Virus record (IMG/VR): IMGVR_UViG_3300010885_020237
Location: 29,678 to 93,677 of that record
Direction: 5' to 3' (one strand)
Source: a virus
DNA: 64,000 nt
This document shows, in pieces, positions 1 to 64,000 of the stretch. The position numbers and the translations under genes are program-made. The notes beneath the pieces were generated by a model. The model searched no databases. It saw only the letters and a list, made by a program, of their open reading frames with translations, and was not told the origin of the DNA. How positions within the stretch are numbered: position 1 is the stretch's first letter; every line of letters starts with the position of its first letter.

Positions 1-1438
1 GATTTGGAGAAGTCATTATTTCTTGAGCAATCTCGTACCAATTTTCAATACCAGAATTAGAAAGAATTTTCTTAAATGGAGCTTCGGCAGCTTTAATAAT
101 AATGTTGTATGCGATATCTTCAGCGCCAACTCTGTTATTACTCTTTAATTTTTGAGCTGCTCTATATAAAGCTATTCCACCTCCTGGTACAATACCATCA
201 GCTAATGCTGCTTTTGTTGCATATAAAGCATCTTCAACTCGGTCTTTCTTTTCTTTGATTTCAATATCAGAATTTCCTCCTACATTAATGATAGCAACTC
301 CGCCGATTAATTTACCAAGTCTTTCTTGTAACTTTTCTTTTTCGTAGAAAGAAGTGGCTTTTTCAATCTGTTCTTTGATTTCTTCAGCTCTTTTTTCAAT
401 TGCTTCTTGATCCCCTTTACCATCTACAATTGTAGTCTCTTCTTTAGATACTGTAGCCATTCTAGCGGTACCTAAAAACTGAGCCAATTGCGTAGGAACT
501 AATTTATCTAATTTGTGTCCTTTGTCTTTTGAAATTACTTGACCTCCAGTAAGAATTGCAATATCTTCTAAGATTAAGGTTTTTCTTTCTCCGAAGTCTG
601 GTGCTTTAACAGCTACAACTTGAACGATACCTCTCATCTTATTAACAATAAGAGTAGCTAATGCTTCATCTCCAAAATCTTCAGCGATGATTAGTAAAGG
701 CTTGCTTTCTGAATTGGCTTTAGTTAAAACTTGCAGTAATTCTTGAGCAGTAGAGATTCTACCGTCGTATAACATTACATAAGGATTCTCTAATCCAGCT
801 TGCATCGTTGTGTTGTTGGTTACAAAATAAGGAGATTTATATCCTCTATCGAATTGCATACCTTCAACAATTTCTAAACTGGTTTCTCCTGTTTTAGATT
901 CTTCAATGGTTACTACACCTTCACGACCAACTTTTTCAATAGCAGTTGCAATTAAGTTACCAATCTCTTCATCGTTATTTCCAGAGATGGTTGCTACTTG
1001 CTTGATTTGAGCTTGAGAAGATACATCTTCTGATTTGCTTTTAACCTCTTTAATAATCTCTTCTACTGCTTCATCGATAGCAATTTTAATTTCTACAGCG
1101 TTAGTACCTTGACGAATGTTTTTTAAACCTTCTTCAACGATAGCAGTTGCTAATAGAGTAGAAGTGGTAGTTCCATCACCTGCTTCATTAGCAGATTTGA
1201 TACTTACTTCTTTTACAAGTTGTGCACCTAAATCTTCGATATCGTCTTCCAATTTATGAAATGCTTTTGCAACTGTAACTCCATCTTTAGTAACTTTTAC
1301 TTCTCCGCTTTGTTCTTTGATTAGAACTGTTCTACCACCTGGTCCTAATGTAGAGGATACAGATTGATTTAATTTTTGAATTCCTAATAATAACTTTTCT
1401 TTTAAGTCAGTACCGAATGCGTTTTGCGTTGTACTCAT
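1..1438 (-). CDS. groEL: Chaperonin GroEL (3' end runs off the window)
   Basis: Not in the ORF track because it has no stop in the window. Manual translation from ATG 1438 gives MSTTQNAFG...TLGPGGRTV...[10 protein letters not shown]...[10 protein letters not shown]...[14 protein letters not shown]...KAPDFGERK...GIVPGGG, which are canonical GroEL motifs. Confidence 0.97.
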
Positions 1439-1452
1439 AGTCTTTATTTAGT

Positions 1453-1746
1453 TTAGTTTACCACAGCTAATACGTCTGTGTCTTTTGTTAAGAAATAGTC
1501 TTCTCCTTCTATTGTGATTTTCATTGAACCCATTTTAGGGATCAAAACTTTTTGTCCAACTTGTAAGCTAGATTCTACTTGTGTGTCTGTGTGCCAGTTA
1601 TAGGTTTTACTTACTGCTACTACTTCACCCATTTCAGGACGTTCTTTGCCCAAGTCAGGTAATACGATATTTCCATAGGTTTGTTCTTGTTCTTCGATTG
1701 GTTTCAAAACTAGAAAACCATTCATCGGTTGTAATTTTTGACTCAT
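1453..1746 (-). CDS. groES: Co-chaperonin GroES
   Basis: LQPMNGFLVLKP...GNIVLPD...GEVVAV...VGQKVL...DVLAVV; 97 aa; immediately upstream of groEL. Confidence 0.95.
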   Translation of the reverse strand: MSQKLQPMNGFLVLKPIEEQEQTYGNIVLPDLGKERPEMGEVVAVSKTYNWHTDTQVESSLQVGQKVLIPKMGSMKITIEGEDYFLTKDTDVLAVVN

Positions 1747-1755
1747 TTTTATTTT

Positions 1756-1962
1756 TTATGATTGTGGTAATAATTCTGTCTCTATTTCTAGTTCATGTAT
1801 CTTTTCACAGAAATACATTAAGTTTTCTCGTTTGAATACATAATCGCTATAAAGTAATTCTTTAGCTAAATCAACATTCTTAATTGATTCCTCTTTAAAC
1901 ACTCGTTTAATTAGAAACAGATCTTCGTTTACTTTAATAAAGTTTTTACAGATTGAAAACAT
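1756..1962 (-). CDS. Hypothetical protein
   Basis: 68-aa ORF with the AGTTATG start context shared by many genes here; fills the gap between hsp20 and groES. Confidence 0.65.
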   Translation of the reverse strand: MFSICKNFIKVNEDLFLIKRVFKEESIKNVDLAKELLYSDYVFKRENLMYFCEKIHELEIETELLPQS

Positions 1963-1987
1963 AACTTAGATACTTGGTAGGACTTAC

Positions 1988-2416
1988 TTAGTCTTTTAAT
2001 AATTGTTTCGGTGTCTTGATTTGGATTTGTTTTACTGCCTGTCCTTCAGCTGTAGGAATAGTTAATATTAATAATCCTTTGTCTAACGAAGCTTCTAACT
2101 TATTTAGATCAAATTTAGGGGCAATTTTCCATGTAAGGTTAAAAGAAGATCTTTTAATTCCTCTATAAATTGAGGTGTCTTGATTTTCGTACTCAGGTTT
2201 TTCATACGTAATACGTAGTTCGTCTCCTTCAACTAGGATACTGATATCAGACTTATTAATACCTACTGCGGCTACTTCAAATCGAATGCCGTCTTTTGTT
2301 TCGTAAATGTCTACTGGGTGTGTTACTTTCTGCGTTATTGCAGAGAAATGTGATTGTGCGTCAAATAGATCCTTCCATAATAGGTCAAACGTTGGATCAA
2401 ATGTTCTAAATGTCAT
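1988..2416 (-). CDS. Small heat-shock protein (Hsp20/alpha-crystallin family)
   Basis: PVDIYE...GINKSDISI...RGIKRSSF...ASLDKGLLILTIP alpha-crystallin pattern. Confidence 0.93.
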   Translation of the reverse strand: MTFRTFDPTFDLLWKDLFDAQSHFSAITQKVTHPVDIYETKDGIRFEVAAVGINKSDISILVEGDELRITYEKPEYENQDTSIYRGIKRSSFNLTWKIAPKFDLNKLEASLDKGLLILTIPTAEGQAVKQIQIKTPKQLLKD

Positions 2417-2420
2417 AATT

Positions 2421-2468
2421 TTAGTTTTTGTGTTCCCTCTTGGGTGAACGATTTAATAATTGGTTCAT
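2421..2468 (-). CDS. Putative 15-aa leader peptide (uORF) of hsp20, MNQLLNRSPKREHKN
   Basis: The ATG has the same TAGTTATG context as real genes, and the stop lies 4 nt before the hsp20 ATG. Confidence 0.35.
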   Translation of the reverse strand: MNQLLNRSPKREHKN

Positions 2469-2540
2469 AACTAAAGGCCTACCAAGTACCTTATTTTCTA
2501 TAAATATACAAACTTTATGTTTGATAAAGAAATTTAAATT

Positions 2541-3206
2541 TTAGGTGTAGTTCCATTTATATCCTCCTGATATTCTATTGTTTTTGATAGCCACGTGAAT
2601 ATTAGAATTGTTTACACCGATAAAATCTGCAGCTTTTTTTAGCGATTGAAATGTACTAATTATCTCCATCGTATCTTTATTAAGCATATTCACACTTTTT
2701 ATATTATGAGCAAGTTTTCCGACTTTAGATTCTCTTAATCTTCTTATACCGTCTTCTGTCATATTATGAGGTTTTCTTAGTTTCTGTTTTTGTTCCTCTG
2801 TTCTTTTTTGACCTTTAACAGCTAAGCCTACTTTTGCAGCATGTTCTTTACTTTTTTTCTTTCCTTTTAACGCTTTAGATATTGCTTTAGAGTGAGCTAG
2901 TCTGGCTTCTTCATAACATCTTGAAGATATTATAATCCAATGTTCTTTAGGCGTTGATCCTCTACCATTACACATTCTCCAAAAAGAAAAAGCTCTAGAT
3001 TGAATATTTTCATCTAATCTATATAAAAGCCAATGCGCAATAAAATGCTCTCTTGCTGTTAATCTAACTATATTTTCTTCAATATCTAACCCATTTTCTG
3101 ATTTAGGCTTTATATGATGCCTTTCGAAGTAAGGTAAAGTTTTATATTCTCTATTTTTAGCTTTATCAATTAGGTTATCGTAATGTTTTCTGTAATCCAC
3201 TTTCAT
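2541..3206 (-). CDS. HNH homing endonuclease with NUMOD3/NUMOD1-like DNA-binding repeats
   Basis: ERHHIKPKS...ENIVRLTAREHFIAHWLL; KGKKKSKEH and RTEEQKQKL repeats; C-terminal FQSLKKAADF...GYKW. Confidence 0.88.
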   Translation of the reverse strand: MKVDYRKHYDNLIDKAKNREYKTLPYFERHHIKPKSENGLDIEENIVRLTAREHFIAHWLLYRLDENIQSRAFSFWRMCNGRGSTPKEHWIIISSRCYEEARLAHSKAISKALKGKKKSKEHAAKVGLAVKGQKRTEEQKQKLRKPHNMTEDGIRRLRESKVGKLAHNIKSVNMLNKDTMEIISTFQSLKKAADFIGVNNSNIHVAIKNNRISGGYKWNYT

Positions 3207-3241
3207 AATAAATATGTAGATTGGATGTTTTTAGCATTACT

Positions 3242-5554
3242 CTAATGTCCTTCAAGCCAGTTTTTGGCTAAAGATGGTACAGCAATTAATGGGACGTCCA
3301 ATTTGGTTGTATTCTCCATTTTATCCTGTATAATAGCTGCGGCTTCTGCTGCTCTTTCATATTCTACTTCTATGATTAACTGATCGTGGATTTGCGCGCA
3401 GACCCAACCTTTAATGCCTTTTGCGATAAACTCTCTATTTATATGTATAGCTGCTCTATTTACTATAGATGCAGCTAAACCTTGTATTTGTACATTACAG
3501 CTATTATTTAGTCCATTTTTATAGTCTCTATATAATTTAGTTATTTGATCTTCTCCAAATTCATAAGATAGTTGTTTTTTTATATTCCAATCTAATAAAG
3601 AATCCCCTAATTCAGCATATATTTCTTTTACTTTAGGCAAGTGTCTTATTCTACCTACTTGAGTTTTTATATAACCAAATTCTTTTACATATTTAACTGA
3701 ATTCTCCATCCATTTTTTTAATTTTGGAAATCCATTTAAATAACCGTCTACTAATTTTTTAGCATCTTTAGTAGGAATATCTAAATTTTTACCTAAAGCA
3801 TACGGTGACATTCCATAAGGAATACCTAGAGCATAGGCTTTTGCTTTATTTCTAATTTTTGGTTTGTGTTTTCTTAAAAAATTATCAGCTTTTTTATCTG
3901 GAGAATAGTCGTATAATTTTTCTGTTTGAATAGCTATTGTACAATAGAAATCCCATCCATTTTTAAAGATATCGATTAATCCTATATCACCTGAGACATG
4001 TGCAAATACACTCGGCTCTAGAGAAGAGTAATCATCATCGACAAATATATTGTGTTCATCAGGAATAAAAAATGCTCTAACTCTATTATTATACTCTAAT
4101 ACAATTGGATCATCATCGCCTTCTTCTTTTGGTCTAGGTAACTGTTGAGCATCAGATCCGTAGCGGCCAGAAACTGTACCATGTTGTTTGTAACTAAAAT
4201 AGTAACGGCCATCTTCTTGAGCGTCTAAGAATCTTTCCACATAAGTAGATTTAATCTTTAATAATTTATTATAGATTCTTAAGTTTCTTGCCCATTCTTC
4301 TGTATCTCCAATTAATTGGATCATGTCATCATCAAATTGTGGCTTTCCACCTTTTGTAGTAGATAATGCTTTTATGCCCAAAGCTTTGAATGCAATTTCA
4401 CCTAATTGATCTTTAGACTGTATGTTAAACCAATTACCGTCATTAGATTCTTTCCATAGTTTTAATTGTATTTTTACAATTTGATCCTTATCAAGCATTT
4501 GAGCATCACCGTGAAGTAAGAACTGTTTTACTGCGCTATCTGGGATTCTTAAAATATTTGCATTAGCTATATTGTACTTACCACTTTTCTCTGACTTTGG
4601 AAAGTCTATACCGCTTTGATTGATTAATTCTATGGCAAATGTTCCTCTATTGTTTGCGGGGAATTCCTGCGCCGCTTTTAACATGATCCAGTTCTTTACT
4701 TCAGCGTAACTAAGTAACTGATCCATAACCTTAGTTCTGTGATCCTCTAGAGCTTGTGTAACTTCTTCTTTTGTTCTACGAATAAGATCCATATCCAATT
4801 TAACACCTATACTTTCCATTGGAATGGTTACCTCTTTGTAAAGTGGCATTACTTCATCTTCAAAAAAGAAGGCTTCTAATCCCTGATCGTAAAGGTCTTT
4901 TATAAAGTGATTGTATACTCTAAGTGTTAAATCTGTATCTGCTGCAGCATATTCGGCTAATATGTTAATATCAGCTTTCCATATCTCGTAATTTTCTCTT
5001 GTAACAGAACCACCATTTTCTTTGATCGATGATTTTAGCGCAAGCTGCTCTTCATTGGCAGCTTTTTCTATATCAAGTCCAAGTTCTGTTTGAATCATTT
5101 TAGCAATACTTTTTAATCCAAATGGAGAATTGGATCCAAATCCAGCTCCTTCTTCATTTACAGTATGAACTAATAACATTGTATCAGCGTGTAAGGAATC
5201 TAACAAATCAATGCCGTAAAAACACTTAATAAATCTGCCATCGAAAGAAAAATTATGAGCGATTAATTTTTTACCATGAAGTAAATTAAGTATTTTTTTA
5301 GCTATATCATGACATGATACGCCGTCTACAGTATTTTCTATAAGAGAATTTGATTCTTTATCATATAATAGTGTAGGCAAATAATATCCATAGCCCTCTA
5401 TTGCTGATATAGACAGACCTATTATTTTTCCTTTTCTAGGATTTAAACTGTTAGTTTCAGTGTCTATTGATATTATGTCATAACTTTTTATATGGTCAAC
5501 TAGATTTTTGATATCTTCTTTTGTTGAAACATGTACATACTTTTTATTTATCAT
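3242..5554 (-). CDS. polA: Family A DNA polymerase with 3'-5' exonuclease domain
   Basis: ExoI DTETNSL, ExoII HNFSFD, ExoIII YAAADT; GTVSGRYGS; motif A DYSSLE, motif B RNKAKAYALGIPYG, motif C QIHDQ. Confidence 0.95.
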   Translation of the reverse strand: MINKKYVHVSTKEDIKNLVDHIKSYDIISIDTETNSLNPRKGKIIGLSISAIEGYGYYLPTLLYDKESNSLIENTVDGVSCHDIAKKILNLLHGKKLIAHNFSFDGRFIKCFYGIDLLDSLHADTMLLVHTVNEEGAGFGSNSPFGLKSIAKMIQTELGLDIEKAANEEQLALKSSIKENGGSVTRENYEIWKADINILAEYAAADTDLTLRVYNHFIKDLYDQGLEAFFFEDEVMPLYKEVTIPMESIGVKLDMDLIRRTKEEVTQALEDHRTKVMDQLLSYAEVKNWIMLKAAQEFPANNRGTFAIELINQSGIDFPKSEKSGKYNIANANILRIPDSAVKQFLLHGDAQMLDKDQIVKIQLKLWKESNDGNWFNIQSKDQLGEIAFKALGIKALSTTKGGKPQFDDDMIQLIGDTEEWARNLRIYNKLLKIKSTYVERFLDAQEDGRYYFSYKQHGTVSGRYGSDAQQLPRPKEEGDDDPIVLEYNNRVRAFFIPDEHNIFVDDDYSSLEPSVFAHVSGDIGLIDIFKNGWDFYCTIAIQTEKLYDYSPDKKADNFLRKHKPKIRNKAKAYALGIPYGMSPYALGKNLDIPTKDAKKLVDGYLNGFPKLKKWMENSVKYVKEFGYIKTQVGRIRHLPKVKEIYAELGDSLLDWNIKKQLSYEFGEDQITKLYRDYKNGLNNSCNVQIQGLAASIVNRAAIHINREFIAKGIKGWVCAQIHDQLIIEVEYERAAEAAAIIQDKMENTTKLDVPLIAVPSLAKNWLEGH

Positions 5555-6188
5555 AAATGAATTTTACCTTTATTTTATTTTTATTCCACGTAGAAATTGT
5601 AGCTGACGATCTATTAAAAAATTCAGCTGCATCTTGTATAGTTAAGAAAACAGTGCCAGATTCTATACACAGTACTTTTTGCGCTCTACCATTAGAGGAT
5701 CCTGATATCTTTTTGGATTGAGTGATCTTTCTTTCATTAGTCCATAAATCCTGAAATTTTTTCTTATAATCAGCTGTTGCATATTTTATTTTTAATTTAT
5801 CGCCTAATTCACGAGCGATTTTTTTATCTTTCATAGGATTATGAAATCTCATAAATTGTGATTGTTCTGGTCTTTTTTTACCAAACATTATACATTTGTC
5901 TCCCGATCCAGATCCACTTGCTGATGCACATTGCATTGAGTAATATGGCTTTTTAAAAAGTTTATCCAATAAAAGCTGCTCTTGTAAATACGCCTCTTCT
6001 CTAGTTGCATATTCATTTAATATTTCGTATTCAAACATATTATATTTTAAATACGCTCTTTGCATTATAGAATTTCCATGTGTACCTTTAGTTAATTCTC
6101 GAAAATGATCTTTCATTCTCCTTTTTAAATTATTAGTAGATCCAATTTGTTTCCATGGACCTATTTTAATTTGATATACTACATTCAT
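5544..6188 (-). CDS. GIY-YIG-family homing endonuclease (divergent)
   Basis: VVYQI...QIGSTNNLKRRMKDH...HGNSIMQRAY...EQ, plus a C-terminal NUMOD1-like HTH. Start placed at ATG 6188 rather than the track's TTG 6206. Confidence 0.75.
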   Translation of the reverse strand: MNVVYQIKIGPWKQIGSTNNLKRRMKDHFRELTKGTHGNSIMQRAYLKYNMFEYEILNEYATREEAYLQEQLLLDKLFKKPYYSMQCASASGSGSGDKCIMFGKKRPEQSQFMRFHNPMKDKKIARELGDKLKIKYATADYKKKFQDLWTNERKITQSKKISGSSNGRAQKVLCIESGTVFLTIQDAAEFFNRSSATISTWNKNKIKVKFIYDK

Positions 6189-6290
6189 AAAATAAAAATG
6201 GTTCAAAAAAACAAAGGAGCTCTAACCTTCCTAAGTTTAAATGAACCAATAAGTTTATAACAGATAACTAGTTAGAGTAGTTTCTATCCA
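6189..6290 (-). ncRNA. Structured leader RNA, copy 1 (two hairpins with complementary 7-nt loop sequences)
   Basis: Hairpin A GGAU-AGA-AACUA[CUCUAAC]UAGUU-AUCU; hairpin B UGGUUCA..AAAC..AGGA[AG-GUUAGAG-C]UCCU..GUUU..UGAACCA. The architecture is shared with 13809-13912. Confidence 0.75.
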
Positions 6291-6307
6291 TTATAAATAT
6301 GCAATCT

Positions 6308-6496
6308 CTATTCTTTTTTACTGTATGGAAATAATTCGTTTAATTTATCCTGTCTTCTTTTACAACCGCAATCTTCTTCTCCTAGCGCTTTAGCTATTTT
6401 ATCTGCTAATACATCTATTTTTAGCGCATGAGTTATTTTTGCGATAGTATCACCTAGACCTTTAGGTTCTAAATTATCTTCATCATTTTTTTTCAT
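6308..6496 (-). CDS. Small hypothetical phage protein (GLGDT...DCGCxxRQ type)
   Basis: KGLGDTIAKITH...DCGCKRRQDKLNELFPY; likely start MKKNDED at 6496. Confidence 0.75.
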   Translation of the reverse strand: MKKNDEDNLEPKGLGDTIAKITHALKIDVLADKIAKALGEEDCGCKRRQDKLNELFPYSKKE

Positions 6497-6689
6497 CTTC
6501 AATTTGCTTTTTGGCAATAACTTCACCAAATTTAGTACTAATTGCAATGGTTATAATACCCATTTGTTGCCACATTGATTCTAAATCTTTTTTAAGTTTA
6601 TTAATTAACCTAAATTGATATACTTGCATCACCATTAATAAGGTAATAATAAGCAAGTAAAAATTCTCGAGTGTAATATTAATTGTCAT
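6483..6689 (-). CDS. Small membrane protein, hypothetical
   Basis: Hydrophobic N-terminal segment FYLLIITLLMVM; ATG at 6689 just downstream of a TATATTTG box. Confidence 0.65.
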   Translation of the reverse strand: MTINITLENFYLLIITLLMVMQVYQFRLINKLKKDLESMWQQMGIITIAISTKFGEVIAKKQIEDEKK

Positions 6690-6692
6690 AAC

Positions 6693-6700
6693 CAAATATA
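6693..6700 (-). promoter_or_regulatory. Bacteroidota-type -7 promoter box (TAnnTTTG)
   Basis: TATATTTG on the coding strand in an intergenic gap; no clear -33 TTTG. Confidence 0.4.
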
Positions 6701-6739
6701 AACTTTAATTTTGTAATTTTATTATTTTAATTTTATGTA

Positions 6740-8380
6740 TTATTCACATGATACACAATAGTTGAATTTTTTTGCAAATTCTGAGGCTCCCGAAATGTTA
6801 TGTTGATAATAAAGCGATTTTATTCCCATTTCATGTGCTTGCAACATTAGTGTATTTACTTCTTTTGCGGTGGTATCAGAGGTAATAAATAAATTAAGGG
6901 ATTGACCTTGATCGATATATTTTTGTCTTTGCGCTGCTTGAGTAATAATTTCAGATTGAGATATTTCTCTTGCTGTTTTAAATACTAATTTTTCATCTGC
7001 GGTCAAACAATCTAAATGTAGTACACTGCCTTGTTGTTTTTGAATACTTTCCCAGATTTCGTCTGTATTAAAGCCTTTCTCTTCAAGTAATTTCTCTAAG
7101 AATGTGTTCTTAATAACAAACTTACCTTTAGATAAATCTTTGATCATATAATTACTCATCCAAGGTTCTATACTTTGGGAAACTTGCATGATAAATGCCG
7201 AAGATGTGGTAGGTGCAATGGCTTGAGTGGTGGTATTTCTTCTACCAGTTCCTAGAGTCATTTCACATTCTCCAAACATGTCCGCTAATTCTTGCGATGC
7301 TTTTATAGAATTTTCTTGTATATTTTTTTGAATAGCGATGTTTAAATTTCTTGCTTCTAAGCTTTCGAAAGGAATCATTTTACTCTGTAATAAAGAGTGA
7401 TATCCTAATCTACCTATTCCCAATGCTCTGTGCTTTTTAGAAAAACTAACCGCTCTAGCTAAAAACTTTACTTTCGATGCTTTTTCAATAAATTCAGTCA
7501 TCGCAGCATCCAATAAAAAAGTTAATACTTCTACGCAATCAGTATCTTTCCATTCTTGGTAGTAAAAATCATTCATAGATCCTAAATCACAAACAAATGA
7601 ATTCTCATTATCAGAAGGCAACATAATTTCTGTGCACATCTGTGAAGCTTTAATTAGATTCTTTCCTTTATAAACTTCTGGAACTGATTCGTGATTGTTT
7701 GCGTTATCTGTAAAAAATATATACGGCAATCCAGTTTCAAACTTCTTTTGAATTACTTTTGCCCATGTTTTTCTTTTTTTAGCATCTCCGCTTTTCATTG
7801 CTTCTAACCAAGCATCTGATACGCAAACTCCCCAAGTAATGTGTTGAATTGGATCTCCTTCTGATCTGATATTTAGCCACTCTTCAAAGTCAGGATGATC
7901 GATATCTTGATAAGCTGAGAAATATCCTCTTCTTACTGATCCTTGATTCATTGATTGAGCACATGACTGAAACAATTCTAAGAAAGCCTTTGATCCATTG
8001 CTGTGTCCATTATCCGTGATTTTTGATCCTCTTGATCTTAGCGCTCCAAAATAACCAGAAGTTCCACCACCATATTTACTCATTGTGCCTATTTCTGCTA
8101 CTGAGCTTAAGATGCTTTCAACGCTATCATCTACATATACTCCGAAACAGCTAATTGGTAAACCTCTATTAGTACCAAAGTTAGTCCACATTGGAGTACT
8201 TAAACTAATCCAACCATTGGCTATGTACTGCTGTAATTTTTCACTATATCCTTTGAGCCTTAATATTTGTTCTGCTGCATCTCCAATTACTTTTATTCTA
8301 TCTTGCACAGTTTGTCCTGGAAGTAGGTAATCTTTCTCTAAAAATTGTTTTGAGTACTTATTGAGCCAAGTGATATTCAT
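6740..8380 (-). CDS. nrdA: Ribonucleotide reductase class Ia alpha subunit (short, no ATP cone evident)
   Basis: LPISCF, GGGTSG, SQMCTEI, RALGIG, AIAPTTSS, IDQGQSLN, SLYY and C-terminal CVSCE. Confidence 0.95.
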   Translation of the reverse strand: MNITWLNKYSKQFLEKDYLLPGQTVQDRIKVIGDAAEQILRLKGYSEKLQQYIANGWISLSTPMWTNFGTNRGLPISCFGVYVDDSVESILSSVAEIGTMSKYGGGTSGYFGALRSRGSKITDNGHSNGSKAFLELFQSCAQSMNQGSVRRGYFSAYQDIDHPDFEEWLNIRSEGDPIQHITWGVCVSDAWLEAMKSGDAKKRKTWAKVIQKKFETGLPYIFFTDNANNHESVPEVYKGKNLIKASQMCTEIMLPSDNENSFVCDLGSMNDFYYQEWKDTDCVEVLTFLLDAAMTEFIEKASKVKFLARAVSFSKKHRALGIGRLGYHSLLQSKMIPFESLEARNLNIAIQKNIQENSIKASQELADMFGECEMTLGTGRRNTTTQAIAPTTSSAFIMQVSQSIEPWMSNYMIKDLSKGKFVIKNTFLEKLLEEKGFNTDEIWESIQKQQGSVLHLDCLTADEKLVFKTAREISQSEIITQAAQRQKYIDQGQSLNLFITSDTTAKEVNTLMLQAHEMGIKSLYYQHNISGASEFAKKFNYCVSCE

Positions 8381-8401
8381 TTACTTTATTATTTTATTTT
8401 T

Positions 8402-9376
8402 TTAAAAAAGGTCTTCTGCGTTTATTGATTGCGCTTTCTTTAAATACGCAGTCGGTGTTTTGTGAAAGAAATCAGTGTGAGTTTCGCTATCTACTTCTAG
8501 ATTAAACCATGCCGATTGCTTTAATAATTCTTTATTTATTTCAAATATTGGTTGAGCTTCAATCATTTTGAGAGATTCATTAAATCTATTCTTTGTAAAT
8601 TCTAATACAATTTCTTTAGATAAAAAAGATAATTCTCCGAGTTCAAATATCCAATTAATGATTTTTTCTTCAGCAGCGTAAGCTTTTTTACATGCTTTTT
8701 CTACAGTTTTATAAAAGTCTTCATTAAACCAATCAGGATTTTCTTTTCTGATTAAGTTAATGATATATGCTCCTGCCATTCCATGAAGTTTTTCCTCTTT
8801 CATAGTGGCTTGAATAACATTATCTATGCCTTTAAAAGTATTTTTTTGTTTATTAAACGATTTAATAATAAAAAATTGGCTGAATAGAGAACAGTTTTCA
8901 ACAAATAAAGAAAATAGCGCTAATGTTGACGTGTATGACTGTTTATTATTAGATTCAGCATTTTTAAGATACTTACTTAAATAGTCTATACGACCCTGCA
9001 TAACTGGATTATCCATCAACTTATCAAAAGCTTCATTAAATCCTAGTAATTCTAATACATGACTGTAAGCTCTACTGTGTCTAACTTCAGATTCTCCAAA
9101 TGTGCTTCCTAAAGCATCAAATTCTGGTTTTGGAAATTGGGAATACAGATTGCTCCAAAATCTTTTTACATTAACTTCTATTTGAGATATAGCTAACATC
9201 GCATTTTTAACTGCATTCTTCTCAAGATCATTTAAATTAACTTTAAAATCCTGTACGTCAGAATCAAAAGAGTATTCAGTATGAATCCAATAGCTATGAT
9301 TTATAGCATCAACAAATTCATATAATTCGGGGTATTCAAAAGGTTTAAAAGAAACTCTCTTATCAAATATGGACAT
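8402..9376 (-). CDS. nrdB: Ribonucleotide reductase class Ia beta subunit
   Basis: FKPFEYP, ESEVRHSRAY, VENCSLFSQF, KEEKLH, DFF; di-metal ligands and radical Tyr present. Confidence 0.95.
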   Translation of the reverse strand: MSIFDKRVSFKPFEYPELYEFVDAINHSYWIHTEYSFDSDVQDFKVNLNDLEKNAVKNAMLAISQIEVNVKRFWSNLYSQFPKPEFDALGSTFGESEVRHSRAYSHVLELLGFNEAFDKLMDNPVMQGRIDYLSKYLKNAESNNKQSYTSTLALFSLFVENCSLFSQFFIIKSFNKQKNTFKGIDNVIQATMKEEKLHGMAGAYIINLIRKENPDWFNEDFYKTVEKACKKAYAAEEKIINWIFELGELSFLSKEIVLEFTKNRFNESLKMIEAQPIFEINKELLKQSAWFNLEVDSETHTDFFHKTPTAYLKKAQSINAEDLF

Positions 9377-9408
9377 ACACTTATTTTTTTAATACGTTAT
9401 ATACAAAA

Positions 9409-9451
9409 GACTAACCATTAGAGCGCTTTTGGCACTCTATGCGGTGTAGTC
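9409..9451 (-). promoter_or_regulatory. Extended bulged hairpin in the nrdB leader
   Basis: GACUA-C-ACC-GCA-UAGAGUGC[CAAAA]GCGCUCUA-AU-GGU-UAGUC, a GC-rich island in an AT-rich gap. Confidence 0.5.
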
Positions 9452-9469
9452 AATAAAATTTTAATTTAA

Positions 9470-9682
9470 TTAGGCCGAGGGTAACTTACTCTGTTTGTTA
9501 TTATTAGCAGTATAACTGGCTGCTATTTTTACATTATTAACATTAATGCTGTTATTATTTTGAGTAACAGGACCACCAGAGTTTAAAGCCGCAATTTGAT
9601 CGTTATACTTAACTGGTGTCTCAACGATTCTATAAGCATCGCCTTTTTTACTTTTCTTGAATATGTCTAATAAAAAACTCAT
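9470..9682 (-). CDS. Hypothetical protein
   Basis: Likely starts MSFLLDIFKK at 9682, 18 nt downstream of an ATATTTAT box; the longer track ORF overlaps the helicase. Confidence 0.6.
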   Translation of the reverse strand: MSFLLDIFKKSKKGDAYRIVETPVKYNDQIAALNSGGPVTQNNNSINVNNVKIAASYTANNNKQSKLPSA

Positions 9683-9725
9683 AGTATCTGTTTTGTTGTA
9701 ATAAATATGATCCTTTCTGATAAAA

Positions 9726-11120
9726 TTACTTTGATAGTTCGAAGAATTTTTTATGAAGATAATCTTTCTCATCAGAACTAAATGCAGCTTTATTTTGCAT
9801 CTGTGTTCTAGGTGGTCCATTCTGATTATTTCCATTATCAAAGGTAAGATCATCTTCCTCCATTTCATCTTTATTGATGTCTATCGCACCATTACTAGTA
9901 TTCACCTTTGCTGCATAAGTCATCCCATCTGATCCATATCTATTCTTCATGATATGTATACGTCCTGTTCCATTGACTTTGTCCTGACGCTTCCTAGACA
10001 GCGACATTGCAAAATCTGCTATCATCATCTTATTATAAGATCCTGCTGCTTTATCACCTTCAATTACATCGTCTTTTGCGCCCATTCTATTTACTTGCGA
10101 TACTGTCCATACAGGTACTTTTAATTCTCTAGCCATACCTTTAACAGCGCTATATATATCGTCAATCGCATCTTTTGGATCAATAGAGCGAGTTTTACTT
10201 TTTAATAGATCTACGTAATCAATAATTACAATGTCTGGAGCAGATCCTAAATCTCTACACTTTTGGATATGGGCTTCAATAGTATTGACTCCTGCTTTAC
10301 CCATAGGAAATTCTTTAATAATTAATTTTCCTTTTAGCTTTTCTATCGCAGAATTAACTTTGTCTTTATGCAAGTGTAATTGTTGAGCATCGATTCCAGT
10401 AAATAAAGCATCATATCTTTTACCAACATAGTCTTCTGAAAGTTCTAGAGTGTAATGCGCGACATTAAATCCTGCAACTACTGCTTGTGCGCCTAAGTTT
10501 ACAAGCATCCATGATTTACCTCCACCTGGGTTTCCAAATATTAAACCAAGATCACCGATTCCTAATCCTCCCATTAATAGATCATTAATATTTCCCCATG
10601 GAGTTGGTACAGCTGATCTTTGTTCTTGTCTATATCTAGTCTCGATATCTTTTTCGTATTCGTGACCTATACTTTTATTTTGTCCAGCTTTGGATGCTAC
10701 GTTAATAATGTGTCTAATGTCTTCCCATTCTCCTTTCTCTAACAATTTAACAGATTCTAAAATAGCATTTTTTAATTGTTGATTCTGACAAAAGTTTGCG
10801 AATTCTTGTTCTACGTATTCCTTATCTTCATTAGTTGCTTTTAGTGCTTCTTTTAATTGCTCTATTACGCTAACTTTTAAAATATCATTATCAATCTTTT
10901 TTACTTCTACTTGAAGAGATTCTGGAGAAGGTGTCGTATGATACTTGTAATAATAACGTAGTACTTCTGCAACAATCCATTTATGTGATGGTGAATCAAA
11001 CATCTCTGTGTTTAACACATCATTCATATTTTGTAAGAATTCTTTGTGCTTAAGTAAACTAGATAAAACTTTTATTTGAAATCCAGTTCCGTAACTCTGT
11101 AACGATCCTAATACTGCCAT
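9726..11120 (-). CDS. DnaB-like replicative helicase (T4 gp41-like)
   Basis: Walker A GNPGGGKS, YTLELSE, IIDYVDLL, VWTVSQVNR, MKNRYG. Confidence 0.95.
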   Translation of the reverse strand: MAVLGSLQSYGTGFQIKVLSSLLKHKEFLQNMNDVLNTEMFDSPSHKWIVAEVLRYYYKYHTTPSPESLQVEVKKIDNDILKVSVIEQLKEALKATNEDKEYVEQEFANFCQNQQLKNAILESVKLLEKGEWEDIRHIINVASKAGQNKSIGHEYEKDIETRYRQEQRSAVPTPWGNINDLLMGGLGIGDLGLIFGNPGGGKSWMLVNLGAQAVVAGFNVAHYTLELSEDYVGKRYDALFTGIDAQQLHLHKDKVNSAIEKLKGKLIIKEFPMGKAGVNTIEAHIQKCRDLGSAPDIVIIDYVDLLKSKTRSIDPKDAIDDIYSAVKGMARELKVPVWTVSQVNRMGAKDDVIEGDKAAGSYNKMMIADFAMSLSRKRQDKVNGTGRIHIMKNRYGSDGMTYAAKVNTSNGAIDINKDEMEEDDLTFDNGNNQNGPPRTQMQNKAAFSSDEKDYLHKKFFELSK

Positions 11121-11134
11121 AACTTATTTTATTT

Positions 11135-12163
11135 TTAACGATACTTGCTTAATTGATTGAACTTTTCAAACAGCCATATTTGTAAATTGTTTATACTTTT
11201 TCCAAGATCATCTTCTTCATAGAACTCAGCGAATTCTTTTGGTCTAAATGTCTTAGTGGGATTCTCTAGCACGTATTCTATTTCTAATAATGAATCCTCT
11301 GGTATATTTGGATTTTTTAAATCCATTAATTGTTCATTGATCCTTAACTGATGTTCGAAGTTAGCAATACTTTCGTATGCTTTTCCAGTTCCAGTTTGTG
11401 CTTTCTCTAGTACTTCATCTAATGTAGCTACTTCATTATTAGCAAATTCAGGGTATAATTTAGTAACTGTTTTAATTCCTAATCCTTTAATGCCAGGTAC
11501 GTTATCTCCACTGTCTCCTAACAATACTTCTTGATTTAAGAAGTTTTGAGGCGTTACTCCGTACTCTTCTAATACCTGCTTGTATTGATAGAATTTTTTC
11601 TTGATAGGAGAATATACTGTAACTTTTTCATTCACGAGCTGTAAATAGTCTCGGTCGCTAGATACAATTGTAACTTCTCCATTTAATTTACCAGTTATAT
11701 AACCAATAACATCATCAGCTTCAATTTTGTCTATTGATAAAAGATCTACTGGTAAGCATTTTAGGTAATCTATTAACCTCAATATTTGATTTGTAATAGA
11801 TTCTGCTTCCTGCTCTTGATCATCGAATAAATCCCAATTGGTCACTCTACGATAACCTCTATTGGCTTTATATTCTGGATATAAGTACCTTTTATTTGTA
11901 GATCCTCCTTGGCCATCGAACACTAATATTACTCTAGTGGGTCGAATAAGATTGATGGCGTATCCCAATGATTTGAGATAGCCCGTCAATCCACCGATAT
12001 GTACACCGTGTTTATTAACATGATTGATGATAGTAAAAGATCTTATAAAAGCATTTAATGAATCTATGATTAAGACTCTGTCATTTAACTTTAAAGGCTC
12101 TTCTTTTGCCGATTCTTCAACTGTGTTGAGAGACTCTAACATTTGTTTATATCTATCTTCCAA
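11135..12163 (-). CDS. 5'-3' exonuclease / flap endonuclease (T4 RNase H / PolI N-terminal type)
   Basis: LIIDSLN, VFDG, YPEYKANR, EADDVIG, SSDRDYLQL, GDSGDNVPGIKGLG. Confidence 0.93.
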   Translation of the reverse strand: MEDRYKQMLESLNTVEESAKEEPLKLNDRVLIIDSLNAFIRSFTIINHVNKHGVHIGGLTGYLKSLGYAINLIRPTRVILVFDGQGGSTNKRYLYPEYKANRGYRRVTNWDLFDDQEQEAESITNQILRLIDYLKCLPVDLLSIDKIEADDVIGYITGKLNGEVTIVSSDRDYLQLVNEKVTVYSPIKKKFYQYKQVLEEYGVTPQNFLNQEVLLGDSGDNVPGIKGLGIKTVTKLYPEFANNEVATLDEVLEKAQTGTGKAYESIANFEHQLRINEQLMDLKNPNIPEDSLLEIEYVLENPTKTFRPKEFAEFYEEDDLGKSINNLQIWLFEKFNQLSKYR

Positions 12164-12165
12164 TG

Positions 12166-13233
12166 TTATTCGTTTTCTGATGTATCGAAAATGTCTTTTG
12201 CGTCTGTGTCTTGTTCTTCAACAATATCAAAGTCTGCTGATCCAAGTACTTGTAACCACTGATGAGAGTACTGCTTCTTATATTTTTCTAACGCAGAAGG
12301 TTTATCATCAATAAATCCATGAACTGTCATGATTAATTTATTCGCAGCAGTAACTCCTGTGATGTGATTCTTATCGCAAGAAAGTTTAGTTCTTTTAGCA
12401 AATTCAACATCTTTGCCATTTTTGCTGGCTTTGATTTTATTAGTCCCGGAATTTGTAACATTTCCAAAAGTAATAATAAGCGATGAATCAAAAAACATTG
12501 TGTCACCTCCTTTATTCTTCATCTTTGGTTGACCCATAATATGTTCAGCTTTTGCAACCCAAACTTTATTGATCGCTACAAGAGTGTTTGTATAAGGTTG
12601 ACTCTCCTTTCTTGACATTACAATCTTTTGATTAACAAAATTACCGAACTGTTGAGACATTGCACCGGCATTCCATTCGTTGTTATTCGTAGATTTTTCT
12701 ATTGACATCTTACATGGAATAGATCCAACAGAATCCCAAAAGAAACATAGGTCATAAGGTAAATTTCCTTTCTTTTGTTCGTCTAAAATGTCTAATACAA
12801 AAGCAGATACATCTTCAATACAATTTAATTTCTCTCTATCGATGTATACAAAGAATCCTGTGTAGTCATTAACTACTCCATCAGCATCTGCAACTTCATC
12901 AAATTTAAGTCCCATTTCTCTAGCGTGGTCCCAACTCCATTTCATCTCTGTGATAATGAATACTGGTAATATGCCCATCTTTTGAGCATTAACAGCAGCT
13001 TCTAATAGTGCAGTTGTTTTACCTGTATCAGAATGACCTCTTAAAAGAGTAATGTGACCAACTGGAATTCCAGGAATTTGAAGAGCGTCTTGAAATGCTG
13101 GAGATAGTGGTATCCATGAAGCGTCTTTAAATTTTACAGATGTCGAAGATAAGTTCTTTGATTTTTTAAATTTGTCTAAACTAAATTCAGACTTGATGGC
13201 ACTTGATATTTTGCCAGTGAGTGCTTTCGCCAT
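12166..13233 (-). CDS. RecA/UvsX-like recombinase
   Basis: GIPVGHITLLRGHSDTGKTT Walker A, FFWDSVGS Walker B, KGGDTMFF. Confidence 0.88.
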   Translation of the reverse strand: MAKALTGKISSAIKSEFSLDKFKKSKNLSSTSVKFKDASWIPLSPAFQDALQIPGIPVGHITLLRGHSDTGKTTALLEAAVNAQKMGILPVFIITEMKWSWDHAREMGLKFDEVADADGVVNDYTGFFVYIDREKLNCIEDVSAFVLDILDEQKKGNLPYDLCFFWDSVGSIPCKMSIEKSTNNNEWNAGAMSQQFGNFVNQKIVMSRKESQPYTNTLVAINKVWVAKAEHIMGQPKMKNKGGDTMFFDSSLIITFGNVTNSGTNKIKASKNGKDVEFAKRTKLSCDKNHITGVTAANKLIMTVHGFIDDKPSALEKYKKQYSHQWLQVLGSADFDIVEEQDTDAKDIFDTSENE

Positions 13234-13247
13234 AACTAAATTTTTAT

Positions 13248-13808
13248 TTAATGTAATGCTTTATTTTTTCTTGAAGAAGGGTTTTTTTGCGGTCCTCTTG
13301 GGCCTCTCATTTTTTGCTTCGTTTCTTCTGTGTGAGCATTTCCTATATGCGCTTTAGACATATTTAATTTAGATTGTTCGGTATGAATTCTGCCTTTATG
13401 TTTTTCAGAAATTTTTAAACGAGTTTCTTTTGAACAAGGCGGATATTTTTTGCCTTTATTTCCGGAGCCGCTATTATTTCCTTTTGCTGATAGACGCATT
13501 TTATTTTTTGATTCGTTAGAAAAAATAAAATTAATCATGCCTTCTCCTCCGTCTGTAAGATTTACTAGAGAACCGGTTCCGATATTTTGTCTGCCTAGAC
13601 TTTTAATAAGTTCGATTTCTATTATTCCAGAATCTTCCCAAGACAAATCTTCATAAAGAATATCAATAAAATAGCCTACTTTATTAACTATATTATGCCA
13701 ATGTACATTTCTATCAGCTCTTGAAAATGCTCTTTTTAAAGTTTTTCCTCTACCTATGTAGAAAATTTCATTTGTGTCTTTTCTTCTATGCTGATATATT
13801 ATAGCCAT
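13248..13808 (-). CDS. GIY-YIG-like homing endonuclease with NUMOD3 repeats
   Basis: IIYQHRR...FYIGRG...RA...E...LVNLTDGGEG; SKETRLKIS and HTEETKQKM repeats. Confidence 0.85.
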   Translation of the reverse strand: MAIIYQHRRKDTNEIFYIGRGKTLKRAFSRADRNVHWHNIVNKVGYFIDILYEDLSWEDSGIIEIELIKSLGRQNIGTGSLVNLTDGGEGMINFIFSNESKNKMRLSAKGNNSGSGNKGKKYPPCSKETRLKISEKHKGRIHTEQSKLNMSKAHIGNAHTEETKQKMRGPRGPQKNPSSRKNKALH

Positions 13809-13912
13809 AAAATAAAAAAGAACTCAGAGGATTCAAAGATCGCGGAATGACCAATGTTTCGTGAGTTCAATAAATTTATTATAGATAGTTAATTCCGCTA
13901 ACTTTCTATCCA
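13809..13912 (-). ncRNA. Structured leader RNA, copy 2 (two hairpins with complementary 7-nt loops)
   Basis: Hairpin A GGAU-AGAA-AGUUA[GCGGAAU]UAACU-AUCU; hairpin B GAACUCA..CA..GGUC[AUUCCGC]GAUC..UG..UGAGUUC. Confidence 0.75.
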
Positions 13913-13933
13913 CAATAAATATGTTCTCCATTC

Positions 13934-14755
13934 TTAAAATGAAAACAATTCATCGATTTTGGAATCGAGATCTGTTTTCGTCGTACTTAATGTGAATGGT
14001 TTCGCAGCTGGTGCTTCTTTCTCCCATGGTAAATCTCCAATAGGATCAGTTTTTACTACAACTGAATCAGCATTTTGCTTGATCTCTTCTTCAGGATTTA
14101 AGTGCGACATTAATGCGCTTTTCATCTCTTCATAAGTGTAACGTTTAAACTGAGTCATTGGATCTGGTTGAGTAGTCAACCACTGTTTAACTTTTGCAGC
14201 ATCATCAGATAGAGGAGTAATTTTAGTTCTTACTCTTACGCTAGACGTGTTGTACGATAAACCAGTCGTTTCTTTTCCTTGTACATCAATAGTGATATCA
14301 CGACCTTCAATGGGATCTGTGAAATCTCCTACGTCCTCATCTTCAGCTAATGCTAACAAATCCATGTAGACTTGTTTACCAAACCCCCATAAAAGAACGC
14401 CTTTGTCTTCTTCGCCTCTAACGATAACTGGTACATAGATTCTCATCTTTGGTTCCAATTTTTTAGCTAGCTGCCAATCTTCTTTAACTGAAGACTTTCT
14501 TAGTCCTTGAGAAAACTCAACGATAGGATCTTTTTCGCCATAATTTGACAAAGAGATCATGGTGTTTTTATTTCCAATTCCATAATGGAAATAAAGCTCC
14601 TTAAAAGGATTGCTTTTTGTGTACATCGAAGGTACAATACGAACTAAATGTTTACCCACTGTTGGGCCCCAAAGCGTTTTTGCCAGTTCGCCTTTCTGGC
14701 CGCCTCTTGGATTTTGTAACGTAGCGAGTCTTTGCTTTAATGCAGATATATCCAT
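13934..14755 (-). CDS. Single-stranded DNA-binding protein (T4 gp32-like)
   Basis: VRIVP...PFKELYFHY...DPIVEF...GVLLWGFGK...DPIEGRDI, an acidic DELFSF tail, and its position in the replication module. Confidence 0.8.
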   Translation of the reverse strand: MDISALKQRLATLQNPRGGQKGELAKTLWGPTVGKHLVRIVPSMYTKSNPFKELYFHYGIGNKNTMISLSNYGEKDPIVEFSQGLRKSSVKEDWQLAKKLEPKMRIYVPVIVRGEEDKGVLLWGFGKQVYMDLLALAEDEDVGDFTDPIEGRDITIDVQGKETTGLSYNTSSVRVRTKITPLSDDAAKVKQWLTTQPDPMTQFKRYTYEEMKSALMSHLNPEEEIKQNADSVVVKTDPIGDLPWEKEAPAAKPFTLSTTKTDLDSKIDELFSF

Positions 14756-14819
14756 AACTATAATTGTTTATGAAGTAAATATAACCTAATCAGGTTATTA
14801 AAAAAATCTAAAACTCGAG

Positions 14820-15248
14820 TTAGACGTTAACTATTCTATGAATAGACGTGTTGAGTTTTCTTAGATCTTCTCCTTGAGTCAGTAAAATTGAATTCTTGTA
14901 ATCAGGCCAATTGATAGCAAACTTTGTATCTAATACACCTCCATTTAGAGATTTGATCAAAGTGTTTAAGGCATTAATTGTATATAAGGTATTTGAGTCC
15001 TTTTTTCTGTGTAAAAGAATAGTATTGTGTAATATCTTAGTACTACCACCTTCAAGTTCAATATTATAAGTGCACATGTATTCTTGAGAATCGGGTGATT
15101 CTAATACAAATATTTTTCTGTACATTATTTTGTACTCCTTATTTATCTCTTGTAGCCTATCTTCTAGATTATCCTTAGTAGCAAAGCTACAAAATAACTT
15201 GTTCATTAGCGATTCTTGTGTTAATTCGAGTGTCTTGAAATCCTGCAT
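14820..15248 (-). CDS. Hypothetical protein
   Basis: 142-aa ORF with its own ATATTTAT box; no function recognised. Confidence 0.75.
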   Translation of the reverse strand: MQDFKTLELTQESLMNKLFCSFATKDNLEDRLQEINKEYKIMYRKIFVLESPDSQEYMCTYNIELEGGSTKILHNTILLHRKKDSNTLYTINALNTLIKSLNGGVLDTKFAINWPDYKNSILLTQGEDLRKLNTSIHRIVNV

Positions 15249-15278
15249 AACTATTGAGTATAAATATGATAAATAGGG

Positions 15279-16580
15279 TTAAAATGAATAATTAATGCCA
15301 TACTTGTGTTTTACCACTAAGTTTTCTCCTTCCATTATTTCTTTTATTTTTATTAGAAGTTCTTTTCCATCTTGTATATCGAAGTCGAATAAGAAAGCAT
15401 CATAGGTGATTAATACAAGCTTCGTCCTTAGCTTATTGTCATCAAGGTATTGGTTTATACGCTCTATTTTATCTACGTTGACCAGAGTCTCCATATTCTG
15501 CACCATGTAATTAAATAGCTTAAGCTTGTTCATCTCATTTGAGAATTTAAGAATGCTATTAGTAGGTAATGCGATTGCACCTTGTCTTTTGTAGGTTTCC
15601 CATAAATCAGTGATATAAGAGTCTAGTAACGCAAAAAACTTGATGTGAGTGTATTTTTTATTTACTCCTCCGTATAACTGTCTAAAAGTAATTGTTTTTG
15701 CCTCAACATATTCATTTTCAGTAAGGGTGTCTTTACCGAAGTATTGTTTACCAAGAAAGGTATGTATTGATTCTTTTCCCCAATCGTAACCAATTAATGT
15801 TCCAATTAATCTTAAGTGATAAGCTTCAAAATCGAATTCTACAAAATAGGTATTTTTCGGTATAAAGCAGTCTCTAAAATCATTATCTTTTGGTATCGCA
15901 AGGAAATTAATGCTATTAAATGAATTTGTTGGTCGACCAGTTAGATTATAAAGATTATAATAAGAATAGATAAGATCATTAATTTTAGAACTTGATTCTA
16001 TGGTTAATTGGTATTTAGTTTTAAATTTTACCTCATCAATTCTTATTGGATTCTGCTCTACACTTTTATAAGCTGATACCAATCTATTTTGAAATTTAGT
16101 GTCTGACTCTAAACCAAAAAATGCTTTAACAATATCATATAAACATTGGCATCTTTCGTAATGTTTAGATATTGGTATTATCTCATTTACATTTGCTAGA
16201 TTAGAAAATCTAGAGTAGTAATTGTGTTGTAATAAGCTTTCACATTCGAATGGACTATAGTTATTGGTTTGATCTAAATAGATAAAATTTATATCTATAC
16301 TATTAGGCAGGTCTAAAAAATAGGAGTGATACTTTTTATCTATTAAGAATATGGTCTTATGTTTAGATAAGAACTGTTCTACCGACTTTATATCGAGAGA
16401 AAAAGATTCAGAGTGTTTGAAAGGGAATATATAGCCTTTTACACCGTTATTATAATATAATAGGCTGGGATATGATAGTTTTGGGTGGAATTTATCATTA
16501 CCTGAAATCAATTGTACAAAGCATTCTTCGCCTGCTTGCATTTGATTTAACTGATCTAACGTTTCTACTATAAAATACAT
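15279..16580 (-). CDS. Second, divergent family A DNA polymerase-like protein
   Basis: LTGRP, RDCFIP, motif A EFDFEAYHLR, motif B AKTITFRQLYG, NYMVQ, motif C TYDAFLFD; no recognisable intact exonuclease motifs. Confidence 0.8.
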   Translation of the reverse strand: MYFIVETLDQLNQMQAGEECFVQLISGNDKFHPKLSYPSLLYYNNGVKGYIFPFKHSESFSLDIKSVEQFLSKHKTIFLIDKKYHSYFLDLPNSIDINFIYLDQTNNYSPFECESLLQHNYYSRFSNLANVNEIIPISKHYERCQCLYDIVKAFFGLESDTKFQNRLVSAYKSVEQNPIRIDEVKFKTKYQLTIESSSKINDLIYSYYNLYNLTGRPTNSFNSINFLAIPKDNDFRDCFIPKNTYFVEFDFEAYHLRLIGTLIGYDWGKESIHTFLGKQYFGKDTLTENEYVEAKTITFRQLYGGVNKKYTHIKFFALLDSYITDLWETYKRQGAIALPTNSILKFSNEMNKLKLFNYMVQNMETLVNVDKIERINQYLDDNKLRTKLVLITYDAFLFDFDIQDGKELLIKIKEIMEGENLVVKHKYGINYSF

Positions 16581-16601
16581 TATTTATAACCTTTATTAGA
16601 T

Positions 16602-16609
16602 CAAATATA
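16602..16609 (-). promoter_or_regulatory. Bacteroidota-type -7 promoter box at the head of the replication module
   Basis: TATATTTG about 21 nt upstream of ATG 16580. Confidence 0.45.
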
Positions 16610-16638
16610 CAATAAGATATTGACAATATAAGGTTGAT

Positions 16639-17271
16639 CTATTCAGTAGGGCGAGAGAATTTAGAATAGTCTCCACCGATATAGTCAATAAGACCGAAGA
16701 AATTTGCATTTGCCGCCATAATTAATCTTTGGTTCGTATCTATTATGCCGGCTCTTGTGTCGTATTGATTTATTCTTTTTGAATTCAATGAGCCAGTTAA
16801 TTTCCATCTTATTTTTACAGTTTGTAATAATGATGTATCATATCCAGCAGTACCATTAGTAATTTGTAAATAATCTAATGGCGATATTTCAGTGATATAT
16901 CCATTTTCATTTATTTTTTTCATGAAATATCTATCTATATAACCAAGATCGTAATCGCTCTGTATTGGTTTTGGAAAATATCCGCTAGGAAATTTTGATT
17001 GATTAGATACTATCTTTGTTACATTCGCTAATTGCTGTTTAAGAGCTTGAGGAGCTTTCATATTAGAAAGTCCAGCTATAGATACATTAGCTACAGATAC
17101 CGGCTCTAAAAATTCATTAGATCCTACTATAGGATTTGCTCCAGCAAAAGAACTACCTTCTGATGTGGTATAATAAAGTCCAACATACGGAATTCCATTT
17201 AATCGAAAAGAACCACCTTTTGTAATTTGATTTGTTTTTACTTTAAAAGATGGATAGTATCTTACTGGCAT
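16639..17271 (-). CDS. Hypothetical protein, probably virion/baseplate associated
   Basis: Last gene of the tail/baseplate block; 210 aa. Confidence 0.7.
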   Translation of the reverse strand: MPVRYYPSFKVKTNQITKGGSFRLNGIPYVGLYYTTSEGSSFAGANPIVGSNEFLEPVSVANVSIAGLSNMKAPQALKQQLANVTKIVSNQSKFPSGYFPKPIQSDYDLGYIDRYFMKKINENGYITEISPLDYLQITNGTAGYDTSLLQTVKIRWKLTGSLNSKRINQYDTRAGIIDTNQRLIMAANANFFGLIDYIGGDYSKFSRPTE

Positions 17272-17273
17272 AG

Positions 17274-20200
17274 TTATGGTAGATTTGATACATGAATGTG
17301 ATTATCGTGAGTTCCTGCTCTGTCATATCCAAAAGTTAATACAGATTTAGGATTTCCGTTTTCTTGATTTTTTTTATAGCTTAATTTTTCTAATTCGCTC
17401 ACAAATTTATCTACGCTTATTTTAACTTTTTCATCTCTACTTACAGATTTTCCATCTATTATAGATATATCAACTGCGTTTCCGGATTCATGTCTACTTG
17501 TACCAGGATGAGATTTATGCCCTGTTATTGCTGTTGTAATGGTGACTTGTACACCTGCGGATTTAGCCGCATCATTTATGTCTTTTAATAAGCTATCTTT
17601 TATTTTGTCTGTTTCAGGAGTTGAATCTTTTGAGCTAGCAAATGATATATTACTATAGTTTTTACTTTTAGCTATTGAATAATTTGAATAATTTATTGTA
17701 GAATTAAAAATATCAAGAGCGTTATTTTCGATATTAACTATATCTATCGTTTGTTTATTATAAGTTGTGTTTAGTGTCTCACCATTAAAAGCGCCTTGAT
17801 CTTTAATTAATATCATACTACCCTTTATAGAAGTGTCCCATACATTCCCCTGTATAACGTGATTTATTCCCACTGTCGCAAACGCTACTTTGGCATTTTC
17901 AGTTGGATTCTGCACACTTTTAATAGTCGGTGTTTGTCTAGCAGAATAAGTGTAAGGTAAAATCTCTTGCGGTATGGTGAATGCTTGCCCTATATTAAAT
18001 CCAGATATACCGTCAGTTGTAAAATTAACTGATACTGGTATCATTGCGGATGCTCTTGTAGGGCCTTCTTGATTCATTTTTTTACTCATCCTATTAATAT
18101 AATAATTGGTTGCTTGACCTACACTATCTTTATTAGGTTTTGCATTCTTACCATAATAAGATATAATTGTGTCATTAAACTTTTGCGCTGTTATTAACTC
18201 AGAATCATACTTAGCCTCTTGTTTTTGCTGATCTTTTGCTTTATTCGTTTTTATTTCTTCGGGGGTTAATTCTTTTTTTACTGGAATATATCTGTCTAAA
18301 AAAGAATTATTTATAAAACCAAAGCTTGATGCATTGATCGAATTCGCGGATTGATCGCTTGGGTTTGAATTAGCGGATATTGCCACCATATTCGCAAGAT
18401 TGCTTCCTATCTCTGTTTGTATATTAATAGACTTTGCAATGGATTTAACGCCAAACAGCGGAATTTGATCAGTAGCTGTTTGACCGACCTCCTTTTCTCC
18501 AGGTGCTAATGGCTGTATTTGATCATCTACAATTGCAAAACAGTTGGATGGATCATCATAAGAGATTCTAAATACGTTTATGCCACCTAAAGACTTATTT
18601 AAATCTTTTATTAATTGCTCTAAAAATGGTTTTAGGTAAACATCATTCATTCCATCATTGGCAGAAAAATCTTTTATTATATTTAATATGTATTCACAGC
18701 TAACCAATATTTTCATTGTTTTTCCTCTATATGCATCACTTCCTCCTATTTTGGCTCTAAATTCAGGTAATTTTTTAGATATAGCATCATCATTTTCCGG
18801 GTTAAATAAAGCAACATGGTCACCATCAATTGGAGCTTTAATTGATATGCCTGATTTATCATCAGTATATATTGATCCAGATGGAAATAAAGTTGCATAC
18901 TGTGCTTGTGAAGCTTGCATCGGTATTAAAAAATTAAATGCGTCAGTCGTTAATTGTACAGGATTAGTTAAGCAAAAGTTAGTTTCAGGATTATAATCTA
19001 TATATACTACAGGTCTAGGTTTTATTGGACCAGAATTATTATCCGAGGATTTTGATTCGTATATTGTGCACATTGAATTTAATATCATTAATAAAAATCC
19101 TAGTTGCACATATACTGGATGAACTATATCACTTCCTCCTTCTATTGATTGATTAATATCATATGGAACTACATAAACTGTAGTAAGCGCATCATAGTCT
19201 ACTGGGGGAATGCTATCTTCAAGTCTTTTATTGTAGTCTTCCCCATCTGCTTTTGCAGACATATAAGCTGTATTAAATCCGTATTTGGCAAATAAACGCA
19301 TTTTAATATCTGAATTACTACCTATTAAATTGTTTATATAGGCATTGTCTCCAGAATTCCAAGAAAAATCATCATTAATTTTTTTATCAAATAGATTAGA
19401 TAAAAAATCATTATATATTCCGTATTTAAATATGCCATCTATAAACTTTCTATTTTCTTTAGAAGATAATTGATAGGCATTTATTTTAGAACCAATATTT
19501 AAACCATTATCAGTTACCGCTTTAGTTAATGCGTAAAGCTCTATCGATTTTATTGCTAATTCTAAATTAGATTGATATGTTAAAGCTGATGATATCTGTT
19601 TTTGTAGAGTTGTTTGATCTATAGGCACTTCTTTACTTTGATCTTTTGTGTTTTGATCAGCTAAATTTTTAAGTTGATTTTGTATAGATAATAGTTGAGA
19701 TTCTTTTGTTTTTTTTGCATTTTTTTGTTCAAAATCAGTAATCATTGAGACATCGTTAATAAATAGACCTATATTAAGATGATACTTTACATTTTCAGGC
19801 TCGCTTATTATTTCTCCAGAAGGCAATGGTGTAGTTTTTTTCCTTGCGTTTGGTATCTCGATATCTATTTGCTTATAGAGATTTAATCCGATAGTTTTAT
19901 AGTCATTATTATTTATGCTTGTGTCTACATATATTCCCGTGGCGTCGTTGAAGTGGAAACTTCTGTGGAAACTTCTCGCAAAATAATTGTATTTACCTAT
20001 AGAATCTACTTTCCATGGAGTATTGTAGTCTTTTAATTGATCTGATATTAGATCATGTATTTTTAAAGATTGATATGGTATAGATCCATTAAGTGTATCT
20101 AATAGATTTATGCCTTGATCTGATAGATTTATGGTCACATCTGCTCTATAATTTACTTCATTTACAGAATATTGAATAAATGTAACTACATTTTTATTAT

Positions 20201-21722
20201 TTTCTGTTTGTATTTGTCCATAGTTAATATCTTTTCCTATCGTATCATTATATGTAAGAAATTGTGGATAATATAATGTATCTGTAAAAGATAGTATGTA
20301 AGTAAAATCTTTATCACTAGTCAAGGATGGCAGTAATGTACTTTTATTTTGTGATAAATTATTAATTGAATTTTGAATTCCAAAATTTGGAAAATTTGGA
20401 TTAAAAAATTTATCATTTACATTAAATTTATTGTTTAATATGTCTAAATTTAAGTTAATCTTTGTATCTTCTGCTGCAAAGTCTGTCGCGACTAGAAAGT
20501 TTCTAACTTGTGGAATAGCAAATTGATCTTTATTAAATTTATTATTAAAATAAAATGTATATCTGTTAAGACTTGAATCACTTTGCAATAGAATAAGATC
20601 TTTTACTGTTTGTTGTAAATTAGCATTTAATCTAAACGTGTTAGAAGAATCTGAACTATTTATTATGGAAAAACCAGGATCATTTGACCACCCATTATAA
20701 ATGTCTTCATAGTAAGAATCCCCGCTAACATTTACCTCTAATTTTTTCTTTTCTTCAGCGAATTGCTCTTCTAATAATTTATTTCTTTTTTCTTGCTCTT
20801 CTTGCTCCTTTTTACTTGTTATTAAATTTATATATTGTCTAATTTGAAGATTTACTATAGTGGGTAAATTAGAAGGGTTATTTATTTTTAATGATCCTCC
20901 TAATGCGCCTAATCCAATTACTTTAATCATACAATCATATCCTGAATCTTGATTATAGGAAAATGTAAAATTGGTTACAATTCCAAGCATGCCATCATAA
21001 TTACCACCAGTAGCTCTTACATTTTGAGCTATTTTAAGATTGATGGTTTCTTTTGTCATACCCTTCTCAAAAGGATTTAATGCATTAAATTCTGTATAAT
21101 CAAATTGATTTTTATTGGCAAATTCACTAAGGCTTTTAACATATACTGTGTGGCCCCATTCAATTAACATTGTGTATCCCAATTTAAAATATAGAGCATC
21201 AATAATATCTAATTCAGCCTTAGACCATACTTTAAAATTAATAGTTGCCATTCTAATAGAACCTAATCTGCCTTGAGTATCTATCGTTGCGTCTGTGATA
21301 CCTGGCATTGGTCTATATCCAGAGGTTTGAATCTCTTTATCACCTAACATTCCATAAGCTCCATCTTTTCCAAGACCTGATCGTAAAACTGATTTACTTG
21401 GATCTAAATATTGAGAAGTTCCGCCGAATAAAACATATTTTTTTGCCAAATCTTCTGCGTTAGATAGATCTGATATGCCTAACGTGTATTTAAAATAGTC
21501 AATATCATTCAATAAAGCAGTGTCTTTATCTGCATTTATATTGATTGAAGATACTACTCTAATCCAAGCAGTTTTATTCGCTCTATATATTGCGTTAAGA
21601 TCTTCTTGACCTTTTGTTGCGCCGAAATAGGTATAATTAGATCTTATAGCGATTTGATCTTTTATCCACTGTGGTAATGCGGTTCCAAATACATTGGATA
21701 TTTTATTGTCAAGAGATGGCAT
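17274..21722 (-). CDS. Large baseplate hub / tail-associated protein with C-terminal zinc peptidase (M15/LAS-type)
   Basis: 1482 aa, downstream of tape measure and baseplate genes; C-terminal SRHESGNAVD (HxxxxxxD) and HDNHIHVS (HxH). Confidence 0.7.
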   Translation of the reverse strand: MPSLDNKISNVFGTALPQWIKDQIAIRSNYTYFGATKGQEDLNAIYRANKTAWIRVVSSININADKDTALLNDIDYFKYTLGISDLSNAEDLAKKYVLFGGTSQYLDPSKSVLRSGLGKDGAYGMLGDKEIQTSGYRPMPGITDATIDTQGRLGSIRMATINFKVWSKAELDIIDALYFKLGYTMLIEWGHTVYVKSLSEFANKNQFDYTEFNALNPFEKGMTKETINLKIAQNVRATGGNYDGMLGIVTNFTFSYNQDSGYDCMIKVIGLGALGGSLKINNPSNLPTIVNLQIRQYINLITSKKEQEEQEKRNKLLEEQFAEEKKKLEVNVSGDSYYEDIYNGWSNDPGFSIINSSDSSNTFRLNANLQQTVKDLILLQSDSSLNRYTFYFNNKFNKDQFAIPQVRNFLVATDFAAEDTKINLNLDILNNKFNVNDKFFNPNFPNFGIQNSINNLSQNKSTLLPSLTSDKDFTYILSFTDTLYYPQFLTYNDTIGKDINYGQIQTENNKNVVTFIQYSVNEVNYRADVTINLSDQGINLLDTLNGSIPYQSLKIHDLISDQLKDYNTPWKVDSIGKYNYFARSFHRSFHFNDATGIYVDTSINNNDYKTIGLNLYKQIDIEIPNARKKTTPLPSGEIISEPENVKYHLNIGLFINDVSMITDFEQKNAKKTKESQLLSIQNQLKNLADQNTKDQSKEVPIDQTTLQKQISSALTYQSNLELAIKSIELYALTKAVTDNGLNIGSKINAYQLSSKENRKFIDGIFKYGIYNDFLSNLFDKKINDDFSWNSGDNAYINNLIGSNSDIKMRLFAKYGFNTAYMSAKADGEDYNKRLEDSIPPVDYDALTTVYVVPYDINQSIEGGSDIVHPVYVQLGFLLMILNSMCTIYESKSSDNNSGPIKPRPVVYIDYNPETNFCLTNPVQLTTDAFNFLIPMQASQAQYATLFPSGSIYTDDKSGISIKAPIDGDHVALFNPENDDAISKKLPEFRAKIGGSDAYRGKTMKILVSCEYILNIIKDFSANDGMNDVYLKPFLEQLIKDLNKSLGGINVFRISYDDPSNCFAIVDDQIQPLAPGEKEVGQTATDQIPLFGVKSIAKSINIQTEIGSNLANMVAISANSNPSDQSANSINASSFGFINNSFLDRYIPVKKELTPEEIKTNKAKDQQKQEAKYDSELITAQKFNDTIISYYGKNAKPNKDSVGQATNYYINRMSKKMNQEGPTRASAMIPVSVNFTTDGISGFNIGQAFTIPQEILPYTYSARQTPTIKSVQNPTENAKVAFATVGINHVIQGNVWDTSIKGSMILIKDQGAFNGETLNTTYNKQTIDIVNIENNALDIFNSTINYSNYSIAKSKNYSNISFASSKDSTPETDKIKDSLLKDINDAAKSAGVQVTITTAITGHKSHPGTSRHESGNAVDISIIDGKSVSRDEKVKISVDKFVSELEKLSYKKNQENGNPKSVLTFGYDRAGTHDNHIHVSNLP

Positions 21723-22031
21723 TTATCTAATAGAGTTTACTTGTTTGTAACTATTTACGATTCCCACTATATTAGTAGGTACTCGCAATTGTATTCCTAT
21801 TGGAGGATATAGGGAATCTCCTGATAGTGAATTAGCAGATGCTAATATCCACCAAAAGTCTACATCTCCATAAAAATTTTGCGCTAATATATCTAATCTA
21901 TCGCCTAAAGTTGTAATTATATAATTATCATTATCGATTACAGGAATATCGGGATAAATATTATTTAAGAAGTATCTAGCTCCTACAGAATTAACTTTTG
22001 TTGATGGTATAGTTTGATATCTATTGTACAT
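21723..22031 (-). CDS. LysM-like baseplate protein
   Basis: GDRLDILAQNFYGDVDFWWILASAN...GIQLRVP. Confidence 0.8.
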   Translation of the reverse strand: MYNRYQTIPSTKVNSVGARYFLNNIYPDIPVIDNDNYIITTLGDRLDILAQNFYGDVDFWWILASANSLSGDSLYPPIGIQLRVPTNIVGIVNSYKQVNSIR

Positions 22032-22035
22032 AATC

Positions 22036-23763
22036 TTATACTTTAATCTTTGGTAAATTGTTTAAATCGATTGTATTTTTAAACATATTTTTACCTTTTG
22101 TATAGTTTTTTTGTAATTCTGTTGCCGCTTTTTCTTGTTGGGGAGTAAGTGGTGGTGGACGTAGGGCATTATTAGATTTTGCGGTCACATAGTCTTTATT
22201 TCCTATTATTGCAGTTCCTACTGTTTTATCCTTATTGCCTCCAGGTACCCAACGTCTAGGTAATTCATCGAATATAGGATCGAATCCAACAGATACATCT
22301 ATCATTTTAGGCAATTGTCCGCCATTTGCTCTTGTTCCTTCAATTTCCCATGCGGTATTATTATCAACCGTTAAATTTACTGATGTCAATATTCCTGGCA
22401 TTCTGTATAAATAGTCTCCTAAAGTTAATTTCACTAAAGGAGCTCTCATAAATCCTGACGCAGAATAATCTGGATACACTTGCGACACTAAATAATTTAA
22501 TTTATTATAAAGTGGCTGCATTTCTTCTTGAGAAAATGCAACTACTCTAAATCCAAAACTTATTGATCTTTGAAAGCCTTGATAGGTTTTAAAAGTTTCA
22601 CCTCTACCCATGTATTTAAATGAATTCCATTCTCCAGTATTACTATCAGAAATTCCGCTAGTTAAAAATGCTCTAAATATAAGAGGTATAGATTCTCCAG
22701 GATAATCATTACTCATACATTCAAAACCAAACTTGATAACATCTTTATTATCAGTTAAATTTGTATAAGGATCTTTATCAGTTAATTTAAATTCATTAAA
22801 TTTATTAAGTTTATCTTTGCCATCAACAAAAAAGTTATAATCTACTCCATTAGCAAAATAATAATCCATTTGCGATTCAGAATCAATAACATTTCTAAAA
22901 TCAGGAAAAGATTTAGTATTCATATTCTTGGAATACCCAGACTTTATTATATTTCGATTCATAATATTATTATAACTCATAGCAAACATATTGCCCTTTA
23001 AATCATATGCTTCCTCTGTGTTTGTTGATCTTTTTATAGTAGTAGATCCAACTCCATATACGGATCCCGGTCCGCCTAAATATTGAAATAGCAAATTATT
23101 ATTTAGACTAATTCCAAGTCTATTAACAGTGTTTATATTTTGAACATCTCTTGGCTTTTCTAGCTTAAGTTTTGCAAGTATTAATAATCTATTTGTGTCT
23201 TGTAAATTAGTTCCGGTAAGTAATTTTTCTGCTCCAACTATATTCATATAATACTTAGAAAAAGTATCAATTGGAAATAAGCCGTGTCTAGGAATATGTG
23301 TTCCTGTTCCAGAAGCTAAAACTTGCGCTAATGTGTTTTGACCGTTATTGTATACTCTAGTATTTTCTATTACATCTAAATTAAGAGTTCCTCCCAATAA
23401 AGAGTTTAATCCACTAAGACCACCAATAGATTGGCCAGTTTGCATTTTTGGATTAGATAATTGAAGACCAATTTGTTTTTGTAAAAACGCAGATCCTCTT
23501 GGTTTATCGTTAAAGAATTTTTTGATTCTATCTTTATCGATTTGTCCATTTAATAAAGCCGTTTGACCATTAATAAGACCTCCTCTAATTGGATAATCTA
23601 ATCCGTTTATATTATTATTGTAGAAAGCTAATGCAGTAGGAGACGCAGTACCTAAATCAGGTATCGGAAACTGTTCATATGGTTGCCCAGACCAACCGTT
23701 TCCAAGTCTATCGCTACCAAATTTAAGAGACTTTAAAGAGGTTTTTAAATTTATTAAAGGCAT
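22036..23763 (-). CDS. Baseplate / tail-tube initiator-like protein
   Basis: FRAFLT...W...YMGRGE...YQGFQRSISFGF...PLVKLTLGD...PGILTSV; follows the tape measure. Confidence 0.65.
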   Translation of the reverse strand: MPLINLKTSLKSLKFGSDRLGNGWSGQPYEQFPIPDLGTASPTALAFYNNNINGLDYPIRGGLINGQTALLNGQIDKDRIKKFFNDKPRGSAFLQKQIGLQLSNPKMQTGQSIGGLSGLNSLLGGTLNLDVIENTRVYNNGQNTLAQVLASGTGTHIPRHGLFPIDTFSKYYMNIVGAEKLLTGTNLQDTNRLLILAKLKLEKPRDVQNINTVNRLGISLNNNLLFQYLGGPGSVYGVGSTTIKRSTNTEEAYDLKGNMFAMSYNNIMNRNIIKSGYSKNMNTKSFPDFRNVIDSESQMDYYFANGVDYNFFVDGKDKLNKFNEFKLTDKDPYTNLTDNKDVIKFGFECMSNDYPGESIPLIFRAFLTSGISDSNTGEWNSFKYMGRGETFKTYQGFQRSISFGFRVVAFSQEEMQPLYNKLNYLVSQVYPDYSASGFMRAPLVKLTLGDYLYRMPGILTSVNLTVDNNTAWEIEGTRANGGQLPKMIDVSVGFDPIFDELPRRWVPGGNKDKTVGTAIIGNKDYVTAKSNNALRPPPLTPQQEKAATELQKNYTKGKNMFKNTIDLNNLPKIKV

Positions 23764-23788
23764 AATTAACGTGTTTATTATTTATTTA

Positions 23789-25996
23789 TTAGTAACCTGT
23801 TTGCCAATCTGTCTCTTTGTGAGTAGACTCATTATAAACTTTCCATTGAGTTTTTGAAGGATCACGTGGATCTCGCCTTTGTTCAACTCTTAAATTAACA
23901 TTGGTTTCTCCAGGTTTAATTAATCCCGCTGATACCGCCATTTGATTCATATTCGCTGATTTTTTTGCAGCATTGGCAGATACTGATTCGCCTCCTAGAT
24001 CTCCGCCAATCGCTCTAATTTGAGCTCCCATATTCGCGGATCCTTCTTTAATGCTTTCTATAAAATCATTTGGTATTTGACCAAACGCTACGTAATCTAA
24101 TCCTTCTAAAATATAATAAGCAGCTTTACCAATGAATTCAACTGCGGTGGCGAAAAAGTCTCTAACACCTTCTATTACTTTTCTGATATTTTCTGGTTTT
24201 GATAGATAATCAAAAAAGCTTTCTATCTTTTCAATAATTCCGCTTTTTTCAACAAAATCAGCTATAGATTGTTGTATTTTTTCCGTAAAAGCTCCAATTT
24301 TTTCTTGTATAGAAGAATTTGTTAAGTTTTGATAGGCTTCTTCGCCTGTTAATTTTACTATCTCTTCTTTAGTTTTTCCTTGCGCTTTTAAAGCTTGTAC
24401 TTTTGCTTGAGCGTCTTTAAGATCTCTTGCTCCTAATCGACTTAATAGCTCTTGCTGTTTAAGCATATCACCCAATTGATCTCTGGACATCCCGAAAGCT
24501 TTGGCCATTGATTCAGCTTGAATTCTATTCATGCTTAAAAATTGAGAAGAATTTCCTACTTGCGTTGATATCTCTTCAGCAGCGCCTGCTAAATCGTTAT
24601 TTAAGAAAAGCTCTCTGGCTTTAGACAAATTAATGTTTTTCCCAGTTAATAATTGAGCTTCAAATTCACTTGATATACTTGATTCAAAATCTAAAAACGA
24701 ACTTGCTAATGAATCTAATTGCTTTAATTCTAATCCCATTGATTTAACAGTAACTAAAGACTTGGTTAATTTTTCTGGATATTTCGCAAAAGAAAGTCCC
24801 AAATAGCCTCCAAAACTAGAGGCTTCTTTAAGTACTTTTTCATATTGAAAACTTATGCCTGTTGCATTTTTTAAAGCGCCAACTTGAGAAAGAATTGATT
24901 CAGTAGTTCCCTGTGCAGATTTTCCAGTAAGAATAGAAGATTCAAGAATAGCTTTTCTAGACTCTAATTCAAGACCTGGTATATCTTTTAGGTTGATACT
25001 AGTCATTAATTGTTCGTTCGTAAGTCGATTAGTAACTCCCAAAGCGTCAACCATTTCCAATTGCGCGTCTACCATTCTTTGAGAATTCACAAATAAATCT
25101 CCGCTAGTAATACTAAGATCCGCGAATTCCATTTTTATCTTTCTAGCCTCTTGGATAGAAATGTTCATGCCTCTTGCGAACTTAACTGTTTTGTCTTGTA
25201 TTCCTACTATATAATCGAACGCCGATTTTAATCCGCTGACGATTCCGCCAATTGCGCCACCTATAAGAGGTAACATAGTTAATGGATCTTTTAAAGCTTC
25301 ACCTATTCCTCCTGCTGCAGCTTTTCCTAAACTTTTTAATTTATCACCAAAAGTAAATTTTTCGCCTCGCTTATTTAATTCTTTGGCGTGTTCAACCATA
25401 TCTTCAAAGTAATCATTACCTAATCCTAAATTTTTAGCTAGACCTCCCATTACTTTACCAGTAAATCCTATACTTTTTGATACTTCTTTTTCTATAGCTA
25501 ATTGCTCTTTCGCAATAGCTAAACTTTCTTCTCCTATTTTTACTGTTTGAAGTGCATTTGCATAACTTTGTTCATCTATAGAAAGAATTTCAAATAAATT
25601 ATCTTTCGTTTCAATTAACATTGCTTGTTCTTGCTCTAGTAGTTTTTTTTCTGCGCCGGTAGAAGTGTTTATTTGGTCTTGTAAATTATTAATAAATTTT
25701 AAATTATCTAAATAATCTTTTACAGCATCGGTATTTGCGTATTCTAAATCTGTTAATTGTTTTTTAGCTGTATACTGTTTTTCTGTAGCTCTTTGAATCT
25801 CTTTATTTATGTCTTTAATATTTATAGAACTTGTACTCATGGAATTTATACGAGCTTCTAATTTTTCGTATGATCTATCCATTTGTTTTAACAGATTAAG
25901 ACTATCCTTTATAATGTCTTGAAAGTCTGTTTCACTCTTTAGCCTTCTTTTACTATCTTCTTGTAGATCTTTACTTATTTTTTTATCTGCAGCCAT
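23789..25996 (-). CDS. Tape measure protein
   Basis: 735 aa, helical/coiled-coil character, FLDFESSISSEFEAQLLTGK; directly after the tube and chaperone genes. Confidence 0.75.
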   Translation of the reverse strand: MAADKKISKDLQEDSKRRLKSETDFQDIIKDSLNLLKQMDRSYEKLEARINSMSTSSINIKDINKEIQRATEKQYTAKKQLTDLEYANTDAVKDYLDNLKFINNLQDQINTSTGAEKKLLEQEQAMLIETKDNLFEILSIDEQSYANALQTVKIGEESLAIAKEQLAIEKEVSKSIGFTGKVMGGLAKNLGLGNDYFEDMVEHAKELNKRGEKFTFGDKLKSLGKAAAGGIGEALKDPLTMLPLIGGAIGGIVSGLKSAFDYIVGIQDKTVKFARGMNISIQEARKIKMEFADLSITSGDLFVNSQRMVDAQLEMVDALGVTNRLTNEQLMTSINLKDIPGLELESRKAILESSILTGKSAQGTTESILSQVGALKNATGISFQYEKVLKEASSFGGYLGLSFAKYPEKLTKSLVTVKSMGLELKQLDSLASSFLDFESSISSEFEAQLLTGKNINLSKARELFLNNDLAGAAEEISTQVGNSSQFLSMNRIQAESMAKAFGMSRDQLGDMLKQQELLSRLGARDLKDAQAKVQALKAQGKTKEEIVKLTGEEAYQNLTNSSIQEKIGAFTEKIQQSIADFVEKSGIIEKIESFFDYLSKPENIRKVIEGVRDFFATAVEFIGKAAYYILEGLDYVAFGQIPNDFIESIKEGSANMGAQIRAIGGDLGGESVSANAAKKSANMNQMAVSAGLIKPGETNVNLRVEQRRDPRDPSKTQWKVYNESTHKETDWQTGY

Positions 25997-26033
25997 CTAT
26001 AGTTTGTTTCTTAGATATAAATATCGTTCTAAC

Positions 26034-26330
26034 CTATTTCTTTGATTTTACTTTTGATACATACGTAGGCTCCTTCTGCGAAGCTTTGTTCACATGATCA
26101 GGTATTTGCACCATTGTTTTAGGATCAGTCTTGTCCGTTAGTTTTTCATTACCTTTATTCTTTAACTCTTCTACCTTCTCGAGGTGCTCGTTAATCTTTT
26201 TAAGATTGAAACGTCTATGTGGAACCGGCATGTGCCACACCTCAGAATAACTAAAGCCTCCTCCCCCGTGATATACGAGTTCAAAGACTTCAGTCATAAA
26301 GATATTTTTATACGATGCCGAGGCCGGGAA
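26034..26330 (-). CDS. Tail assembly chaperone, downstream part (probably reached by frameshift)
   Basis: ELVYHGGGGFSYSEVWHMPV..R; overlaps the end of 26308..27072 across a UUU UUU CCC run. The right boundary is approximate. Confidence 0.6.
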   Translation of the reverse strand, partial: FPASASYKNIFMTEVFELVYHGGGGFSYSEVWHMPVPHRRFNLKKINEHLEKVEELKNKGNEKLTDKTDPKTMVQIPDHVNKASQKEPTYVSKVKSKK

Positions 26331-27072
26331 AAAAGAATTCCGCTCCCATCGGTACATCGATAACTAATTCAGTTCCATCTTTAAAAGTAATGGTCGTAGA
26401 CATATCGATGTCTGGAGTTACTTGTGCAATATATCTTCTAAGAGGATTAGAATCTCTAGCCAATAAAGCGCCTGAATCTATAAAGTCCCTAACAGTTTTT
26501 TGTGTTCTGTCTCCATTAACTGAAGTGATTTGATATTTTAATCTTTCACTTGCTCCTGGTTCGTAGCCTAAACTTTTTTTAATTGCTTTAGCCTCTTCAT
26601 CAATTTTCTTATCGTCATCTACAGTTAAGATTTTAAATGTAACCACATTTTTACTGTAAGGCAATTCAAAAGTAACTTCTCCATTTTCAAAAAGGGACAA
26701 ATCTACTTCTTTATAATTTAATTTTTGTAGATCCACTACAATAGCTTCTTCTTCTCCTGTATTAGGATTCTTAACCATTAAATTATAGTCTTTGCCATAA
26801 CCTAAGATTCTCGCTGCAATTAGAAGCGCATTCCTGTCGCCCAGTAACAGATCCTCGTACGTGATCGGGGTTTTAATAAGTGACTTAAGCATCTTCTCTA
26901 TCGCTAAGCCCTGACGTAACAGGTTCACATTGGTGAGTATATCCTCAGTTTTAGCAGTCATATAAGCCATCTCTACCTCTCCTGAGGCTAAAGCGCTATC
27001 TGCTGGGTACAATTTACCTTTACTAGGTAAGTCAATCATTTCTGTCGGTGCGGTAAACTTTGATTCTGCCAT
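26308..27072 (-). CDS. Tail/baseplate-hub assembly chaperone (T4 gp26-like)
   Basis: IDLPSKGKLYP, MTAKTEDIL, LLLGDRNALLIAARILGYG, C-terminal EFFFP; lies between tube and tape measure. Confidence 0.75.
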   Translation of the reverse strand: MAESKFTAPTEMIDLPSKGKLYPADSALASGEVEMAYMTAKTEDILTNVNLLRQGLAIEKMLKSLIKTPITYEDLLLGDRNALLIAARILGYGKDYNLMVKNPNTGEEEAIVVDLQKLNYKEVDLSLFENGEVTFELPYSKNVVTFKILTVDDDKKIDEEAKAIKKSLGYEPGASERLKYQITSVNGDRTQKTVRDFIDSGALLARDSNPLRRYIAQVTPDIDMSTTITFKDGTELVIDVPMGAEFFFPGLGIV

Positions 27073-27121
27073 AAATTATTTGTTGTTTTATATAAATATA
27101 CAAATACGAAGTTTTCCTGCA

Positions 27122-27150
27122 TAAAAAAAGACTGCGGTGAAGCAATCTTT
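27122..27150 (-). terminator. Rho-independent terminator after the tail tube gene
   Basis: AAAGAUUGC[UUCACC]GCAGUCUUU followed by further U residues. Confidence 0.75.
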
Positions 27151-27174
27151 CTTTTTATTGATGTGTGGTTTTGC

Positions 27175-27660
27175 CTAGTAATTTAGTTCTGCGTAGTCGA
27201 GTCCTAAAGTCAATGTTAATTCTGTAGGATCTGCTGTTGCCCAATCGTAAGAACCGAAAGAGGTTTCTTTAATGAAAGCTCCTTTGATAATCCACTCAGA
27301 GACTATGTCTCCAACTGGTCCTAAGATAGCTAAGCTACAATCTTTCTTATAAAAGTCAGAATAACCGTCTCTACCTGTAACTGATTCGTGGTGTAATCTT
27401 ACCCATTCCATAATGGCTTGTTGGCCTGATGGAGAGATTGGACTGTATAAAGACAAGTTAATGTCTTTCCACTCTGCTTTACCTTTTAATTTGCGATAAA
27501 CGTTAATGTGTTCAATCTTTATTTCACCCAAGGTAACACCAGGAGCGTCAGCCTTTTTAATTAGATAAGAAGGAATACCGTCTAGATAGAATACGAAGCG
27601 ATTCTGAACCATTGGTTCGAAGGCGGTAAACATTATTTCATTGCTATCCAAAATTGGCAT
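27175..27660 (-). CDS. Tail tube protein (T4 gp19-like)
   Basis: FEPMVQNRF, KGKAEW..I.L.LY.PI, EWVRLHHESVTGRDGYSDFYKKD, W.IKGAF; downstream of the sheath. Confidence 0.88.
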   Translation of the reverse strand: MPILDSNEIMFTAFEPMVQNRFVFYLDGIPSYLIKKADAPGVTLGEIKIEHINVYRKLKGKAEWKDINLSLYSPISPSGQQAIMEWVRLHHESVTGRDGYSDFYKKDCSLAILGPVGDIVSEWIIKGAFIKETSFGSYDWATADPTELTLTLGLDYAELNY

Positions 27661-27666
27661 AATATT

Positions 27667-28245
27667 CTAGTTTATTTGTGTTTTTAATAATTTCGTTACG
27701 TAAGCTTTAGATTTATTTAAATATTTTGCTAAAGCCGTCTGTGATTCAAATTCAATTTTGTCGTATACAACCTTTAATCTTTTTGGACTAGCTTTATCTT
27801 TCCAATATCCTGGTTTTCCATAAAGAGGATTTAATTCTCCAACTCTACCAAAACAAGGATTTTTTTCTCCTTTAGAAGCCAAACTCTTTTTTCTTTTTGA
27901 CTCTTCAGTGTGAATTTGATTTTTAGCGGCTAATCTACATTTGTCTTTAGTTTCTTTTGTGTGTCTAAATCCAACTGTTCCTTCTCCACCATCAGTCAAA
28001 TTAACCAATGTTCCAAGTCGTAAATCTCGTCTACCGTAAAGAGCTATAAATTCTTTTTCTTTTTCTTTTGCTTGTTCCCAAGTTAAGTCTTCAAATAGAA
28101 TTTCAATTTCGTAACCTTTTGCGGCGATATTCTTCCAGATTCTAGTTCGATTTGTTTTATGATATGCTCTAGATTCGCTTTCTCCTATTCCTATATAAAA
28201 AACCTCTTGTTTGTCCGTTCTTATGTGTCTGTATAATATTGCCAA
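27667..28245 (-). CDS. GIY-YIG-like homing endonuclease (homologue of 13248..13808)
   Basis: ILYRHIR...FYIGIG...RA...LVNLTDGGEG, HTKETKDK and HTEESKRK repeats; TTG start. Confidence 0.83.
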   Translation of the reverse strand: MAILYRHIRTDKQEVFYIGIGESESRAYHKTNRTRIWKNIAAKGYEIEILFEDLTWEQAKEKEKEFIALYGRRDLRLGTLVNLTDGGEGTVGFRHTKETKDKCRLAAKNQIHTEESKRKKSLASKGEKNPCFGRVGELNPLYGKPGYWKDKASPKRLKVVYDKIEFESQTALAKYLNKSKAYVTKLLKTQIN

Positions 28246-28273
28246 AATGTTCTCTTATAAATATGGCTTTCAC

Positions 28274-28828
28274 CTATTTTTTCTTTGCTGCGTCTGCTTT
28301 TTTCTTATCATCAGCTTTTTTAGCTTCCACTTCTTTTTTCTTCTTATCTTCTGCGGCTTTTTTCTTTTTTTCTTCTGCAGCTTTTTTAGGATCTACTTTT
28401 ACTTTGCTTTCATTTTGAAAGCCTTTTGCTTGATCAGCTGCTCCAGATACACCTTTACCTACAGTATTGTAAGCTTCGATGAATCCTTTCATACCTTTAA
28501 GATTATTGTCTTTCATGTATTTAAACATGTTTTTTACAATACCAACGCTTAGTCCTAAGAAACCTGCTAATGGTATAGCAAACGGTATAAGATCCATCAA
28601 ACTGGTTTCTTCCATTTTCTCTTTCTTTTCGCCTGTTTTAGCTTTTGCAGCTCTAGCTTTTGCGATCATTGCGTTAGTCTTGTCATTATGTTCTTTCTCT
28701 TGTTTCTGTATAGAAGCTTTCACTTTTTCAGGGGTTGCTTTATCAGTAGCTTCTAGTAATGCTTTCTTAAGAGCAGATTCGTATAATGCCTTGGGAACTT
28801 TTATTCTAATTAATGTGTTATCTTTCAT
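28274..28828 (-). CDS. Lys/Ala-rich hypothetical protein with a hydrophobic segment
   Basis: Hydrophobic LIPFAIPLAGFLGLSVGIV; C-terminal KKAAEEKKKKAAEDKKKK repeats. Confidence 0.7.
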   Translation of the reverse strand: MKDNTLIRIKVPKALYESALKKALLEATDKATPEKVKASIQKQEKEHNDKTNAMIAKARAAKAKTGEKKEKMEETSLMDLIPFAIPLAGFLGLSVGIVKNMFKYMKDNNLKGMKGFIEAYNTVGKGVSGAADQAKGFQNESKVKVDPKKAAEEKKKKAAEDKKKKEVEAKKADDKKKADAAKKK

Positions 28829-28851
28829 TTATAGTTTATTTATGGTGGTTA

Positions 28852-30888
28852 TTATTGAGCAAAAGTTGCTCCAGTTGGCATTATGTTGAAATCTAATTGG
28901 ATAAATTCTGCTACTCTTGTAGGCTGTAAGTAAATACTTCCAACTAAGATATTTCTATCTATTGTATCAGGAGTGTTGTTAGATTCATCCATGATAACTT
29001 GGAAAGCATAAAGACCTTGTCTTTGTTGAACTGATTCTAAGTAAGGATTAACTTGAGTTAAGAATTTATTTCTTGTTACTTGAGTATTAGGTTCGAATAC
29101 TAGAGTCTGTCCAATTTGACCAATGTATCTCTTAAGGGAGATTAATAGTCTTCTAACGTTTACTCTGTCTAGAGCTGATGGTTTAGCTTGTAAGGTTTTT
29201 TGACCGTAGATTACTGTACCAACTCCAGCGAATGTAGCAATTGGGTTAACTTTTGCTGCGTATAAAGTATTTCTATCATTGATAGATAATCTTCTTTCTG
29301 GTTGTAATACTGTAGAAAGACCTCCTCTATTTAAACCTGCTGGTGCAAACCATTCTGCAGATACTTTATCATTGTATTCGTATACTGATGGAACGATAGT
29401 TGAAGCTGGAATAAAATTCATTCTGCCAGTTTCGCTAGATCTTATTTGAATCCAAGGCCAATAAGTGGCTCCATAAGAGTTATCAAATGAAATCGCTGCG
29501 TCAGTAACTGTTCCGATATTATTTTGATATCCAACTAAATCTATTACTGCGATATTATCACCTCTAGTTGAAGCTAATTGCAATAAGTTGTTTACTTGCG
29601 AATTTGCGTTTTTACTAGTCAATCCTGGAGCATATACTACATTAAAGTCGTATTGATCTTTATTACCTAAAATGCTAATTGCAGTATTGTAATCAGGTCC
29701 GTAAATTCCTTGAATGTTAGTTGTTGGAGTTGCGTACGCAGATGTTGTATTTGGAATATTCTCAAACATGTTTAAAGAAGCTGAATTGAACGATCCATAG
29801 AATTGTCCAGTTGCTCCGCTAAATCCACCATTTAATGAACCAGATCCAACTAAAGGCATAGAGCCAGTAAATTGGGTTTGAGGTGTACCAGTTTGTGAGA
29901 AATAGTTAGGAGTTGGTAAAAATACATTGCTAACGTATACGTAATTTGATTTATTCGTATAGCTACCAGTATTTTGTATATAGTATGTTCCTGAAGTTGA
30001 ATCATATCCTACATTTTGGAATTGATCTCCAATAACATAAGATATATAATTATTTTGATTTGGATCCAAAGACAAGTTAGTCCATGATTCTAATATAGTT
30101 TTGCTATTTTCATAGTCATCTCCTCTTCTAATATTCAATGAGAATAAACCAGATCCAGAAGCAGAAGATACAATTTCGTATCTAACATTTGCTGAAGATC
30201 CTGAAGGTAACGCGCCTGATACAGTTGATCCAGTTGCATTATTCATTACTGTACCTACAGATAAAGTAGATAGTGAAAATGCTTGTGAATTTGTACCATT
30301 ACCATAGAATACAGTAGTAGATCCTGATGTGTAATAATAAGAGTTTCCAGTAACACCAATTGTTTTAGCAGTAACTACTAATGAAGGTGTAGCAAATGAT
30401 GCAGTACTATTTATAATAGTGTTAGCATTTATAGATGCTGTTGCATTATTATAAACGTCTTGTGCTGAAGATCCAGAGATAAGTACATTCACTCCATTAA
30501 AGCTAGCAGAATAAGCAGTTGTAACTGCACTGGTTAGATTTAAGGACGCAGATGCGTAAGTTAATCCAATATTACTTAATACACTAGCATTTGCTACTGT
30601 ATAAGATCCAGAAGCTACTCTTGTAATCAATAAAGATTGACCTCCTTGATTAAAATAGTTGAATGCTGCGATACTAGTTAAATACTCTTGAGTAATACCT
30701 CCAGAAACGAAGGTAGCACCAAATGTGGCTTTGTATTCAGAGTAAGAAGTAACTACGGTTGGTATATTAACTGGTCCTATTACGGTTGGTCCTAATAAAG
30801 CTGCTCCTGCAGCAATTGGTCCTTGTGTTATTTGACTCTTGTCGTTCTCTGTTAGGAAAACGCCGGGACTAATGATTGTTTCGGCCAT
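28852..30888 (-). CDS. Contractile tail sheath protein
   Basis: ISPGVF..E.D.S, GPVNIPT, YWPW, WFAPAGLNRG, VNPI, GQKTLQ...ALDRVNVRRLL, FEPN, PTRVAEFI. Confidence 0.95.
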   Translation of the reverse strand: MAETIISPGVFLTENDKSQITQGPIAAGAALLGPTVIGPVNIPTVVTSYSEYKATFGATFVSGGITQEYLTSIAAFNYFNQGGQSLLITRVASGSYTVANASVLSNIGLTYASASLNLTSAVTTAYSASFNGVNVLISGSSAQDVYNNATASINANTIINSTASFATPSLVVTAKTIGVTGNSYYYTSGSTTVFYGNGTNSQAFSLSTLSVGTVMNNATGSTVSGALPSGSSANVRYEIVSSASGSGLFSLNIRRGDDYENSKTILESWTNLSLDPNQNNYISYVIGDQFQNVGYDSTSGTYYIQNTGSYTNKSNYVYVSNVFLPTPNYFSQTGTPQTQFTGSMPLVGSGSLNGGFSGATGQFYGSFNSASLNMFENIPNTTSAYATPTTNIQGIYGPDYNTAISILGNKDQYDFNVVYAPGLTSKNANSQVNNLLQLASTRGDNIAVIDLVGYQNNIGTVTDAAISFDNSYGATYWPWIQIRSSETGRMNFIPASTIVPSVYEYNDKVSAEWFAPAGLNRGGLSTVLQPERRLSINDRNTLYAAKVNPIATFAGVGTVIYGQKTLQAKPSALDRVNVRRLLISLKRYIGQIGQTLVFEPNTQVTRNKFLTQVNPYLESVQQRQGLYAFQVIMDESNNTPDTIDRNILVGSIYLQPTRVAEFIQLDFNIMPTGATFAQ

Positions 30889-30910
30889 TTATGATGTTTT
30901 TTATCTGCTA

Positions 30911-30918
30911 ATAAATAT
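30911..30918 (-). promoter_or_regulatory. Representative ATATTTAT box (putative phage late promoter), upstream of the sheath gene
   Basis: The same 8-mer lies upstream of about 15 gene starts in the window (see findings). Confidence 0.65.
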
Positions 30919-30939
30919 AGTGCAGTTGGTCAAAACGAT

Positions 30940-31179
30940 TTATTGAAATTCTCCGGTAGTAATATTTATTGAAACGTTACCGTATTTTTCTCTAAGATCA
31001 TTAAATAGAGATTGCTCTCTTAATTTAATCTCTCGTATTTTTGTGGTTTGATCCTCTATTTGAATCTGTAAAACTGTTTTTTGATAGTTTAATTCTCCTA
31101 GTGAGGAAGCGATTTCTAAAGCGTCCTGCTTTATTAGTTCAAGACGCTTTAGTTCATCATCAGTTATTTTTGTAGACAT
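30940..31179 (-). CDS. Small coiled-coil hypothetical protein
   Basis: 79 aa ending KYGNVSINITTGEF. Confidence 0.75.
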   Translation of the reverse strand: MSTKITDDELKRLELIKQDALEIASSLGELNYQKTVLQIQIEDQTTKIREIKLREQSLFNDLREKYGNVSINITTGEFQ

Positions 31180-31206
31180 CTATTTATATTATTTTTATTG
31201 CTAGAA

Positions 31207-31644
31207 TTATTCGCCTACAGTAATTAACTTGAAAAAGATATTGTAATTATTATCTGTTTCTACATTATCAAAATCTTGTAATTTAAAACTTTTATATTCT
31301 AAATCACGATCTTCGCTTAATAATAGATTAAAATCGTTTTGAAATTTGGTAAACTCTGGGTTTGCCTCATTAACATTGTCTTTTACGTACATTGGAATGC
31401 TAACGTTACCTTCTTCATCGGTTGTGCCGTACTTTTTGATTAACTCCTCTTTAAGTTTTTCGATTGACTCTTTTTCAGCAGATACTTTCTTAAGCAAGTC
31501 GTTTAACCAATATTTTGTGGTTAATTTAATTTTCTCATTTAATAACCCTTTAGCTAGTACTTCACCTGTTTTAAGGTTAGTAACGCCATTTAATTCAGCT
31601 TCTAACTGATAGAACTCATGTAACTTTAATGAAATTTTCTTCAT
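31207..31644 (-). CDS. Hypothetical protein
   Basis: Likely start MKKISLK at 31644, which avoids overlap with the upstream gene. Confidence 0.7.
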   Translation of the reverse strand: MKKISLKLHEFYQLEAELNGVTNLKTGEVLAKGLLNEKIKLTTKYWLNDLLKKVSAEKESIEKLKEELIKKYGTTDEEGNVSIPMYVKDNVNEANPEFTKFQNDFNLLLSEDRDLEYKSFKLQDFDNVETDNNYNIFFKLITVGE

Positions 31645-31648
31645 ATTT

Positions 31649-31930
31649 TTATTTTGTTTTTTTAGCTGCAGTTTTTGCAACTGGTTTTTTAGCTTCTAGA
31701 GCTTTTACAGCGGTAACTTTAGTTTTTACTTGATCAGTTGTTTGCTTGATTTCAGAAACTATTTCATTTTTAGGGGCTAATTCAGCAGCTTTTTCAACTA
31801 CTTGTTTAACCTCTTCAATTGCAGGTGAGATCGCATTTTCAACTTGTTCAGCAAATTTGCTAATTTTTGACTTGTTTAATAGTACAGCAACTATTACTGT
31901 TGCTACTAAAATTGTGATTACGAATACCAT
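31649..31930 (-). CDS. Small protein with N-terminal membrane anchor and basic tail
   Basis: MVFVITILVATVIVAVLL; C-terminal KKPVAKTAAKKTK. Confidence 0.7.
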   Translation of the reverse strand: MVFVITILVATVIVAVLLNKSKISKFAEQVENAISPAIEEVKQVVEKAAELAPKNEIVSEIKQTTDQVKTKVTAVKALEAKKPVAKTAAKKTK

Positions 31931-31973
31931 TTTTGTTTTTTTGTTTTATATAAATATTAAAAGCCAATTAATT

Positions 31974-32270
31974 TTATTTTGATAGCTGTAAATTCCAAGC
32001 ATTACAAACGTAAACTACTACTTTATCAGCTAAAGAACCGCTACCAGGTAATGTTGATCCAGTTACATTAAAGTTATCATAAAATACATCTCCTGCCATT
32101 GGAGCTGGTGGCATTGAACCTGTTGGGATATAGCTTAATCTAGCGTTAATGCTAACTATATCTGAGAATACTTGCTGGGTAGCGTCGATATATACGCTAT
32201 TTGCTGTTTTAGTTAAAACAGATTTGTCTGCAATTTGAAATTGATTGTTTGTTGATCCTAAAAGTGCCAT
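31974..32270 (-). CDS. Hypothetical protein, probably structural
   Basis: 98 aa, own ATATTTAT box, contains TGS/SGS motifs. Confidence 0.7.
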   Translation of the reverse strand: MALLGSTNNQFQIADKSVLTKTANSVYIDATQQVFSDIVSINARLSYIPTGSMPPAPMAGDVFYDNFNVTGSTLPGSGSLADKVVVYVCNAWNLQLSK

Positions 32271-32362
32271 AATTTTTGTTTTTATTTGTTTGATATATAT
32301 AAATATATGAAAAAAGATTTGAGAATAAAAATTTATTTTATTTGTGACTCAAATTATTTATT

Positions 32363-33058
32363 TTAATATCCGCAATATGAATTTTGTGTATCATCTGTTA
32401 TATATCCATAACTTGGTCCAGATGTTCCATACGATATTTCAAAATAACCTCCAGTCAGGGAATCACGACTCCAAGCACTTGTTATAGGTACGCCTGATCT
32501 AATTACTACATTATAAGCGGTTACTCCTGCACAATCTATCCAGAAATTAGCCACATAATAATAATATGTTATTGCGCAAGATTGAATTTGAGCAATTATA
32601 TTACTAGAAGAGCTTGTCATTAGAATAGCTTCATCTGTAGAAGAATTCCATATCCATAATCCAGAGAAATCACTAAATGTAGCAGGATAATATACTCCAC
32701 CGCTTAAATAATAAAGAGAACTTCCTACAGATAATGTTGAAGAAGATGAATAAAATGTTGATGAAGTTCCAGTAATATGGGCGCAAGCTTCATTTTGTGT
32801 AGCATAACCTTGTCTATTAAACTTCGGAGATATATAATAAATAGTAAAAGAATACAATGAAGTACACGCATGGCAATATGAATACCAACTAGCTAATGAT
32901 ACTGTTCCTGTAGATGGAGGTAGTGTTGGTGAATACGGATTTAAAGCCACATATCCTCCAGATCTAGCGATGTCCATATCAAAAGGAGCTTGAGTTGATA
33001 TACCCAATTCGATCCTTATATCATTCATACTTATTGTTCCACTAGCAGGTAAAGCCAT
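32363..33058 (-). CDS. Tail-fibre-associated protein
   Basis: MALPASGTISMNDIRIELG N-terminus of the kind found after S74-chaperone fibres; its start overlaps the fibre's stop codon by 1 nt. Confidence 0.7.
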   Translation of the reverse strand: MALPASGTISMNDIRIELGISTQAPFDMDIARSGGYVALNPYSPTLPPSTGTVSLASWYSYCHACTSLYSFTIYYISPKFNRQGYATQNEACAHITGTSSTFYSSSSTLSVGSSLYYLSGGVYYPATFSDFSGLWIWNSSTDEAILMTSSSSNIIAQIQSCAITYYYYVANFWIDCAGVTAYNVVIRSGVPITSAWSRDSLTGGYFEISYGTSGPSYGYITDDTQNSYCGY

Positions 33059-36000
33059 TACTTACTATTTATTAGATTTTTTAATTCTTCTATTTGGGAT
33101 TGTTGTTCTTTAATAGCTTCAATTAATAATCCGACTATATTTCCATACGCTACTGAGTATATGCCTTTATGATCTAAGCTAACTGCTTCAGGCAATACCT
33201 CTAGTAATTCTTGAGCAATAATTCCTGTATGTCTTTTATTTTTAAATTCTTCTTTTGCATCATTTCTTGTAAAAGTAACACCTCTTATAGCTTGTACTTT
33301 TTCTATAGCGTTAGGAATTAATTCTACATTATCCTTTAATCTTGCATCAGAATACGCTGTTACGTTTCCTCCTGCATAAAAATTACCGCCAATATTTAAA
33401 CTATCATAATAGGGATTAACATAAATTTCAGCTGTTCCAAAAACACCATTTCCACTACCCCATAATACTTGGTAATTACTATTACTATTATTATTATAGT
33501 TTATAGTTACATTACCTGCTGTTAAAGATGATGCTGTTCCAGTTAAACCTGCCCCTGATCCATTGAATTGACCTGATATCCAAATATTAGTAGATATAGC
33601 TGCCATTGTTACACCATTCTGCATGACTAACAATCCATGGCTACTTAAATTTGCTGCTTGACCACCTGCGGCAGGATAAGACCATGATAGTCCATATAAA
33701 TTGCCAGGAGTTGTACCATCCGCAGATAACCTATAAGCATCACCCATTGTAAATATTCCTTGAAATCTATATGCACTATATAAACCTACTAGTCCATAAC
33801 CATAGTTGGCATTTGTAAAAACATCAGAGCCTGATGCTAGATAAGTAGCTGAATAAACAGCTCCTCCAAAATAATTATATCCTGCTAAACTTTTAATACC
33901 TTTACCACCACCAACATGTAGAGAATAGCTAGAGTCTGTAACTGAACTATTGATACCCATACAAGCATTCCCTCTATTATAAAAAGTCCACCAAGTCCCT
34001 GATGGTTCATAGTAAATACCGCCATTCCCACTACTATCATACATCACAGGATTTACTTGGCTATATGCATCATAAAATCCACTATAACTATTTTTACTAT
34101 TAACAATTTTCCATTGAGTATAAGTTGAACTACCATTCCCTGTCCATCCTGCTGAATAAACAGAGTCATAAAATGTTGTAGCAACTACATAACTTCCAAA
34201 TGAACCTATTCCTGCAATTGTTTGATTACCTGACATATCTAATTGCCATCTATTAGCTGCAGCACTCCATCCTCCAATTCTTAATACATTATCAGCATCA
34301 AGACCAAAGTTTACTGCGTAATTACCTGCTCTATGAAAAGACATAAATGCAGAATTACCACCTGTTGCATAAACCTGAAGTCTTGCACTATCTAGAACTC
34401 CTGAATATGCGCCTTGATTAGTTTGATAATAAAATACATTAGTAAGTGTTGCCCCTCCTATAGGTACAGCATATGAGCTATAGTTAATTTCATCTAGCAT
34501 TATCTTCCAAGCAGTAAATGTATCTGTTTCATATATTCCTGTTCTAAATCTTAATGAAGTACCTCCATAATTTGGACTATATGGAGTATACAATTGAAGC
34601 GTTCCACCACCACCGCCTGAATAAGATTTCATGTTCATTACTGAACCATAACTAGGAAATCCTTCTGCTGCTGATACAAAACTATTTTGAATGCCATTCT
34701 GATAACTAGATGGTGCACTGGAATTACTCCAAACATAAGCTCCTAAAGCAGCTAACAGTGTAGTTGAAGTAGATGTAGTGGCATTACCACTTAATGCTCC
34801 TACAAATGTTACTGCATATACATTTCCTGCTCCTGTTCCGGGAACTGAACCTATTGTTAAATTGCCTGCATTTACAATTAATTTATTCGCATATACAGAA
34901 CCTCCATAAGTAGTTGCTTGTTGTAATCCCCAATCACCATAATTATAGCTATCACTAACCATTTTCCATGCTCTTGAATTACCATTCCCGTCAACCCACA
35001 TTATAAAACCACCACCATTTACGGCATTTGCAGTTTGAACAGATGAAGAAAATGTAGCTGCTCCTGTGGATTGATTTAAAGTTAATGCATCTATACCAAC
35101 TTCACTGTATATTATATAGTTATTAGAACTAAGATTTTCTCTCATTCCTACAAACCACTTAGCTGAGCCAGCCGTTTGATGAGATATACCATTATAATTT
35201 GTAACTGCAGCTCTATTTAAAATTAATCCATAACCGTTTGTAATATTAGATGTAATTGTACCTCCAATAGTTACATTACCACTAAAATATCCTGTTCCAC
35301 TTACACCCAAATTATACCCTAAACTTGTTGTTGCATTATTAATAGTAACCTGTCCACTACTGTTAGCAGTTATTGTCCAGGCAGCACTTGCAGCAACATA
35401 AATACCCATCATACTAGTACTAACAGCACCTATAAAGCCACCTTGTGTACTTGAACCAGCATAAGAACACCAAATACCAGGGGAGCCTGTGTTTATATAT
35501 GGATATGTTGTTCCGTCACCTATTGCTATTCTATTTAAAAATGAAACTGAAGCTGCTGTACTAGCGCCTCTGCCTGTTACAGTAGCTAATGTTTCACTTC
35601 CTGCTGTACCTGTAATATTAATTCCCCAAGTACCAGATGCCCCAGTGCCTGTTAGTGTTGGGGAGTAAGAGTTATAATTTGCGCTATGGAGAATTGTTCT
35701 CCAAGCATACCAACTACCATTATAACCTGCTCTCCATTGTAATGTTGTACTACTATAATAGTCTCCTTGTATTTGCCACATTGTATCACCACCGCCTAAA
35801 TGTAATACAGGAGCATAATTTAAATTACCACCAGCACCATTTTCATTTCTATATACAGCCGAACTTCCATTACTTACATTTACTGATCCATTACCTAAAC
35901 TTGTAAGTGTAATATTGCTTGCATTAGTTGCATTAGTTGCAGTAGCTGCATTACCTAATGTATTAAATGTTTGACCACTTATAAAACCTGCTATTGCTGC

Positions 36001-39000
36001 AGCTCCGAAAGTATAGGCATATCCATTACTATAAACACCAAGTAATGATGTTACTGTTGCTTGAGCACCTGTTGCAACATACATTGTGCCTAAACTAAAA
36101 GCTGTACCAAAAGTATAACCTGAAAGAGGTACAGCATATGAGGTATAGTTACCGGAGTGCAACATTTGATACCAAGTTGCATTCCAAGAACTATTAATAC
36201 CATTTCTTATTGCTAACCCCGGCAAACCTGATGCATTTACACCGCTATAATTACAAAAAGCTAATTGATAAGATGAATCGCCTGTACTTACAGATGTTCC
36301 ATCCCAGGGGGTATAGGTCATTACACCAACATAATTACCAGTTGCTCCTGTTATATATCCAGCTCCTGCAAAATCGAATCTTACTGTTCTTGGATTAGTA
36401 TTAGGTAATGATGTTGTAGATGGATTTCTTCCTCCATCCGGAGAATATATATAAGTTGCTGTTGTAGCGGTTGCAGCATTACCACTTATACTTATTCCCC
36501 ATGTACCACTATTGTAAACATATTGTGTGCCCGCTCCTATAGTGCTTCCTTTCCAAAAATTACCAGCAGAATCTACTGAAGCCGCTACGCCACTTGCTCC
36601 TGTTCCAAATACAATTCCAGCAGTACCACCATAGAAGTTTAAATATAATCCTCTAGCATCACCTGAGTCTAAATGCAGATTTCCATTTGTTGTAACTACA
36701 GAAGCGTAAAGATTTCCTGACACAGTTCTTCCATTACCACCAACTCTTAAATAAGATGACCATGTTGAATTTGGACCATATGTAACAAATGTGTCACCGG
36801 TTGATATTACATTACCCGTAAGAGTACCACCTGCTAAGGGTAAATAAGCGGTAGAAGTGTATGCATTAGAACCTAATCCTAAAAATGTTTGTACTTTAGC
36901 GGCCGTTGCAGAACGGTGATAATTATCACCAAACTTAGCCATAATATAAGTTATAGTTCCTTCACTTACATCATCAGATGTATTAACGTAACTATATAAT
37001 CCATAATTTCCAGTTATATGGCCACTAGCGTCTCTATAGACAATAGTATTAGCTGTAGCTGCTGTAGTAGGATTATTAAATCCTGATATAGAAGCAGCTG
37101 TACCTGTTACATTTATTCCCCAATTTCCACTAGCTCCACCACCTGTAAGAGTAGGAGAGTAAGATGTATAATTATTACTTGTTAATGGAGTATATCCTTG
37201 TGTATTGGTATTATCTCTATCATCAACATCATAAACAGTAGCAGATGAAAGATACCATGTGAGTGGTGAGCCAGAGCTAGGTGCAGGAGAACCAGATATA
37301 TAAAAGAACATCGTTGATGAAAATGTACCACTATCTCCGCACCTTACAACATAAACATAATCTTCATATTTACCGGTTCCAACATTATCAGTTACCCAAT
37401 AATTATTACCACCTGTGCCTGTTGAATTACTAGCCCAGTTAATTGTATATCCTGATGGTAATTTAGCTCTAAATACACATGCAAATGTTGCATTAGATCT
37501 AGTTTGTGTAGCAAAGTAAAATCCACCATAGCCTGGGTTTTGACCAGATCCTGTGTGTTGTATTTGCGCTTGATATCCGCTTGTTGATACTGCATAAGGA
37601 GCTGAAACTCTAGTTATTGTAACTGTGCCTGTACCATTATTATCGTAAACATTTAAACTATTTGTACCATAATTAAATGTTTCATCCAAATATATTTTTC
37701 TGCCTAATGAATATATTCTAGCAGCCATTCTATTTTGACCACTAGTACTTGTTCCATTTCCGGTAGTCCAGTTTAATAATCCAGCATTATAGCCACTCCA
37801 ATTAGTTGATGTAGTTGCTAATGTAGCAGTAGCCGCATTACCACTTATATTTGTTTGATCTCCTGTATTTGTTCCTGATGATGTTCCACTAAAATTGGAT
37901 GCTGATATTGTTGAACTAAATGTTGCTGCTCCTGTTACTGCCAATGTATATCCCATTGAAACAGCTCCTGTTGCTATATCATATATAAATGGCGGCGTAG
38001 TTCCACCATTATTTGTAAATCTTAATGCTGCGCCTGTATTATATAAAATCCCTGTTGCTCCACCAGTTGCAGCAAAATATAAAATTGGTACTGATTTTGA
38101 TATTGTAAGATCTCCTGTAAGAGTACCACCTGCTAATGGTAAGTAAGAACCACCTGTTGCAGGTGCATAATTAGATGTAGGAGTTGTTCCTCCACCTGCT
38201 AATAAGAAATAACTATCACTATATCCTGTTTTGATAAATCCACTGCCTGCCGTTATACTACTAGAAAATGTAGCTGCTCCTGTGGATGCTATTCTAAATT
38301 TAGGGGATGTACCATTATTATTTTGACTAATTGAAAAATCTTGTATAGTATCACCTGATATACCTGATGTTAAAAACCATTTTGTAGCACCAGTATATCC
38401 TTGTAATCCAACAGAAGCATATCCATTTGTAGCATGATAAATATCAAGCATAGCTCCAGGAGATGTAGTACCTATACCTACATTGCCCGATGTAGTAGCC
38501 ATAGTAACTGCGCCGCTTATTTTACTTGTTCCCGTTACATTCAACGCCGTGCTTCCGTCATCAGTTGCACCGTTAACGTTAAGGCGGGATGTAGTGGTTA
38601 TAACTCCCGAAAAATCAGCAGCACCCGCAAATATTTTTCCTGTCCCAACTCCTGGTATTGCACCAAAAGTCACAAATTCACCTCTTGGATTAATTAATAA
38701 ATAATACGGGGTTAGACTGCCTAGAACATAACCTTCAATTGCGGGATAACCATTTGGGCTAGAGCCTATTCTTGTCCCTATTCCATCGGGTGTATTTTCA
38801 GCAGTAACGCCATATTGTTTTGTTATTGCCCATCTAAAATTTCCACCTTTTGCTTCAATAATAGTGCTAAAATAACCCGCCCCCGCAACATTCAAAGCAT
38901 AACTAGCATCATCGGTTGCACCGTTTACGTTAACTCTGCTAGAGAATGTAGCTACTCCTGATGGAGCAAAATATAAAGCATCTGTAGCTGCAGAAGTAGT

Positions 39001-42000
39001 GTATAATGAAAACCCATCTTCTGAATTTTTACTTCTTTGACCTAAATACCATTTATTAGTACCCGCAGTAAGCCAAGTAAACATATTTTCTGTAGTAATA
39101 GCATTTCTAGCTAATACATGATAAGAATTAGTTCCACTATTACCTAGATTTAAAGTAAGTAATCCACTAAACGTAGCACTTGTTCCTGAAATTTGTTGAT
39201 TAAATACGTGAATACCAACATCAGCATTATACACTAAATTTGTTGCGTGTTGAATATATGCTTGCCTATCTCCTACTGCATTTAACCATTGAATATAAGG
39301 ATTTAATGCTTTTATTGAAAGTGGAGAACCCGTTGTTACATTAGAACTAAATGTAGCACTCCCTCCATTTGTTAATGTTATTATGTTTGCTTGTGTTCCA
39401 CTACCAATACTCCATTGTGTTGATGAAGTTAGTGTTCCTGCATACCAATTCTCATATCCTGCATTATACCAATTGACTTTAATTCCATTACCTGCTAATT
39501 GAATCGTTGAGCTAAACGTAGCGCTTGTACCACTCAATGCTCCTGTAAGAGTACCTCCTGTTAATGGTAAATAAGCAGTAGAGGTATAAGCGTTAGAACC
39601 AAGTCCTAAGAATGTTTGATATTGTGCCCATGTTCCAAATTCAACTCTACTATTTGTTGAATTATATATTAATGCAGAAGGAACAGTTCCACTTGTGTAT
39701 GTCGCTAAAGCAATAGCAAGACCATTCCATAAAGTACTATTAGCCACTGTACTTCCTGCTGCATAAAAATCTCCTGTATTATTATTTGCTGCTGTACCAA
39801 ATGTACGATACGCTACAAAGTCTCCTGTAGCTGAATTAGCAGCAGTGCCAAAAGTTCTATATGCTAATACGTCTGTACCTATTGCGAGTCCCAAATTAGT
39901 TCTTGCAGTAGCAGCAGTAGTTGCGGCTGTTCCACCATTTGCAATAGGTAAAGTTCCAGTTACATTAGTAGCTAAATTAACGCTTGACAAATATGAATTT
40001 GGATTAGACGCTAAATAATATGTGCTATTATCGTAGCTAATAGTGGTACCACTAATTTTTATAAATCCAGTTCCACTTAATGCTGCTTGTTTACCATTAA
40101 ACGTATTCCAATCTGTACTAGTTAAATAACCGTTTACTGAAGTAGTGGCAGCAGGAATTGATATAGCTGGTGTTGTTCCTCCGCTAGAAACTATTGGTGA
40201 AGTTCCTGTAACTGAGGTAACGTATCCTGCTAAAGATGGTGTACCAGTTAATTGACTATAAGGTAATGATAATGATGATAAAGTGGTTATTGTACTATTT
40301 GATGTAGCTGTAATATTTGCAGCCGTTCCACTTGTATTTTGATTTAAAGTAGGATATAGAGAGGTATTGGTAGGTAATGAAGTTAATCCTGATCCTTGAC
40401 CAATAAAAGATAATCCATTTATGTTACCATTAACAGTTAATGATCCTGTTATACCTACTGAACCAGTAAATGTTTGAGTATTTGATAATGAGTTTCCGAA
40501 TATATTTGAACCGCTGCTATAAACTACAGAACTAGATACAGTTTGAACTATTAATGTTTGCGCTGTAAGTGTCCCTGCAACTGTAAAATTATTAGCGTAT
40601 GAAGCTGTTGCTGCATAAGATGCACTTGTTGCATTAGTTGCAGATATTGCGAATGTTGCATATGAAGCTGTTGATGCATAAGAAGCGCTTGTTGCATTTA
40701 AAGCGTATGATGATGATGTAGTAGATGCTGCGTATGAAGCACTAACTGCGTTTAAAATATATGATGCTGTTTGAGCGTTAGCTACGTATGAAGCTGTAGC
40801 AGCGTAAGATGCACTAATGGCCTTTAATGAGTAAGACGCAGTTGCTGCTGTTTGTGCAAAATCTGCATATGACGCTGATGCAATAGATCCAGATTGAGAC
40901 ACAGATACACTAAATGTGGTACCATTAGCTTTAGTAAAAGTAATCGTATCAATCGCAGCAGATGCGGTTATTATGGCATTTGGTGTATATGAAGAGGTTA
41001 ATGCGTATGATGCAGAAGTAGCATTAATAGCGTATGAAGAGGTTGTTGCATAAGATGCACTTACTGATGCTGTTGGTACATTAAGCGCATACGAAGCTGT
41101 TACTGCGTATGATGCAGATGATATTGATCCTGTAATTCCATTGGTTACTATAAGAGATCCTGTAACAGTAGTATTTCCCTGTACTCTCATTGAACCTGAT
41201 ACGTCTAATCTGTATCCAGAATCAGTAGTTGAGTTACCAATAGATACATTTAAGGTAGGTCCAAACATAGTCATCCCTAATCCAGTAATTAGATTACCAA
41301 AAGATAAACCATAATATTGATCAGCGTATCTACCACCTTGTAGAGTTAAATAACCGTTTGTTTGATCTAAGAATACGTTTGCTCCAAAATTATTGTATTG
41401 GAAATCCATGTAAGCGGGTACATTACCTGGATTCAATCTTATTCTACCTCCGTAAGCACCGGTGGCAATAACTCTCATCGTGTCAACCTGTCCTGCATAT
41501 AATCCCGCTGTATAACCTGGGTCAACATATAATCCATATCCAACAGTACCTGCTAGATTACTTGGTGCATTAACTCCAATTAATACTGATCCATTATCCC
41601 AAACTGATAAACCATTTTGGCCTGTTTTGCTTACTAAGCTAACAAAAGGAGATACAGGCGTTGTATTAACCGTATTAAAGGCTGCTGAGCTGCTTACCAC
41701 TAAGCTACCAGTTATTATAGCGCTTCCTGTATAAGGAAACGTATTGGAGTTTGGTGCATTTAAAACATATGACGCAGTTAAAGCATACGATGAACTTACA
41801 GAATTCTTAACATATGAAGCTGTTGAAGCGTAAGAGGCAGAAGCTATGAATCCATTTAAATATGATGCTGTTTGCGCATAAGATGCACTAGTAATAGCGC
41901 CACTAAATGATCCAGTAAAAGATCCCGTAAAACTTCCTGATAAAAAAGTATTAATGGGTTCTGGCGATATTTGTTGATTATTACCAACACTTACTGATGT

Positions 42001-42051
42001 AAAATTAACACTCGCAGACTGTTGCGCTATCAGGTTCCAAATTTGAGGCAT
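33058..42051 (-). CDS. Giant mosaic tail fibre (2997 aa) with C-terminal intramolecular chaperone (peptidase S74)
   Basis: G/S/T/A-rich repeats; VTAYSDARLKDNV...RGVTF...GIIAQE...VAYGNIVGLLIEAIKE. Confidence 0.88.
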   Translation of the reverse strand: MPQIWNLIAQQSASVNFTSVSVGNNQQISPEPINTFLSGSFTGSFTGSFSGAITSASYAQTASYLNGFIASASYASTASYVKNSVSSSYALTASYVLNAPNSNTFPYTGSAIITGSLVVSSSAAFNTVNTTPVSPFVSLVSKTGQNGLSVWDNGSVLIGVNAPSNLAGTVGYGLYVDPGYTAGLYAGQVDTMRVIATGAYGGRIRLNPGNVPAYMDFQYNNFGANVFLDQTNGYLTLQGGRYADQYYGLSFGNLITGLGMTMFGPTLNVSIGNSTTDSGYRLDVSGSMRVQGNTTVTGSLIVTNGITGSISSASYAVTASYALNVPTASVSASYATTSSYAINATSASYALTSSYTPNAIITASAAIDTITFTKANGTTFSVSVSQSGSIASASYADFAQTAATASYSLKAISASYAATASYVANAQTASYILNAVSASYAASTTSSSYALNATSASYASTASYATFAISATNATSASYAATASYANNFTVAGTLTAQTLIVQTVSSSVVYSSGSNIFGNSLSNTQTFTGSVGITGSLTVNGNINGLSFIGQGSGLTSLPTNTSLYPTLNQNTSGTAANITATSNSTITTLSSLSLPYSQLTGTPSLAGYVTSVTGTSPIVSSGGTTPAISIPAATTSVNGYLTSTDWNTFNGKQAALSGTGFIKISGTTISYDNSTYYLASNPNSYLSSVNLATNVTGTLPIANGGTAATTAATARTNLGLAIGTDVLAYRTFGTAANSATGDFVAYRTFGTAANNNTGDFYAAGSTVANSTLWNGLAIALATYTSGTVPSALIYNSTNSRVEFGTWAQYQTFLGLGSNAYTSTAYLPLTGGTLTGALSGTSATFSSTIQLAGNGIKVNWYNAGYENWYAGTLTSSTQWSIGSGTQANIITLTNGGSATFSSNVTTGSPLSIKALNPYIQWLNAVGDRQAYIQHATNLVYNADVGIHVFNQQISGTSATFSGLLTLNLGNSGTNSYHVLARNAITTENMFTWLTAGTNKWYLGQRSKNSEDGFSLYTTSAATDALYFAPSGVATFSSRVNVNGATDDASYALNVAGAGYFSTIIEAKGGNFRWAITKQYGVTAENTPDGIGTRIGSSPNGYPAIEGYVLGSLTPYYLLINPRGEFVTFGAIPGVGTGKIFAGAADFSGVITTTSRLNVNGATDDGSTALNVTGTSKISGAVTMATTSGNVGIGTTSPGAMLDIYHATNGYASVGLQGYTGATKWFLTSGISGDTIQDFSISQNNNGTSPKFRIASTGAATFSSSITAGSGFIKTGYSDSYFLLAGGGTTPTSNYAPATGGSYLPLAGGTLTGDLTISKSVPILYFAATGGATGILYNTGAALRFTNNGGTTPPFIYDIATGAVSMGYTLAVTGAATFSSTISASNFSGTSSGTNTGDQTNISGNAATATLATTSTNWSGYNAGLLNWTTGNGTSTSGQNRMAARIYSLGRKIYLDETFNYGTNSLNVYDNNGTGTVTITRVSAPYAVSTSGYQAQIQHTGSGQNPGYGGFYFATQTRSNATFACVFRAKLPSGYTINWASNSTGTGGNNYWVTDNVGTGKYEDYVYVVRCGDSGTFSSTMFFYISGSPAPSSGSPLTWYLSSATVYDVDDRDNTNTQGYTPLTSNNYTSYSPTLTGGGASGNWGINVTGTAASISGFNNPTTAATANTIVYRDASGHITGNYGLYSYVNTSDDVSEGTITYIMAKFGDNYHRSATAAKVQTFLGLGSNAYTSTAYLPLAGGTLTGNVISTGDTFVTYGPNSTWSSYLRVGGNGRTVSGNLYASVVTTNGNLHLDSGDARGLYLNFYGGTAGIVFGTGASGVAASVDSAGNFWKGSTIGAGTQYVYNSGTWGISISGNAATATTATYIYSPDGGRNPSTTSLPNTNPRTVRFDFAGAGYITGATGNYVGVMTYTPWDGTSVSTGDSSYQLAFCNYSGVNASGLPGLAIRNGINSSWNATWYQMLHSGNYTSYAVPLSGYTFGTAFSLGTMYVATGAQATVTSLLGVYSNGYAYTFGAAAIAGFISGQTFNTLGNAATATNATNASNITLTSLGNGSVNVSNGSSAVYRNENGAGGNLNYAPVLHLGGGDTMWQIQGDYYSSTTLQWRAGYNGSWYAWRTILHSANYNSYSPTLTGTGASGTWGINITGTAGSETLATVTGRGASTAASVSFLNRIAIGDGTTYPYINTGSPGIWCSYAGSSTQGGFIGAVSTSMMGIYVAASAAWTITANSSGQVTINNATTSLGYNLGVSGTGYFSGNVTIGGTITSNITNGYGLILNRAAVTNYNGISHQTAGSAKWFVGMRENLSSNNYIIYSEVGIDALTLNQSTGAATFSSSVQTANAVNGGGFIMWVDGNGNSRAWKMVSDSYNYGDWGLQQATTYGGSVYANKLIVNAGNLTIGSVPGTGAGNVYAVTFVGALSGNATTSTSTTLLAALGAYVWSNSSAPSSYQNGIQNSFVSAAEGFPSYGSVMNMKSYSGGGGGTLQLYTPYSPNYGGTSLRFRTGIYETDTFTAWKIMLDEINYSSYAVPIGGATLTNVFYYQTNQGAYSGVLDSARLQVYATGGNSAFMSFHRAGNYAVNFGLDADNVLRIGGWSAAANRWQLDMSGNQTIAGIGSFGSYVVATTFYDSVYSAGWTGNGSSTYTQWKIVNSKNSYSGFYDAYSQVNPVMYDSSGNGGIYYEPSGTWWTFYNRGNACMGINSSVTDSSYSLHVGGGKGIKSLAGYNYFGGAVYSATYLASGSDVFTNANYGYGLVGLYSAYRFQGIFTMGDAYRLSADGTTPGNLYGLSWSYPAAGGQAANLSSHGLLVMQNGVTMAAISTNIWISGQFNGSGAGLTGTASSLTAGNVTINYNNNSNSNYQVLWGSGNGVFGTAEIYVNPYYDSLNIGGNFYAGGNVTAYSDARLKDNVELIPNAIEKVQAIRGVTFTRNDAKEEFKNKRHTGIIAQELLEVLPEAVSLDHKGIYSVAYGNIVGLLIEAIKEQQSQIEELKNLINSK

Positions 42052-42090
42052 TAATTAGCAGTTTAAGTATAAATATCCACAGAATTATAA

Positions 42091-42297
42091 CTAGCGCCTT
42101 AATCCAAATTTAATATATTTATACCACGTTCTTTCATGTAGATAATATACAAATGGTTTAATTAATAATTCTGCTAAACTAAACGTAGCGCTCATCTTAA
42201 TGCTTCCCGTGCTCACCCATATGATTAAAAATCCAATCAATGTACTAATCAGTCTATAACTTATAGTCTTAGCCAGGTGTCTCTTATGCTGTACCAT
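42091..42297 (-). CDS. Small membrane protein, DUF2061-like
   Basis: RHLAKTISYRLIST...YYLHERTW; likely ATG at 42297. Confidence 0.75.
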   Translation of the reverse strand: MVQHKRHLAKTISYRLISTLIGFLIIWVSTGSIKMSATFSLAELLIKPFVYYLHERTWYKYIKFGLRR

Positions 42298-42622
42298 TGC
42301 GTATTGATGTTCCGCTGATGCTAATAATATCAGCAGGAGGTTCATGATAGATTACTTCGTATCCAACTCCTCTACCATAGTTTACTGATTCTATGTCAGG
42401 GATGATAGAAATAAATAGTTTTCCAGTATGTAATAGATCCAATAACTCTATTTTTAATTCATCAAGTACTTGGTGCGCAGTCTTTGGATTATTCTCGTCT
42501 TGTTCAACGTCTCTAATGGCTAGCCAGACATTTTTACCCCTATTTAATTGTTGATCAATCAACCATCTGTGGCCTTTGTGCCATGTTTGCCATCTTCCGA
42601 TGAATAATGCGTATTTTTTCAT
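42284..42622 (-). CDS. HxGH nucleotidyltransferase (cytidylyltransferase-like)
   Basis: FIGRWQTWHKGH, YGRGVGY, ISGTSIR. Confidence 0.8.
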   Translation of the reverse strand: MKKYALFIGRWQTWHKGHRWLIDQQLNRGKNVWLAIRDVEQDENNPKTAHQVLDELKIELLDLLHTGKLFISIIPDIESVNYGRGVGYEVIYHEPPADIISISGTSIRNGTA

Positions 42623-43059
42623 AAACTAAGTTGTTTAATAAGTTTTTTATAAGATTCAAATTCAGTATCATTAGTGGTATCTATGTCAATAAAATCCTCT
42701 GTTGGTTTCTCATAATCAGAAACATGATACTGCGTTCTTCCTCTATCAATAAAAGCGTGAACGTATACTTCTTTAATATTGTCGCCAAACTTTTCTTTAA
42801 ATTTGTCCCTTTGATCTTTATAGGGAGATACTAAAGCCACACATACATTGTGCCCTTTGTCATGTAAAAAATGGGCTAAGTTTTGGGCTAACTCTACATT
42901 CTTTCTTCTTCCAGTTTCGCTATAATCTTTATTGCTAAATATTTTTCTAATGTCATCTCCATCAATTAGTACTGGTTTTTTAAGATGTAGATGAGTTACT
43001 AAATGATTTGCTAAGGTTGTTTTTCCTGCACCTGGTTGGCCTGTAAACCAATATATCAT
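42619..43059 (-). CDS. cysC: Adenylyl-sulfate (APS) kinase
   Basis: MIYWFTGQPGAGKTT, IDGDDIR, DYSETGRRKNV, ALVSPY, YEKP; ATG at 43059. Confidence 0.9.
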   Translation of the reverse strand: MIYWFTGQPGAGKTTLANHLVTHLHLKKPVLIDGDDIRKIFSNKDYSETGRRKNVELAQNLAHFLHDKGHNVCVALVSPYKDQRDKFKEKFGDNIKEVYVHAFIDRGRTQYHVSDYEKPTEDFIDIDTTNDTEFESYKKLIKQLSL

Positions 43060-43066
43060 AAGCTGT

Positions 43067-43888
43067 TTATTTACTGTATCCGAAGCTATCGAAATACCAT
43101 TTAAAATTAATATATATCCACTCGTATGTATAATCTCCCAAGATGTCCCTAGAGTCATTGGCCAGCGCTTGTACTCTGTTTCTAATGGTATGATCGCCAT
43201 ATATTCCATGAACGCTGTCGTCTTCTATTGTGATCTGTTCTACACGATTAAAGTCATGCTTGTATTCAGGTAATTCAAAATATTCATAGATGCTTTTAAC
43301 TACTGCTTCTGGGTTAGTGCAGAGATCTTCGTATCTTAAGAATAAGAACTTTGACGCTGTTCCATCTAACATTGATTGATTCAGCTTTGGTATAGCATGT
43401 CCTATTGGATGGGTTGTTGCCCATTTCTCTACTCGCTGCTGAGTAGTTAATCCTGTTAGATTCATGTTATCTAGAGTTCCATCTTCAATATCAGGGTTTG
43501 CTCTAAATTTCTTTTCCATTGATGCAAAGATATCCCTTAAATCCCTTACTAAAAATAGGATTTTAGGTTTCTCAAACATGTTTATCAGTAATGGATAAGT
43601 AGCTCCCCAATTTCTGTTCTTGTCTAAGATGTAGGGTTTGTCTGTTAGATGGGCGGTGTAGCCTTCTAATCCTGATTTACAGAAAGCATAGAATCCTTCT
43701 TTCCATTGATTCTTATCTCCTGCTTTTGATTCGTGGTTTCCATTATATCCGATCCTTGCTCCTAGCATAAGATCGATCATTCCCGACGTTGGTGTAACGT
43801 GAAATGATGGGTTTTGGCCCATTATGTTTTGTAGTAGTGTCGATCCTGCTCTTGGTAGAGAGGATTGATAGAATATTGTTTGTTTCAT
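43067..43888 (-). CDS. PAPS-dependent sulfotransferase
   Basis: 5'-PSB SLPRAGSTLL, DKNR.W, 3'-PB RDLRDIFAS, LRYEDL. Confidence 0.9.
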   Translation of the reverse strand: MKQTIFYQSSLPRAGSTLLQNIMGQNPSFHVTPTSGMIDLMLGARIGYNGNHESKAGDKNQWKEGFYAFCKSGLEGYTAHLTDKPYILDKNRNWGATYPLLINMFEKPKILFLVRDLRDIFASMEKKFRANPDIEDGTLDNMNLTGLTTQQRVEKWATTHPIGHAIPKLNQSMLDGTASKFLFLRYEDLCTNPEAVVKSIYEYFELPEYKHDFNRVEQITIEDDSVHGIYGDHTIRNRVQALANDSRDILGDYTYEWIYINFKWYFDSFGYSK

Positions 43889-43893
43889 AACCT

Positions 43894-43925
43894 CAAATGT
43901 AATAACTTATTTTTTGATAACCAAA
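43894..43925 (-). promoter_or_regulatory. Complete Bacteroidota primary-sigma promoter for the sulfation genes
   Basis: TTTG - 20 nt - TACATTTG on the coding strand, ending 5 nt before the sulfotransferase ATG. Confidence 0.6.
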
Positions 43926-43930
43926 TTTAT

Positions 43931-44929
43931 TTATTTGGTGCATGTGCATATTAAGGGAGGATATGTAAATAATTCTGTGCATGTCAATTGCCCTAGCGCT
44001 GGGGTGAATCCTCCAAATGCTATAGCAGAGATTCTAGTTCCTGCTCCTGCAGGGGTATGTCTAGCAACGATTAAACCGGTTTGTGTAGACCAAACAGTTC
44101 CATTATATGCTTCAGTACAAGTACTTACTCCTCCTCCAAATGCTAATGCTGCTGTTTGAATACCAGCTCCACCCATTGAATCTCTCGTATTGATCATCGC
44201 TCCCCCAGCGGACCATGTTGAACCATTATATGCTTCTGTACATGAACGAGATATGCTAGGTGGAATGCTATATCCACCAAATGCTAATGCTGCTGTTTGG
44301 GTGCCTACGCCTGATAAATATCCTCTAGCTGTAATTAATGCTGCTCCCGAAGCCCATGTTGATCCATTAAATAGTTCAGTACATGATATAGATATACCGC
44401 CAGAACTCTGACCTCCAATAGCAATTCCTGCTGTTTGAGTGCCAGCGGCAGATGGCATAAATCTAGCACAAATTAATCCTCCGCTAGATGTCCAAGTTGA
44501 ACCATTATAAATTTCTGTAGCATTAAAAGTATTACCTGGAACGAACCCTCCAAATACAACTGCTGCTGTTTGAGTACCTGCTCCGGCTAATGAATGTCTG
44601 CAGCTAATTAAATTCCCCTTTGATGACCAAGCAGTTCCATTATATGCTTCTGTAGCATTAGTTGGTATTGCTCCGGGTAAACAACCCCCAACAGCAAGTG
44701 CCGCAGTTTGAGTACCTGCACCTGCTAAATATGATCTAGCATTAATCATTGCACCTCCTGCTGTCCAAATACCGATAGATCCACTCTGATAAGTATACTG
44801 TATTTGATTCAAATCAGTATTAAACCATAGGTTACCAACTGAACCTGTAAATGATCCTGTTGATGCATTTGGTATTAGTGGTAATGCTACTGCTGAACCT
44901 GTTATGAATAGTGAACCTGATATTATCAT
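43931..44929 (-). CDS. Kelch-like beta-propeller protein (6 repeats), probably virion-associated
   Basis: Repeats of W..GG.(M/L)I.AR..LAGAGTQTAALAFGG....CTE.YNG..W; shared N-terminal TGSFTGS.GN.WFNTD. Confidence 0.8.
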   Translation of the reverse strand: MIISGSLFITGSAVALPLIPNASTGSFTGSVGNLWFNTDLNQIQYTYQSGSIGIWTAGGAMINARSYLAGAGTQTAALAVGGCLPGAIPTNATEAYNGTAWSSKGNLISCRHSLAGAGTQTAAVVFGGFVPGNTFNATEIYNGSTWTSSGGLICARFMPSAAGTQTAGIAIGGQSSGGISISCTELFNGSTWASGAALITARGYLSGVGTQTAALAFGGYSIPPSISRSCTEAYNGSTWSAGGAMINTRDSMGGAGIQTAALAFGGGVSTCTEAYNGTVWSTQTGLIVARHTPAGAGTRISAIAFGGFTPALGQLTCTELFTYPPLICTCTK

Positions 44930-44932
44930 TTG

Positions 44933-44954
44933 TTGTGGTTTATAGTGAGCATGT
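44933..44954. repeat. 22-bp direct repeat at a propeller-gene junction (copy 1)
   Basis: ttgtggtttatagtgagcatgt, identical to 46806-46827. Confidence 0.85.
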
Positions 44955-46802
44955 GCATATTAGTGGAAGTATTGGCATTGTGAATAGTTCTGTGCAGGCG
45001 TTACCACCAAATGCTAAAGTAGAATTTTGTGTTCCTACTCCTGATAATCCATTTCTAGTATTAATCATTGCTGTTTTAGATACCCATGTAGTTCCATTAT
45101 ATATTTCTGTACATGATACGCTTATAGGGGTGATATAACCACCAAATCCTAGAGCAGCAGTTGATGTTCCTGTTCCTCCTAAATATAATCTTCCATTAAT
45201 CATTGCCGTAGCCGATGACCAAGTTGAACCATTATATGTTTCTGTGCAAGAAACTATGGTTGGTGTTCTTCCACCAAACCCCAATGCTGCTGTTGTTGTT
45301 CCTGATCCACCTAATCCTAATCTAGCTGCAATCATTGCTCCACCTGCTGACCAAGTAGCTCCATTATATACAGAGGTACAAGAATATGTTACTACAGGCG
45401 GATTAGTTCCTCCAAATAACAATGCTGAATTTTGAGATATTCCTACTCCTCCAGCCCAATATCTTAGAGGAGATGGATTCGCGCATCCAGTTGCCCAAGC
45501 AATTCCATTATAGCATTGAGTGTTTGGAATCGCATCACCAAATGCTAAAGTTGCTGTTTGTGTTCCTACTCCATTACCTGCAGAAGCAGCATTGATCATT
45601 ATTCCTCCGGCTGACCACGATGATCCATTATAAGCTTCTGTACATCTAAGAGATGCAGGAGTAATATATCCTCCAAATGCTAATGCAGCTGTTGTTGTTC
45701 CGGCTCCTGCTAAGGCGCCTCTTGCAATAATCAGTGGATTTCCAGATGACCATACTGCTGAACCAAGACAAGTAGAAATAACGAATGTTGAGCTTATTGT
45801 GAATAATTCTGTACAAGTACAAGTAGGCACTCCACCAAATACAGTTGCGGCTATTGTTGTTCCTCCGCCTGAAAAAAGACATCTAGCAGAAATTATCGAT
45901 GTAGTTGTTGACCAAGAAGTTCCATTATATGTTTCTGTGCATGTAGCCGCAGAGTTAGGAGGATAAATTGATCCTCCTGCTGCTAATGCTGCAGATTGTG
46001 TTCCTGCTCTCGCTGCTCCATATCTAGCTTGAATCATTGCAGTTGCTGAAGACCAAGATGTTCCATTGTAAGTTTCTGTGCAGCTTACTCCTACAGAAGT
46101 AGCACCTCCAAAGGCTAATGCTGCAGTGGATGTTCCTGTACCTCCTCCATACGATCTAGCAGTAATTAATGCTCCACCTGCTGTCCATGTTGACCCATTA
46201 TATAATTCTGTACATGATACATTAGGATTTGGAGCTGCTTGAGCATATCCTCCAAATGCTAGAAAACTAGTAGTTGTACCTGCGCCTGCTGATTGTGCTC
46301 TGGCTGTAATTAAATTAGTAACATTAGTCCAAGTTGTGCCATTGAAAGTTTCTGTATTATTCCAATTGGCAGAGGTTCCAGGACCTCCTGAGGCTATAGT
46401 AGCAGTAGAAGTACCGGCAGTAGCCATTCCGTGTCTACCAATATTCATAGTTCCTACTAAAGCCCAAGATGAACCATTATATAATTCTGTGCATGTATTT
46501 AATCCTGATCCATTGAATCCTCCGAATGCTAATGCTGCTGTTTGAAGTCCTGTTCCTCCTAAATATCCTCTTCCACATATTAATCCAGGACCTGTTGACC
46601 ACACTCCCGCATTAGCAACATAAGATCCTGTTTGCCAAGTATACTGCAACTGATTAGTGTCAGTATTAAACCACATATTTCCAGCAGATCCAGTAAATGA
46701 ACCAGTACTAGCATTAGGTATAGATGCAAATTGCATAACAGCACCTAAAGATGTTGCTTTGATTGTTAGTGCTGGTTGTAATATTGATCCGGTTATTTGC
46801 AT
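44940..46802 (-). CDS. Kelch-like beta-propeller protein (12 repeats, two propellers)
   Basis: Same repeat and N-terminal module; C-terminal ICTCSL. Confidence 0.8.
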   Translation of the reverse strand: MQITGSILQPALTIKATSLGAVMQFASIPNASTGSFTGSAGNMWFNTDTNQLQYTWQTGSYVANAGVWSTGPGLICGRGYLGGTGLQTAALAFGGFNGSGLNTCTELYNGSSWALVGTMNIGRHGMATAGTSTATIASGGPGTSANWNNTETFNGTTWTNVTNLITARAQSAGAGTTTSFLAFGGYAQAAPNPNVSCTELYNGSTWTAGGALITARSYGGGTGTSTAALAFGGATSVGVSCTETYNGTSWSSATAMIQARYGAARAGTQSAALAAGGSIYPPNSAATCTETYNGTSWSTTTSIISARCLFSGGGTTIAATVFGGVPTCTCTELFTISSTFVISTCLGSAVWSSGNPLIIARGALAGAGTTTAALAFGGYITPASLRCTEAYNGSSWSAGGIMINAASAGNGVGTQTATLAFGDAIPNTQCYNGIAWATGCANPSPLRYWAGGVGISQNSALLFGGTNPPVVTYSCTSVYNGATWSAGGAMIAARLGLGGSGTTTAALGFGGRTPTIVSCTETYNGSTWSSATAMINGRLYLGGTGTSTAALGFGGYITPISVSCTEIYNGTTWVSKTAMINTRNGLSGVGTQNSTLAFGGNACTELFTMPILPLICTCSL

Positions 46803-46805
46803 TTA

Positions 46806-46827
46806 TTGTGGTTTATAGTGAGCATGT
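46806..46827. repeat. 22-bp direct repeat at a propeller-gene junction (copy 2)
   Basis: Identical to 44933-44954; spans the stop codon and spacer. Confidence 0.85.
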
Positions 46828-47820
46828 TCGTATTATTGTACCACCATTAAATAATTCTGTGGCCCCTGCAACGGTTGGGTTACTTCCTCCAAATGCTAAA
46901 GCACATGTTTGAGTTCCTGAGCCACCGTGTGATGCTCTTACAGCAATCATTGAGGTGGTTGATGACCATGAGATACCATCATAAAATTCTGTACATGAAA
47001 AACTTGTAGGTGGATTATAACCACCAAATGCTAAGCCCGAACTGTTAGAAGCGCCAGCCGCTCCTACAAGTCCTCTAGCTGTAATTAATGATCCTGCTGA
47101 TGACCACGTTGAACCATTATATTTTTCGGCACAAGAGAGACCGGAATTAGCCGGAGCTAATAATCCTCCAAAAGCCAATGCAGAAGTTTGAATTCCTGTA
47201 CCTGCTATATAAGCTCTAGCAGTAATTAATGCTGTACTAGATGACCAGGAGGTGCCATTAAATAGCTCAGTGCATGAAGAATTACCTCCAACAAATCCAC
47301 CAAAAGCCACAGCAGCAGTAGATGTTCCTGCTCCCGCAAGTGAAAATCTGGCTACAATTAAAGATGTAGTAGAAGCCCAAGAAGTTCCATTATAAACTTC
47401 AGATACTGCTGTCTCACCAGGCGCAAATCCTCCGAATCCCAATGCGGCATTTTGTGTACCCGCTGATCCAGGAAGTTGTCGCGCAGTAATCATTGATGCT
47501 ACAGAAGTCCAAGAAGTACCATTATATTTTTCAGTATCTGCACATGTCGCTGAATTAAATCCTCCAAACGCTAAAGTTGCTGATTGAATACCTGCGCCTC
47601 TTAATGCATATCTAGCTGTAATCATAGCAGAACCTATTGACCAAACCGCTGGGGGTGTGCTATAGTAAGTATATTGCAATTGATTAGTATCAGTATTAAA
47701 CCAAACATTACCAACTGAACCTGTAAATGAACCAGTCAATGAATTGGCCATTTGTGGCATCGCTATTACGGATCCTGTTATACTTAAAGCTATGTTAGTT
47801 GCTGATCCAGTTATTTGCAT
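46813..47820 (-). CDS. Kelch-like beta-propeller protein (6 repeats)
   Basis: Same repeat and N-terminal module; C-terminal IRTCSL. Confidence 0.8.
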   Translation of the reverse strand: MQITGSATNIALSITGSVIAMPQMANSLTGSFTGSVGNVWFNTDTNQLQYTYYSTPPAVWSIGSAMITARYALRGAGIQSATLAFGGFNSATCADTEKYNGTSWTSVASMITARQLPGSAGTQNAALGFGGFAPGETAVSEVYNGTSWASTTSLIVARFSLAGAGTSTAAVAFGGFVGGNSSCTELFNGTSWSSSTALITARAYIAGTGIQTSALAFGGLLAPANSGLSCAEKYNGSTWSSAGSLITARGLVGAAGASNSSGLAFGGYNPPTSFSCTEFYDGISWSSTTSMIAVRASHGGSGTQTCALAFGGSNPTVAGATELFNGGTIIRTCSL

Positions 47821-47854
47821 TGAGTTTGTATTATACTCATATAAATATTAGCAT

Positions 47855-57656: not shown

Positions 57657-58346
57657 TTAGGATAAACCGAAACGCGATTTTTGAGCGTTATAGTTTTGTA
57701 GTATTTCTGTTGATGATAGGGTGCGGTTGTATATCTGCACATTTGCTATATTTCCATTTAATTGTTGAGTATCTCCTCCATTTCCAGTTCCCCCATTTGC
57801 AATTTCAAATTCAATATTAAAAGAATCATTTCTTTTTATAGTAGTTGTTAGAATAGAACTACCATTTGAATATATGATAGCATTATTACTTGGTGTTCCA
57901 GTATTTGTGGTAAATGTCATACAAATATGTTTCCAAGAATTATCTGCTATATTAAGACCTGTTGTTCTAACTAAACCATTTCCCCAATCATAAGTTATTA
58001 ATACTCCATCATAACAAAATAATCCATAATTAAACTGTTTTGTTATTATTGATCTAAAGCCACTTCCTGGATTTAGTGTTTTTACCCAAGCAGATATAGT
58101 TCCTTGAGATAGTTGTAATATTGAATTATTTCCACAACTAACATAATCATCAATTCCATCAAATACAATACTTCCACCATTTGTAGAGCTATAAGTAGGT
58201 CCATTAGTTAATGTTCCATTATTTCCACCTCCACTCATATCATTCCAAGTAGTACTTCCACTAACATAGCTATTTGGATCCGCTGCATTAAGTGATAATA
58301 CAAGTCCATTTGTTACTATTTTACCATTTGAGTATTGTGTTGCCAT
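57657..58346 (-). CDS. Concanavalin A-like lectin / LamG domain protein
   Basis: IVTNGLVLSLNAAD..SY...W.DMSG..N.GTL.NGPTY, FDGIDDYV, WKHI, YNRTLSSTEILQNYNA. Confidence 0.85.
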   Translation of the reverse strand: MATQYSNGKIVTNGLVLSLNAADPNSYVSGSTTWNDMSGGGNNGTLTNGPTYSSTNGGSIVFDGIDDYVSCGNNSILQLSQGTISAWVKTLNPGSGFRSIITKQFNYGLFCYDGVLITYDWGNGLVRTTGLNIADNSWKHICMTFTTNTGTPSNNAIIYSNGSSILTTTIKRNDSFNIEFEIANGGTGNGGDTQQLNGNIANVQIYNRTLSSTEILQNYNAQKSRFGLS

Positions 58347-58355
58347 ATAACTTTT

Positions 58356-59027
58356 TTATAGGCCGAAGCGTGATTTTTGAGCGTTATAGTTTTGTAGGAT
58401 TTCTGTTGATGATAGGGCACGGTTATAGACTTGTACATTTGATATATTACCATGCAGATAATTACTAGGTCCTCCTGTTGTATTTGCACCTATCATTGAA
58501 TAAGCAGTTCCTGTATTTGCAGTATAATTATTCTGACCTATTAAAACACCATTTACATATATATAAACTGTAGGACTAATATATGTTATAGCCACATTAT
58601 ACCAAACATTTGTGGAGATGATATAGCTAGTTACGTAATCAGCAGTATTATATCCCCAAAAAACTATACGATTTGATGCATCGTAATATAAACCGAAAAA
58701 TTGTGCTGTTACGCTATTTCCGTAACCATATATTACATCAACCGTACCACTTACATTTTGTTTGAACCATACTTGTAAACTTTTACTATTTGAACCAATA
58801 GCAAAATTATTTGTTAAGGTATTTCCATATTGATTTGAACCATTAAATATCAATGTACCACCATTGGTACTACTATAAGTAGGACTGTTAACCAATGTAC
58901 CAGTATTCCCATTACCACTCATATCATTCCAAGCAGTTCCAGTACCAGGATAACTGTTTTGATCGGCTGCATCTAAAGCTAATACCAATCCGCTTGTTAC
59001 TATTCTTGGACTATGACTAAAACTCAT
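58356..59027 (-). CDS. Concanavalin A-like lectin / LamG domain protein (paralogue)
   Basis: Same N- and C-terminal frame as 57657..58346, with a divergent core. Confidence 0.85.
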   Translation of the reverse strand: MSFSHSPRIVTSGLVLALDAADQNSYPGTGTAWNDMSGNGNTGTLVNSPTYSSTNGGTLIFNGSNQYGNTLTNNFAIGSNSKSLQVWFKQNVSGTVDVIYGYGNSVTAQFFGLYYDASNRIVFWGYNTADYVTSYIISTNVWYNVAITYISPTVYIYVNGVLIGQNNYTANTGTAYSMIGANTTGGPSNYLHGNISNVQVYNRALSSTEILQNYNAQKSRFGL

Positions 59028-59028
59028 A

Positions 59029-59211
59029 TTATACTATTGCTATTTGTGAAACACGATACGCTCTTCCTGTTGGATCTCCACTTTGTAATTCGTCTGCTTT
59101 AGCTTGCGCTTCTGCTTCATTATCGTAATCATAGATTGGATCATTTGGATCTAATCTTGCTACCCATATGCTATCGTTGCCTGGTATAAATTGCATTTGT
59201 ACTTGAAACAT
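59029..59211 (-). CDS. Hypothetical protein
   Basis: 60 aa, tightly packed in the operon. Confidence 0.65.
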   Translation of the reverse strand: MFQVQMQFIPGNDSIWVARLDPNDPIYDYDNEAEAQAKADELQSGDPTGRAYRVSQIAIV

Positions 59212-59212
59212 A

Positions 59213-59431
59213 TTATATAAGTGTTACTGGTGGCTGAGGAATATATTCGTCTTGTTGGCAAGATAATATCCACTCAAATTGTGTGTTTGTGATTAATGTT
59301 TTGTCTTCATCAGTTAAGAATGTGTACCACACATCATTGATGTCTTGAACACAATTAAATAATTGGTATGGTGCAAATTCTACACCTTGAATGCTATCTT
59401 TTTGTTCGATTGTTAGTGTGTATCCCATCAT
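59213..59431 (-). CDS. Hypothetical protein
   Basis: 72 aa, tightly packed in the operon. Confidence 0.65.
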   Translation of the reverse strand: MMGYTLTIEQKDSIQGVEFAPYQLFNCVQDINDVWYTFLTDEDKTLITNTQFEWILSCQQDEYIPQPPVTLI

Positions 59432-59442
59432 GTTTTTTTATT

Positions 59443-60315
59443 TTAAACTTGTCTTGAAAGTGAAGTTTGGAATGCTTGTACTGCTGTATAGAAATTAGCT
59501 GCGTCTGTGTCTGATAAACCATTTCCTATACTTGCAAATGCACATTCTAAAGAAGAAAAATTTTGTGCAACTCCTGTTATATAATTACCTGCTCCAATGA
59601 AAGCAGTAACACTTCCAAATCCTGTTGTATCACTTACAGTATCAGTTGCCCTTAAAACTCCAGTTGTGTAATATTTTAAACTTGTTGCACTTGTTCGTGA
59701 TAATATTGCAAATTTTCTTGCATCAGTTTCTGTGAAATTTATTACGGATGTACTAAAACTTCCTAATTGACCACCACCTTTATTTCCTGGCAATGGTCTT
59801 TTAATATACAAATCAACTGAAGTTGTATAGCTTGAATTCCCATATCCTCCTATACATGTTGGATTACCTGAAACATCATTTAAATCTCTTGAATAATATG
59901 AAGCATGAGAATTTGTTTGAGTTAATGCGCTAATATCTAATGTAGTATTCATATAAGCATTTGTTCCATTTGGTTTTGCTCCTGTGCTTGCAAAAGTCCA
60001 CCCACCACTAAATGTTCCTGTATATGAACTGCTTTTTAAGTTTTGCGCACAAGCAGCTGCACTAGCACCTACCATTGGGTAAATAGTTTGCATTGAATCC
60101 CAAAGATTATTTGCTTTTAAACTTGCAACTAAGTTAGTAATGGCTGTTTGTTCTGTTCCAGATAATGTTCCACCAGCTGCAGTAACCCTAGCAAAGAATG
60201 CTTGAGCATCAGTGTCATTAGTATTTGCTATAGACATTGAAAATCTACCAGCACCGCTATTATTTTTTAATGTAAATCCACCTCTTCCATTTGTATTTAA
60301 AAACTGTATTGGCAT
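59443..60315 (-). CDS. Putative virion structural protein
   Basis: DTDAQAFFARV...LVASLK...YPMVG...FQTSLSRQV; beta-rich; sits among fibre and lectin genes. Confidence 0.7.
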   Translation of the reverse strand: MPIQFLNTNGRGGFTLKNNSGAGRFSMSIANTNDTDAQAFFARVTAAGGTLSGTEQTAITNLVASLKANNLWDSMQTIYPMVGASAAACAQNLKSSSYTGTFSGGWTFASTGAKPNGTNAYMNTTLDISALTQTNSHASYYSRDLNDVSGNPTCIGGYGNSSYTTSVDLYIKRPLPGNKGGGQLGSFSTSVINFTETDARKFAILSRTSATSLKYYTTGVLRATDTVSDTTGFGSVTAFIGAGNYITGVAQNFSSLECAFASIGNGLSDTDAANFYTAVQAFQTSLSRQV

Positions 60316-60316
60316 A

Positions 60317-63300
60317 TTAAAGATAAGTTACTTGTGATTTAATTGACCATCCACTTGTACCAGTAGTTACATTAAACTGTACTTGACTTGTTACTATAGA
60401 AACGGATGCTGTTACGTTAGATGTATTTCCAATATCTATCGTTGAATAATCTGTAAATTGCGTTGTTCCCGCATTCCAAATCGCCATTACTTCGCCTGCT
60501 CTAGCATTAGCGCCATTGGTTGCTGTGTACTTATAGAACGCAGAAGTAAACGATCCTGTTGCTGTTGTGAATAAGTTATTTGCTCCTACTATAGATGAAG
60601 CTACTGTTGCAGTAGAGATCTGAGATAGTCCAATTTGAAATGTGCTAGCGTATGATGCAGTTACCGCTGATGATATAGATCCATTTATTGAACCTGATAC
60701 GTTAAAAGATCCTGTTACATACATTGATCCACTAACATCCAATACGCCATTTAAACTGGTTTCTTTTCCTATTCCGACTGCTGATTGTGAAACGTATAAT
60801 GCTTTTGATCCAAATTTACCTATTCTTACTGTGTTATCAGAAAATGCTTCCATAACAGGTAAACCTGATATTGTATTAACTGAGAATAATGAACCTGATA
60901 ATGAATCATCAATTTGGAATAATCTTCCTGTTGTACCATCTACTGTGAATACTCCTGATCCTGTACCTTTTAATGCTAAAGGAGAAGTAGCAGTTGATGA
61001 TGATATGATTAATGAACCTGTAATAACTGCTGATCCGCTGAAAGGAAATGCGCTTGAAGCAGCGCCTGGCATAACATAGGATGCAGTAGTAGCAAAGGAT
61101 GAACTTATTGCATTTAATACGTAAGATGCCGTTGTAGAATATGATGCGCTTAATGCGTTAGTAGCATATGATGCTGTACCAAATAAAGAACCAGTGATTC
61201 CGGCGCTTATATTTAATGATCCCGTTACAACTAATGATCCAGTTACAATTGCTGATCCTGTTAACACTAATGTATCAGCATTATTTGAGAATAGAGTCGT
61301 GCCCGAGCTACCACTTATGTTTAAAGATCCAGTAATAACTGCAGATCCGCTAAATGGAAATCCATTTCCTGATACACCTCCACCTATAACATAAGATGCA
61401 GTTGTAGCGAATGATGATGTTAATGCATATGATGCACTTACTGTATTAGACGATGTTAAATTATTAATGATTGTGCCGTTTACAGATAAAGAGCCAGTTA
61501 TTGCTACGCTACCTGTGAATTGATGCGTGTTACTAAGTAGATTACCAAATATATTAGATCCGCTAGAATATACTGTAGATGAAGTAATAGTTTGAACAAC
61601 TAAGGTTTGAGCAGTTAATGGCCCTATTACATTTAATGATCCTGTTATGGTCGCTGAACCCGTTAGTATTAGAGTATCGGCGTTGCTTGAAAATACAGTT
61701 GTACCCGAACTACCGCTTATATTTAGAGATCCTGTAATAACTGCTGAACCGCTAAAAGGAAAAGCAGGTTGAGCTGTAGATACATAAGATGCTGTTAATG
61801 CATACGAGGCAGAAGTGGCATTTGCAACTGATCCAGCTACAAAAGACGCTGTTGTAGCGTATGAAGCTGAAGTTGCAGATGTTGCTGTATCAGCATTACC
61901 TGTTAAAGTAGCCGTTAATGTTGAACTGTTTACCCATCTAGCTGAAACATTATTCCATACTAATGCTTGACCATTTGTTTGTCCTGATATTGAGACGTCT
62001 GAAAGTCCTGCTAATGTTGAAGTAACTACTGTACCTCCACCTCCAGCTTGTCCTCCCACTGATCTAAATAAACCAGCTGGTACTAATTTGTATGATGCTG
62101 CTGTAGCGAATGATGCATCATTTCTTACAACGATTGATCCTAAAAATATTGCATTTGCAGCAGTATTTGGGGCCTCTGTAAATGATTCTATTTGGATATT
62201 TGAAATAGCATCTGTTGAGGTTGGATAAGTAGCATTACCATAATAAACAACAATCGCTTTAGTAGTTGAATTAGGGTACCAAAATACTCTTTGTATAGTG
62301 AATACTCTATTACCGCCAGTTAATCCACTTATATCTTTTAATACTCCACTTCCACTAACATAATGCCCTGGGTCTATTGTTGTATATCCAGTTCCGGCAT
62401 TTGTATCATAAACCCATTCAGATCCAGATTGCCAATATCTAAATATTTTAGATACTGTCGTTCCTGCATCTGTTATGTAAGATGGATTGCTTGGATCAAT
62501 AGGGTAGTTTGCTCCATCTGAAAATGCAGTACCGCTTCCTACTGTTACTCCTAGAGAACTAGATGTACTCATAGCAAATCCCGACAATTTTAATGGACCA
62601 AATGCTTGAATGAATATATTAGATCTTTGTTTCCACCCATATGCTAAAGAAGGCTGTGTTTTAAAACCGTTAATAGTAGAGTGGTTTTGATGTAATACAA
62701 CTCCGATTGGTATTAATGTATCATATTGACCACCACTAAATGGAGTTCCTTGAGCAATTATAGTTGGAATTTTATTCGATCCGGATGCATATATTCCTAC
62801 GAATGATTGATCATAAGACGCACTTAGTGGAGCAATACTAGCTGATAGACTATTCCAAGTTAGATAACTAACAGTTGGATATGGGTTATCAGTTAATGAT
62901 CCGTTTAAATTTACTATAATACCGCTTCCCGATCCTATTGTATATACTGTAGATGAAGCGGTTGTTATTAAAGCACCATTTAATAGACCACTATATAGAT
63001 TACCTTCTAGCCATCTTAAACGAGTTGTGTTTGAAAATCCTTTTCCGTTTTGAGTAAAATATAAATCTTGAGTTGATCCAGAAACATATACGTAAGATGC
63101 TGATACTGTTGCATCTATATTTTCTACTACTGGTAGAAACTTAATAGCTCCATTTATGCTAGTGTCCCCGTAAATATTGATATTTGTAGCTGCGCCTGGT
63201 ATTGATCCAGATATAGTTAAGCTACCTGATAAAACCGTATTACCGCTTAAAGTATTATTACCTATTTGGGTTGTTGATCCACTTACATTTAAGCTTCCGG

Positions 63301-64000
63301 TAATTATTACATTTTGAACTAATGGATTTATGTAAGATGCTGTTAAAGCATTTTTTACATATGATGCTGTTAATGCGTATGATGCAGTAGCTCCGTTAAT
63401 TAGATATGATGCACTTAAAGCATACGATGCTGATGTTGAATTAGCAGCATATGAAGCAGTTACAGAATTATTTGCAAAAGAACTACTAATAGCATTTAAA
63501 ACATACGATGCAGTTTGAGCATTTGTTACATAAGAAGCAGTTAATGCATATGATGCTGAAGTAGTATTAGCTGCATAAGAGCTACTAATTGCATTTAAAA
63601 TGTAAGAAGCGGTTTGCGCTGTTACTACATATGAAGCAGTAGCAGCGTATGATGCACTTATAGCATTTGAAATAATACCTGATCCAGAGTGATATGACGC
63701 ACTTATAGCGTATGAAGCAGAAGTAGAATTATTTGAATATGATGCTGTTACAGCGTAAAAAGCGTATGATGCTGTAGCTACTGATAGAGAAGAAGTTTGA
63801 CTAGATGGTACTAATGAGCTTCCATTTAAACTTATGCTACCTGTTACATTTACAGATCCTGTAAACTGATGTGTATTTGATAATAGGCTTCCAAATTTAG
63901 TAGATCCAGTTATATATTCAGTTGACGAAGTAATGGTTTGAGCTACAATAGTTTGTGCTGTTAACGTTCCTGCTACTGTAAAATTATTTGCATATGATGC
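60317..64000 (-). CDS. Long tail-fibre-like protein, 5' end beyond the window
   Basis: The frame stays open upstream of the track's TTG at 62587 (...TRLRWLEGNLYSGLLNG...GVVLHQNHST...AFGPLKLSG), and the ASYA repeats continue to the window edge. Confidence 0.8.
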   Translation of the reverse strand, partial: ASYANNFTVAGTLTAQTIVAQTITSSTEYITGSTKFGSLLSNTHQFTGSVNVTGSISLNGSSLVPSSQTSSLSVATASYAFYAVTASYSNNSTSASYAISASYHSGSGIISNAISASYAATASYVVTAQTASYILNAISSSYAANTTSASYALTASYVTNAQTASYVLNAISSSFANNSVTASYAANSTSASYALSASYLINGATASYALTASYVKNALTASYINPLVQNVIITGSLNVSGSTTQIGNNTLSGNTVLSGSLTISGSIPGAATNINIYGDTSINGAIKFLPVVENIDATVSASYVYVSGSTQDLYFTQNGKGFSNTTRLRWLEGNLYSGLLNGALITTASSTVYTIGSGSGIIVNLNGSLTDNPYPTVSYLTWNSLSASIAPLSASYDQSFVGIYASGSNKIPTIIAQGTPFSGGQYDTLIPIGVVLHQNHSTINGFKTQPSLAYGWKQRSNIFIQAFGPLKLSGFAMSTSSSLGVTVGSGTAFSDGANYPIDPSNPSYITDAGTTVSKIFRYWQSGSEWVYDTNAGTGYTTIDPGHYVSGSGVLKDISGLTGGNRVFTIQRVFWYPNSTTKAIVVYYGNATYPTSTDAISNIQIESFTEAPNTAANAIFLGSIVVRNDASFATAASYKLVPAGLFRSVGGQAGGGGTVVTSTLAGLSDVSISGQTNGQALVWNNVSARWVNSSTLTATLTGNADTATSATSASYATTASFVAGSVANATSASYALTASYVSTAQPAFPFSGSAVITGSLNISGSSGTTVFSSNADTLILTGSATITGSLNVIGPLTAQTLVVQTITSSTVYSSGSNIFGNLLSNTHQFTGSVAITGSLSVNGTIINNLTSSNTVSASYALTSSFATTASYVIGGGVSGNGFPFSGSAVITGSLNISGSSGTTLFSNNADTLVLTGSAIVTGSLVVTGSLNISAGITGSLFGTASYATNALSASYSTTASYVLNAISSSFATTASYVMPGAASSAFPFSGSAVITGSLIISSSTATSPLALKGTGSGVFTVDGTTGRLFQIDDSLSGSLFSVNTISGLPVMEAFSDNTVRIGKFGSKALYVSQSAVGIGKETSLNGVLDVSGSMYVTGSFNVSGSINGSISSAVTASYASTFQIGLSQISTATVASSIVGANNLFTTATGSFTSAFYKYTATNGANARAGEVMAIWNAGTTQFTDYSTIDIGNTSNVTASVSIVTSQVQFNVTTGTSGWSIKSQVTYL

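What the first reader, a model, noticed from the sequence alone, without database searches (positions are those of the whole stretch)
6189..13922. Covarying kissing-loop RNA element found twice, each time leading a GIY-YIG homing endonuclease (6189-6300 and 13809-13922)
Seen in sequence: two ~100-nt leaders 7.6 kb apart share one layout on the coding strand: ATATTTAT box, UGGAUAGAAA, hairpin A with a 7-nt loop, AUCU, linker UAAAyUUAUUG, long hairpin B, then UUUUUAUUUUAUG. The paired positions differ but pairing is preserved. Stem A is AACUA/UAGUU versus AGUUA/UAACU. The base of B is UGGUUCA/UGAACCA versus GAACUCA/UGAGUUC. The loop of A is the exact complement of 7 nt in the loop of B in both copies (CUCUAAC/GUUAGAG; GCGGAAU/AUUCCGC). 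G-U wobbles work only on the minus strand, consistent with RNA. The two downstream nucleases are not close relatives, and the close homologue of the second (27667..28245) lacks the element, so the RNA seems to move as its own module. I do not recognise it as a known family. Inference: a translational switch restraining a toxic nuclease, an RNA cofactor or scaffold for the nuclease (by analogy with HEARO/OMEGA RNAs), or a ribozyme/processing element.
Basis: partly seen in the sequence, partly recalled or inferred. Interest (0 to 1): 0.88.

Follow-up and report, generated by a model that had tools for sequence, protein, structure and literature searches.

The report
Kissing-loop RNA leader of homing endonucleases
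Two selfish DNA-cutting-enzyme genes in this Flavobacterium-type phage are each preceded by a ~115-base folded RNA with two hairpins whose 7-base loops always pair but use a different sequence in almost every copy. This RNA family is not in Rfam, and it most likely limits and times nuclease production.

Summary
Both leaders (6302..6186 and 13924..13806, minus strand) fold as described. Related freshwater phage contigs yielded 56 unique copies that could be fully read (a few more are truncated). Every one of the 56 has at least 7 nt of perfect loop-loop complementarity, in 20 different loop "codes". On a 19-sequence alignment, 27 of 39 pairs change on both sides (0 of 500 shuffles reach this). 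G-U outnumbers A-C 23 to 4, which indicates sense-strand RNA. Rfam 15 has no match.

- The ATATTTAT box is the phage's general late-type promoter, and it forms the 5' arm of a 12-14 bp lower stem of hairpin A.
- Hairpin B plus the U-run looks like an intrinsic terminator and sits where relatives without the nuclease gene keep a canonical terminator.
- The downstream gene is always a homing endonuclease, GIY-YIG or HNH.

The same loop code precedes unrelated nucleases, and the leader core is swapped as a block between orthologous loci.

Best reading (0.55): a cis-acting leader of the endonuclease cassette that restrains and times expression. How it does so is not shown. A ribozyme or an RNA cofactor is unlikely.

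This scan has already noted the same class on other DNA. I found no publication describing it.

The parts
6293..6300 (-). Copy 1: ATATTTAT box. It is a late-type promoter element and lies in the 5' arm of the lower stem of hairpin A. The predicted transcription start is the G at 6288.
   Evidence: Box statistics. The box-to-ATG spacing clusters at exactly 4 nt, which fits leaderless mRNAs. The box also precedes the tail sheath and baseplate hub genes. The promoter function and the start site are inferred.
6254..6297 (-). Copy 1: hairpin A. Lower stem 6297..6286 with 6265..6254, including two G-U pairs upstream of the predicted start. Bulge AGA 6285..6283. Upper stem AACUA 6282..6278 with UAGUU 6270..6266. 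Loop CUCUAAC 6277..6271.
6199..6248 (-). Copy 1: hairpin B. Base UGGUUCA 6248..6242 with UGAACCA 6205..6199. Interrupted middle section. Apical stem closes the loop GUUAGAG 6226..6220, which is the exact complement of loop A.
6186..6198 (-). Copy 1: U-run UUUUUAUUUU 6198..6189, followed directly by the AUG 6188..6186. There is no Shine-Dalgarno sequence.
5544..6188 (-). HEG1, a GIY-YIG homing endonuclease of 214 aa. Its stop codon overlaps the start of the family-A DNA polymerase gene (5554).
   Evidence: Pfam GIY-YIG E = 2.4e-7 and phrog_314. Overlap seen.
13915..13922 (-). Copy 2: ATATTTAT box. The predicted transcription start is the G at 13910.
13874..13920 (-). Copy 2: hairpin A. Lower stem, AGAA bulge, upper stem AGUUA/UAACU, loop GCGGAAU 13898..13892.
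13820..13868 (-). Copy 2: hairpin B. Base GAACUCA 13868..13862 with UGAGUUC 13826..13820. Apical stem GGUC/GAUC. Loop AUUCCGC 13848..13842, the exact complement of loop A.
13806..13819 (-). Copy 2: U-run UUUUUUAUUUU 13819..13809, followed by the AUG 13808..13806.
13248..13808 (-). HEG2, a homing endonuclease of 186 aa with a NUMOD3 motif and a GIY-YIG-type N-terminus. It lies between the gp32-like SSB gene and the UvsX gene.
27667..28264 (-). HEG3, a paralogue of HEG2. It has the ATATTTAT box (28264..28257) but no kissing leader, and it starts with TTG.
2541..3215 (-). HEG4, an HNH homing endonuclease just downstream of the polymerase gene. It has the box (3215..3208) but no leader. The N-terminus typical of its family begins at the GTG at 3200.
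   Evidence: phrog_655 E = 1.4e-37. Sequence context. The N-termini of relatives are listed.

Best explanation
The element is the 5' leader of a mobile cassette made of a late-type promoter, a structured leader and a homing-endonuclease gene, found in Flavobacterium-type (Immutovirus-like) phages. It acts in cis, as RNA, to keep the nuclease at a low and timed level without breaking the operon into which the cassette is inserted.

Proposed working (steps marked shown or inferred):
1. The ATATTTAT box is a promoter, and transcription starts about 5 nt after it, at the conserved G of GAUAG (inferred).
2. Two RNA forms therefore exist (inferred). Read-through transcripts from the upstream gene carry the full 12-14 bp lower stem of hairpin A. 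Self-initiated transcripts carry only a short 5'-terminal hairpin A.
3. Hairpin B has a G+C-rich base followed by about 10 nt that is 88% U and then directly by the AUG (shown). It behaves as a leaky intrinsic terminator and as a poor start site with no Shine-Dalgarno sequence, so only a fraction of transcripts or ribosomes reach the nuclease gene (inferred).
4. The 7-bp loop-loop kiss docks A on B and locks the leader into one compact fold (pairing shown by covariation; consequence inferred).

Whether the kiss changes termination, translation or RNA stability is not known.
For: - RNA structure: 95.5% of cells paired, 27 of 39 pairs with changes on both sides, kissing helix 100% paired, 0 of 500 shuffles as high. 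There are 20 loop codes in 56 unique copies, all perfectly complementary. G-U 23 versus A-C 4.
- Exclusive association: every complete copy is followed by a homing endonuclease, from at least six N-terminal types in the GIY-YIG and HNH superfamilies. SSB loci in relatives that lack the nuclease also lack the leader.
- Box as late-type promoter: 24 versus 4 strand bias, 20 of the 24 coding-strand copies intergenic. It precedes the sheath and baseplate hub genes. Spacing to the ATG is bimodal, with 6 cases at exactly 4 nt and none at 6-10 nt.
- Read-through form under selection: G-U wobbles in the lower stem lie upstream of the predicted start site.
- B as terminator-like element: base stem of 5-8 bp with 3-5 G-C pairs, tail of 10-11 nt in 44 of 53 copies, 88% U. 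The two B hairpins are two of only four terminator-like sites on the coding strand of the 93.7-kb record.
- Position: in 71 of 75 relatives without the nuclease, the SSB-UvsX junction holds a canonical hairpin plus T-run 17-27 nt before the UvsX ATG. The cassette replaces it.
- The two leaderless nuclease genes in the window use weak TTG and GTG starts, which would be another way to limit output.
- Precedent: T-even endonuclease genes are limited by late promoters inside hairpins, by 5' terminators (about 30% in mobE) and by RNase E processing (PMC2988022).
Against: - No transcript ends, termination or translation data are available.
- Hairpin A does not touch the start codon. Nearest-neighbour folding of read-through and self-initiated forms shows no consistent change in AUG accessibility.
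- The polymerase start overlaps the HEG1 stop, and the UvsX gene starts 14 nt after HEG2, with no box in between. B therefore cannot be a tight terminator.
- A purely cis role does not by itself explain why the loops are the most variable part: 39% mean identity against 90-92% for the lower-stem arms.
- Whether two long hairpins joined by a 7-nt linker can kiss in cis was not modelled.
Confidence: 0.55

Rival explanations
1. The stretch from the box promoter to the U-run of hairpin B is a small-RNA gene of about 97 nt, or hairpin A is processed out of longer transcripts. Its coded loops then act in trans on the matching loops of nascent or full-length leaders of the same cassette. This would be a private autoregulatory channel, like the same-transcript antisense RNAs P1 c4 and P4 CI or plasmid kissing-loop attenuators.
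For: - The layout promoter, two hairpins, terminator-like hairpin with U-run is the usual layout of a small-RNA gene.
- The loops are hypervariable while the rest is conserved.
- Records with several copies always carry different codes: six different codes in one 52.7-kb contig, and two or three different codes in others.
- A 7-bp helix between two fully paired 7-nt loops on long neighbouring hairpins may be strained in cis (inference).
Against: - By my rough estimate from the code frequencies, distinct codes within genomes would arise by chance about one time in ten, so this is not significant.
- The variable stems also covary, so loop diversity needs no special selection.
- Cis pairing is kinetically favoured.
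- No separate RNA species has been shown.
Confidence: 0.2
2. The element is an RNA processing and stability module. The long hairpin A (about 19 bp with a bulge) is an RNase III-type site, or the conserved A/U-rich linker between the hairpins is an RNase E-type site. Cleavage would separate the upstream mRNA from the endonuclease mRNA, with the hairpins serving as protective 3' and 5' ends.
For: - The single-stranded linker (A)AACUUAUUG between two stable hairpins is invariant.
- The lower stem is conserved even upstream of the predicted start site.
- RNase E processing of segB, segG and Aeh1 mobE transcripts is documented (PMC2988022).
Against: - It gives no role to the loop-loop pairing.
- No cleavage data exist.
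- The conservation of the lower stem can also be explained by the promoter it contains plus the need to stay complementary.
Confidence: 0.1
3. The element works at the DNA level, as an operator with inverted half-sites over the promoter, as a recombination or landing-pad sequence for endonuclease cassettes, or as a cruciform.
For: - The arms of the lower stem form a 12-14 bp inverted repeat that includes the promoter box.
- The conserved leader ends could supply the homology for the block swaps that are observed.
Against: - The strand asymmetry of G-U 23 versus A-C 4 fits RNA on the sense strand only.
- The 7+7 complementarity is confined exactly to the hairpin loops and covaries in 20 codes, which has no obvious meaning in DNA.
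Confidence: 0.05
4. The element is a self-cleaving ribozyme, a riboswitch, or an RNA cofactor or scaffold of the nuclease. These are the first reader's other options.
For: - The fold is compact and contains a pseudoknot.
- The loop pairing of the first hairpin is superficially like the pistol ribozyme (from memory; not supported by the Rfam search).
Against: - Rfam gives no hit, even at E up to 5.
- The unpaired nucleotides are not conserved as a core. The bulge AGAA becomes UUAUA, AAUAA or GAUAA in some copies, and the loops only have to pair.
- The same leader and code serve unrelated GIY-YIG and HNH enzymes, which have their own DNA-binding modules.
Confidence: 0.04

Closest known systems
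Translational-control hairpins with an embedded late or middle promoter in T-even homing-endonuclease genes (I-TevI, I-TevII, I-TevIII, segB, Aeh1 mobE; review PMC2988022)
   Same: - A structured RNA lies directly upstream of a homing-endonuclease gene that sits inside an early or middle operon.
- A phage late-type promoter lies in the 5' arm of a hairpin, so read-through and self-initiated transcripts fold differently.
- The presumed purpose is to limit and delay nuclease synthesis.
   Different: - Here the hairpin that contains the promoter (A) does not contain the ribosome-binding site or the AUG. There is no Shine-Dalgarno sequence at all.
- A second hairpin and a covarying 7-bp loop-loop helix are present, which T-even leaders do not have.
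- There is no sequence relationship, and the host group is different (Bacteroidota-type phages).
Intrinsic terminators at the 5' end of the T4 mobE and segF genes (about 30% termination in mobE; PMC2988022)
   Same: - A G+C-rich stem followed by a U-run stands at the beginning of a free-standing endonuclease gene.
- The terminator must be leaky because essential genes lie downstream.
   Different: - B is a 50-nt interrupted hairpin with a structured interior, not a compact stem with a 4-nt loop.
- It lies before the AUG rather than inside the coding region.
- Its tip is paired to another hairpin.
- Termination has not been measured here.
Same-transcript antisense systems with coded loops (P1/P7 c4 RNA, P4 CI RNA) and kissing-loop transcription attenuators of plasmids (pT181, pIP501). 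Taken from my own knowledge, not checked in papers here.
   Same: - Two complementary loop sequences are encoded in one transcript.
- Specificity is set by a few covarying bases.
- In the plasmid systems the loop-loop contact is coupled to a terminator upstream of the regulated gene.
   Different: - Those systems use a separately made or processed RNA acting in trans. No such species is shown here.
- They control immunity or replication genes, not endonucleases.
- There is no sequence similarity.
Taken from my own knowledge.
   Same: Two hairpin loops of one RNA are Watson-Crick complementary, and their sequences covary between homologues.
   Different: - No conserved ligand pocket is present.
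- There is no link to a packaging motor.
- The element is multi-copy, and each copy stands before a nuclease gene.

Membership tests
Any Rfam 15 family | A covariance-model match at the gathering score, or at least a suggestive E-value | tested here: not met
   No match in the whole window at gathering scores. In 5500..14800 the only hit at E up to 5 is a chance snoRNA match on the other strand.
T-even endonuclease regulatory hairpin (I-TevI type) | It lies immediately upstream of a homing-endonuclease ORF | tested here: met
   Every complete copy is followed by a GIY-YIG or HNH endonuclease gene.
T-even endonuclease regulatory hairpin (I-TevI type) | A phage late or middle promoter lies inside the 5' arm of the hairpin | tested here: inconclusive
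   The ATATTTAT box lies in the 5' arm of hairpin A. It behaves like a late-type promoter by strand bias, intergenic position, exact 4-nt spacing to some ATGs, and presence before the sheath and baseplate genes. No transcription start has been mapped.
T-even endonuclease regulatory hairpin (I-TevI type) | The 3' arm of that hairpin sequesters the Shine-Dalgarno sequence or the start codon | tested here: not met
   The 3' arm of A ends about 65 nt before the AUG, and there is no Shine-Dalgarno sequence. AUG accessibility does not differ consistently between the two transcript forms.
Intrinsic terminator or attenuator | A G+C-rich stem is followed directly by a U-run | tested here: met
   The base stem has 5-8 bp with 3-5 G-C pairs, followed by 10-11 nt that is 88% U. 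A relaxed terminator scan flags both B hairpins.
Intrinsic terminator or attenuator | A compact hairpin with a short loop | tested here: not met
   The base stem encloses a structured interior of 35-36 nt. The standard scan did not report it.
Intrinsic terminator or attenuator | It occupies a position where a terminator is needed | tested here: met
   71 of 75 SSB-UvsX junctions without the nuclease carry a canonical hairpin plus T-run. The cassette replaces it in the window and in L310.
Intrinsic terminator or attenuator | RNA 3' ends are found in the U-run | not testable with these tools
Trans-acting antisense RNA with coded loops (P1 c4, P4 CI, pT181 type) | Complementary loop pairs that covary | tested here: met
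   20 loop codes, all perfectly complementary.
Trans-acting antisense RNA with coded loops (P1 c4, P4 CI, pT181 type) | A discrete small RNA species that acts in trans | not testable with these tools
   No expression data are available.
Self-cleaving ribozyme (for example pistol) or riboswitch | A conserved unpaired core, or a match to a model | tested here: not met
   No Rfam hit. The bulge and the internal loops vary in sequence, and the loops only need to pair.
phi29-type pRNA | One copy per genome, next to the packaging genes | tested here: not met
   There are two to six copies per contig, each before an endonuclease gene in replication or other modules.

The most novel reading that the evidence does not exclude
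Each endonuclease cassette carries its own address. The leader, or a hairpin processed from it, accumulates as a small RNA. This would give several selfish nuclease genes in one phage independent self-limiting feedback, in a set of orthogonal natural RNA-RNA switches.
Probability: 0.15. Interest if true: 0.85.

Novelty: new variant of a known kind. Interest (0 to 1): 0.72.

Why it matters
Homing endonucleases must be expressed enough to spread but not enough to harm the phage or the operon they invade. How they manage this is known only for a few T-even cases. Here a whole group of uncultured Flavobacterium-type phages uses one portable RNA leader for at least six endonuclease types from two superfamilies.

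The covariation support is unusually clean: 20 different 7-bp loop codes. The host group initiates translation without Shine-Dalgarno pairing, so the classical trick of sequestering the ribosome-binding site cannot apply. That makes the element a good entry point into gene control in phages of Bacteroidota.

It would also add an RNA family to Rfam. If the loops work in trans, it would supply a natural library of orthogonal kissing-loop pairs. It shows as well that the regulatory leader and the nuclease ORF recombine independently.

Tried and rejected
- Megablast of 5500..14800 against phage records found nothing.
- The first loose DNA pattern gave mostly chance loci. One over-strict pattern gave none. 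A pattern joining GGATAGAAA to the U-run gave three false hits.
- Most homologues of HEG2 in other phages lack the element: 77 of 80 loci. The leader is therefore restricted to one phage group and is not a feature of the nuclease family.
- The nearest isolate, Flavobacterium phage immuto (polymerase 54% identical), has no copy.
- I tested whether the free 3' arm of A pairs with the U-run and AUG in self-initiated transcripts. RNAfold shows this pairing in only 4 of 12 leaders, so it is not a conserved switch.
- The standard terminator scan does not report B because of its long interior. My first two counts of native terminators were too strict or faulty and were redone.
I did not see this in any of the complete copies I examined.

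Full report
**What is there.** The window is bases 29678-93677 of a 93.7-kb IMG/VR virus record estimated 59% complete. All genes lie on the minus strand. Around the finding the gene order is: gp32-like SSB, [leader 2 + HEG2], UvsX, DnaB, ribonucleotide reductase small and large subunits, small ORFs, [leader 1 + HEG1], family-A DNA polymerase. The polymerase is 54% identical to that of Flavobacterium phage vB_FspM_immuto (160 kb), the nearest isolate. Start codons have A-rich leaders without Shine-Dalgarno sequences, as expected for hosts in Bacteroidota.

**The observation.** Each folds into two hairpins with z-scores of -3.9 and -3.7 against shuffles. The loops are exact complements: CUCUAAC/GUUAGAG in copy 1 and GCGGAAU/AUUCCGC in copy 2.
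The ATATTTAT box and the next bases pair with AUCU(A/G)U(A/U)AUAAA. Hairpin A therefore has a 12-14 bp lower stem, an AGA(A) bulge, a 5-bp upper stem and the 7-nt loop.
- Rfam 15 has no match at gathering scores in the whole window, and none at E up to 5 around the finding.
- The record holds only these two copies.

**Homologues and covariation.** I collected homologues in four ways:
- a DNA pattern scanned over IMG/VR;
- loci around homologues of HEG2;
- two covariance models, R1 and R2, searched over the fetched loci and five whole contigs;
- one metagenome scan.

Together these gave 56 unique parsed elements, all from freshwater or other aquatic phage contigs. Every one has at least 7 nt of perfect Watson-Crick complementarity between the tip of A and the tip of B, in 20 different codes. 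Some codes differ by single compensated steps, for example GCGGAAU, GGGGAAU, GGGCAAU, GCGCAAU and CCGGAAU.
- On the 19-sequence model alignment A5, 95.5% of cells are paired and 27 of 39 pairs change on both sides. The kissing helix is 100% paired with 6 of 7 pairs covarying. None of 500 shuffles reaches these values, and sliding the partners by one to three columns gives 34-44% paired.
- G-U pairs outnumber A-C 23 to 4, so the constraint is on RNA of the coding strand.
- The loops are the most variable part, with 39% mean pairwise identity. The two arms of the lower stem are 90-92% identical.
- Position 6 of loop A is A in 19 of 20 codes.

**What it is attached to.** The ORF that starts right after the U-run is a homing endonuclease in every complete case. 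The ORFs fall into at least six N-terminal types. Three are GIY-YIG-like (MAxVYQH, MxGIYKIT, MKLxYIYVK) and three are HNH (MDYQKIY..HHIxP..IHHIDGN, MEKLYKHHIVP).
- One 52.7-kb contig has six copies, each with a different code.
- Most homologues of HEG2 in other phages have no leader, and phage immuto has none. The leader therefore belongs to one phage group, not to one nuclease family.
- The code follows neither the nuclease type nor, strictly, the locus. For example, GGGCAAU stands before five different nuclease types. After the SSB gene, the same code GCGGAAU precedes two nuclease types and the related code ACGGAAC a third. At another locus the same nuclease type carries four codes (five codes at the locus in all).
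- L282 and L292 are 90-97% identical in both flanks, but the leader from the upper stem of A to the end of B is replaced as a block. The leader core, the nuclease ORF and the locus therefore recombine independently.
- In L271 hairpin A is precisely deleted and the nuclease gene is frameshifted. This is a single anecdote in which leader and nuclease decay together.

**The box is a general late-type promoter.** ATATTTAT occurs 24 times on the coding strand of the record and 4 times on the other strand. Twenty of the 24 are intergenic and lie 1-50 nt before start codons.
- The box precedes the tail sheath and baseplate hub genes, among others, and all four endonuclease genes of the window. It does not precede the main replication genes.
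- The distance from the box to the ATG is bimodal: six cases at exactly 4 nt, none at 6-10 nt, and the rest at 11-50 nt. This fits transcription starting at the fifth base after the box, with some leaderless mRNAs.
- In the leaders that base is the conserved G of GAUAG (6288 and 13910). This start site is inferred, not measured.
- It follows that two RNA forms should exist. Read-through transcripts contain the whole lower stem. Self-initiated transcripts begin inside it.
- The G-U wobbles of the lower stem in both window copies lie upstream of the predicted start. The read-through form is therefore under selection as well.
- This is the layout known from T-even endonuclease genes, where a late promoter sits inside a hairpin (PMC2988022). 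The important difference is that here the 3' arm does not cover the start codon.

**Hairpin B looks like a terminator.** Its base has 5-8 bp with 3-5 G-C pairs. It is followed by 10-11 nt (in 44 of 53 copies) that are 88% U, and then directly by the AUG. All other genes of the phage have A-rich leaders.
- With relaxed criteria the coding strand of the whole record has only four terminator-like sites, and two of them are the B hairpins.
- In 71 of 75 relatives that have SSB next to UvsX without a nuclease gene, the 27-71 nt junction holds a canonical G+C-rich hairpin plus T-run 17-27 nt before the UvsX ATG.
- In the window and in L310 the cassette replaces that terminator, and B with its U-run stands after the SSB gene instead.
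- The polymerase start overlaps the HEG1 stop, and UvsX starts 14 nt after HEG2 with no box in between. Transcription must therefore pass the leader, and B can only be leaky.
- T4 mobE and segF carry comparable 5' terminators, with about 30% termination in mobE.

**How it most likely works.** I commit, at 0.55, to a cis-acting leader of the endonuclease cassette that restrains and times expression.
- B gives partial termination and a poor U-rich start site without a Shine-Dalgarno sequence.
- A distinguishes read-through from self-initiated RNA.
- The kiss fixes the two hairpins in one compact fold.
- Shown: the structure, the association with endonucleases, the modularity, and the positional replacement of a native terminator.
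- Inferred: promoter activity, the start site, termination, and any effect of the kiss.
- Folding without pseudoknots did not reveal a conserved occlusion of the AUG in either RNA form, so the step from structure to output remains open.
- The two leaderless nuclease genes in the window use TTG and GTG starts. That would be another way to keep output low.

**Rivals.**
Favoured by the layout from promoter to terminator, the hypervariable loops, and the different codes within each genome. That last point would arise by chance about one time in ten by my rough estimate.
- A processing and stability module (0.1).
- A DNA-level element (0.05). The G-U asymmetry argues against it.
- A ribozyme, riboswitch or nuclease cofactor (0.04). 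Arguments against: the variable bulge, the absence of a conserved core, no Rfam hit, and the same leader serving unrelated enzymes.

**Novelty.** I found no paper describing this element and no Rfam family. Regulatory RNA in front of homing-endonuclease genes is a known kind. This architecture, two hairpins joined by a coded covarying kiss in phages whose hosts do not use Shine-Dalgarno pairing, is a new variant of it. Earlier notes of this scan describe the same class on other genomes, so the scan has found it before. I tested their main points independently here. I did not see the leader before genes other than endonucleases.

Noticed in passing
window 2541-3215 (-): A fourth homing endonuclease (HNH, phrog_655) lies directly after the polymerase gene. 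The ATATTTAT box ends 1 nt before the annotated ATG. The N-terminus typical of the family (MDYxK.Y) begins at the GTG at 3200, 7 nt after the box, which suggests a nearly leaderless GUG start.
   Followed up: partly
window 27667-28264 (-): HEG3, the paralogue of HEG2, has the box but no kissing leader and starts with TTG. Together with HEG4, this means the leaderless nuclease genes use weak start codons.
   Followed up: partly
G000, whole record, and related loci: Six genes have exactly 4 nt between ATATTTAT and the ATG, and none has 6-10 nt. This suggests leaderless mRNAs that start at the A of the ATG, and a promoter element spanning about -12 to -5.
   Followed up: partly
L282:1800-2200 versus L292:96-497: These are orthologous loci with near-identical flanks and the same nuclease, but a different leader core (code CUACUAC versus GGGCAAU). 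The core has been exchanged as a block between the conserved 5' stem and the U-run.
   Followed up: yes
L271:3286-3374 (-): A decayed cassette. Hairpin A is precisely deleted between its own arms, and the downstream HNH gene is frameshifted after 96 codons. L261 holds the intact orthologue.
   Followed up: partly
L309-L388 (SSB-UvsX junctions): In relatives without the nuclease, a canonical G+C-rich terminator hairpin with a T-run sits only 17-27 nt before the UvsX start codon, with no recognisable promoter between them. UvsX therefore appears to depend on read-through of a terminator.
   Followed up: partly
window 6220-6235 (-), and homologues such as L210, L222, L239: In one class of leader cores the apical stem of hairpin B reads GGA(A/U)G ... 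CUCC. This looks like a Shine-Dalgarno sequence paired to an anti-Shine-Dalgarno sequence, although it lies about 35 nt from the AUG in a host group that does not use Shine-Dalgarno pairing. It may be a trace of a common origin with similar leaders in other phage groups.
   Followed up: no
window 5544-5554 (-): The HEG1 stop codon overlaps the polymerase start codon (ATGATAAATAA). Phage immuto has an unrelated 185-aa ORF in the same overlapping position before its polymerase gene.
   Followed up: partly
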